A stretch of 36,787 bases of DNA, taken from the NCBI GenBank assembly GCA_026988685.1, contig JALSKU010000202.1, positions 1-36,787 on the forward strand. Reading direction: 5' to 3'. Below the pieces are notes generated by a model. It made no database searches, was not told where the DNA came from, and saw only the letters and a list, made by a program, of their open reading frames with translations. Shown here piece after piece: positions 1 to 36,787 of this stretch (within the stretch, counting starts at the first letter, position 1; the number at the start of each line of letters is the position of its first letter). This DNA is from Campylobacterales bacterium (GTDB lineage Bacteria; Campylobacterota; Campylobacteria; Campylobacterales; JALSKU01). Position numbers and translations under genes: made by a program.

Positions 1-2
1 AA

Positions 3-569
3 GTGGTGTGTGTGGGCAGAAATTATGTAGAGCATATAAAAGAGCTTGGTAATGAGATGCCTGAAGATATGGTGCTGTTTTGCAAGCCAAACTCGTCTAT
101 CTCAAGTGAGTTGAGGTATGTTGGCGAAGATGGGCATTATGAGGCTGAGATCTCTTTTTTGATCTTAGATGACGATATAAAAGGTGTTGGCTTTGGACTT
201 GATTTGACAAAGAGAGACATACAAAGCAAGCTAAAGAGCAAGGGTTTACCATGGGAGAGAGCAAAAGCGTTTGACGGGGCGGCTGTTTTTAGTGAGTTTG
301 TTCATATAGAAAAAAGCGATATCGACTCTCTCGAAGTAGAGCTTTTGATAAATGGAAAGTTGGTGCAAAAAGGTGGAGTAGAGCTTATGATATACAAGCC
401 GGAAGAGATTATAAAAGAGATAAAAAGCTTTATGAGTTTGGAAGATGGAGATATAGTGATGAGCGGAACACCAAAAGGGGTTGGGAAGTTTAAAAAAGGT
501 GACTTGTTTAGGGGGAAGATAATTTGTAAAAACAAGTTTTTAGCAGAAAAAGAGTGGATAGCTTTGTAA
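3..569 (+). CDS. Fumarylacetoacetate hydrolase family protein (5' end at window edge)
   Basis: Motifs CVGRNY..H..E, HYEAE, DLTKRD, WERAKAFDG, GDIVMSGTPKGVG. Confidence 0.9.
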   Translation: MVCVGRNYVEHIKELGNEMPEDMVLFCKPNSSISSELRYVGEDGHYEAEISFLILDDDIKGVGFGLDLTKRDIQSKLKSKGLPWERAKAFDGAAVFSEFVHIEKSDIDSLEVELLINGKLVQKGGVELMIYKPEEIIKEIKSFMSLEDGDIVMSGTPKGVGKFKKGDLFRGKIICKNKFLAEKEWIAL

Positions 570-639
570 AAATAAAAGTTTTTATTGGCTAAACTTGTAG
601 AATTATTAATAAAAATATGTAATAAATAAGGAGTAGATA

Positions 640-2778
640 ATGTTTAAGAATATGTCAATATCAAAAAAAGTTCAGATACCTTTGATCCTGATTATTATTT
701 TGGGTTTTGCCGTAGTGGGGATAGAAGATTACTACTCTATAAAAAAGATAAAAGAAGATGCATATGTCTCTACGGCAAAGGAGTTTAAAATTGCTCTGGA
801 TGACCAAATTAGATCCAAAGAGAATGTGTGGATGACAAATGCCATGCTTTTGGCAAAAAACAAAGATATCATCAATGCAATACTGGCGGATGAAAAATCA
901 GTATTGCAATCAACTATAGCAGGACTTGGGAAGCTTTATAGAAAAAACACACCTTTTAAAAAGGTAGCCATTCATATCATAGACCCAAATCTAAAGTCAT
1001 ACTTTAAGTCTTGGAATCCCGGTAGTTTTGGCGATGATTTAAGCTACAGGAAGTCGTATCAAAAAGTAAAAGAGACTAAAAAACCTCTGACAACTTTTGA
1101 AGTGGACGAAAAAGGTTTGAGGTTAAAAAGTATATATCCTGTTATGAGTGGAAACTCCCTGATAGGTATACTTGAGTTTAGCGGGGGTATCAACAACTTT
1201 GGAGGAGCATTAAAGAAGAGCGGCATAGACTTTTTATATTTTGTGGATAAAAAATATGCCGGTATTTTCAAAAAAGCAAAAAAACTTAAAGACGGTTATC
1301 CGCTATCTAGCTCAAAACATATAGACAAAGAGTTTTTAAACTATGTTATGTCTTCTAAATTTAAATTGGAAAAAGCTCTCAAAGAGAGATATTATATAGA
1401 TGACAAATATTTTACAAAAGTGTTCGCGCTAAAAGATTTTGAAGGCCAGACTGTGGGAGAAGTGCTTATGGGATCAAAAAGCAGCGTGGTTCAAAAAGCT
1501 GCCGATGATGCCACAAAATCAACCATAACGCAAATAATAGTTATCGCCATTGTTGACCTGTTTTTACTTATCTTTATACTTCTTCTTATAAAGGGTGCTG
1601 TTATAAAACCTATAAAAGAGCTTGATAAGGTTGCTAAAGATCTCACCAAAGGTGAGGCAGATCTTTCAAAAAGGCTTGAGATAGATTCAAACGATGAGAT
1701 AGGAGTGGCTGTCAAAAACTTCAATATCTTCTTAGATAAAGTGGAGGCCTTGGCAAAGGATGCTGAGAAGAAAGCTCTCGAGGCCCAAAAAGCAAGCAAA
1801 GAGGCAAATGAGAACCTCAAGAAAAGTAACTTGTTTGTAAAATTATCGGAAGTTTTGATGGATGGAGTTATGCATGACTCAAAAGACCTTCAAGAAAATA
1901 TCCATGACAATGTGGATAATATCGAAGAGATCAATAAAACAAATGATCAGGCTAGTGAGATAGTTAAAGAGGTTCAAAAAAGTACCGATGAGATAGTAGC
2001 AAATATCAATGAGATAGCTGAAATGATGCACTCTTCCAGAGAGAGTTCCGAGCAGGTAAGTCAAAATGTCGAAGAGATAAACAGTGTCATAGCTCTCATC
2101 AAAGATATCTCTGATCAAACCAATCTACTAGCTTTAAATGCTGCCATAGAAGCCGCAAGAGCAGGGGAGCATGGAAGAGGCTTTGCCGTAGTTGCCGATG
2201 AGGTGAGAAAGCTAGCTGAGAGGACCCAAAAGGCTACAGGAGAGGTTGAGGCAAATATCAATATCCTAAAACAAAACTCCAACCAGATGGTAGAGAGTAA
2301 CGAAAAAACAGTAGAGATAACCGATGCTTCAACAAGAAGACTTGAAGAATTTACAAATGTTCTAAACAGACTGATAGATAATGCAAATGAGATCAAAAAG
2401 AGAAATAAAGATGTAACTGATGAACTCTTTATATCACTAGCAAAGATAGACTACACTATGTTTAAACTTAATGGCTATAAGTCTGTTTATAAGGCTGATG
2501 GAAGTTTAAATGTAGCTGATGCTCAAAATTGCCGATTTGGTAAGTGGTATAACTCAAAAGAGGGCAAAGATGCCTTTGGTGATACCTCTTTATATGGTAA
2601 CATAGTTACTCCTCATAGAGCTGTTCATGAGAAGGTCAGTGAAATTGTCTCTATAGTTAGATCAAACGAGCAGACCAAAAAGGCTGATGAGATCATAAAA
2701 CTTGCAAAAGAGACAGAGAAAAATTCTCAAGAGCTATTTAAGATACTAAATGAGATGATAATGGAGAGGCAATCATAG
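640..2778 (+). CDS. Methyl-accepting chemotaxis protein (TM-Cache-like sensor-TM-HAMP-MCP signal-CZB)
   Basis: Two TM segments, HAMP (DLSKRL..DEIG), signalling motif [38 protein letters not shown]-terminal CRFGKWY...HRAVH; SD AAGGAG. Confidence 0.93.
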
Positions 2779-2788
2779 TATAAAATTG

Positions 2789-2820
2789 CCCGCTCTTCAG
2801 GTGATGAGGAGCGGGGCTTT
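2789..2820 (+). terminator. GC-rich hairpin between convergent genes, probable intrinsic terminator
   Basis: CCCGCTCTTCA-GGTGA-TGAGGAGCGGG 11-bp stem (one G-U) followed by GCTTT. Confidence 0.65.
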
Positions 2821-2824
2821 GAAA

Positions 2825-3118
2825 CTAGTGTAAAGAGCTGACATATGAAGCTATGGCTTCTATATCGCTGTTACTTAGGTTTTTAACCTGTTGCCTCATG
2901 ACATACTCATCACTTTCTAAATTGCCGTCTCTATAATACTTTAGCCTTTTTACTATCTTGTTCTTTGTCCATCCTTGGATAACATCCGATCTGCCAAGAG
3001 CATGTTTTTAGGCTTTTGCGCCATGACAAGCTACACACCTTTGAAAGAGTGTAGCACCATCTGCAGCCATCAAAGAGCTTGCCGCCACTACAACTAAAGA
3101 TAAAAATATCTTTTTCAT
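2825..3118 (-). pseudogene. Cytochrome c553-like monoheme cytochrome with in-frame TAA at codon 37
   Basis: Manual translation, frame not in ORF track: MKKIFLSLVVVAASSLMAADGATLFQRCVACHGAKA*KHALGRSDVIQGW...YVMRQQVKNLSNSDIEAIASYVSSLH; signal peptide, CxxCH, distal Met; stop at 3008-3010. Confidence 0.85.
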
Positions 3119-3134
3119 TTTCCATTCTTTCATT

Positions 3135-3211
3135 TGAAATTAAGTGAAATTATAATATTTTGTTATGAACTAAAAATGAAATGCATTTAGTACAATTCAT
3201 CTATATTTCAT
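3135..3211. promoter_or_regulatory. Tandem TGAA/TTCA direct repeats at 10-11 bp period, candidate OmpR-family binding sites in a divergent promoter
   Basis: TGAAATT at 3135 and 3145; ATGAA at 3165 and 3176; TTCAT at 3196 and 3207; OmpR-family regulator lies downstream. Confidence 0.4.
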
Positions 3212-3240
3212 TTTCAAAGAGTACTATTGCATAAAAAATT

Positions 3241-3684
3241 ATGACTAGGAGTATAAATTTGAGTAAGACAAAGATCATCTTAACGATAGTAGCACTGCTT
3301 TTGGTGATACAGATAATACCATATGGTAAAAACCATACAAACCCCAAGGCCATAAGCCATCCTAACTGGGATAGTCAAAGAACAAAAAAGCTTTTTTACA
3401 GAGCCTGCGGCGATTGCCACAGTTTTCAAACCAAATGGCCGTCATATAGCAATATAGCACCAATATCTTGGCTGGTATATAGTGATGTTGTAGAGGGTAG
3501 AGATCACTTTAATGTTTCCAATATAGGAGGGCAAAATCGAAATAAACTAAAAGAAGCCGCTGAAAGCATCAAAGAGGGTGAGATGCCGATGTTTATATAT
3601 ACTATTATGCATAAAAACGCAAGATTGAGCGATAAAGAGAAGCAGGATCTTATACAAGGATTGCAAGCTACATTTGGACAGTAG
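3241..3684 (+). CDS. Heme-binding domain protein (Haem_bd, c-type CxxCH)
   Basis: N-terminal hydrophobic anchor, RACGDCHS..T.WP.YS.IAPISWLV..DV.EGR.HFN.S, EGEMP. Confidence 0.85.
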   Translation: MTRSINLSKTKIILTIVALLLVIQIIPYGKNHTNPKAISHPNWDSQRTKKLFYRACGDCHSFQTKWPSYSNIAPISWLVYSDVVEGRDHFNVSNIGGQNRNKLKEAAESIKEGEMPMFIYTIMHKNARLSDKEKQDLIQGLQATFGQ

Positions 3685-3698
3685 CATAAAAGGGGGTA

Positions 3699-4358
3699 AT
3701 GGTGAAGATACTGATAGTTGAGGATGAAAAGGACATACTCTCTTTTTTAAAGCGTGGTTTTGAGGAAGAGGGCTATGTCGTTGATACCGCCGATAATGGT
3801 CAAGACGGAGAATATAAAATAGCGCTAAATCATTATGATATCATAATTTTAGACTGGATGCTACCTGAAAAAAGTGGTATTGAGATCTTGAAATGTATAA
3901 TAAAGATGGAAATAAAAACACCTGTTGTTCTCTTGACAGCAAAAGATGAAGTAAAAGATAAAGTCGAAGCTCTTAAGATAGGCGCCGATGACTATGTAAC
4001 AAAACCTTTTAGTTTTGAAGAGTTGGAAGCTAGGGTGGAGTCGCTATATAGAAGAAGTATATCCAAAGGAAGCAATACTATAGAGTTTCAAGATATCATT
4101 ATAGACATACCTTCAAAGCAAGTTACAAAAGCAGGAAGTATAGTAGAACTTTTGGCAAAAGAGTATGAACTACTTCTATTTTTGATAAAAAATAAAAACT
4201 GCTTTGTATCGGTTAATAAGATCTACGATGCGATTTGGGGCGATGAAGAGTTTATTAACAGCAATGTTATACAAGTTATCATATATAGGCTTAGAAAAAA
4301 ACCAGGGAAAGATCTTGTAAAAAGTTCCAGAGGGTTAGGCTATAAAATTGAACTTTAA
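3699..4358 (+). CDS. OmpR-family response regulator
   Basis: Receiver motifs ILIVEDE, LDWMLP, GADDYVTKPF; winged-helix C-terminus RLRKK..RGLGY. Confidence 0.92.
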   Translation: MVKILIVEDEKDILSFLKRGFEEEGYVVDTADNGQDGEYKIALNHYDIIILDWMLPEKSGIEILKCIIKMEIKTPVVLLTAKDEVKDKVEALKIGADDYVTKPFSFEELEARVESLYRRSISKGSNTIEFQDIIIDIPSKQVTKAGSIVELLAKEYELLLFLIKNKNCFVSVNKIYDAIWGDEEFINSNVIQVIIYRLRKKPGKDLVKSSRGLGYKIEL

Positions 4359-5676
4359 TAGTTTAAAAACGAAGAGTCTAGCGTGGTTTTTTATAAGCAT
4401 AGTGGCAGTTTTAGCTCTGTTTAATTTGCTTTTTTATATCTTTTTGGAAAAAAATAATGCCAAGATAACAGAGGCTGCACTTTTTGGTAAAGCCATGATA
4501 TTTAAAAAGGATATGAACAATTTTATAAAAAGTACGGTTATAGACAACAGACAATATCCTGAGTATGAAATAGCAATATTAAAACAAAAAAATGTTATAT
4601 CAAAGACAAAAAATTTTCCTAAAAAGTTACTGCAAAAGTATATAGATGCCAAAGAGCACTTTTTTATCTTTTCGTCTAAAAGCAAAAAAGGTGCACTATA
4701 TATACTTGATATCTCCAGCCCTTTTGACGGCCATATAGCTGTATATCAGCATGAGATAGATGAGAAAATAGAGTCTATTTTGGATATGATGTATCTGCTA
4801 AACCCTCTGCTTTTCTTGCTGCTTATGCTCATAGGAGCGAAGCTCATAGATAAAACAGCTAAACCCATAAAAGATATAACAGATAATGCGAAAAAAATAT
4901 CTATAGATAACTTTAATCACAATATCAATAAAAATTATAAAGAGAAAAGAGTTAAAGGAGCTTGTGGAAGCCTTTAACGAAATGATCGGCAGGATAGAAG
5001 ATGGCACAAAAAAATTAGAGAGGTTTAACAGTGATGTCTCTCACGAACTAAAGACTCCTATAACAGCCATAAAAGGAGAGATAGAGGTAACTCTAAAAAG
5101 AAAAAGGGAAGTTAAGGAGTACGAGGAGAGCCTAAGAAGCATAGATACTCAGATAGATAATATAAAAAATATAGTAGAAGATCTGCTTTTATTGAGTAAG
5201 TTTTCTAAAGATACGGTGCGTAAGACTTTTGAAAATTGTCAAGTTGATATGATCATTTTGGAAATAGTTGAAAACTTTAGAAAACTTGCGAAAGAAAAAG
5301 ATATAAAAATCATCATAAAGCAAATTGAGCCGGTAAATATGACAGCAAATGATCAAATGCTCAAAATATCCATATCCAACTTGATAGATAATGCCATCAA
5401 ATACTCAAAAGAGAGAAAAAAAGGGTGTATATATCACTATATAAGAAGGATAAAGTATATATAAAAGTTGAAGATGAGGGTATCGGAATAGAAAAAAAGA
5501 ATTTGCCATATTTGACAGATAGATTTTACAGAGTGGATGAGTCAAGAAGTAAAAAGATAAAAGGTTTTGGCTTGGGGCTTAGTATCGTAAAAAACTTCAT
5601 AGATCTTCATGGAGGAGAGATAAAGATCTCTTCAAAAAAAGGCAAAGGGACATCTATAACACTCTCTTTTGACTAA
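4348..5676 (+). pseudogene. Sensor histidine kinase split by two frameshifts
   Basis: ORFs 4348-4977 (TM/HAMP), 4964-5464 (SHELKTP H-box, NLIDNAIKYS) and 5425-5676 (DEGIGI, DRFYRVD, GFGLGLSIV) join into one kinase; shifts at the A4 run 4945-4948 and at GAGAGA/A7 around 5411-5424. Confidence 0.85.
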
Positions 5677-5771
5677 TTAGCGCCGGCTACTGCAGCATTT
5701 ACAAAAAGTTTTATAATACATCAATTGTTTTCTAAGCAGCTTCAAAATTTATGAAAGTCTAAGAAAAGCTC

Positions 5772-5798
5772 TGTTATAATTAACTAAATGGTTAGTTA
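5772..5798 (+). promoter_or_regulatory. Extended -10 (TGTTATAAT) followed by palindromic TetR operator TAACTAA-ATGG-TTAGTTA
   Basis: Perfect 7-bp inverted arms at 5781-5798, directly upstream of the TetR SD (AGGAG). Confidence 0.7.
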
Positions 5799-5807
5799 GG
5801 AGTAGCA

Positions 5808-6425
5808 ATGGGTGAGATTAGAGATGCCAATAGGAGCAAAAAGAGTATCATAGTAGCAGCTACTAAGCTTTTTGCTAAAGATGGTTTTGACGGTGTAAGC
5901 GTTGATGCCATAGCAAAAGAGGCTGGGGTAAATAAAGCGATGCTCTACTACTACTATAAAAACAAATCAAAACTTTATGAAGTGGTAGTAGATATGGTTT
6001 TGGAAGATATTTATAAAACCGTGCTAGAAAAAAACTCTCAACATAAAAAACCTATAGATAAACTATACTCTTTTATCGAAACCTTTGCCAAATATGCTAA
6101 AGCCAATCCGCACCTCTCCTTTTTTATGTTAAATGAGTTGGCAAGTGATGGTAAAAAGTTGCCAAGAGATATGTTTTTGGGACTTAGAAAGATATTTGGA
6201 CTGCTAGTGGATATACTAAAAGAGGGAGAAAAAAAAGGGTGTTTTAAAAAAACAAAGCCTATCATAGTCCATTTTATGATAGTGGGTGCTATCAATCTCT
6301 TTATATCCACCAAAAATTTAAGAAAAAGCGTAGAGGATGAACTGGGTGCAGAGGTTTGCAACGAATGTAAGATAGATGAAGTTGCAAGATACTTATATGA
6401 CTACATAACCAAGGGGATTTCATGA
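5808..6425 (+). CDS. TetR/AcrR family regulator
   Basis: LFAKDGFDGVSVDAIAKEAGVNKAMLYYYYKNKSKLY HTH. Confidence 0.93.
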   Translation: MGEIRDANRSKKSIIVAATKLFAKDGFDGVSVDAIAKEAGVNKAMLYYYYKNKSKLYEVVVDMVLEDIYKTVLEKNSQHKKPIDKLYSFIETFAKYAKANPHLSFFMLNELASDGKKLPRDMFLGLRKIFGLLVDILKEGEKKGCFKKTKPIIVHFMIVGAINLFISTKNLRKSVEDELGAEVCNECKIDEVARYLYDYITKGIS

Positions 6426-7699
6426 AATATATAGCTATAATCATTACCGTTTTATCTTTTCAGATAAATTCATTCGCACTTAGCATGACTGACCTGTTTG
6501 AAGCACTGAAAAAACAGCCTGTATCCAAAGTGGATGCACTACAAGTCAGGGAGGCCAATGTAGGTGTAAAAAGTGCAAAAGATGCACTCTATCCTAAGTT
6601 ATATCTAATAGGCTCATACAATCACTATAACAGACCATCAAGCCTAAGACCTGTGCTTCCTACGGAAACCCCTACACTTTTGGCTGAAGACAAACCACTT
6701 CCTTTTAGCAAGGATATCACAAAGGTTGGAGTTGATCTTAATTTTCCTATTTTTGTCAAATCTTTATACACTATTAGAGATAAGGCAAAGCTTATAAAGT
6801 TATCTTCAAAACAAAAAAGCAGACTAAACCTCATCCAAAGAGAGGCTAAGATCTTAGGTGCCAATGCATCTTTGAACTATCTTGAGTATCTAAAGATAGC
6901 ACTAAATGAGAAGAGAAAGTCACTTCTTAAAATGAGGAAAGATATAGTTTTAAAGGTGGCTAACGGTAGAGCGGCTCCTGTGGCGCTAAACAAGATAGAC
7001 CAGAGTCTAAACAGTATAGATATCGCAAAAAACAAGATAGATCTAAGTAAAAATGAGATATCTTCACTTATCGAGACGCTAACCGGCATAAGAGTAGATA
7101 AGAGTATAGAGTTTTATCAGGCAAAAGAGATAAAAAAAGAGAGCATCTTTGCGCTCTTGCCGCTTAAAAATCTGCTAAAAGCCAAAAAAGTGGGACTCAA
7201 AGCTGCAAAAGAGGCGCTTTATCCGGCGCTTTTTTTAAATGCCAACTACTTTAAAAGCTATGCTGATGGCTACAATAACGACAAATCCATAACCACAGGC
7301 TTTGGAACTATAGGAGTTAAACTAGTGATGCCTCTGTATGACAGAAGCAAATATACTCACATCCAAAAAGCAAGAGTAGCGTATGAAAAAGAGAGAGCCA
7401 TATTGGCGAAAACAAAAAATGAACTTCTTGTAAAAGCAAAAGAGTTAGAAAATGATATAAACCTCTTAAAAAGAAGCGAAGAGCTAACCAAAAAAAGCAT
7501 AAAAAATCAAAAAGAGCTTTTAAAAGTTGCAAAAGTAGCTTTTAAAAATGAGCGAATGAGCGAAGAGGAGTATCTAAGATATGAAGATAAACTAAGTTCC
7601 CTAAGAGCAACTTTAGCTCAAGTAAAAGCAAAAAAATGGCAGGACTTAGCCCAGCTTGCCGTAATATACGGAAATGATTTGGAAGGAGTGGTAAGATGA
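6422..7699 (+). CDS. TolC-family outer membrane efflux protein
   Basis: Signal peptide, two ALYP repeats, coiled-coil helices; operon context; ATGA overlap. Confidence 0.85.
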   Translation: MKYIAIIITVLSFQINSFALSMTDLFEALKKQPVSKVDALQVREANVGVKSAKDALYPKLYLIGSYNHYNRPSSLRPVLPTETPTLLAEDKPLPFSKDITKVGVDLNFPIFVKSLYTIRDKAKLIKLSSKQKSRLNLIQREAKILGANASLNYLEYLKIALNEKRKSLLKMRKDIVLKVANGRAAPVALNKIDQSLNSIDIAKNKIDLSKNEISSLIETLTGIRVDKSIEFYQAKEIKKESIFALLPLKNLLKAKKVGLKAAKEALYPALFLNANYFKSYADGYNNDKSITTGFGTIGVKLVMPLYDRSKYTHIQKARVAYEKERAILAKTKNELLVKAKELENDINLLKRSEELTKKSIKNQKELLKVAKVAFKNERMSEEEYLRYEDKLSSLRATLAQVKAKKWQDLAQLAVIYGNDLEGVVR

Positions 7700-8787
7700 A
7701 GTTTTTAAAAGGTTTGATAGTTGTTTTGATAGCGGCAGTTTTGGTAGTCGGCGGGATCAGGTTGGTTAAAAAGAAAAAGGCTGAAGAAGCAAGGATAGAA
7801 GCAGCCAAAACTTATAAAGTAGTGGTTGACTCTATGAAGTTAAAGAGCAAAATATTTAGCCTTTCGTTGCCGTACTTAGCTACCGTAGCAAGTGACAATA
7901 GAGCAGTCATATCGACTAAAGTTGCCGGCAGGATTCTAAAGATAGTTAAAAGCGGGGAAAAAGTTAAAAAGGGAGATATTTTAGTAAAGATTGATGATAG
8001 TGAGCTAAAGAGTAAGCTAGAGGCTTTAAGGTTATCGATAAACTCTATCCGCATCAATCTATCAGCAAAAAAGATAGTTCTAAAAAATGCTCTTTTAACA
8101 CATAAAAGAACAAAAGAGCTTCTTGATGTAAAAGGAGCTTCGATCGAACAGTATCAAAACGAAGAGGACAAGATAACCTTGTTAAAAGCCTCTATTGCGT
8201 CACTTAAAAGCAACATAGCAATAAACAAAGCAAAGATAGATGAGATAAAAAATTTACTCAGTTATACTGTTATAAAGGCTCCGTTTGATGGTGTAGTAAG
8301 CAAAACCAATGCAACTATCTTAGATATGGCGATGCCAGGAAAACCCTTGGCATTTTTACAGGCTCTTAAAGGTAACTATCTTGTAGTAGCACTTCCAGAT
8401 AGCGTAAAGGCTAAAGAGATACTCTATGAGGGTAAGAGTTATCCTCTTATCTCTTTACACTCTACCGTTAATGGACTTGAAAAGTATAAAGTATTGGCAA
8501 AGGTTAAGGAGAGCATAGGAAGCAGGGTCAATGTGAAAGTTAAAACATTTGATGGGGATGGTGTTTGGCTTCCACTAAATGCTCTCCTTCAGATAAACAA
8601 TAAGAGCTATATATTTGTTATAGATAAAGATGTGGCAAAACCTGTCGGCGTAAAACTTTTGGCTGACGGAGAAGAGGGGTATGCTATAGATAAAAAATAT
8701 GAAGGGAAAAAAGTAGTTTTGGCAAAGCCGGATATATTTCTAAAACTTTTGGCAGGAACGAGGATAGAATTAAGAATTAAGAGTTAA
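7696..8787 (+). CDS. RND efflux periplasmic adaptor (MFP)
   Basis: Lipoyl-like halves KVAGRI..VKSGEKVKKGDILVKID and IKAPFDGVV flanking a coiled coil. Confidence 0.9.
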   Translation: MKFLKGLIVVLIAAVLVVGGIRLVKKKKAEEARIEAAKTYKVVVDSMKLKSKIFSLSLPYLATVASDNRAVISTKVAGRILKIVKSGEKVKKGDILVKIDDSELKSKLEALRLSINSIRINLSAKKIVLKNALLTHKRTKELLDVKGASIEQYQNEEDKITLLKASIASLKSNIAINKAKIDEIKNLLSYTVIKAPFDGVVSKTNATILDMAMPGKPLAFLQALKGNYLVVALPDSVKAKEILYEGKSYPLISLHSTVNGLEKYKVLAKVKESIGSRVNVKVKTFDGDGVWLPLNALLQINNKSYIFVIDKDVAKPVGVKLLADGEEGYAIDKKYEGKKVVLAKPDIFLKLLAGTRIELRIKS

Positions 8788-8802
8788 GAATTAAGGAATG
8801 GA

Positions 8803-8895
8803 GATTTAAATTTCTGCAAAACATATGCAGCGGAAGGGTTAAAATCTTTGATTTTGGGGTACCCACCGTGAATCCGTTTTGAAGAAGTTTAAATC
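8803..8895. mobile_element. 93-bp MITE/REP-like palindromic element with 20-bp terminal IRs and flanking GGAATGGA direct repeats
   Basis: GATTTAAATTTCTGCAAAAC (8803-8822) vs GTTTTGAAGAAGTTTAAATC (8876-8895), 18/20 complementary; inner stems GCGG/CCGT, GGGT/ACCC, AAAATC/GATTTT; GGAATGGA at 8795-8802 and 8896-8903. Confidence 0.55.
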
Positions 8896-8936
8896 GGAAT
8901 GGATTTTAAAGTGAAGAATTAAGAGTGGAGGATGGA

Positions 8937-9026
8937 TTGGATAACAATATTATTTATGATAAAAGTTATAAGTTTGCATTGAGAGTTGTAAAGCTTTATC
9001 AATATTTAAAAAATGAACACAAATAG
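8937..9026 (+). pseudogene. Four-helix-bundle protein (23S rRNA IVP / Avd-like family) N-terminal remnant
   Basis: SD GGAGGA (8927-8932), TTG start, (M)DNNIIYDKSYKFALRVVKLYQYLKNEHK*, resembling the family's first helix; in-frame tail SKIKNSKLLILNS* follows the TAG. Confidence 0.7.
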
Positions 9027-9087
9027 TCTAAAATTAAGAACTCAAAACTCTTAATTCTTAACTCTTAATTCTTAATTTCAAAGGATA

Positions 9088-12000
9088 GTGATGTTTGAAT
9101 TTTTCTATAAAAGACCATATTTGCTTTTTAGCACTATAGCTCTTTTCTTTGTGATGGGTGTTATCGGGCTTGTAAAGATGCCTAAAAATCTCTTTCCGGA
9201 TAGCGAATACCCTACTGTTGTAGTTATTACGAAGATCCCGGGAGCTACCGCAAAAGTGGCTGCTAGTACGGTATCTAAGCCTATAGAGGAGGAGATCTCA
9301 AGACTCTCTTTGATAAGAGATATAAGCTCTGTAAATGTTCCTAACTTTTCTATCATAAAGGCAGAATTTGGTTATAAAAAAGGGTTGGAAGCTGCTGCTG
9401 TTGATGTGAGCAATGCACTCTCTATCGCAAAGGCAAAACTACCGCCAAATGCCAATCCGGCAGTTTATACAGTGGGCTCTTTTACCTTACCTGTCGATGT
9501 AGTAGCGCTTAGCCCTAAAAATAAAAATATATCACTTAAAGAGATAAGAAAGATAGCTGATAGTTTTATAAAACCATATCTTTTAAGCGACCATGTTATA
9601 GGTAATGTAGAGGTTTTCGGTGGATATAAAAGTGCTATAAATATCAACATAGACCCTCTTAAAATGAAAAAATACCAGTTTAGCTTTGCTCAGGTTTTTA
9701 ATGTTTTAAGAGGAAGCGAGAGAGATATCCCTATGGGATTTATAAAAGGAAAAAATGGCTTCTTTACACTTACAATATATGGTGAAAAAGATAGAGTAAG
9801 TGAGTTAAAAAGAGTAGCAATAGCCCCAAATATAATGCTAAAAGATATAGCTACTGTTAACTGGAGTGAGCAAAAAAGAACATCAGGATATATCGGAAAC
9901 TCCAAAGAGGCTATAGCTTTGGCGATACAAAGGGCACCAGGGGGTAGCGTATTGGATGTTAGCAATGAAGCAAGGGCACAGATCAAAAAACTTCAAAAGA
10001 TGTATCCAAATATCGACTTTTCTATAAGTGATACCCAAAGAATACTCATAAAAACAGCTAACACAAATATGCTTGAAGCTTTAAGGGATGCTATCATCTA
10101 CACTCTTTTGGTTTTGATGTTTTTTCTTGGCAATTTTAGAGCGATTATCGCTGCAGGTCTTTCTATACCTATGGTATTTTTTGGAACGATGGCAGTTATA
10201 TACCTAAGTGGCGGGGAGTTAAATATAGTCATCTATACAGCTATCATACTTGCGCTTGGAATGCTTGTTGATGATGCGGTTGTTGTTCTTGAAAACATTG
10301 AGAGGCATCTAAGCGGAATGCATCAAGACTTGCAGGTTGCTATAAAGGAGGGAACAAGAGAGGTGCTTTTGCCTATATTTGCCGGAACTGTTGCTACTAT
10401 TGCTATCATGTTTCCCCTTATGTTTGTCGGAGGCTTTCCTCAAAAGATATTTAGGCCTCTTATATCTACTCTTATCATCGCTTTGCTCGTTTCGTACTTT
10501 TTATCCATTACTTTTATACCCAAGCTTTCAACATATTTGTATAAAAACGGAACCCAAAAAACAAAGGTAGAGAAGTGGTTTGAGTGGTTTTACCAAAATA
10601 CACTTGGAAGACTCATAGTGCCTTATGAGGGGATTTTGAAATTTTCCAATGGGAGATTTAAGCCTCTTAGGAGATTTCCTCTTGTTGCATTGGCGATTGT
10701 AATTTTTATCCTATCTTTAAAAAATATTATGCCGTTAATAGGAAAAGATACTATGCCTCCAATGGATACGGGTATCATGAAAGCTCAGATAGCCTTTAGC
10801 ACAAATGATACCGTAGAAGATGCCGAAAAAAGACTAAAACCATTTCTAAAATGGCTAAAAACTCAGAAGAATTTTGTAATGAGTTCCATAGCCTTTGGTA
10901 GTGAGAGTGGAGTATTGTCTCTTGGAAGTGGAAATCTTCCTACTGAAGCTACTATCACTATCAATGCGGTAAATCGTTTCCAAAGAAAAAAATCTATCTG
11001 GCAGATGGAAAACGAGATACGAGATAAATTACACGAATTAAAAGGGATAAAGCGAGCAGATGTATTTGACTTCGGTGCTACGGCGTTATCTTCCATCAAG
11101 GCCCCGCTTGACATAAGAGTAAAATCAGCCACTTTTGATACGCTGCCACAAAAAGCAAAAGAGATACAAAAGGCTATCTCTAAGATAAAGGGGCTAACAA
11201 GCACCTCTATAAGTTGGGATAAAGATTTTAGCGAGATAGAAGTTGTGGTAGATAAAAATAGAGCCTTAAGCTATGGGCTTACACCATTTAGCATAATGGC
11301 TCAAATCCCCATAAAAGGTCAGATCGCTTCACTCAATGCAAATCTAACCTCTATGGATACACAGTTTGTAAGGATCTACCTACACGGCAAGTTTAATGGC
11401 AATATAGAGTCCCTAAAACTTTTACCGCTTCACGCAAAAGGTGGAGATATACCTCTTAGTGCGGTTGCAAAGGTAAGATACAGACTAACTGAAGCTAAGA
11501 TAGAAAGAGATAAGATGCTATACAGCATAGATATAAATGGATATAGGGCAAAAAGAGCTATAACACATCTAACGGATGATGCCAATAAAGCACTAAGCAA
11601 GATAGATAAAACCGGTTATATCGTAACTCAAGAGGGAGATATATCATCGTTAAATGACAGTTTTTACAGGATGATAAAAGCTATAGGCATAGGTATTGTT
11701 GTACTCCTTTTGACTCTAATCTCTATATATCACTCAGTAAGGCTCTCTTTGATCATGATAGTTGTTTTGCCACTTTCGATGATAGGTGCAGCTTGGGCTA
11801 TGCTTATCTTTGACAAGCCAAGCTGTATGCCAAGCCTGGTGGGAATACTGCTGCTTTTTGGTATCATCATCAAAAATGCGGTCTTGCTTGTGGACTTTTT
11901 CCAAGAGTATAGAAAGGAGGGCAACTCTCCATTTGAGAGTGCCTTAAAAAGTGTCAGTGTCAGATTTAGACCTGTCATGATGACTGCTTTTGGAACGATA

Positions 12001-12189
12001 GCAGGTATGATACCTATAGCACTTGAGCAAGCTGTAGGACTAGAGAGGCTCTCACCTTTGGCAGATGTTGCGGTAGGCGGACTAATAGTCGGAACCTTTT
12101 TGACACTGATATATGTGCCAATGTTTGCATATATTTTTGACAAAGAGAAAAAAACAGATAAAATCAAAACAGGAGAAGAAAATGGATGA
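9088..12189 (+). CDS. RND efflux permease (AcrB/AcrD/AcrF family)
   Basis: 1033 aa; ALGMLVDDAVVVLENI, GIIIKNAVLLVDF, RFRPVMMTAF..IAGMIP.AL. Confidence 0.95.
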   Translation: MMFEFFYKRPYLLFSTIALFFVMGVIGLVKMPKNLFPDSEYPTVVVITKIPGATAKVAASTVSKPIEEEISRLSLIRDISSVNVPNFSIIKAEFGYKKGLEAAAVDVSNALSIAKAKLPPNANPAVYTVGSFTLPVDVVALSPKNKNISLKEIRKIADSFIKPYLLSDHVIGNVEVFGGYKSAININIDPLKMKKYQFSFAQVFNVLRGSERDIPMGFIKGKNGFFTLTIYGEKDRVSELKRVAIAPNIMLKDIATVNWSEQKRTSGYIGNSKEAIALAIQRAPGGSVLDVSNEARAQIKKLQKMYPNIDFSISDTQRILIKTANTNMLEALRDAIIYTLLVLMFFLGNFRAIIAAGLSIPMVFFGTMAVIYLSGGELNIVIYTAIILALGMLVDDAVVVLENIERHLSGMHQDLQVAIKEGTREVLLPIFAGTVATIAIMFPLMFVGGFPQKIFRPLISTLIIALLVSYFLSITFIPKLSTYLYKNGTQKTKVEKWFEWFYQNTLGRLIVPYEGILKFSNGRFKPLRRFPLVALAIVIFILSLKNIMPLIGKDTMPPMDTGIMKAQIAFSTNDTVEDAEKRLKPFLKWLKTQKNFVMSSIAFGSESGVLSLGSGNLPTEATITINAVNRFQRKKSIWQMENEIRDKLHELKGIKRADVFDFGATALSSIKAPLDIRVKSATFDTLPQKAKEIQKAISKIKGLTSTSISWDKDFSEIEVVVDKNRALSYGLTPFSIMAQIPIKGQIASLNANLTSMDTQFVRIYLHGKFNGNIESLKLLPLHAKGGDIPLSAVAKVRYRLTEAKIERDKMLYSIDINGYRAKRAITHLTDDANKALSKIDKTGYIVTQEGDISSLNDSFYRMIKAIGIGIVVLLLTLISIYHSVRLSLIMIVVLPLSMIGAAWAMLIFDKPSCMPSLVGILLLFGIIIKNAVLLVDFFQEYRKEGNSPFESALKSVSVRFRPVMMTAFGTIAGMIPIALEQAVGLERLSPLADVAVGGLIVGTFLTLIYVPMFAYIFDKEKKTDKIKTGEENG

Positions 12190-12547
12190 TATGGTAAGAA
12201 ATACCAAAATGAAAGATGTTCCTTCAATGAGGGTGGATATAGAGAAGTTTATAGAGTTATACAATGATGACAAAGCTATACTTTTAGATATTAGATACCC
12301 TTTTGAAACAAAGGTTTGGAGAGTTAGTTTTGCTACTTTGATACCCTATGATGAGCTTCCCGATAGGTTGGATGAATTGCCTAAAGATAAGCTTATAGTC
12401 TGCACATGTCCTGAAGAGTATAGATCAAACATGGCAAAAGAGTATCTAAGATATAAAGGCTATGATGCCAAAAATCTAACAGGTGGATTGCTCGGCTTAA
12501 TGACAAGGCTAAAAGGCGGCAAAGCAAAGGATGTGCATTTGCAATAA
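12182..12547 (+). CDS. Rhodanese-like domain protein
   Basis: LLDIR.P.E, ELPKDKLIVCTC...RS, AKNLTGGL; start chosen at the ATG after SD AGGAG (12171-12175). Confidence 0.85.
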   Translation: MDDMVRNTKMKDVPSMRVDIEKFIELYNDDKAILLDIRYPFETKVWRVSFATLIPYDELPDRLDELPKDKLIVCTCPEEYRSNMAKEYLRYKGYDAKNLTGGLLGLMTRLKGGKAKDVHLQ

Positions 12548-12551
12548 ATAA

Positions 12552-12568
12552 GGGGCTGGTTCAGCCCC
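12552..12568. other. Short GC-rich intergenic hairpin
   Basis: GGGGCTG-GTT-CAGCCCC; no U-tract on the + strand. Confidence 0.45.
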
Positions 12569-12587
12569 AATAAAGGCGGTTTAAGAT

Positions 12588-13328
12588 ATGAATGTGATGG
12601 ATTATATAGAATACTTTTTGATAACCCTTGGAGTATCCTCTTTTTTTGCAATGGGTGGAGTAGGTAGTGCCGTGGCATTGGTGCCTATCTTTGATATGTT
12701 GGGGCTTGGTTTTAATATAGCAAAAACCATTGCCCTTTTTATCAATACTTCCACAACAGTAACAGCAAGTATTATGAATCTAAAAAGAGGTGTGCTTGAT
12801 GCGAGGTTTGCTTTTTCTCTTGTTATTTCCTCTATGATTCTATCGCCACTTGGAGCTTACAGTTCCAAATTTATCAATGTCTCAAGTGTTAAATGGGGCT
12901 TTTTAACTTTCTTGGTTTTTAGTGCTACTATGATGATGTTTTCAAAAAAAGAGGCAAAATTTAAGTATGAAAAAAAGTGGATATTATATCTTATAGGTGC
13001 GATAGTTGGTTTTATATCCGGACTCCTTGGTATCGGCGGCGGAGCACTTGTCATGCCGCTTATGATACTTCTTGGATTTGATGCTAAGAAAATGGCTATA
13101 GCGGTCAGCTTTATGATCCCTTTTTCAACCTTTAGTGCTTTTTTATCATATATCTCATTTGTAAAAATAGACTGGATGCTACTTGTCATAACAGCTATAG
13201 CAGCTATCTTGGGCGGATATATAGGCAATGCAGTTATGCACTTTAAGCTAGAGGCAAAGCATATCAAGAAAATTATAGCAATCTTACTCTACATCTTAGC
13301 TATCAAAATGGGATACTCATTGATTTAA
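12588..13328 (+). CDS. Sulfite exporter TauE/SafE (TSUP) family protein
   Basis: About 8 TM segments; AMGGVGS..LVP and SGLLGIGGGALVMP repeats. Confidence 0.88.
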   Translation: MNVMDYIEYFLITLGVSSFFAMGGVGSAVALVPIFDMLGLGFNIAKTIALFINTSTTVTASIMNLKRGVLDARFAFSLVISSMILSPLGAYSSKFINVSSVKWGFLTFLVFSATMMMFSKKEAKFKYEKKWILYLIGAIVGFISGLLGIGGGALVMPLMILLGFDAKKMAIAVSFMIPFSTFSAFLSYISFVKIDWMLLVITAIAAILGGYIGNAVMHFKLEAKHIKKIIAILLYILAIKMGYSLI

Positions 13329-13331
13329 TAG

Positions 13332-13369
13332 ATGCTGTATGGTATAATGCATAAATACATCATGCTGTA
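13332..13369 (+). promoter_or_regulatory. TA promoter: extended -10 TGGTATAAT flanked by ATGCTGTA direct repeats (candidate autorepressor sites)
   Basis: ATGCTGTA at 13332 and 13362; TGGTATAAT at 13340-13348. Confidence 0.5.
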
Positions 13370-13382
13370 AAGGAGTGGCTAT

Positions 13383-13631
13383 ATGCATAGATTAAATTTG
13401 ACTATTGACGAGTCTCTTTATGAAAGAGCAAGAGCTATTGGTTTTATTGAGAAAAAGTCTATTTCACAAATAGTAAGAGAGAGTCTGAAAGAGTATATTT
13501 CGAAAAAAAATATACTAAATAGACAAGTAGAATTGGTCTTGGATGCAAAGGATGAAAAAGAGATATTGTCAATAATATCAAATGATGATTTTATCTCGGA
13601 TAATGAGTTTAAAAGTAAATTCAAACTATGA
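13383..13631 (+). CDS. Ribbon-helix-helix (CopG-like) antitoxin
   Basis: MHRLNLTIDESLYERA...KKSISQIVRESL RHH pattern; acidic C-terminus; ATGA overlap with the toxin. Confidence 0.75.
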   Translation: MHRLNLTIDESLYERARAIGFIEKKSISQIVRESLKEYISKKNILNRQVELVLDAKDEKEILSIISNDDFISDNEFKSKFKL

Positions 13632-13876
13632 AAATTTACTACTCCAAAACTTTTGAAAAAAAGTTTGCCAAGTATAGCAAAAATTTACAAATCAAAATTT
13701 ACAAATGTATAAAAGAGCTTCCCGAAGGCGATGTAAAAAGGTTAAAAGGTGATCATACTCCACCAATACATAGGGCAAGAATCTCAAAATATAGGATACT
13801 TTTTCACATGGATGATGAAGTGATTTGGATGTTGAAAGTTGATAGTAGAGGCGATATCTATAAGAAACCATCATGA
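13628..13876 (+). CDS. RelE/ParE family toxin
   Basis: MKIYYSKTFEK, GDVKRLKG, RARISKYRILF, VDSRGDIYK. Confidence 0.85.
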   Translation: MKIYYSKTFEKKFAKYSKNLQIKIYKCIKELPEGDVKRLKGDHTPPIHRARISKYRILFHMDDEVIWMLKVDSRGDIYKKPS

Positions 13877-14013
13877 TTTTCATTAAAATCACAAATAAAG
13901 ATGAAAATTATAAGGATTTCTTTTCTTGTCCTTTAGGGCAAAGCTTTAGTGAGAGGAATTTTTGTTGGAATTTACTTCCAGCAAAAAGGAGATTTTTAGG
14001 TGAATGAGTTAAG

Positions 14014-14757
14014 ATGCTTACACTTTTTTTACTTTTTTTAGCAGGATTTGGCGCAGGGTTTGTTGACTCTATCGCTGGAGGTGGTGGGATAATTACACTG
14101 CCGGCTATTTTGGCAGCAGGGGTTCCACCACATTTTGCGCTAGCTACCAATAAACTTCAAAGTAGTTTTGGAAGTTTTACAGCCTCTGTAAATTATGCAA
14201 AAAAGGGACTTTATGAGCCAAAGAAAGTTTTAGAGGGGGTATTTTTTACATTTGTAGGCGCTGTACTCGGGGCCATAACAGTTCAATACTTCTCCGCCAA
14301 ATTTTTATCTGATTTTATTATTTTTATGCTTATTGTGCTTTTTTTCTTTACTCTGTTTAACAAGAACCTTGGACTAAAGGCAAAAGCAAGGAGGGTGAAA
14401 CCTTTTGCTTTTTATATACTCTTTGGTCTTTTGATAGGATTTTATGATGGTTTTTTTGGTCCTGGGACGGGCTCTTTTTGGACTATAGCACTTGTGCTTC
14501 TTTTAGGACTTGATTTAAAAGGAGCAACCGCACAAACAAAGATATTTAACTTCACAAGCAACATAGTCTCACTCGGAGTATTTGCATTTTCAGGTTTGGT
14601 TCTATGGAAAATTGGTATAATAATGGGCATAGGTCAGATAGCAGGAGCTTTTACTGGCTCAACACTTGTGGCAAAAAAAGAGGTAACATTTGTAAGATAC
14701 TTTTTTCTTGTAGTTGTTGCCGCTACTATTGTAAAACTTGCATATGATAGATGGTAG
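14014..14757 (+). CDS. TSUP family transporter (YfcA-like)
   Basis: AGFVDSIAGGGGIITLPA, ALATNKLQ, IGFYDGFFGPGTGSF. Confidence 0.92.
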   Translation: MLTLFLLFLAGFGAGFVDSIAGGGGIITLPAILAAGVPPHFALATNKLQSSFGSFTASVNYAKKGLYEPKKVLEGVFFTFVGAVLGAITVQYFSAKFLSDFIIFMLIVLFFFTLFNKNLGLKAKARRVKPFAFYILFGLLIGFYDGFFGPGTGSFWTIALVLLLGLDLKGATAQTKIFNFTSNIVSLGVFAFSGLVLWKIGIIMGIGQIAGAFTGSTLVAKKEVTFVRYFFLVVVAATIVKLAYDRW

Positions 14758-14765
14758 GAGAGAAG

Positions 14766-15785
14766 ATGGAGTATAGATATATCGGCAAAAGTGGGCTTAG
14801 GGTATCACCTATCTGTCTTGGGACGATGACTTTTGGCTCAAGTGCAGATAAAAAAGAGTCTTTTAAGATAATGGACAAAGCTTATGAGAGAGGCGTGAAC
14901 TTTTTTGATACCGCTGAACTTTACCCGGTGCCACCAAAGGCCTCTTGGGCCGGAGAGACTGAAAAGATAGTAGGTGAGTGGCTAAAACAAAAGCCAAGAG
15001 ACTCTATGATCATTGCTTCTAAAGTAGCTGGAGCAGCCAATGGGTGGTTTGTGCCACCGATTAGACACGGATTAACTGCAATAGATAGATTTCATATAAA
15101 GAGAGCCGTTGAGGGAAGTCTAAAAAGGTTACAAACCGACTATATAGACCTTTATCAGGTGCATTGGCCGGATATGATTGTGCCGATAGAGGAGGCTTTA
15201 GAAGTTTTTGACGAGCTTATCAAAGAGGGCAAGATAAGATATATCGGTACTTCAAATGATACCGCTTACGGACTTACAAAAGCTAATGAAGTGGCAAAGT
15301 GTAAGGGTTATAAGAGATTTGAGTCTATACAAAACAATTTTTCTCTTTTAAACAGGCGTTTTTTAGATAGTATAAAAGAGGTTTGCCAAAGAGAGAGTAT
15401 CTCCTTGCTCCCATATTCACCGCTTGCCGGTGGAGTTTTAAGCGGTAAATACAACAGTGAGTATATAGATCCAAAAGCAAGGTTTGCATGGTATATGGCG
15501 CAGGACAATCCAAGGATCAAAGCTCAAGTTCAAAGGTTTGTCAACGATAAAACTCTGGCTTCAACCAAAGAGTATCTTAAGATCGCTAAAAAGTACAATA
15601 TATCTTTGGTAACACTCTCCATAGCGTGGAGCAAACAGTTTGACTTTGTGGCTTCAACCATCATAGGTGCCAGAAGAAGCAAGCAGTTGGATGAAACTCT
15701 TGCGGCCATGGATCTGACTCTGGATAAAGAGATACTAAAAGAGTGCGATACAGTGCATCAGGAGATTTTATACCCTATGGGCTAA
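14766..15785 (+). CDS. Aldo/keto reductase (Tas-like)
   Basis: VSPICLGTMTFG, FFDTAELYPVP, SLKRLQTDYIDLYQVHWP, PYSPLAGGVLSGKY; ATG after SD AGGAG. Confidence 0.92.
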   Translation: MEYRYIGKSGLRVSPICLGTMTFGSSADKKESFKIMDKAYERGVNFFDTAELYPVPPKASWAGETEKIVGEWLKQKPRDSMIIASKVAGAANGWFVPPIRHGLTAIDRFHIKRAVEGSLKRLQTDYIDLYQVHWPDMIVPIEEALEVFDELIKEGKIRYIGTSNDTAYGLTKANEVAKCKGYKRFESIQNNFSLLNRRFLDSIKEVCQRESISLLPYSPLAGGVLSGKYNSEYIDPKARFAWYMAQDNPRIKAQVQRFVNDKTLASTKEYLKIAKKYNISLVTLSIAWSKQFDFVASTIIGARRSKQLDETLAAMDLTLDKEILKECDTVHQEILYPMG

Positions 15786-15964
15786 AATCCTCCCGGATGC
15801 ATAAAGGCACCAAACATTCCTCCAAAAACCAAGCCAAAAAGCATAAATACAAACCATACTACAAATAGTGCAGGTATGGAAGCCAATGCAATCTTTACTA
15901 TCAAAACCACCAAATCCCAAAAGGGTATATCTACGCCTGTTATCTTTACTTTTGCCTCTTCCAT
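15782..15964 (-). CDS. Small hypothetical membrane protein
   Basis: 60 aa, KITGVDIPFWDLV followed by a hydrophobic span; coupled to the end of purN. Confidence 0.7.
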   Translation of the reverse strand: MEEAKVKITGVDIPFWDLVVLIVKIALASIPALFVVWFVFMLFGLVFGGMFGAFMHPGGF

Positions 15965-16542
15965 TGCTTATCCTTTGTTATCTTAACTATAGCTTTTGGG
16001 AGCAGTTCAAACTCCAACTCTTTAATCTTTTTGGTAAAACTCTCCAAAGTATCATCTTCCTCTTTTTGAAAACATTTTTGCAATATGATCTTGCCACCGT
16101 CAAGCTCACTGCTTACAAAATGAACGCTTACTCCACCCACCTTCGTCTCTGAAAAAAAGCTCTCTTCTATAGCATTAGCTCCCTTGAAAAGCGGCAGAAG
16201 TGAAGGGTGAAGGTTGATGGCTCTTATGTTGTCGGTAAAAATCGGAGTGAGTATCCTCATGAAACCAGCAAGAATGGTGATATCCGCTTTATATGATTTT
16301 ATAAGACCAACAAGTTTTTTATCAAAATCTTCTCTGTTTTTAAAATTTTTATGCTCCAATATGATGGTATCTATGCCATATTTTTTAGCTCTTTTGATAC
16401 CTTTTGCCTCTTTCTTGTTGCAAATTGCAACCACTACCTCATATATTTTACCCTCTATCTCTTTTTTATGTAGCTGTTTGATGATGTTTTCAAGGTTGCT
16501 ACCCTCACCGCTAAAAAGGATAACCAGTCTGACTACAGGCAC
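15946..16542 (-). CDS. purN: Phosphoribosylglycinamide formyltransferase
   Basis: LFSGEGSNL, LAGFMRIL, INLHPSLLP.FKG, VHFV..ELDGG.II.Q. Confidence 0.95.
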   Translation of the reverse strand: MPVVRLVILFSGEGSNLENIIKQLHKKEIEGKIYEVVVAICNKKEAKGIKRAKKYGIDTIILEHKNFKNREDFDKKLVGLIKSYKADITILAGFMRILTPIFTDNIRAINLHPSLLPLFKGANAIEESFFSETKVGGVSVHFVSSELDGGKIILQKCFQKEEDDTLESFTKKIKELEFELLPKAIVKITKDKQWKRQK

Positions 16543-17930
16543 TTTATCTCCTCTATAAGATCATTTGGGCTTAAAGAGTAGTTTGCTTTTTTGTAGGCTT
16601 TTGCAGCAAAACTGTGTGCCAAAGAGGCGCTGATGGCAGCTTCCAAAGTCTGATATTCTTGAGAAAGAAGTGCACCTATAAGACCTGTCAAAACATCTCC
16701 GCTTCCACCCTTGCTAAGAGTTGGCGAGCCAAAGGTGTTGATATAAACTTTTCCGTTTCGGGATATCAAGGTATTGCTACCCTTTAGAAGCAAAACTACA
16801 TCTTTGTATCTTTTTGTAAACTCTCTTGCAAGCTCAAATCTTCTCCTTTGCACCTCCTTTACATCGATATCTTCTATCTTAAGTAGTTTTAATAGCGAAG
16901 CAAACTCTCTTGGATGAGGTGTTAAAACCAAGTTTTCTCTTTTTTGGAGTATCTCTTCTATCAGCTCATCTTTAAAAAGATCCGCATCAACCACCAGTGG
17001 GATATTTTTATCGTTGATGATCTTATTTATAACTTCTATGTTATATTTTTTACCAAGTCCCATGCCAAGGCAGATTGAGGTTGTATTATGTGGCACACTT
17101 TTTGCCAACATTATCTCTTCAGGAAGTTTTACAGGCTTCTTTGAAAAAATACTACAAAGTCCGCTACCAAAAGCAAATGCCGCTTTTGCAGCTATAATGC
17201 AGGCTCCCTTTTTCTCTCCAAGTATCATCAAAGTATGGCCAAAATCTCCCTTATTGGAGCACTTTTTAACTCTTAGAGGCAGCCTCATATCACTTTTTTC
17301 AAGAACAAAGGTATCCGTGTTACCTTCATAAACTTCCCTACTTACCCCCAAGTCAGCTACTTTTATCTTACCAACAAAATCTTTTGCATTGTCACTAAAA
17401 AGAGTAGTTTTATATGAGCCCATACTGACTGTAACATCAGCCTCAAAGGCTATGGGCGAGGGATTGCCTTTGGTGTCAAGTCCTGTTGGTATATCGCAGG
17501 CTATTTTAAAAGCTTCAAGAGCATTTAGCCTTTTGATAACTTTTACTATCTCTTCGCTTAAAGGTTTATTTAACCCGGAGCCAAAAATGGCATCTACTAC
17601 TATGTCACTTTTTGTTATCTCTGCAATCTCTTTGACACCGATAGCCTTTGCTCTATCTAGTTGGGTTTTGCACATATTTGACTTAGCACCAACGGGAAGA
17701 TAAAGACTTACATCATACTCTTTGTAAAGAATCCGTCCAAGTGTCACTCCGTCAGCTCCATTGTTGCCGGGACCGCTTACTATAAGCAAGGAACTGCCTC
17801 TTTTAAATCTTTTTCTTATCGCTTTAGCAAGCCCTAAAGCTGCATTTTCCATCAAAATATCTTCATTTAGCAAAAACTCATCATAGCATCTTTTATCAAG
17901 TGTATAAACTTCATCAAAAACTTTGTGCAT
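16533..17930 (-). CDS. nnr: Bifunctional NAD(P)H-hydrate epimerase/dehydratase
   Basis: LMENAA, GPGNNGADG, DAIFGSG, DIPTG; NKGDFGH, LTPHPREF, KGGSGDVL.G. Confidence 0.93.
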   Translation of the reverse strand: MHKVFDEVYTLDKRCYDEFLLNEDILMENAALGLAKAIRKRFKRGSSLLIVSGPGNNGADGVTLGRILYKEYDVSLYLPVGAKSNMCKTQLDRAKAIGVKEIAEITKSDIVVDAIFGSGLNKPLSEEIVKVIKRLNALEAFKIACDIPTGLDTKGNPSPIAFEADVTVSMGSYKTTLFSDNAKDFVGKIKVADLGVSREVYEGNTDTFVLEKSDMRLPLRVKKCSNKGDFGHTLMILGEKKGACIIAAKAAFAFGSGLCSIFSKKPVKLPEEIMLAKSVPHNTTSICLGMGLGKKYNIEVINKIINDKNIPLVVDADLFKDELIEEILQKRENLVLTPHPREFASLLKLLKIEDIDVKEVQRRRFELAREFTKRYKDVVLLLKGSNTLISRNGKVYINTFGSPTLSKGGSGDVLTGLIGALLSQEYQTLEAAISASLAHSFAAKAYKKANYSLSPNDLIEEIKCL

Positions 17931-18057
17931 AGCTATCCTTTATACTAAACATGTCATAATTATAGCATATTGAGTAAGATATGGCAGAAAATTATTTTAT
18001 TTTAAGAAAAAGATTATATAATTATCAAAAGAAAAAAATTATCATTAAGGAGTAAAT

Positions 18058-18576
18058 ATGGCAAAGAGAGGAAACTCTATCATAAAAGGTATAGAGATAG
18101 ATGAAGTGATTAAGCTTTTAAACAGAGCTTATGCAGATGAGTGGTTGGCGTATTATCAATACTACATAGAAGAGAAAGTTGTTACAGGTATAATGAGTAA
18201 GTCAGCTGTGACAGAGTTAGCAGAACACGCTGCAGATGAACTAAGACATGCGGATATGGTGGCAAATAGGATTATGCAACTTGGCGGAACTCCGCTTTTA
18301 AATCCAAAAGATTGGTTTACTCACACAAACTGTGGGTATGAAGAGCCTAAAAACTTTGATGTTTTGGCTATACTTGATGATGCCATAAAGGGCGAGCAGT
18401 GCGCTATCAGCACCTACTCAAACATAGCTGAGATAACAAGAGATAAAGATATAGTAACTTACGATATAGTAAGTCAGATTTTGGCTGACGAGGTTGAGCA
18501 TGAAGAGGATCTTCAAGCTCTTTATGATGATATAAATGATTTTGTAGATCAAGTAAAAAGCACAATAAAGGGATAA
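18058..18576 (+). CDS. Dps-like (DPSL) ferritin-family protein
   Basis: AYADEWLAYYQY, HAADELRHA, GEQCAI..Y, DEVEHEEDL di-iron ligands. Confidence 0.88.
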   Translation: MAKRGNSIIKGIEIDEVIKLLNRAYADEWLAYYQYYIEEKVVTGIMSKSAVTELAEHAADELRHADMVANRIMQLGGTPLLNPKDWFTHTNCGYEEPKNFDVLAILDDAIKGEQCAISTYSNIAEITRDKDIVTYDIVSQILADEVEHEEDLQALYDDINDFVDQVKSTIKG

Positions 18577-18579
18577 AAG

Positions 18580-19239
18580 ATGAGACAGTATGAAACATAT
18601 AGATGCAATAAATGCGGTAACGAGGTAGAGGTTCAAAGTGTAGGCGGCGGTAAGCTTGTTTGTTGTGGTGAAGAGATGGAGTGTATTACAGAAAATCTAA
18701 CGGCAGTCAATCTTATGAAAGCATTTGCAGGAGAGTCTCAGGCAAGAAACAAGTATGAGTTTTTCGCTGATGTAGCCGAGGAAGAGGGACTTCATAGGAT
18801 AGCAAGGTTCTTTAGAGAAGCAGCAGAAAATGAAAAGTATCATGCAAGAGCAGAGTTTAAAGCTTATAACAAATTAGTGCACGGAGTGGAGCTTGACAAT
18901 ACAAAAGCCAACCTCCAATACGCAGCCGATGGTGAAAGATATGAGCACGAAACAATGTATCCAAACTTTGCAGCCATTGCAAAAGAGGAAAATCTTAAAG
19001 ATATAGCAAGATTGTTAAGTGCTATAGGTAAAGTTGAAGTAGAACACGAGGCTGAATATCTTGCTCTTAAGCAAGCCTTGATAGATGAGGGCTTTTTTGA
19101 CAGCGATCAGGATGAGTTTTATGTCTGCGAAGTCTGCGGATATGTTCACAAAGGCAAAAAACCTCCAAAAGCCTGTCCTCTATGCAAAGCTCCACAGGAG
19201 TATTTTAAGAAAAGATGCAAGGATGTAACTGTAGGGTAA
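18580..19239 (+). CDS. rbr: Desulforubrerythrin (desulforedoxin domain + rubrerythrin + rubredoxin-like domain)
   Basis: [46 protein letters not shown]. Confidence 0.9.
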
Positions 19240-19240
19240 G

Positions 19241-20743
19241 CTATCTTTTTCTATAGCTTAGAGCCTCAAGTATATGCTTTTTATCTATATCCTTAGAGTT
19301 TTCAAGATCCGCTATGGTTCTTGAGACTTTAAGGATTTTATTGATGCCTCTTTGAGTAAGGGAAAATTTAGCTATCGCACTTTTTAAAATCTCAACAGCT
19401 TCAGGGCTTAAAACACAGAATCTCTCTATATCTTTCTCTTTCATCTTTCCATTTAACTCTTCTTGACCCCTTCTTTTTTGTGCCAAAAAGGCACTTTTTA
19501 CCAATTTAAACATATCTTTTGAGCTGATGCTTGGTTTATCATCTTCACCAACTTCACTCATTTGAACATAAAGATCTATCCTGTCTAAAAGTGGCTCGGA
19601 GAGCCTGTTTTTATATCTTTGTATCTCTAGTTCCGTGCATCTACACTCTTTGCTTTGGCTCAAAAGATTACCGCAAGGGCAGGGGTTTTGTGCTGCTACA
19701 AAGAGAAACTTTGTCTTATACTCCACTTTAGAGTTTACTCTGGATATCAAAACCCTGTGATCCTCTAAAGGCTCTCTTAAACTCTCCAATACACTCTTTT
19801 GAAAATGGGGAAACTCATCGAAGAATAAAACTCCATTGTTAGCCAAGGCAATTTCACCCATTTTTGCACCTTTACTGCCCCCTCCAAAGATACTTGGCCT
19901 ACTTGATGTATGATGAGGGGACCTAAAATTTCTGATAGGTTTAAAGGTTATCTCCTCTTCGTTTATAGAGCTTAGTCTCGCATTTTCAAGTATCTCTTCC
20001 AGGCTCATAGGCGGCAAGATATATCTTAATCTTTTGGCGCACATACTTTTGCCACACCCGGGACTTCCTTCAAAGAGGATATTGTGCATTCCGGCTGCTG
20101 CTATCAGTGAAGCTCTTTTGGCTATTTCCTGTCCTTTGACATCCAAAAAATCTATCTCAAACTGCTCTTTATAGTAGTATTTCTCTTTGTTGACCTCTAA
20201 AAAATCAAACTCCAACTCTTTGGGCTTGTCGAACTTTTTATCGCTGTTTTTGAAAAAATCGATAGTATCTTGTAGATGTTCACAAGTGGCTATCTCTATC
20301 TGTGGTATTTTGGAAACTTTCTCAAAGCTCTCCTTTGGGATAAGCACCTTTTTTATCTTTCTATCTTTTGCCAGCGAAAGAATGATAGGAAAAATCATAG
20401 CGGTATCTTTGACTTTTCCATTAAGCCCAAGCTCCCCAAAAACAAAGATATCTCCAAATTTATAAGGCTCATTTTGCAATGCAATGGAGAGTGCAAAACT
20501 AAGGTCGAAGTGACTTCCCTCTTTTTTGAGATCCGAAGGAGAAAGGTTTATGGTGATCTTTTGTGGAGGGAATTTGTAATTTAGTGCCAAGAGGGCTGAC
20601 TTGACCCTGTCCCTTGACTCTTGGATGGATGTATTGGCAAGTCCAACTATACTAAATCCTGGAAGTGCTCTAACAAAGCTACTTTCAACTTCAACGATCT
20701 TAGCCTCGCTGATATCTAAGGTAGCACACTTTATCAGTTTTAT
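19241..20743 (-). CDS. comM: YifB/ComM Mg-chelatase-like AAA+ ATPase, apparent non-canonical start (ATA)
   Basis: GSPGCGKSM, FRSPHHT, GVLFFDEFP, NPCPCG, DRIDL; frame stays open upstream of 20590 with conserved VEVES...LPGFSIVGL...IQESRDRVKSAL up to the ATA at 20743. Confidence 0.88.
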   Translation of the reverse strand: MKLIKCATLDISEAKIVEVESSFVRALPGFSIVGLANTSIQESRDRVKSALLALNYKFPPQKITINLSPSDLKKEGSHFDLSFALSIALQNEPYKFGDIFVFGELGLNGKVKDTAMIFPIILSLAKDRKIKKVLIPKESFEKVSKIPQIEIATCEHLQDTIDFFKNSDKKFDKPKELEFDFLEVNKEKYYYKEQFEIDFLDVKGQEIAKRASLIAAAGMHNILFEGSPGCGKSMCAKRLRYILPPMSLEEILENARLSSINEEEITFKPIRNFRSPHHTSSRPSIFGGGSKGAKMGEIALANNGVLFFDEFPHFQKSVLESLREPLEDHRVLISRVNSKVEYKTKFLFVAAQNPCPCGNLLSQSKECRCTELEIQRYKNRLSEPLLDRIDLYVQMSEVGEDDKPSISSKDMFKLVKSAFLAQKRRGQEELNGKMKEKDIERFCVLSPEAVEILKSAIAKFSLTQRGINKILKVSRTIADLENSKDIDKKHILEALSYRKR

Positions 20744-21255
20744 TTTTTAGCCCTTTGCTTTTTTTTCCACTCTTTTTCAAACTTTTTTCTTTTTAGATAT
20801 GAGAGTTTTTCTATGAAAAGATGTCCTTTTAGATGATCCATCTCGTGCTGAAAAGCTACGGCTAAAAGCCCATCGCACTCCTTGACTATTTTATTGCCAA
20901 ATCTATCAAAGTATTCTACTCTTATCCACTCTGCCCTCTCAACATCATCATAATAGTCAGGTACACTAAGGCACCCTTCTTGATAGACGATAGAGCCTTT
21001 TTTTTCTACAATTTTCGGATTGATAACTTCTATGAGGTCCTCTTTTTTTTGCTCATCATTTTCATCAGGTAGAAGTATAAGAAGAGTATTTAGCGGCACT
21101 GCAACCTGTATAGCAGCTAAGCCTATACCGTTTTTTGCAGTCATTGTTTCATACATATCATCCAAAAGAGAGTGTAACTCTTCATCAAACTTCTCTATAT
21201 CTTTTGAGGCAAGTTTAAGCCTTTTGTCAGGATATGTTATAACCTCTCTTATCAC
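20740..21255 (-). CDS. def: Peptide deformylase
   Basis: GIGLAAIQV, EGCLSVP, QHEMDHLKG; GTG start after SD GGAGGA. Confidence 0.96.
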   Translation of the reverse strand: MIREVITYPDKRLKLASKDIEKFDEELHSLLDDMYETMTAKNGIGLAAIQVAVPLNTLLILLPDENDEQKKEDLIEVINPKIVEKKGSIVYQEGCLSVPDYYDDVERAEWIRVEYFDRFGNKIVKECDGLLAVAFQHEMDHLKGHLFIEKLSYLKRKKFEKEWKKKQRAKK

Positions 21256-22322
21256 TACTCTCCTCCCTCTTTGCAAACTTTGTATATATCTTTATTTTTA
21301 CCGGTTTCACTCATAGCTTCCAAGGCACAATTGATAGACTCTTCTATCTCTATATCTTTTTTGATAAGAGCTATACCTATGCCGATATCTATATCGACCT
21401 CCATATCGTTTAGTATGATATTCGCATTTGTTAGAAGCTCATGCATTCTTATAGAGGCTTTTTTTGTACTTTCCAGGTCAGTATGTCTTAAAAGCATGAT
21501 GAAACTATTTTCACCAAAGTAGGATATGATGTCATTTCTCCTGGAAGTCTTAAGAAGCATTTTTGCTATCACTCTAAGGAGAAATATTTTATCTTTTTGA
21601 TATGGCAATTTCAATAAAACACTCTCTTTAACCTGAAGAGTAACGATGCAGCTTTCGTGTTTAAACTTGATGATCTTTTCTCTCTCTTTTTTGGCTTGCT
21701 CTATAAAGTATCGTTTGTTATATACACCAAATCTTGTATCAAAAATCGTACTGTTTTCTATATTTTTGAAGATTTCTCCGGCTTTTTTATACTTCTCTTG
21801 CAAAAGTTCTATCTGCTTGTCTATACTGCTTAAAAACTGCGACAATTTGGTATTGAAACTGCTGGCACTATTTTTTATCACCAAAGGATTGTCGTTTTCT
21901 TTCAGTTCATTGTGCGTTTCTATGCTTAGTTGTTTTATGAGTCTTATATTTTTGTATATGCTGTTTACAACTTTTATAACACTATTTATACTTATAAATA
22001 TCTCTTTTACATCTTTTTCTATCTCTACCCTGTTTTCGCTGTAATTACTCTCTTCAAATTCCAAAAGCTCTTGTATCTTTTTTTGAAAATCGATACTCTT
22101 TTCATCTAAAAGTTTTTCAAAATATATCCTATAGTTATCCGGGGTAGGCGGTAAAGAGTCATTTATAAGCTTTTTTAAGACAAATATAGCAAATCTCTCT
22201 ATCTCATTAGCTGAAGAGTTTATGTCTATTTTTATGGAGACCTTTTCGTGTTGCCTTGACTCTACTTTTTTAGATCCACTCTTATTCGCGTTTTGGGTTA
22301 TCCTTTTTTCAAGTAGAGCCAC
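21255..22322 (-). CDS. Degenerate GGDEF-domain protein
   Basis: LPPTP.NY N-terminus, coiled coil, FD..FGVYNKRYF, SRRNDIISYFGENSF where GG[DE]EF is expected. Confidence 0.75.
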   Translation of the reverse strand: MALLEKRITQNANKSGSKKVESRQHEKVSIKIDINSSANEIERFAIFVLKKLINDSLPPTPDNYRIYFEKLLDEKSIDFQKKIQELLEFEESNYSENRVEIEKDVKEIFISINSVIKVVNSIYKNIRLIKQLSIETHNELKENDNPLVIKNSASSFNTKLSQFLSSIDKQIELLQEKYKKAGEIFKNIENSTIFDTRFGVYNKRYFIEQAKKEREKIIKFKHESCIVTLQVKESVLLKLPYQKDKIFLLRVIAKMLLKTSRRNDIISYFGENSFIMLLRHTDLESTKKASIRMHELLTNANIILNDMEVDIDIGIGIALIKKDIEIEESINCALEAMSETGKNKDIYKVCKEGGE

Positions 22323-22335
22323 TGCATTCTCCTTT

Positions 22336-22917
22336 TTACTTCTTCTCTAATACTTTATCTATAAGTCCGTACTCTTTTGCTTCGCTTGAACTCATAAAAA
22401 AGTCTCTTTCTGTATCTTTTTCTATCTTTTTTATGGTTTGCCCCGTGTTTTTGGCAAGTATCTCGTTTAGTATCTTTTTTAGCCTTAATATCTCTTTTGC
22501 CTGTATCTCGATATCTGTTGCCTGACCCTGAGCTCCACCTAAAGGCTGGTGTATCATGATCCTTGCATTTGGGAGAGCATATCTCTTGCCTTTAGCTCCG
22601 CAACTTAGTAAAAATGCACCCATAGAGGCAGCTTGACCTATACAGATAGTAGAGATATCAGGGCGGATATAGTTCATAGTATCATATATGCTAAAACCGC
22701 TTGTGATAACTCCTCCTGGAGAGTTTATATAAAGATATATATCTTTTTCCGGATCTTCAGCCTCTAAAAAGAGCAGTTGTGCCACCAAAGATGAAGCGAC
22801 TTGATCATTGATCTCGCCGCTTAACATAACGATCCTGTCTTTTAGAAGTCTTGAGTATATATCGTAACTTCTCTCTCCTCTACCGGTTTTTTCAACCACA
22901 TAAGGGATATAACTCAT
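22336..22917 (-). CDS. clpP: ATP-dependent Clp protease proteolytic subunit
   Basis: [40 protein letters not shown]. Confidence 0.98.
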
Positions 22918-22920
22918 ATA

Positions 22921-24225
22921 TTACTTATCCTCTTCAAGTTTTAGTAGTTTTACAAAAAGTTTATCTTCAACCATAGCCATCTTTATAGCCGGCAAGAGTC
23001 CCTGTTTTTGGTAGTATTCGAGGTATTTTTTAGGATCTTGTCCTTGTTGCATCGCCTCAAAATAGATAGCCTGAGTTACTTCGGTATCACTGACATCAAC
23101 ATCATTTGCCTTAGCAAGTTCATCGACTATAAATGTAAGTTTCACGCTATCTTTTGCTTCCGGCTCAAACTCTTTTCTAAGCTCTTCAACTTTGTCAGGG
23201 TTTTCCTGAAGCTCTTTTATCTCATCTTCTGTTTTGCTTTGCAAAGAGTTTCTGAAACTCATCTCTACCTCTTGATCCACTACACTTTTTGGGAGATCAA
23301 AGTTTATCTTCTCTATCAATAGTTCAGTTAGTTTCGGTTTTAGCTCGTCTATGTACTGTTTATTCAGTTTTTCTCTTCTTATCTGTTTTTTAACGCTTTT
23401 CTCAAGATCCTCTTGGGTTGGATGCTCAATATCAGGTAAAAATCTTTTTAGCAACTCTTCATCACTAATATCAGGAAGCCTTTTCTCTTGGATTTTATGC
23501 AAAGTTACTTTAAAAGTTGCATCTTTTCCCGCCAACTCTTTTGAGCCGTACTCTTTTGGAAAAGTGACACTTATCTCTTTTGTTTCGCCTTTTTTCATGC
23601 CTATTAGTGCATCTTCAAAGCCCGGGATAAAGCTACCGCTTCCTATCTCTAGTGAGTAGTTCTCAGCCTTTCCTCCTTCAAAAGCTTTGCCATCAACAAA
23701 ACCCTCAAAGTCTATAACAGCCACATCACCCTCTTTAAGCTCTCTATCCTCTTCTACATCTTTTAACTTCGCGGCACTTTTTAGAAGCTCGTTTATCCTT
23801 TCCTCTATCTCTTTTTTTGTTACTCTTGGAGTTTTTACTTCCGGCAAACACTCTTCTATATTGGATATATCAACTTTTGGTCTAAAGGATATCTCAAACT
23901 CGATCTCGATACTACCGTCATCATTTTTTTCATATTTGGTGACAATCGGCTCACCTAAAGGAATCTCTTCACTGGCATCCAACTCTTTTATAGCTGTTTT
24001 TACAATCTCTTGAAAGATTTGAGATATACTGTCTTGCTCTATGTTCTCTTTATATAGTTTTTTTACAACCGCTGCAGGAGCTTTACCTTTTCTAAAACCG
24101 TCTATCTTAACATCTTTGGCAATTTTTTTAGCGATTTTATTCTCTTGCTCCTCAACTTTCTCCTTCGATACTTTTGCCTCTACTTTTGCATTGGCACTAT
24201 CAACTTTTGTAGCCTTTATTTCCAT
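22921..24225 (-). CDS. tig: Trigger factor
   Basis: DGFRKGKAP, FKBP domain IDFEG..FEGG..FIPGFE; upstream of clpP. Confidence 0.97.
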   Translation of the reverse strand: MEIKATKVDSANAKVEAKVSKEKVEEQENKIAKKIAKDVKIDGFRKGKAPAAVVKKLYKENIEQDSISQIFQEIVKTAIKELDASEEIPLGEPIVTKYEKNDDGSIEIEFEISFRPKVDISNIEECLPEVKTPRVTKKEIEERINELLKSAAKLKDVEEDRELKEGDVAVIDFEGFVDGKAFEGGKAENYSLEIGSGSFIPGFEDALIGMKKGETKEISVTFPKEYGSKELAGKDATFKVTLHKIQEKRLPDISDEELLKRFLPDIEHPTQEDLEKSVKKQIRREKLNKQYIDELKPKLTELLIEKINFDLPKSVVDQEVEMSFRNSLQSKTEDEIKELQENPDKVEELRKEFEPEAKDSVKLTFIVDELAKANDVDVSDTEVTQAIYFEAMQQGQDPKKYLEYYQKQGLLPAIKMAMVEDKLFVKLLKLEEDK

Positions 24226-24338
24226 CTGTTTCCTTTTTTAAAAATAATTTTATAGTAATATATCAAAATTTTGCTTTTTTATCATTTAAAAAGCAAAAAT
24301 GAGTTATGCTTTATCCATATTTTTTTAAAGGTTAGGCA

Positions 24339-24914
24339 TTGTCAAAACAAGAAAAATTTGAAAAAGCTGTCAAGGAGATACTTGAGCTTATAGGAGAAGA
24401 TTCCAGCAGGGAAGGGTTGAAAAAAACACCGACTAGAGTTTTTAAAGCTTTTGAGTTTTTAACAAGCGGGTACAAGCAGGATCCAAAAGAGGTCTTAAAT
24501 CAGGCGTTGTTTGAAAGTAGCAACAATGAGATGGTGATAGTCAGAGATATAGAGTTTTACTCTTTGTGCGAACATCATCTTCTGCCCATCATAGGCAGAG
24601 CTCATGTGGCTTATATACCGGATGGAAAGGTGGTAGGCCTTTCAAAGATACCAAGGCTTATAGAGGTATATGCTAGAAGGCTTCAGATACAAGAGCAGCT
24701 AACAGAGCAGATAGCTGAAGCCATTAGTGAAGTGATAGAGCCAAAAGGGGTCGGAGTAGTTCTTCAGGCAAGACACATGTGTATGGAGATGAGAGGCGTG
24801 CAAAAGGCATACAGCTCAACTACCACTTCGGCTCTAAGAGGCATATTTTTAAAAGAGAAGACTAGAAAAGAGTTCTTTGATATCATCAACGCACCCCAAA
24901 CAAACAGGTTTTAG
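24339..24914 (+). CDS. folE: GTP cyclohydrolase I
   Basis: [40 protein letters not shown]. Confidence 0.97.
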
Positions 24915-24923
24915 GAGTCAAAT

Positions 24924-26246
24924 TTGAGAAAAACCATCCTCTCTAAGATAAAAAAGAGCAATCTCTCGCCCCTTTTTGGAGTTGTCAGCAAGGTAAGCTC
25001 CACCATCATAGAGGTAAAAGGACTCAACCCAAGCATCGGGGATATCGTCAAACTTTATAGAATAGATGATGGAAGCAGTGAGCTTGGAATGGTAACAGAA
25101 GTCAGAGGGGAGAGGTTTTTTGTTTCTCCTTTCGGATTTATAGAGGGGTTTAAGATAGGAGACAAGGTTTTTTTAAATGAGAGCGGACTTAGTATCCCTG
25201 TCGGAGAAAATCTTCTCGGTAGGGTGGTGGATCCCTTTATGAGACCAAAAGATGGAAAAGGCAAGATAAAGTCTAAGAAGTTTATGTCTATTATGAAACC
25301 GCCTATCGAAGCTATGAAAAGAGGTATCATTGATGAAACTTTTCCTGTGGGGATAAAAAGTATAGATGGGCTTTTAACTTGCGGAAAAGGTCAAAAGATG
25401 GGTATCTTTGCAGGAAGTGGGGTAGGCAAGTCAACCCTAATGGGCATGATCGTAAAAGGAAGCCTTGCTCCTATTAAGGTAGTAGCCCTTATCGGAGAAA
25501 GAGGCAGAGAGGTGCCTGAATTTATACAAAAAAATCTCGATAACGACCTGAGTGATACGGTTATAGTCGTAGCTACAAGTGATGACTCCCCACTTATGAG
25601 AAAGTACGGTGCTTTTTCTGCCATGAGTGTGGCAGAGTATTTTAAGGAGCAGGGCAGGGATGTGCTTTTTATCATGGATTCTATCACGAGATTTGCAATG
25701 GCTCAAAGGGAGATAGGCTTGGCTCTTGGCGAACCGCCCACTTCAAAAGGGTATCCGCCTTCTGTTTTGTCACTTTTGCCTCAACTTATGGAGAGAGCAG
25801 GAAAAGAGGAGGGAAAAGGCTCGATCACCGCATTTTTTACCGTTTTAGTGGAGGGTGATGACCTAAGTGATCCTATAGCCGACCAAAGCAGAAGTATCCT
25901 TGACGGGCACATCGTCTTAAGCAGGGAGATGACGGACTTTGGCATCTATCCACCTATAGATATCCTAAAAAGTGCCTCAAGGGTTATGGGAGACATTATC
26001 ACCGATCAGCACAAATACGCAGCCTCGGTTTTTAAAAAGATGTACTCACTTCTAAAAGAGAATGAAGTTCTTATCCGTATAGGCGCATACCAAAAAGGAA
26101 CAGATAGAGAGCTTGATATGGCAATAGATAAAAAAAGAGCGATGGAAGAGTTCCTAAAACAGCCTCCATCTGAGCATATAGAGTTTCAAAAGAGTATAGA
26201 TACGCTCCTTGGTATATCAGAAAGAAGAGAAGGCGAGAGAATTTAA
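24924..26246 (+). CDS. fliI: Flagellar export ATPase
   Basis: GIFAGSGVGKSTL, LIGERGREV, MDSITRFAMAQREIGL, GEPPTSKGYPPS. Confidence 0.96.
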   Translation: MRKTILSKIKKSNLSPLFGVVSKVSSTIIEVKGLNPSIGDIVKLYRIDDGSSELGMVTEVRGERFFVSPFGFIEGFKIGDKVFLNESGLSIPVGENLLGRVVDPFMRPKDGKGKIKSKKFMSIMKPPIEAMKRGIIDETFPVGIKSIDGLLTCGKGQKMGIFAGSGVGKSTLMGMIVKGSLAPIKVVALIGERGREVPEFIQKNLDNDLSDTVIVVATSDDSPLMRKYGAFSAMSVAEYFKEQGRDVLFIMDSITRFAMAQREIGLALGEPPTSKGYPPSVLSLLPQLMERAGKEEGKGSITAFFTVLVEGDDLSDPIADQSRSILDGHIVLSREMTDFGIYPPIDILKSASRVMGDIITDQHKYAASVFKKMYSLLKENEVLIRIGAYQKGTDRELDMAIDKKRAMEEFLKQPPSEHIEFQKSIDTLLGISERREGERI

Positions 26247-26285
26247 GTAATCTTTAATGAATCTTTTCATACTATACGCTAGAGA

Positions 26286-26328
26286 TAATTAGGATATAAT
26301 TTGTCTTAATTAGAAAATGATTATCAAT
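26286..26328 (+). promoter_or_regulatory. Imperfect palindrome containing TATAAT plus an adjacent Fur-box-like site upstream of nifS
   Basis: TAATTAGGATATAATTTGTCTTAATTA (26286-26312) and AAAATGATTATCAAT (26314-26328). Confidence 0.5.
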
Positions 26329-26332
26329 ATAA

Positions 26333-27532
<1,200 letters not shown>

Positions 27533-27541
27533 GGATAAAAA

Positions 27542-28516
27542 ATGGCAAAAAATGACTTGATAAGCGGAAATATTTGGGAAGAGTACTCCAACACGGTTCA
27601 AGAGAGGATGAACAATCCTCAAAACATGGGAGAGATAACTGAAGAGCAGGCAAAAGAGCTTGGCGGAGAGCTTATAGTGGCTGACTTTGGAGCTGAGAGC
27701 TGTGGTGATGCAGTAAGGTTATACTGGGTGGTTGACCCCAAAACTGACAAGATATTAGAAGCGAAGTTTAAGAGCTTTGGGTGTGGCACGGCAATAGCCA
27801 GTAGTGACACAATGGTAGAACTTTGCAAAGGTAAAACAGTAGATGAAGCGGTAAAGATAACCAATATCGATGTGGAAAAAGCAATGAGAGATACCCCTGA
27901 GGTCCCAGCGGTTCCGCCACAAAAGATGCACTGCTCTGTTATGGCTTATGATGTTATAAAAAGAGCTGCCGCTCAGTATAAAGGGGTGGATGAGAGCAGT
28001 TTTGAAGATGAGATCATAGTTTGTGAGTGTGCAAGAGTCAGTCTCGGGACTATAAAAGAGGTTATAAAATTAAATGACTTAAAAACCGTCGAAGAGATAA
28101 CCGACTACACAAAAGCCGGAGCATTTTGTAAGAGCTGCATCAAGCCGGGAGGCCACGAAGAGAGGGAGTATTATCTTGTTGATATACTTGCTCAAACAAG
28201 AGCCGAGATGGAGGCCGAAAGGCTAAGTCAAAGCGAAGCTAGCGGTGAAGAGATACCTTTTAACCAAAAAACAGTTATACAAAAGTTAAAGTCTATAGAA
28301 GAGATCATTGATGAACATATAAGGCCTATGCTTGTGATGGACGGCGGAAACCTTGAGATACTTGATATCAAAGAAAATGAGGGTTTTACGGATGTTTATA
28401 TAAGATACCTAGGGGCTTGCAGTGGATGTGCAAGTAGTGCGACAGGGACTTTATACGCGATAGAAGCCATACTAAAAGAGAAGCTTGACGAGAGTATAAG
28501 GGTCTTGCCGGTTTAG
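27542..28516 (+). CDS. nifU: Three-domain Fe-S scaffold NifU
   Basis: SCGDA..FGCG..KMHCS; CEC...CKSC 2Fe-2S domain; MDGG..GACSGC Nfu domain. Confidence 0.95.
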   Translation: MAKNDLISGNIWEEYSNTVQERMNNPQNMGEITEEQAKELGGELIVADFGAESCGDAVRLYWVVDPKTDKILEAKFKSFGCGTAIASSDTMVELCKGKTVDEAVKITNIDVEKAMRDTPEVPAVPPQKMHCSVMAYDVIKRAAAQYKGVDESSFEDEIIVCECARVSLGTIKEVIKLNDLKTVEEITDYTKAGAFCKSCIKPGGHEEREYYLVDILAQTRAEMEAERLSQSEASGEEIPFNQKTVIQKLKSIEEIIDEHIRPMLVMDGGNLEILDIKENEGFTDVYIRYLGACSGCASSATGTLYAIEAILKEKLDESIRVLPV

Positions 28517-28517
28517 T

Positions 28518-29471
28518 ATGATAAAAAGGTGTTGCACTCTACTTTGTGTGGGGTTTTTGTCATATTTGAGCGCCGGGGACCTCTCATATATAGACAAAGC
28601 CCACCAAAGCTTGAGCGAATGGATATATAACACTTCCAATAAGATAGACCTCTTTTTCTTAAGATATAAGCAAAGTGATATAAAAAGCACTGATTCATAC
28701 ATAGATACATCGTTTGATACATACTATGAAGAGTATCAAAAAACTCTTTACAGATACAATATAAAAGTGAGACTTAGGCTGCCAAGAACCGGAAAGCGCC
28801 TACATCTTGTTTTTAAAGATTACAAGAACAGCATATCAAGCGACAGACAAAACAGTTCAAATATATCTGATAGTGTAGGAAACAATAGTTATTTGTTGGG
28901 AGTTGCTCTCGATAAATTTAAAAGTAGATATCTTCATCTAAGAGCTGGGAGTGGAGTAAGGTTTCATGGTATCTCTCCTGATGCTTATATATCACTACAA
29001 GTCAGCAAGCGCTTTTTCACCGGATCCAAGTGGCAGTTTGAGCTAAGCTCAACGGCAAGATATTTTGCAAAAAGAAAAAATGAAGACACTATCAGTTTTA
29101 TCTCTTCAAAAGTGTTAGATAGTTATCTAAAATTCACCATATTAAACAATTACCACTATCAACAAAAAACATCCGATAAACAGGAGGTGGTAAATGCTCT
29201 TATTCTAGACCAGTACCTAAACTCAAAAAAAGGTGTAAGCTACAGCGCCTCCATCTATAGCTCCGGCGATAGCAAGGAAGCCTTCAAACTCCATTACTAT
29301 CTTTTGCAACTACTATATAAAAGATACTTCTACAAAAATTATGCCTATTATGAGATAACTCCCGGTATCATCTTTAGAGACAGCAGAGCTTTTAAACCCG
29401 ATTTTAAAGTAATGTTCAAAGTAGGTCTCTTTTTTGGAAAGAAAGCAACTAAAGGCTATAGAAAGTTTTAG
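28518..29471 (+). CDS. Hypothetical exported, probably outer-membrane beta-barrel protein
   Basis: Signal-like N-terminus, alternating aromatic beta strands, aromatic-rich C-terminus. Confidence 0.55.
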   Translation: MIKRCCTLLCVGFLSYLSAGDLSYIDKAHQSLSEWIYNTSNKIDLFFLRYKQSDIKSTDSYIDTSFDTYYEEYQKTLYRYNIKVRLRLPRTGKRLHLVFKDYKNSISSDRQNSSNISDSVGNNSYLLGVALDKFKSRYLHLRAGSGVRFHGISPDAYISLQVSKRFFTGSKWQFELSSTARYFAKRKNEDTISFISSKVLDSYLKFTILNNYHYQQKTSDKQEVVNALILDQYLNSKKGVSYSASIYSSGDSKEAFKLHYYLLQLLYKRYFYKNYAYYEITPGIIFRDSRAFKPDFKVMFKVGLFFGKKATKGYRKF

Positions 29472-29498
29472 TTAAAATAAGATAATAACCTGCTACCC

Positions 29499-29759
29499 CT
29501 AGTAATGAAATCTACACTGTGCAATTACTATCAAATCTTCAACAACTTTATATACCAGTCTATGTTCTGATGTAATTCTTCTAGAATAATATCCGTTAAA
29601 GTTCTCTTTTAGTCTCTCAGGTTTGCCTATCCCGTTTTTATCATATGGATTTCGCTTGATATCTTTTATCAAAAGATTTATCCTTTTAAAGATATTCCTA
29701 TCATTCTTTTGCCAGTATTGGTAATCCTCCCACCCTTCATCTGCGAAGCCTACGATCAT
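29499..29759 (-). CDS. yoeB: Txe/YoeB family toxin
   Basis: WEDYQYWQ..D, GIGKPE.LK, SRRIT.EHRLVY, QCRFHY. Confidence 0.95.
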   Translation of the reverse strand: MIVGFADEGWEDYQYWQKNDRNIFKRINLLIKDIKRNPYDKNGIGKPERLKENFNGYYSRRITSEHRLVYKVVEDLIVIAQCRFHY

Positions 29760-30007
29760 ATATCAAGATCTTTTTTGACAAACTTAGAGTTTTCGATCTG
29801 TTCAACAGCATTTAAAAGTCTATCTCTGTTATTTTTTGAAGACAATAAATAAATCGTCTCTTTCATTGAATTGTATTCATCTTGAGATATTAAAACTACT
29901 GATTGTTTATCCTTGGTTGTGATAATGAATTCATCAAAATTATCACATGCTTGATTGATAATCTCCCTCAAATTATTTCTAGCTTGAGAATAAAGTAGCG
30001 CTTGCAC
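29756..30007 (-). CDS. yefM: Phd/YefM family antitoxin
   Basis: YSQARNNL, VVLIS.DEYNSMKETIYLLSS..N..RL; extended -10 TGATATAAT on the - strand at 30036-30044. Confidence 0.93.
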   Translation of the reverse strand: MQALLYSQARNNLREIINQACDNFDEFIITTKDKQSVVLISQDEYNSMKETIYLLSSKNNRDRLLNAVEQIENSKFVKKDLDI

Positions 30008-30116
30008 AATAAATCCTTTTTGTCAAGATATTGTCATTATATCAGATTTATTACTAAAGAGTCAACCCTAAAAATACTGAATGGCTACTTGGCTACTAAG
30101 AGTAAAGCTTCGAGCC

Positions 30117-30248
30117 CTATCTTTTTAATTCATGCTCAAAAAAATCTCTAATCTTTTTTGTATCTATAACTTCAATTGGCTCTAAAAACTCAATATTTTC
30201 ATCCTCAATATACAATAAAGCCGCAGCAAATAGCTTAAAGTTGATCAC
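30117..30248 (-). pseudogene. Orphan 3' fragment 1 of an AbiEii-type nucleotidyltransferase
   Basis: Translates VINFKLFAAALLYIEDENIEFLEPIEVIDTKKIRDFFEHELKR*, matching the C-terminus of 35353-35988. Confidence 0.85.
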
Positions 30249-30252
30249 TTGT

Positions 30253-30278
30253 AGTTAAAGGTAAAGCTCTAACCCTAA
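30253..30278 (+). repeat. Recurrent ~26-bp junction motif (related copies at 30094-30120, 31705-31728, 33002-33027; weaker at 30054-30071, 34285-34310)
   Basis: AGTTAAAGGTAAAGCTCTAACCCTAA vs AGTCAAGAGTAAATCTCTGACCCTAA (33002-33027), 21/26 identical. Confidence 0.65.
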
Positions 30279-31234
30279 TATACTACTGTACTACTGCGGT
30301 CTATCATAACCCCCTTTTTTCCTAAAACGACCAGTATAGTTTTTGCTATAGTTTTTGCTTCAAGCCACAATGACCAGTTTTTTATATAGTAAAGGTCATA
30401 CATTAGCTTCTGTTTAGTGTCTTCCATGTTCTGCCCATAAGGGTAGTTTACCTGCGCCCATCCTGTTATGCCCGGACGAACAAGGTGGCGTGTGTTGTAG
30501 TAGGGGATCTCTTTTTCATAATTTTGTACAAGTATGTTCCATTCTGCTCTAGGACATACTAAGTGCATATCACCTTTAAAAATATTTAAAATCTGTGGAA
30601 TCTCGTCTATCCTTGTTCTTCTCATGATCTTACCAAAAGGAAAAATACGGCTATCATTTTCTCTGGTATATGGGTCATGGTGTGAGTTAGTATGCATACT
30701 TCTAAATTTATAGCATACAAACTCTTTTCCTTGCAGACCAACTCTTCTTTGGGCAAAAAGTACAGGTCCCGGCGACTCTTTCTTGATCCTGTAACAGGCA
30801 TATATCATTACAGGAGAAGTTACAAGCCCAATGATGATGGATCCGATGTAGTCTATAACTCTCTTAAAAAAATAGCTATACAAACTATATGCTCGAATCT
30901 CTTCTAGAAAACCAAGCTCCTAGTGCGAGTCAGGTATGTAACATTTTCTTAGATACCTCTCCATTAATGTTTCTATAGATATTATATCAAGAGTGTATTT
31001 ATGCTCTTTAACATGAAGATTTGTAAGATATTTAATGATCTCATCTCCTACTTTTGCTTTTGTGTTTAAAACAAAAAGGGAAGAGGGGTGTTTTTTTACT
31101 GCTGCAGACAACTCTTTAAGAACTTCGCTTTCCTCTCTATCTCTATACTTTATCTGAATTATTGTAGGAGATATTTTTTTAAGCTGATTTAGCTCAAACT
31201 CTTTAAATTTATGTTTTCTACCGAGGATGATCAT
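30275..31234 (-). pseudogene. Sugar transferase (priming undecaprenyl-phosphate glycosyltransferase) with in-frame TAG
   Basis: ORFs 30920-31234 and 30275-30883 share a frame separated by TAG at 30920-30922; FKRVID, KFRSM, RIDEIPQ, RPGITGWAQV, YDLYYI; conserved VGPR reads VCPR. Confidence 0.85.
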
Positions 31235-31479
31235 TGTTCACAGGCACCGGTTTTGATGTTTTCTCTGTTTTTTTCTAATGTTTTTTTACCAATTCCTTTG
31301 ACTTTTGTAAGCTCATCTGCTGTTATAAAACAATGTTTCTCTCTATAGCTTATGATGGCTTCAGCTTTTTTGACAACGATTCCTTTCAGGGTTGTTAGCT
31401 CTTTGGCAGGCGCATTGTTAATGTCCACTACGCCAAACACTAAGCTAAATCCAACTAACAATAGAGTAAAGATTTTCAT
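31231..31479 (-). CDS. comEA: Short periplasmic ComEA/ComE-like HhH DNA-binding protein, copy 1 (first GIG motif degenerate)
   Basis: Signal peptide, VDINNA..KEL..LKGIV.KKAEAII.YR, ELTKVKGIGKK; 82 aa. Confidence 0.85.
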   Translation of the reverse strand: MKIFTLLLVGFSLVFGVVDINNAPAKELTTLKGIVVKKAEAIISYREKHCFITADELTKVKGIGKKTLEKNRENIKTGACEQ

Positions 31480-31549
31480 TCGCACCTCTATTTTTTAAAA
31501 CAAAGTGTAACAACTTCTGACTTAATGTTGGTTAAAAAGAAGTTCTATA

Positions 31550-31672
31550 TTTTTTTATTTTATCTTCAAAGAAACCTCTAATCTTTTTTGTATCGATAAC
31601 TTCAAGTGGTTCTAAATACTCAATATTTTTATCCTCATTATCATCAATACACAATAAAACTACAGCAAATAG
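31550..31672 (-). pseudogene. Orphan 3' fragment 2 of an AbiEii-type nucleotidyltransferase
   Basis: Translates LFAVVLLCIDDNEDKNIEYLEPLEVIDTKKIRGFFEDKIKK. Confidence 0.82.
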
Positions 31673-31795
31673 TTAAATTCCAAATACAGTATCATTGAAA
31701 TCACAAGAAAGTAAAGCTTTGATTCTATCACTTTACCTTTTATTAAAGACAATCATAGTAAAATACATTAAACGATATATCTTTGGGATAGTAAA

Positions 31796-32995
31796 ATGAA
31801 AAATATTTTAGATTTAGCAGAACGGCTATATAGATTAAAGAGAAACCAAAAACTACCACTTTATAAAAGATTTCTTTTTAAAGATTTACTCAACTCAAAA
31901 GCAAAGATAACTGGGCTTTATGGAAGTAGAGGTGTTGGCAAAACTACACTTTTATTGCAGGTTTTAAAAGAGTTAGATTATGAAGAAAAGCTTTATATCT
32001 CTTGCGATCATCCTATCTTTTATGAAGTCTCTTTATTTGATTTTGTAGATAACTACTCTAAATATGGTGGCGAAGTAATTGTCATAGATGAGATACACAA
32101 AATCAAAGATTTTCAGCAGCAAATAAAGCTAATATATGACTTTTTAGATATAAAACTGTTTTTTAGTGGCAGCAGTGCAGTAGAGATTACAAATGCAGAT
32201 TTTAGTAGAAGATACTCTATGTATTATTTGCCTATTTTATCTTTAAGAGAGTATTTAGAGATGAGCCAAAATATTCAGCTAAATAGCTACTCTTTAGATA
32301 AAATCTTAAATTCACATACAAAAATAGCAGATGAAATCATTGATGAATTGCCAAACAAAAAGATCTTAAGGTTTTTTAAAGAGTTTATAGATGTAGGGGT
32401 CTATCCGTTTTATTTTGAAGATGAAACAAAATACACAGATAAGATTCAGCAAAATATCAATACTATTCTCTATACCGATTTGGTAAATGTGGTATCAATT
32501 AGTGGTGATAAAATAGAGTCATTAAAAAAGCTTTTATTAAATATATGCACCTCTAATCCTTTAGAACTAAGCATTGAAAAGTTAGCTAAACTAACAGGTA
32601 TCACAAAACCAACACTATATAAATATATAGAGTATTTAAGTAGAGCAGAGTTGTTACATCATATCATTTATGAAGCAAAACGATTTAAAAATATGCAAAA
32701 ACCTGATAAGTTATATCTGAATAATACAAACCTTTTTAATGCACTATGTTTAAATAAAAATATGGGCACAATAAGAGAGACTCTCTTTGTGAGTATGCTA
32801 TATAAACAGCATATCATAAACTATACCTCCAAAGGTGACTTTTTGGTAGATGAAAAATATATCTTCGAAATAGGCGGTAAAAATAAAAGCTTTAGACAGA
32901 TAAAAGATCTACCAAACTCTTTCGTTGTATCTGATGATATGGAGATAGGCTTTGGCAATAAAGTGCCTCTTTGGTTATTTGGATTTTTGTATTGA
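31796..32995 (+). CDS. AAA+ ATP-binding protein (AAA_14-type, with C-terminal nuclease-fold-like domain), copy 1
   Basis: GSRGVGKTT, VIDEIHK, FSGSS, KPDKLYL.N.N, RET.F, GDFLVD..FEIGGK. Confidence 0.85.
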   Translation: MKNILDLAERLYRLKRNQKLPLYKRFLFKDLLNSKAKITGLYGSRGVGKTTLLLQVLKELDYEEKLYISCDHPIFYEVSLFDFVDNYSKYGGEVIVIDEIHKIKDFQQQIKLIYDFLDIKLFFSGSSAVEITNADFSRRYSMYYLPILSLREYLEMSQNIQLNSYSLDKILNSHTKIADEIIDELPNKKILRFFKEFIDVGVYPFYFEDETKYTDKIQQNINTILYTDLVNVVSISGDKIESLKKLLLNICTSNPLELSIEKLAKLTGITKPTLYKYIEYLSRAELLHHIIYEAKRFKNMQKPDKLYLNNTNLFNALCLNKNMGTIRETLFVSMLYKQHIINYTSKGDFLVDEKYIFEIGGKNKSFRQIKDLPNSFVVSDDMEIGFGNKVPLWLFGFLY

Positions 32996-33004
32996 GTTTT
33001 TAGT
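32837..33004 (+). repeat. 168-bp identical direct repeat (second copy at 34120-34287)
   Basis: Base-for-base identity from GACTTTTTGGTAG through the stop codon to TTTTTAGT. Confidence 0.95.
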
Positions 33005-33096
33005 CAAGAGTAAATCTCTGACCCTAAGTTAATTGACATACACATCAAATTTAGATATACTTTTCTTGATCCTAATATCAAATATAAGAGGATAAA

Positions 33097-34278
33097 ATGA
33101 TAGATAAAATAAGAGAGTTACAAAAACTTTTGCTCAATAAAGTAAAAACAAAATACAAAAGATACTTTTTTTATAAAATAAATTTTGATAGGCTAACAGG
33201 TATCATTGGTGCAAGAGGTGCCGGGAAAACAACTTTTTTATTGCAATACCTAAAAGAGCATCCTCTACCTATGTCTAAAAAGTTATATATAAGTGCGGAT
33301 TCCATCAAGATAGATTCACTGTTTGATATCGCTAAGAGCTTCGAGAGAGAGGGAGGAGAGCTACTTATTATAGATGAGATACACAAATTTACAGGCTTTG
33401 AAAATGAACTAAAGAAGATATATGATTTTTTAGAGTTAGAAGTTGTTTTTAGTGGTAGCAGCGCATTAAAAATAGATAATTCAAAAGCGGATTTAAGCCG
33501 AAGAGTTGTTGTTTACGAGATAGAAGGACTGAGTTTTAGAGAGTTTTTAGAGTTGAAAAATGATATCAAGATTGATACTTACTCATTGGAGGATATTTTA
33601 GTAAATCATATTGATATTGCCTATGACCTCTCAAAATATCATACACCAAAGATATTTCAAGAGTATCTGCAATATGGCTACTATCCATTCTATTTTGATA
33701 AATATTCAAATTACCAAATAAAACTAAATGAAACCATAAACACAGTTTTAGAAGTTGATATACCTTCGATTTTCAACATAGAATATCAAAATATTAAAAA
33801 CTTAAAAAAACTTCTTCTAATTCTTTGCCAAAGTGTCCCATATACTCCAAATATCAATGAACTGTTAAACAAACTTGATATGGGGCAAGATTATAGGACA
33901 TTGTATAGATATTTAGACTATCTTCATAAAGCAAAAATCATCACACTAATCCGCCCTAAAACAAAAGGAGACAATATTTTTGCAAAACCGGATAAGATAT
34001 ATTTTAACAATACAAATCTCCACTTTGCCTATTGTGATGCGCCAAATATAGGAACTATAAGGGAAGTTTTTTTTAAATCTATGATTTTTGAACATAAGAC
34101 TACAATACCAAAAAAAGGAGACTTTTTGGTAGATGAAAAATATATCTTCGAAATAGGCGGTAAAAATAAAAGCTTTAGACAGATAAAAGATCTACCAAAC
34201 TCTTTCGTTGTATCTGATGATATGGAGATAGGCTTTGGCAATAAAGTGCCTCTTTGGTTATTTGGATTTTTGTATTGA
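33097..34278 (+). CDS. AAA+ ATP-binding protein (AAA_14-type), copy 2
   Basis: GARGAGKTT, IIDEIHK, FSGSS, KPDKIYF.N.N; C-terminal ~54 aa identical to copy 1. Confidence 0.85.
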   Translation: MIDKIRELQKLLLNKVKTKYKRYFFYKINFDRLTGIIGARGAGKTTFLLQYLKEHPLPMSKKLYISADSIKIDSLFDIAKSFEREGGELLIIDEIHKFTGFENELKKIYDFLELEVVFSGSSALKIDNSKADLSRRVVVYEIEGLSFREFLELKNDIKIDTYSLEDILVNHIDIAYDLSKYHTPKIFQEYLQYGYYPFYFDKYSNYQIKLNETINTVLEVDIPSIFNIEYQNIKNLKKLLLILCQSVPYTPNINELLNKLDMGQDYRTLYRYLDYLHKAKIITLIRPKTKGDNIFAKPDKIYFNNTNLHFAYCDAPNIGTIREVFFKSMIFEHKTTIPKKGDFLVDEKYIFEIGGKNKSFRQIKDLPNSFVVSDDMEIGFGNKVPLWLFGFLY

Positions 34279-34305
34279 GTTTTTAGTTAAAAGTAGATTT
34301 TCCAA

Positions 34306-34336
34306 CCTGTCTTGCTCCACTTATCAGCAAGACAGG
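34306..34336. terminator. 11-bp perfect hairpin between convergent genes
   Basis: CCTGTCTTGCT-CCACTTATC-AGCAAGACAGG. Confidence 0.6.
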
Positions 34337-34355
34337 AAAATTTATGTACCAAGTT

Positions 34356-34637
34356 TTACGCTGAACTAACACGAACTCCTACTTTTTCAATATGCTCAAG
34401 TAGATTTTTGTTTTTTATTTTTTTGCGATTGACTACATCGAAAAAATAAGGTAAGTTCGTCTCTTCATTAAGTAGGTAGGAAAGCTTTTTCTCCCCTTCA
34501 TCAACTGCAATATCAATATCGCTTCCCTTTTTGTAATTCCCCTTTGCTCTTGATCCAAAGATGATAGCGTTATTGACATTGTTATCACGAAAAACTTTTT
34601 TTATAGTTTCTAATTCTTCTGGTTTTAATCCAAACAT
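34356..34637 (-). CDS. Minimal nucleotidyltransferase (MNT) antitoxin
   Basis: IFGSRAKGNYKKGSDIDIA (GSx10DxD). Confidence 0.9.
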   Translation of the reverse strand: MFGLKPEELETIKKVFRDNNVNNAIIFGSRAKGNYKKGSDIDIAVDEGEKKLSYLLNEETNLPYFFDVVNRKKIKNKNLLEHIEKVGVRVSSA

Positions 34638-35029
34638 GATAAACCTTTAAACTTCTCATAAAGATTTTGCAACAGTTGAAAATATTGCTCTTTTATCATG
34701 CAATATATTGCATCTGATTGTTCTTGATCGTATATATGCACCGTTGCATTTCTATCCATAAGTGCATCAAGCCAAAGCGATCCTTCATCTATTAGCTCTA
34801 TCGAATACGCTATTTTAATTGTTTCTCGCGGAGACTTTACATCGTATCCCATATAAGACAAATAGTCTTTCATCAACTTCCATGAGAGTTCAAAAGTGAT
34901 CTCAAAAAATTGTATAACTCCAGCCTTTTCGGTGACAGAAGGCTCCTCAATCAACAAAGATTGCTCTAAAAGCAAAAAAGACTTTTCAAAATTTTCAAAT
35001 CGCTGTATATATCGAATATCTTCTTTCAC
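34625..35029 (-). CDS. HEPN / HI0074-family nucleotidyltransferase substrate-binding protein (toxin)
   Basis: GVIQFFEITFELSWK.MKDYL, SPRE.IK, RNATVHIY (Rx4HxY). Confidence 0.9.
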   Translation of the reverse strand: MKEDIRYIQRFENFEKSFLLLEQSLLIEEPSVTEKAGVIQFFEITFELSWKLMKDYLSYMGYDVKSPRETIKIAYSIELIDEGSLWLDALMDRNATVHIYDQEQSDAIYCMIKEQYFQLLQNLYEKFKGLSCLD

Positions 35030-35038
35030 AATACTAAA

Positions 35039-35287
35039 CTACTTTTTACAAGCCCCAGCATGAAGATTTTTCCTATTTTTCTCTAAAAACTTTTTGCCTA
35101 TCCCTTTTACTTTTACTATCTCATCAACATTTTTAAAACAGTGCGCCTTTCTATATGCTACAATCGCTTCAGCTTTTTTTGCTCCAATTCCTTTAAGTGA
35201 GCTAAGCTCTTTTGCACTTGCACTATTAATATCAACGGCACTAAACGCCAAACTAAATGCAACAAGCAACACCCCTAAAATCTTCAT
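35039..35287 (-). CDS. comEA: Short periplasmic ComEA/ComE-like protein, copy 2
   Basis: MKILGVLLVAFSLAFSAVDINSAS.KEL..LKGIG.KKAEAIV.YR; SD AAAGGTG. Confidence 0.9.
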   Translation of the reverse strand: MKILGVLLVAFSLAFSAVDINSASAKELSSLKGIGAKKAEAIVAYRKAHCFKNVDEIVKVKGIGKKFLEKNRKNLHAGACKK

Positions 35288-35291
35288 CTTT

Positions 35292-35352
35292 ACACCTTTG
35301 AAATAAAATCTACTCAATTATAATTGCTTGTTTCTTAAGGGTGGCTAAATTT
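35292..35352 (-). promoter_or_regulatory. 61-bp comEA promoter/leader, identical to 36575-36635
   Basis: - strand TTTAGCCACCCTTAAG...TATAAT...AAAGGTGT; a similar TTTAACCAACATTAAG lies upstream of copy 1. Confidence 0.75.
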
Positions 35353-35988
35353 TTACTTTTTTAAATCATTTAATTTCTCTTCAAAAAAATCTCTTATTTT
35401 TTTTATATCAATTACTTCGATTGGTTCTAAATACTCAATTTTTTCATCCTCTATATCATCAATATACAACAATGCCACAACAAATAACTTAAAGTTGATC
35501 CCTTCAACAATATTCAAACTATAAGAAAACATCTCTTTTATACTCATCGATTTTTTAGCTAAAAAATACAAATCATAATAATCCCTAAATTTTGCTCTTA
35601 AAAAAAGTACATTTACTTTCATGGCAGCGAGAGAATCTAAAGATGCCAAGTTAAATTTTTCTATTTTTTTAGGCTTTAAAAAATCCCACTTTGCATTAAA
35701 AAAAGTAACTTTTACCCCATCAATCAACAAATCAATTTGCTCATCGGTCTGGTTTAAAATTTCTTTATTTTGAAAATCTTTCAAATACTCAAATATCTCT
35801 TTTTTATCAAAACTATCTTCATAAGTAAAAAAATCTAAATCTTCACTTTTGCGATGGCATAGATGAAGTGTCAAAGCACTACCACCTACTAAAACATACT
35901 TTTCTAAAAAAGCACAATCCTCAATCATTTTCAACAAAAGAGTTTTAGTTTTAGGAAGTAAGTAGTCTAAGTTTTTCAAATCTTGCAT
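35353..35988 (-). CDS. AbiEii/AbiGii-family nucleotidyltransferase (type IV TA toxin-like)
   Basis: LVGGSAL.L...HRKSEDLDFF, AAMK, RAKFRDYYDLY. Confidence 0.88.
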   Translation of the reverse strand: MQDLKNLDYLLPKTKTLLLKMIEDCAFLEKYVLVGGSALTLHLCHRKSEDLDFFTYEDSFDKKEIFEYLKDFQNKEILNQTDEQIDLLIDGVKVTFFNAKWDFLKPKKIEKFNLASLDSLAAMKVNVLFLRAKFRDYYDLYFLAKKSMSIKEMFSYSLNIVEGINFKLFVVALLYIDDIEDEKIEYLEPIEVIDIKKIRDFFEEKLNDLKK

Positions 35989-36304
35989 TTTTTATTCCCT
36001 TAAAATAATCACTCTCCACATCCATGCCAAAAAAGACTCTTGCAAGCATTACATTTAATTTTATAAACCTTTTATCGCTCTTTAGCCTCTCTTCCCAAAC
36101 CTCTTTGACAACCTGCTTACCAAACAATCTAAACCCAAGCACAATTTCATCAAAATCACCATATTTTAGCAGATACTCTATCGTTAAACGCTCACCAATT
36201 TCTTCAAAACTTATGTTTTTGCTATAGCTCCAAAAAATTCCTCTATCTCTTAGCTTATTAAAGAGTTGTGCTTTTTGCATATATTTATCTTGTGTATTAT
36301 TCAT
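35951..36304 (-). CDS. Small AbiEii partner (DUF6922-like, candidate antitoxin)
   Basis: IFWSY...IEYLLKYGDFDE pattern; overlaps the AbiEii start. Confidence 0.6.
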   Translation of the reverse strand: MNNTQDKYMQKAQLFNKLRDRGIFWSYSKNISFEEIGERLTIEYLLKYGDFDEIVLGFRLFGKQVVKEVWEERLKSDKRFIKLNVMLARVFFGMDVESDYFKGIKNARFEKLRLLTS

Positions 36305-36321
36305 AAATTCTTTCTTGCTTA

Positions 36322-36570
36322 CTACTTTTTACAATCCCCAGCTTTAAGATTAGCTTTGTTTTTTTCTAAAAATTTTTTGCCTATCCCTTTTACTTTTACT
36401 ATCCCATCAACACTTTTAAAACAGTGTGCTTTTCTATACGCTACAATCGCTTCAGCCTTTTTTACTCCAATGCCTTTAAGAGAACTAAGCTCTTTTGCAC
36501 TTGCACTATTAATATCAACAGCACTAAAAGCCAAACTAAACGCCATAAGCAATAACCCTAAAATCTTCAT
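36322..36570 (-). CDS. comEA: Short periplasmic ComEA/ComE-like protein, copy 3
   Basis: Near-identical protein to copy 2, many silent differences. Confidence 0.9.
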   Translation of the reverse strand: MKILGLLLMAFSLAFSAVDINSASAKELSSLKGIGVKKAEAIVAYRKAHCFKSVDGIVKVKGIGKKFLEKNKANLKAGDCKK

Positions 36571-36787
36571 TGTCACACCTTTGAAATAAAATCTACTCAA
36601 TTATAATTGCTTGTTTCTTAAGGGTGGCTAAATTTGTGTTTTTTTAGATTATTCAACCTTTAAAAAAGATGATTTTTGATAGATAAAAAGCAAAAAAAGT
36701 TGTTATTAGATTCCTTTTTTACCAACTACAACCATGATAGTTTTGTATATAATTTTAAATTCGAGAATTAAACTCCAATGCTTTATG

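Follow-up and report, generated by a model that had tools for sequence, protein, structure and literature searches.

To our knowledge, intervening sequences (IVSs) with an S23p open reading frame (ORF) are known only from 23S rRNA, and dispersed heptamers only as intergenic features that lack an explanation. The DGR accessory protein Avd belongs to the four-helix-bundle fold family. According to the available text of its description, the IVS in helix 45 of the Coxiella burnetii 23S rRNA forms a 28-bp stem that is cut mid-stem by RNase III and carries three tandem heptamers just upstream of a sense S23p (PF05635-type) ORF; this ORF is decaying, with a 176-bp deletion in one strain, and the IVS is viewed as a selfish element that has been moved horizontally (PMC4990558). 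Dispersed heptamer arrays have been described with the units GGGAATC in Xanthomonas and GGGGA(C/T)T in Nostoc (PMC4692102) and TAACTGA in the Beggiatoaceae (PMC4679880), and heptanucleotide families have been described in Geobacter metallireducens (PMC2700814). In the available text of these three papers the cause of the repeats is left unexplained, and S23p, four-helix, and intervening-sequence terms occur 0 times (PMC4692102, PMC4679880, PMC2700814). The Correia elements of Neisseria, as presented in the available text on them, are small hairpin inverted-repeat insertions, located close to genes or between them, that are co-transcribed with their neighbors, may bind RNase III or be cleaved by it, and may also act as a source of promoters (PMC2649163).

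The window, by which we mean the whole stretch of 36,787 nucleotides that was analyzed from a Campylobacterales bacterium, carries an inserted segment between an MFP gene and an RND transporter gene (Table 1). This locus is a variant that combines the S23p IVS with the dispersed heptamer repeats, and its particular interest lies in a lineage-specific expansion of the family at gene ends. We consider it probable that the element goes back to an IVS-like four-helix-bundle cassette with heptamer arms, of which it is a dead, nested copy. As in S23p IVSs, its complementary termini can be drawn into a long stem (28-nt arms, 30 bp in the minimum free energy [MFE] fold), and as in the Coxiella IVS, at least as covered by the text available, the loop contains a sense PF05635/S23p-type ORF with heptamers upstream and with decay of the ORF (PMC4990558). 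Unlike the S23p IVSs, the host site is an MFP-RND stop/start junction and not helix 9, 25, or 45 of 23S rRNA; in addition, both arms here consist wholly of heptamer arrays, unlike those of the Coxiella IVS, and a second repeat is nested inside. For the Coxiella IVS, excision by RNase III was demonstrated in the text available (PMC4990558); for the present element it is a prediction. As far as the available descriptions go, the Xanthomonas, Nostoc, Beggiatoaceae, and Geobacter repeats resemble the present ones in having one unit per family, arrays that number from tens to hundreds in each genome, and arrays that stand singly or in convergent pairs, and also in lying in operon spacers, where they sometimes overlap the last part of the preceding ORF and stop immediately short of a start codon. 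Unlike in the published heptamer repeats, one array pair here encloses a PF05635 stump, and the pairs of relatives enclose intact genes. The likeness to Correia elements, judged from the same partial source, is one of possible function only, since their sequence is unrelated, their ends are not tandem heptamers, and they contain no gene. The setting also differs from that of DGRs and Avd: a search of the genome for reverse transcriptase (RVT_1) gave no match, neither a template repeat nor a variable repeat is evident, and the cargo is a 37-codon stump.

Table 1. Features at the MFP-RND junction, in coordinates of the window
Feature	Position	Strand	Remarks
MFP (HlyD-type) gene	7696..8787	+	ORF; Pfam HlyD_D23 E 9.9e-9
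Left heptamer array, GARTTAA x4	8767..8795	+	Left arm = 8768-8795
Inserted segment as a whole	8770..9076	+	307 nt; boundaries ambiguous by 2 nt (TT)
Module M, dispersed hairpin-forming repeat	8797..8912	+	Nested in left arm; inner hairpin 8803-8895
Inner remainder of left array, GTGAAGAATTAAGAG	8913..8925	+	Adjoins original gene start region
5' remnant of PF05635 four-helix-bundle (S23p/IVS-protein) gene	8931..9026	+	~32-37 codons, premature stop
Stump/right-arm junction	9027..9049	+	Probably a deletion scar; one sense-type unit, AAATTAAGAA
Right heptamer array, TTAAYTC x4	9050..9078	-	Right arm = 9050-9077
SD and RND transporter gene	9080..12189	+	ATG 9091; Pfam ACR_tran E 2.7e-166; start aligned with relatives

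The anatomy that the original prediction gave for the junction is real. A perfect inverted repeat of 27 bp had been proposed; the repeat is real and perfect, and its arms measured 28 nt each, not 27, with 100% complementarity and a spacing of 254 nt. The corresponding period-7 arrays were delimited by TRF as 8766-8795 (4.3 copies) and 9049-9077 (4.1 copies). The variant unit GAGTTAA/TTAACTC was seen in both arms at mirrored positions, the left arm does encode the end of the MFP and its stop, and the right arm does end (at 9077/9078) 2 nt ahead of the RND SD, each as had been claimed. The MFP ORF reads ...ELRIKS*; its last five codons and stop (8770-8787, LRIKS*) come from the left heptamer array, inside which lies the TAA stop at 8785-8787. 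The SD itself is AAAGGA (9080-9085), and the region around it upstream of the RND gene is similar to the native SD of relatives. The mirrored variant unit was also considered as evidence of compensatory change and was rejected as such, since the unit order is identical in other array pairs and the mirrored position therefore reflects common descent. A scan of 6000-12600 for promoters and terminators returned nothing above shuffles and detected no terminator within the insert.

The approximately 310 nt at the MFP/RND junction had been taken for an intervening insertion, and the comparison with relatives established this. When the empty junctions that the original prediction called for were sought, all 11 of the relatives' MFP-RND loci (7 from the same genus and 4 from other genera) proved to be uninterrupted, with the MFP stop 1 to 13 nt ahead of the RND ATG and the SD inside or just past the MFP end. 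Excising 8770-9076 from the window gives an MFP that ends in ...IEFKG*, with its TAG 2 nt before the RND ATG, and this restored end is close to the ...IEIKE* of one relative. The insert was also absent from one metagenome strain: a contig of metagenome run X6 links 8759 to 9090 via 38 other letters, in which an ordinary MFP tail is followed by a stop and an SD, and on the strength of this sequence the contig is an empty allele from a related strain. Two further contigs of the same run bear on the interior of the element. The first leads from the left array into the gene start without M, and the other, of 371 nt, matches 8946-9027 and then diverges from the window in a manner compatible with a longer gene. 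The search for a target-site duplication (TSD) found no clear one, and with the boundaries that have the best support only the TT ambiguity is compatible. The direct repeat AGGATAG (7 nt) occurs at 8761-8767 and 9082-9088; taken as a TSD, it would yield an in-frame MFP-RND fusion. No consistent flanking repeat was found at the other array pairs of the genome.

The interior of the element differed from what had been predicted, as the intact four-helix-bundle gene expected between the arms is absent. The longest open frame between the arms spans 42 codons on the minus strand, and the longest on the plus strand spans 38 codons (8910-9026). Against Pfam PF05635, a profile of 106 positions with a gathering cut-off of 33.8 bits, the plus-strand frame matched positions 2-27 only (E 0.056, 14.1 bits), which is below the cut-off and is not a full-length match, and a comparison of this frame with NCBIfam gave no match. 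The frame nevertheless aligned by tblastn with residues 4-40 of a 122-amino-acid (aa) protein from G009, a genome of the same genus, with 57% identity and E 2e-5, compared to E 0.39 for the next-best match of that protein in the whole genome, so that the stump is its sole trace there. Judged by these alignments, the interior frame is the 5' stump of a PF05635 gene of which approximately 70% has been deleted. The search for intact four-helix-bundle genes elsewhere in the genome that the original prediction had suggested found no intact PF05635 gene in the assembly, which consists of 232 contigs and from which short repeat-flanked pieces may be lost.

A separate repeat of dispersed type, which the original prediction had overlooked, occupies 8797 to about 8925. 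Its module M (approximately 116 to 125 nt) is present in 27 to 28 copies in this genome: BLAST gave 28 hits with 80 to 98% identity, 27 of which are nearly full length. For the stump region, the same method gave no second copy. The M hairpin shows compensating stem changes in a few copies. When 8500-9400 was searched against Rfam at E<=10, three chance-level matches were returned, all below gathering and none to rRNA; no match was obtained for five loci with M copies or M-core matches, and M is thus without an Rfam family. Full-length M was found in none of 40 related genomes, of which three (G019, G017, and G031) gave partial core matches of 30 to 50 nt. The left array is split by M, which is nested within it: the remainder of the array at 8913-8925 still borders on the region where the stump starts, and this remainder and start region are homologous to the sequence upstream of the start codons in intact cassettes (L202).

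Intact versions of the gene were found in relatives, where they occupy operon junctions and have inverted heptamer arrays on either side, which bears out the proposal of an IVS-like design in protein-coding operons. Among 41 related genomes, PF05635 was detected above the cut-off at 22 places, and 21 of these were scored for arms, with L032, a copy with three stops, left out. The score was the inverted match between the two 200-nt flanks of each gene, and the controls were 279 ORFs of this genome. An inverted match of at least 14 was obtained for 13 of the 21 loci, compared to 0 of the 279 control ORFs (control maximum, 13). The best period was 7 at 15 of the 21 loci and 8 at 3 of them, and the heptamer unit differed from cassette to cassette. 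In G009, the intact 122-aa PF05635 gene lies tightly between two genes and has a left arm of GAATTAA x9, so that this cassette shares its arm unit with the locus in the window. A metagenome scan with the G009 protein yielded 54 loci, 49 with enough flank, and inverted arms were present at 37 of these 49, all with period 7. The same scan revealed no near-identical intact master copy of the stump, the best match to which had 75 to 81% identity over 63 to 94 nt. Compared to these cassettes, the locus in the window has the arms and the gene junction and retains the gene as a stump. Mean distance between arm units was 0.98 for the 48 protein pairs that were less than 30% divergent and 2.0 to 2.4 beyond that level; arm unit and protein divergence were correlated (Spearman 0.26, reached by 1 of 2000 permutations) with relatedness uncorrected, and this co-divergence therefore shows co-inheritance, not recognition. 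A literature search over article text found no paper joining heptamer arrays with four-helix-bundle or S23p genes, and PMC8161180 contained nothing on heptamers.

The arms belong to a family that is multi-copy in this genome, in agreement with the original prediction. Three consecutive GARTTAA units occurred 35 times here, compared to 2 and 4 times in the controls, 9 times at a single locus in G009, and 0 times in the 39 other genomes. Arrays of at least three units numbered 52, and the catalogue comprised 50 clusters, of which 45 include arrays. These arrays are lone, split by M, split by a promoter-like segment plus M, or arranged as convergent pairs. The further (GARTTAA)n...(TTAAYTC)n pairs that the original prediction suggested should be sought do exist: seven convergent pairs are present in the genome, and six of them are hairpins of approximately 100 to 130 nt with non-coding loops and a common palindromic core. 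One unit thus recurs in many intergenic arrays, single or convergent, as in a dispersed heptamer tandem-repeat family. In 33 of the 41 assessable clusters, the sense-oriented array begins between -20 and +23 nt of the stop of the upstream gene, and in 20 of those 33 the upstream ORF ends 6, 13, or 20 nt into the array, with a TAA of the array serving as its stop. Three other members of the family, which numbers approximately 45 array sites, are also missing from relatives: a 234-nt array-P-M-array at C82 was absent from 3 of 3 relatives, a 110-nt hairpin at C51 from 3 of 3, and a 35-nt lone array at C200 from 5 of 5.

When the RNA of 8755-9095 was folded, a check that the original prediction had also proposed, the arms closed a 30-bp outer stem in the MFE structure by pairing 8767-8796 with 9049-9078. 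The MFE was -85.1 kcal/mol, compared to -58.4 +/- 4.7 for shuffled sequences (z -5.68), and 0 of 100 shuffles were as low. The SD and the RND start codon are unpaired in the predicted fold. By their sequence, the arms could thus close a stem of 28 to 30 bp that loops out the 254-nt interior and draws stop and start together. The arms of 59 cassettes showed no mark of such pairing: in them, G:U-type mismatches numbered 62 for the sense transcript versus 68 for the antisense (p 0.66), with no sense bias; transversions among the arm mismatches of the same cassettes numbered 152, in an alignment whose threshold was permissive and uncalibrated against a control. Because there is no sense-strand G:U enrichment, the conservation of the arms does not point to the RNA level. 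Neither arm conservation nor arm mismatches give support for selection on mRNA pairing, and the symmetry of the arms looks like that of DNA-level terminal repeats.

How the arrays relate to the gene was examined at sites where the gene is missing. Outside this genome, at least 124 stretches, spread over many phyla, contained GARTTAA arrays; at 80 of the loci listed, 108 ORFs of 70 to 220 aa lay within 120 nt of an array, and one of them was a PF05635 gene. In two complete related genomes, G038 and G013, the heptamers of cassette arms recurred at gene-less sites, with 69, 53, and 25 matches compared to 0 in the controls. The gene is therefore almost always found with arrays, and the arrays are mostly found without the gene. 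Because most arrays are gene-less, either they stem from cassettes, as derivatives or as footprints, or something else makes the arrays and the gene takes up residence between them, in which case the arrays may be primary with the gene as a lodger. A rival explanation makes the element a MITE-like hairpin with heptamer arrays as terminal inverted repeats, moved by another enzyme; the four-helix-bundle stump would then be a passenger, or the gene family would simply settle between arrays already in place. The locus does have several features of a MITE, namely, terminal inverted repeats, a length of 307 nt, no long ORF, many copies, and presence/absence polymorphism. The approximately 45 array sites, six of whose seven H+...H- pairs have short non-coding loops and the common palindromic core, the insertion polymorphism relative to relatives, the single gene among 80 of the at least 124 loci elsewhere, the tens of gene-less sites in G038 and G013, and the symmetric spectrum of arm mismatches all agree with such a hairpin. 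Against it, a search of the genome that covered the Y1_Tnp profile as its only transposase profile found no Y1 transposase over the cut-off, the RVT_1 search of the genome gave no match, and no consistent TSD was found. Moreover, the gene is nearly always armed and its protein co-diverges with the arms, which is more than chance lodging would produce. We regard a MITE-like origin as unlikely.

The stem could instead be a domesticated regulatory RNA hairpin that sets the MFP:RND ratio through mRNA decay or processing or through translational coupling, in the manner reported for Correia and REP-type repeats within operons. The arms have remained perfect (28/28) despite the decayed cargo, the stop codon lies within the stem with the SD 2 nt outside, and an rnc gene was found in the genome; Correia elements, in the available text on them, bind RNase III and change the expression of neighboring genes (PMC2649163). 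Conversely, the tight, insert-free junction in 11 of 11 relatives' loci and one strain indicates that the pump can do without the element, the arms of the cassettes lack a sense-strand G:U bias, and the copy of M in the left arm shares 97% identity with other copies, a level more suggestive of recent events than of long maintenance. A regulatory role of this type is unlikely on balance.

Two further explanations fare worse. Arrays that arose in place by replication slippage, without mobility and with the inverted layout as a by-product, would accord with the heptamer repeat number that differs among strains in the Coxiella IVS (in the available text of PMC4990558) and with the slippage explanation for a bacterial heptamer excess quoted in the available text of PMC4692102. 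However, an identical unit in an identical order recurs at approximately 45 sites, and the insert also carries a gene stump and M; at four sites, moreover, the native junctions of relatives are without a heptamer-like seed, so slippage in place is disfavored, and we consider it very improbable. An assembly artefact, in which repeats would have led to a chimeric join in this metagenome-assembled genome, can scarcely be credited: M and the arrays exist in many copies and M is not crossed by any single Logan contig, yet independent contigs from three runs in two studies (X1 to X3, X6 being from a different study) carry MFP-array-M(5') and M(3')-stump-array-RND and support both flanks with 0 differences, and MFP and RND are adjacent in all 11 relatives' loci.

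The reading that we prefer, a dead and nested copy of a heptamer-armed four-helix-bundle cassette, leads to the following proposed history. A cassette consisting of a left GARTTAA array, a PF05635 gene, and a right TTAAYTC array would have entered the last codons of the MFP gene, just upstream of the native RND SD, in the lineage of this genome. Approximately 70% of the PF05635 gene would afterwards have been lost by deletion, and the genome-specific 116-nt hairpin repeat M would have landed in the left arm. Several features of the sequence may have made the insertion tolerable to the operon. The MFP would gain a 5-residue substitute tail from the array, and because the unit carries TAA and 7 = 1 mod 3, either arm stops any frame within three units; the native SD would be kept 2 nt outside the right arm, single-stranded in the predicted fold; and the arms could close the stem that loops out the interior. 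By analogy, the stem might either be cut by RNase III, as in rRNA IVSs, or merely hold the stop near the start.

The locus and its relatives present a hairpin-plus-gene design at the stop/start junction of a protein-coding operon, and one heptamer family has been expanded to approximately 45 gene-end sites within a single lineage. The locus bears on the role of PF05635 proteins, on how the arrays are made and moved, and on how operons tolerate a 300-nt insert between coupled genes. This copy is a relic, and its worth is that of a dated intermediate, not of a working element. It is possible, although we hold this view with considerable doubt, that PF05635 proteins are the trans-acting factor of an unrecognized class of mobile element, in which the armed cassettes are autonomous and the gene-less hairpins and the lone, sense-oriented arrays at stop codons are non-autonomous derivatives or footprints. 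If so, heptamer repeats that have long lacked an explanation in many bacteria (STRR-like, GGGAATC, and TAACTGA) would be accounted for, this genome would record a burst, with approximately 45 GARTTAA sites versus one (the intact cassette) in the same-genus relative, and the genome's sole four-helix-bundle trace would fall inside just such an arm pair.

The outer-membrane efflux protein (OEP) gene lies directly 5' of the MFP gene, the two sharing 4 nt, and the insert therefore breaks the three-gene OMF-MFP-RND operon at its second junction only. A 7-nt direct repeat, AGGATAG, is present on both sides of the whole insert. Read as a target duplication, it would give an in-frame MFP-RND fusion, and the repeat was therefore treated as a coincidence between a stretch encoding R-I-E and the SD region.

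In relatives, intact cassettes were observed at apparently identical operon slots across different genera, with differing heptamer units (loci L020, L028, and L022; L015 and L017; L013 and L014). Judged by eye, we take the genes that flank these slots to be an EmrA-like and an EmrB-like gene, genes of the heptose pathway, and genes for sugar modification. In the complete genome G038, two heptamer families, GATTTTG and TGGTCGT, are abundant across the whole genome, with tens of sites each, and five of its six PF05635 places carry other units on the arms inspected. Arrays of GARTTAA were also found within ribosomal-protein operons of unrelated phyla, at the S17/L14, S8/L6, and S19/L22 junctions, and no PF05635 ORF adjoins the arrays at these loci (L108, L110-L112, and L116).

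The Campylobacterales genome itself contains gene-less hairpin elements of approximately 100 to 130 nt, in which GARTTAA arms enclose a common palindromic core. The core reads ATTTATTGGC nnn GCCAATAAAT, and TTTTGGATGC lies outside it. After the right arm of these elements come an SD-like AAAGG and then a start codon.

Most copies of the dispersed repeat M in this genome are preceded by a conserved segment of approximately 80 nt, which is missing from the window copy. This segment contains a perfect palindrome, GTCAAC AAA GTTGAC, and a putative promoter, TTGACA-17-CATAGT / TGATAAAAT, that would read into M and on into the gene downstream; the opposite strand is terminator-like. The 93-nt hairpin core of M in the window is bordered by an 8-nt direct repeat, GGAATGGA, and the same motif occurs 3' of a lone array on contig C200. 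A 50-nt M core, 92% identical and matching no Rfam family, stands solitary in an intergenic spacer of G019, a genome of another genus. Because GGAATGGA both borders the M core and recurs after the lone array, M may have entered an array terminus with target duplication, the composite spreading afterwards.

Locations of the operon gene, repeats, hairpins, and arrays
Feature	Location	Remark
OEP gene	window 6422-7699	OEP match, E 1.6e-28
AGGATAG repeat	window 8761-8767, 9082-9088	
GGAATGGA repeat	window 8796-8803, 8897-8904	
Conserved pre-M segment, examples	C46:17127-17206, C82:5218-5271, C228:2131-2210	Loci L053, L049, L054
Solitary M core	L044:1501-1550	G019
Gene-less GARTTAA hairpin	C28:732-851	
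Gene-less GARTTAA hairpin	C51:7059-7168	
Gene-less GARTTAA hairpin	C195:4154-4254	
Gene-less GARTTAA hairpin	C228:3958-4073	
Gene-less GARTTAA hairpin	C46:17326-17457	
Gene-less GARTTAA hairpin	C24:~8780-8850	
Ribosomal-operon GARTTAA loci	L110-L112	Chloroflexia MAG
Ribosomal-operon GARTTAA loci	L108, L116	Prevotellaceae MAGs

Follow-up and report, generated by a model that had tools for sequence, protein, structure and literature searches.

In an uncultured hydrothermal-vent Campylobacterales-type bacterium, toxin-antitoxin (TA) and candidate-defence genes form a small variable islet on the border of a surface-glycan gene region; they appear to have accreted around comEA, the gene of a small periplasmic DNA receptor. 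The islet was probably built by recombination at a comEA 'safe harbour', where promoter-less TA pairs would be read from the comEA promoters. The window, i.e., the whole stretch of DNA analysed, is one entire contig of 36,787 nt from a metagenome-type assembly of 232 contigs. The islet spans positions 36600 to 29499, all on the minus strand except for two plus-strand AAA_14 ATPase genes. Upstream of comEA3 only 187 nt remain before the contig ends, and the array may continue beyond. The gene content and order described in an earlier sequence-only reading were confirmed by the ORF list and a Pfam scan; the features are given below in that order, from 36600 to 29499.

36322 to 36600, minus strand: comEA3, a 92-aa ORF (HHH_3, 66 bits)
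35951 to 36304, minus strand: gene of a 117-aa AbiEii partner, all-helical and from a family without a name (172 homologues, most of them about 109 aa long)
35353 to 35988, minus strand: intact gene of an AbiEii-family nucleotidyltransferase toxin, 211 aa (Pfam AbiEii, 50 bits, cut-off 22.5)
35292 to 35352, minus strand: comEA promoter/5'UTR block of 61 nt with a TATAAT-like box; identical copy at 36575-36635
35039 to 35317, minus strand: comEA2, a 92-aa ORF (HHH_3, 70 bits; TIGR00426, 73 bits)
34625 to 35029, minus strand: gene of a HEPN-clan NTase_sub_bind protein, 134 aa (PF08780, 125 bits; TIGR01987, 110 bits, cut-off 55.8)
34356 to 34637, minus strand: gene of a minimal nucleotidyltransferase (MNT), 93 aa (Polbeta, 50 bits; NTP_transf_2, 40 bits; PADLOC PDC-S09)
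34114 to 34298 and 32831 to 33015, plus strand: ATPase 3' repeat, 185 nt, 98% identity, 168-nt exact run
33097 to 34278, plus strand: AAA_14/DUF4143 ATPase 2, 393 aa (AAA_14, 83 bits; PADLOC PDC-S01, E 1.5e-26)
31796 to 32995, plus strand: AAA_14/DUF4143 ATPase 1, 399 aa (AAA_14, 77 bits; PADLOC PDC-S01, E 2.5e-27)
about 31548 to 31677, minus strand: AbiEii 3' remnant 'c'
31231 to 31485, minus strand: comEA1, an 84-aa ORF (HHH_3, 61 bits; TIGR00426, 72 bits, cut-off 53.1)
30275 to 31234, minus strand: polyprenyl-phosphate sugar phosphotransferase gene, interrupted at 30920-30922 by an in-frame TAG
about 30118 to 30250, minus strand: AbiEii 3' remnant 'd' (73-80% identity to remnant 'c' and to the 3' end of AbiEii)
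30036 to 30065, minus strand: yefM-yoeB promoter-like site (TTGACT, 18-nt spacer, TATAAT, upstream TG; 11 of 12 consensus positions)
29756 to 30007, minus strand: yefM antitoxin gene, 83 aa (PhdYeFM_antitox, 69 bits, cut-off 29.8)
29499 to 29759, minus strand: yoeB toxin gene, 86 aa (YoeB_toxin, 121 bits, cut-off 27), overlapping yefM by 4 nt

All three comEA copies match HHH_3 and TIGR00426 above the cut-off. Their true starts are likely internal ATGs, giving proteins of about 82 aa. Campylobacter jejuni Cj0011c is a small periplasmic ComEA, and the islet ComEAs resemble it in length (about 80 aa) and in combining an N-terminal signal-like segment with the ComEA HhH region. Unlike Cj0011c, they occur as three copies in 5.4 kb, and their role in DNA binding and uptake is putative. 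The comEA2 and comEA3 regions have 336 nt in common at 89% DNA identity, and the two proteins are 88% identical (dN 0.062, dS 0.42); the resulting dN/dS of about 0.15 indicates that comEA is under purifying selection. The identity of ComEA1 to both is 64-65%, with saturated dS. At the DNA level comEA1 shows 69% identity to comEA2 and comEA3, which is the distance between comEAs of different families; for this reason the order of the duplication or import events is not readable. No exact match between the comEA2 and comEA3 regions is longer than the 61-nt promoter/5'UTR block, and outside this block exact matches with comEA1 do not exceed 18 nt. Given the age of the copies and the shortness of these matches, the earlier suggestion that comEA serves as a recombination anchor was not upheld.

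The previously proposed repeated unit, an AbiEii 3' end followed by comEA, was recovered as a block of 420 nt: the comEA1 region, including remnant 'c', matches at 69% identity the stretch from the AbiEii 3' end across the intergenic region to comEA2. Upstream of comEA3, about 20 nt survive as a third trace of the AbiEii 3' end. Remnants 'c' and 'd' are truncated at almost the same AbiEii position (residues ~168 and ~162, respectively); such a near-equal cut is not predicted by random decay and counts against the reading favoured here. In the tandem lpl cluster of Staphylococcus aureus, the evolving unit is described as the 3' end of one ORF, the intergenic region and the 5' end of the next ORF, and the islet unit (AbiEii 3' end, intergenic promoter, comEA) is similarly offset from gene borders (PMC2568036). 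Unlike in lpl, the islet unit combines two unrelated genes, of which the upstream one survives mostly as a dead remnant, and varied cargo lies between the units.

The intact toxin gene is also matched by the PADLOC AbiEii models and has 1267 homologues at E<=1e-10, part of which are named AbiEii/AbiGii. The gene of its 117-aa partner begins 17 nt after comEA3 ends and has 38 nt in common with AbiEii. The name 'DUF6922-like' formerly given to it found no HMM support, since the protein had no Pfam match at E<=10 and no NCBIfam match; its sole link to DUF6922 is a language-model lead of very high cluster score, in which PF21956 occurs in 16% of the cluster members. The structure model of the partner (pLDDT 86.9) had no fold match in the PDB. 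Binding to AbiEii was predicted with a high score, the best control scoring close to nil, and the partner is predicted to contact the C-terminal end of AbiEii directly. AbiE (AbiEi/AbiEii) is an abortive-infection TA system described as type IV. The islet pair is similar to it in having an AbiEii-family nucleotidyltransferase toxin overlapped by the upstream gene, and differs in the 117-aa all-helical partner, which lacks an AbiEi or wHTH match and for which direct toxin binding is predicted.

The HEPN-like gene begins 9 nt behind the comEA2 stop and overlaps MNT by 13 nt. Its earlier designation as HEPN holds as far as the clan is concerned and is corrected in type to NTase_sub_bind/HI0074. 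HepT/MntA and HI0073/HI0074 are HEPN-MNT pairs of type VII TA, and the MNT and HEPN-clan genes of the islet overlap in a similar manner. Unlike in HepT/MntA, the HEPN-like gene comes first, MNT scores 32 bits with the MntA equivalog (cut-off 60), and no promoter-like site of its own was found for the pair. The two gaps agree with the 9-17 nt reported before for TA pairs behind comEA stops. No terminator-like site was found behind any of the three comEA copies, and the stop of comEA1 overlaps the ATG of the sugar-transferase gene. Together with the 61-nt promoter block, the short gaps and the lack of terminator-like sites make it plausible that the AbiEii and HEPN-like/MNT pairs are transcribed from comEA promoters, as the sequence-only reading had proposed for the TA pairs in general. 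The proposal does not extend to yefM-yoeB, which follows no comEA and has a strong promoter-like site of its own. The 'defence' label derives only from PADLOC candidate models (PDC-S01, PDC-S09) and the AbiEii models.

Outside the 3' tract, the two ATPase genes are about 50% identical (43-72% per 100-nt block). Against this level, the 168-nt exact tract points to recent gene conversion. ATPase 2 has a promoter-like site at 33033-33061 and shows 81% DNA identity to a gene from another genome (G036). The sugar transferase was correctly recognised as a pseudogene: its 104-aa 5' ORF and 202-aa 3' ORF (Bac_transf, 204 bits) align jointly with a single 309-aa ORF of G027, one in-frame TAG interrupting a gene of the 309-aa type.

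The islet probably arose through a series of general and illegitimate recombination events acting on imported or duplicated segments, each carrying an [AbiEii 3' end - promoter - comEA] junction, no dedicated recombinase taking part. Microhomology deletion would then have caused decay, as seen in the AbiEii remnants and the broken transferase, and gene conversion would have patched the repeats. The space directly behind comEA would be a 'safe harbour', as comEA has a promoter and no terminator; the HEPN-like/MNT and AbiEii pairs, whose antitoxins have no recognisable DNA-binding domain, would therefore be read through from it, while yefM-yoeB would supply its own promoter. All three comEA copies would be retained as working genes.

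The modules (AbiEii pair, HEPN-like/MNT pair, yefM-yoeB, AAA_14 ATPases, comEA with its promoter, sugar transferase) are separate pieces, each found elsewhere in other contexts. The yefM-yoeB module (29496-30046) occurs in five other genomes at 74-79% DNA identity and in differing contexts, and the AbiE pair has a counterpart of 77% identity in G033, at a locus without an adjoining comEA. One 4.3-kb contig of G338, a member of another family, carries yefM-yoeB (78% DNA identity), comEA (78%) and the ATPase 2 5' region (86%); the DNA identity of nifS-nifU is 71% to G338 and 78% to congeners. In the comEA tree, all three copies cluster with comEA of the genus of G338 (support 84/88) and not with that of congeners. 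In three congeners (G009, G003, G007) this site runs from nifS and nifU through a 318-aa ORF to a response regulator, and the islet is absent; the only comEA of G009 is not directly followed by a TA gene.

Of 83 comEA loci of relatives, 17 (7/23 and 10/60) have TA-family genes no more than 2-3 kb away; the loci were chosen as best comEA matches and are not independent. The scan covered 119 of 188 ORFs in the first sample and only small ORFs in the second sample and the control; control flanks 3-7 kb from comEA (145.8 kb) contained one clear TA gene and one sub-threshold match. In six genomes (G002, G087, G244, G167, G067, G308), three of them of one genus, comEA is followed on its own strand by an MNT gene, at distances from an 11-nt overlap to an 87-nt gap. 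These MNTs form at least five sequence clusters, their partners belonging to three different HEPN-type families, and hence several separate insertions took place. NTP_transf_2 matches number only 3-8 per genome in the genomes checked. Of 401 genomes searched, 130 bear YoeB, and only 4 of these have it 2 kb or less from comEA.

The same proximity could reflect selection, if co-expression of TA or abortive-infection genes with the DNA-uptake receptor benefits the cells, e.g., by policing incoming DNA or limiting competence; the comEA copies would then be specialised paralogues. The short gaps and absent terminators are consistent with such coupling, as are purifying selection on the copies, MNTs of at least five clusters directly behind comEA in several families, and a promoter/5'UTR block conserved better than the coding sequence (dS 0.42). 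There is also a precedent in Haemophilus influenzae, where toxTA is described as a competence-regulated TA operon expressed with the DNA-uptake genes; its CRP-S/Sxy promoter link is experimental, whereas the islet offers only comEA adjacency and the lack of a terminator-like site (PMC6957337). However, 66 of the 83 comEA loci have no TA gene nearby, the TA families differ, some TA genes precede comEA, have the opposite orientation or are separated from it by another gene, and the three congeners do without the islet, which makes selected coupling unlikely. It is likewise rather improbable that the TA modules are selfish hitch-hikers spread by natural transformation, with comEA of a competent recipient as the homologous arm and every import adding a comEA copy via single-crossover or homology-facilitated illegitimate recombination. 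This would explain why [X-comEA] direct repeats flank TA cargo both here and in G281, a member of another family, where a 959-nt [Uma2-comEA] direct repeat (92% identity) has TA pairs behind each copy, and why the comEA2/3 and yefM-yoeB types are closer to G338 than housekeeping genes are. However, comEA is only 66-79% identical in DNA across families, with short exact runs (18 nt for the comEA1 region against the comEA2 region), a divergence too great for efficient homologous pairing given RecA requirements, and most junctions appear illegitimate, with microhomology or filler letters.

Comparison among samples showed that the islet varies by deletion and by presence or absence of cassettes. 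On a contig of another study (X2 record 15), comEA2 and comEA3 occur together without 35619-36054, a 436-nt deletion in the AbiE pair bordered by 8-nt microhomology. One X6 contig joins 29495 to 30055 via 36 other letters, giving an empty yefM-yoeB site, and a second joins 29476 to 30311, placing the transferase directly against a 317-aa ORF. The deletion, the variant without yefM-yoeB, the ATPase tract, the G281 repeat and the islet-free congeners support an expanding and contracting array in which repeats are recombination substrates; recombination as the origin of the islet is partly supported. It is very unlikely that a metagenome assembler merely strung together strain variants of one locus with comEA and different cargo. 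In favour of such an artefact are the 232-contig assembly, the end of the window inside the region, X1 Logan contigs breaking at the AbiEii remnants (30182-30211 and 31663-31692), and ATPase1-ATPase2-MNT, which includes the 168-nt exact repeat and remained unbridged among the contigs listed. On the other hand, X2 record 15 unites two comEA copies, X3 record 23 has HEPN-like, comEA2 and the AbiEii end on one piece, and the remnant junctions are spanned by X1 records 3 and 4 as well as X2 record 11. The two copies of the [AbiEii end - comEA] junction are 69% identical to each other, a pair that an assembler cannot produce, and few exact words of assembler length are common to the copies beyond the ATPase tract and promoter block.

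TA cassettes in Vibrio chromosomal integrons, and defence/TA islands in general, crowd several TA types into a few kb and show cassette-like gain and loss, and the islet is packed in the same way. A site-specific system, integron-like or with a recombinase encoded beyond 36787, the contig end, would fit this layout; it is nevertheless highly improbable. In agreement with the earlier reading, no integrase or transposase was found among the 43 contig ORFs scanned with Pfam. Unlike in the Vibrio cassettes, attC-like repeated inverted repeats were absent (only three weak inverted pairs were seen), and gene orientation is mixed, with two genes on the opposite strand. The cassette borders have no motif in common and vary among relatives; no tRNA was found on the contig, and Rfam gave no match.

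TA-type cargo is common in the minimal mobile elements of Neisseria. These are characterised as islets exchanged by recombination between conserved flanks in competent Neisseria, the exchange being ascribed to transformation and homologous recombination; the comEA islet resembles this description in being a fixed site with variable genes and no mobility genes (PMC3787668). Unlike in minimal mobile elements, the flank gene comEA is itself multiplied, with three diverged copies inside the site, the junctions look illegitimate, and toxin-gene remnants are carried along; the competence of the host, unlike that of Neisseria, is deduced from genes alone.

This kind of arrangement recurs beside comEA in several families of the order. 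TA pairs are also found between glycosylation genes (e.g., at L032), and the hotspot may pertain to the neighbouring glycan locus instead of comEA. With recombination at a comEA 'safe harbour' as the favoured origin, any joint expression of the toxins and comEA would be a side effect with no designed coupling, and the site looks like a recombination hotspot, not a new machine.

The locus is best read as a toxin-antitoxin (TA) islet at a comEA-associated site that was built by recombination, is decaying and still varies; no dedicated recombinase is in view. The gene order proposed in the sequence-only reading was confirmed by ORF and profile searches and is as follows.

Genes and remnants of the islet
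36322-36600, minus strand: comEA3
35951-36304, minus strand: gene of a 117-aa protein, overlapping the AbiEii gene
35353-35988, minus strand: intact AbiEii-family toxin gene (PF08843)
35039-35317, minus strand: comEA2
34625-35029, minus strand: NTase_sub_bind/HI0074-type gene of the HEPN clan (PF08780, TIGR01987), overlapping the MNT gene
34356-34637, minus strand: minimal nucleotidyltransferase (MNT) gene (PF18765)
33097-34278, plus strand: AAA_14/DUF4143 ATPase 2
31796-32995, plus strand: AAA_14/DUF4143 ATPase 1
about 31548-31677, minus strand: AbiEii 3' remnant "c"
31231-31485, minus strand: comEA1
30275-31234, minus strand: phosphoglycosyl-transferase gene with an in-frame TAG at 30920-30922
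30118-30250, minus strand: AbiEii 3' remnant "d"
29499-30007, minus strand: yefM-yoeB

Other structural observations of the same reading also stood. The TA pairs that it placed 9-17 nt past the comEA stops begin 17 nt after comEA3 and 9 nt after comEA2. The recurring unit of an AbiEii 3' end followed by comEA, with the intergenic region between them, is present twice, the copies being 69% alike over 420 nt. The supposed sugar-transferase pseudogene is a gene of the 309-aa type (compare genome G027) interrupted by that single TAG, and its ATG overlaps the comEA1 stop.

The window is the whole of contig C202 (36,787 nt), one of 232 in an assembly of 1.98 Mb with a completeness of 97.8%. Public runs holding the window are labelled hydrothermal vent metagenome, and Campylobacterota are the named source of the homologues of its proteins. 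Positions 1-29471 carry ordinary chromosomal genes: a chemoreceptor, a two-component system, an RND efflux pump, ferritin/rubrerythrin, clpP, trigger factor, fliI, nifS, nifU and a conserved 317-aa ORF. The last of these (28518-29471) follows nifU directly in three congeners as well and has no Pfam or NCBIfam match. At 4348-5464, directly after a response-regulator gene, a 209-aa ORF without Pfam match overlaps a 166-aa ORF with a HisKA domain only; together they may encode a sensor kinase that is split or of an unusual form. The reading had seen no integrase or transposase, and none was found in the 27 ORFs scanned within 1-29471 or among the 43 scanned over the whole contig. An integron was looked for with the same outcome, there being no IntI among the 43 ORFs and no recurring inverted repeats of the attC kind within the contig. 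ARAGORN found no tRNA genes on the contig, Rfam gave no matches at gathering scores, and the search for a continuation beyond 36787 returned no contig of the assembly overlapping the window end.

That this arrangement was produced by the assembler is improbable. Logan contigs of the public sequencing run X1, which may be the source sample, tile 28052-32521 with 0 mismatches. In the runs X2 and X3, which belong to another study, single contigs span the stretch from yoeB to the transferase end, the HEPN-like gene with comEA2 and the AbiEii end, and the stretch from comEA2 to comEA3. The junction of AbiEii end and comEA, occurring in two copies as divergent as these, is moreover beyond what an assembler can make. 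The least secure part is the succession of ATPase 1, ATPase 2 and MNT, which is unbridged by the pieces listed and contains an exact repeat of 168 nt; joints of the ATPase region with low sides (21-36 letters) were left out.

The same runs reveal variation between samples. In the X2 contig extending from comEA2 to comEA3, positions 35619-36054 are deleted, with an 8-nt microhomology (TACATTTA) at the borders. The result is an in-frame fusion of codons 1-84 of the 117-aa gene with the final 88 codons of AbiEii, in which the N-terminal nucleotidyltransferase part of the toxin is gone; this existing variant illustrates how AbiEii 3' remnants can come about. In a contig of run X6, 36 other letters stand in place of the sequence between 29495 and 30055; this is the site without the yefM-yoeB module, its borders being the ends of yefM-yoeB homology in five other genomes. 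In a second X6 contig (about 90% identical), 29476 is joined to 30311 and the transferase gene abuts the 317-aa ORF. From these variants it follows that the segment of remnant "d" and yefM-yoeB is an insertion in the lineage of the window. A joint from 30183 to 35783, present in X1 and X3, may stem from a strain with an intact AbiEii gene ahead of yefM-yoeB. One X1 contig continues from 36787 into transferase-like sequence resembling that from 30387 onward (the shorter side of this joint has 39 letters); a further transferase-like gene, possibly with another unit, may lie beyond 36787.

The AbiEii toxin matches PF08843 with 50.4 bits (cut-off 22.5) and the AbiEii models of PADLOC, and some of its homologues carry the names AbiEii/AbiGii. 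Its 117-aa partner has no match of any kind in Pfam at E<=10 or in NCBIfam at E<=0.1, including none to an AbiEi antitoxin with its winged-helix DNA-binding domain. The label "DUF6922-like" given to this gene from the sequence was not borne out, PF21956 being without a match at E<=10; the neighbour cluster of the protein in the ESM Atlas (score 0.92) has PF21956 on 16% of its members, which is a lead only. There are 172 homologues, mostly unnamed and about 109 aa long. The structure model is all-helical (mean pLDDT 86.9), and fold searches named no AbiEi and gave no usable match (best E 3.5 with Foldseek against the PDB; best Z 5.5 with VIA-align against 48,161 chains). The predicted complex of the 117-aa protein with AbiEii scored 0.81, the best control 0.01; of 157 solved complexes 116 attain the mark used for such scores, and of 215 mismatched pairs 2 do, counts that hold only roughly here because own alignments were used. 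Contact agreement between the prediction runs was at least 97% and the partner pLDDT at least 85, and the modelling supports binding of the 117-aa protein to AbiEii. Here, then, a toxin of the AbiEii family is paired with a protein other than AbiEi, and the pair is not filed as canonical AbiE.

On AbiEii, the predicted contact surface for this partner comprises residues 165-177 and 203-210. Both remnants set in at the beginning of that surface and within about 6 codons of each other, at positions equivalent to residues about 162 (remnant "d") and about 168 (remnant "c"). Each retains a short ORF (43 or 40 aa), and the three AbiEii ends are 73-82% alike.

The yefM-yoeB genes form a type II TA pair, both proteins scoring above the cut-off (PF02604, 69 bits; PF06769, 121 bits), with the antitoxin gene upstream and an overlap of 4 nt. 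The HEPN-MNT genes form a TA pair of type VII-like kind, overlap by 13 nt and match PF18765 (50 bits), PF08780 (125 bits) and TIGR01987 (110 bits, cut-off 55.8); against the MntA equivalog NF047752 the MNT protein reached 32.4 bits, below the cut-off of 60. PADLOC assigned the ATPases to PDC-S01 (E 2.5e-27 and 1.5e-26) and MNT to PDC-S09 (E 1.9e-9). These being candidate systems, such matches show no defence function. The 3' ends of the ATPase genes (32831-33015 and 34114-34298) share the 168-nt exact tract while the remainder is about 50% identical, which looks like recent gene conversion. The same C-terminal region is also the best-conserved part of the paralogues on four other contigs (C47, C85, C137 and C139).

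Above the ComEA cut-off of TIGR00426 (53.1 bits) are comEA2 (73.4) and comEA1 (72.2). HHH_3 is matched with 61-70 bits across all three copies, and an N-terminal hydrophobic segment is visible in each translation. Between comEA2 and comEA3, 336 nt are shared at 89% identity, with dN 0.062 and dS 0.42; comEA1 differs from both with dN 0.23 and saturated dS. The comEA copies are of old date and have been subject to purifying selection. Between the comEA2 and comEA3 regions, no exact match is longer than one of 61 nt, which lies in the block upstream that contains a TATAAT-like box and not in the coding part. No further small comEA was found in the assembly. In three other genomes (G370, G376 and G382), a longer comEA-like ORF of 178-207 aa occurs in 2-4 copies with identical scores at distant places, which suggests a repeated element carrying a ComEA-like gene.

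Three congeners (G009, G003 and G007) have a 318-aa ORF followed by a response regulator, and the islet is absent. The response regulator was tried as a marker of the far border and rejected, the only copy found being 55% identical, probably paralogous and in another context. The comEA site of G009 was likewise discarded as a counterpart, not being syntenic in this genome. Nor is the array conserved as a whole: a DNA search of 40 relatives gave single modules only, mostly on separate contigs. Genome G338 belongs to another family; one of its contigs (4.3 kb) has an ATPase fragment together with an AAA_14 ATPase, yefM-yoeB, a glycosyltransferase gene and comEA. The DNA identity of this contig to the window is 86% in the 5' region of ATPase 2, 78% in yefM-yoeB and 78% in comEA. 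For nifS-nifU, the identity is 71% to G338 and 78% to the congeners. In a comEA tree (82 columns, weak resolution), the three copies group with comEA of the genus of G338 (84/88) and not with the congeners. From these comparisons it follows that the modules are part of a pool shared by horizontal transfer.

Among 401 sampled genomes of the order, 255 have matches to comEA2, mostly one or two in each. In a first sample of 23 loci around the best comEA matches, where the nearest 119 of 188 ORFs within 3 kb were scanned, TA families were found in seven (G002, G338, G281, G378, G087, G371 and G272). Three of them have the following gene orders.

Gene order at three comEA loci of relatives
G002 (congener): yefM-yoeB, comEA, MNT-HEPN, galE
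G378: yefM-yoeB, comEA, pglB
G087: Phd-ParE, glycosyltransferase, comEA, MNT-HepT, PglF-like gene

In G281, of another family, Uma2 and comEA form a direct repeat of 959 nt with 92% identity (contig C30, 4476-9823). MNT-HepT lies between the repeat copies and a VapBC-type pair past the second; extra comEA remnants adjoin a PIN_3 gene. In G272 (contig C7, 6060-7192), comEA is followed after 53 nt by the gene of a short ATP-dependent DNA ligase (DNA_ligase_OB_2 and DNA_ligase_A_M) and then by an MNT pair; a ligase encoded next to the DNA receptor may have a bearing on DNA uptake. Control flanks 3-7 kb from comEA at the first-sample loci (145.8 kb; 60 of 64 small ORFs scanned, the four omitted lying on an rRNA operon) contained one ParE above and one Phd-like match below the cut-off. 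In a second sample of 60 further loci, 150 of the 152 ORFs that code for 55-200 aa and lie no farther than 2 kb from comEA were scanned, and 10 loci had TA families.

Behind comEA, and in its orientation, there is an MNT gene in G244, G167, G067 and G308 (from an 11-nt overlap to a distance of 87 nt), as well as in G002 (30 nt) and G087 (14 nt); the surveyed loci are kin, with three of these six cases in one genus, and were picked by comEA similarity. Genomes with a comEA-trailing MNT have just 3-8 NTP_transf_2 matches each. The comEA-linked MNT proteins fall into at least five sequence clusters with three HEPN-type partner families, and thus the association of MNT with comEA arose several times. 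YoeB was rejected as a general neighbour: it is near comEA in 4 of 130 YoeB-bearing genomes, among 150 of 204 YoeB and about 150 of 363 comEA matches listed. Many of the surveyed comEA loci are in glycan-synthesis regions (pgi, galU, GT4, PglB, PglF-like), and these regions, in place of comEA, may be the real hotspot.

Promoter-like sites were found for yefM-yoeB (30036-30065, near-consensus) and ATPase 2 (33033-33061). No terminator-like site is present 3' of any of the three comEA copies, and the partners in both comEA-trailing TA pairs have no recognisable DNA-binding domain. With these promoter sites, the missing terminators and such partners, transcriptional read-through from comEA into both pairs would fit. 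Coupling of DNA uptake to toxin expression, as raised in the sequence-only reading, is a possibility.

In kind, the locus comes nearest to TA hotspots at large and to the minimal mobile elements known from competent Neisseria. Two features seem new: comEA has multiplied together with its cargo, and unrelated MNT/HEPN-type pairs have repeatedly come to stand immediately after comEA in different families. Among titles and abstract openings of the literature, none described TA arrays linked to comEA or a multiplied comEA in Campylobacterota, nor such repeated MNT/HEPN-type placement. A wider proposal, which we regard as rather unlikely, is that in the sampled relatives TA modules with neither a promoter nor a DNA-binding antitoxin, above all MNT/HEPN pairs, would preferentially be captured and expressed on the 3' side of comEA, where there is no terminator-like site. 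Expression of TA genes would then be wired to comEA transcription and the array would be the record of a three-fold capture. As a further part of this proposal, and given where the remnants start relative to the predicted contacts, they may be kept for a still encoded antitoxin-binding peptide or as part of the comEA promoter.

Hotspots of TA and defence genes are known, and their cause is rarely clear where integrase and tRNA are absent. Here one defined gene, comEA, which has a promoter but no terminator-like site, is repeatedly trailed by unrelated TA pairs (MNT/HEPN-type and others) in several families of vent and sulfur-cycle bacteria, and in two genomes it has been multiplied along with the cargo. 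If the link between comEA and TA modules is false, this is no more than a usual variable islet in a genome assembled from a metagenome. If it holds in a corrected survey, it would offer a definite, testable instance of addiction modules capturing a promoter in bacteria with natural competence, and a place for finding new TA partners such as the unnamed 117-aa partner of AbiEii.
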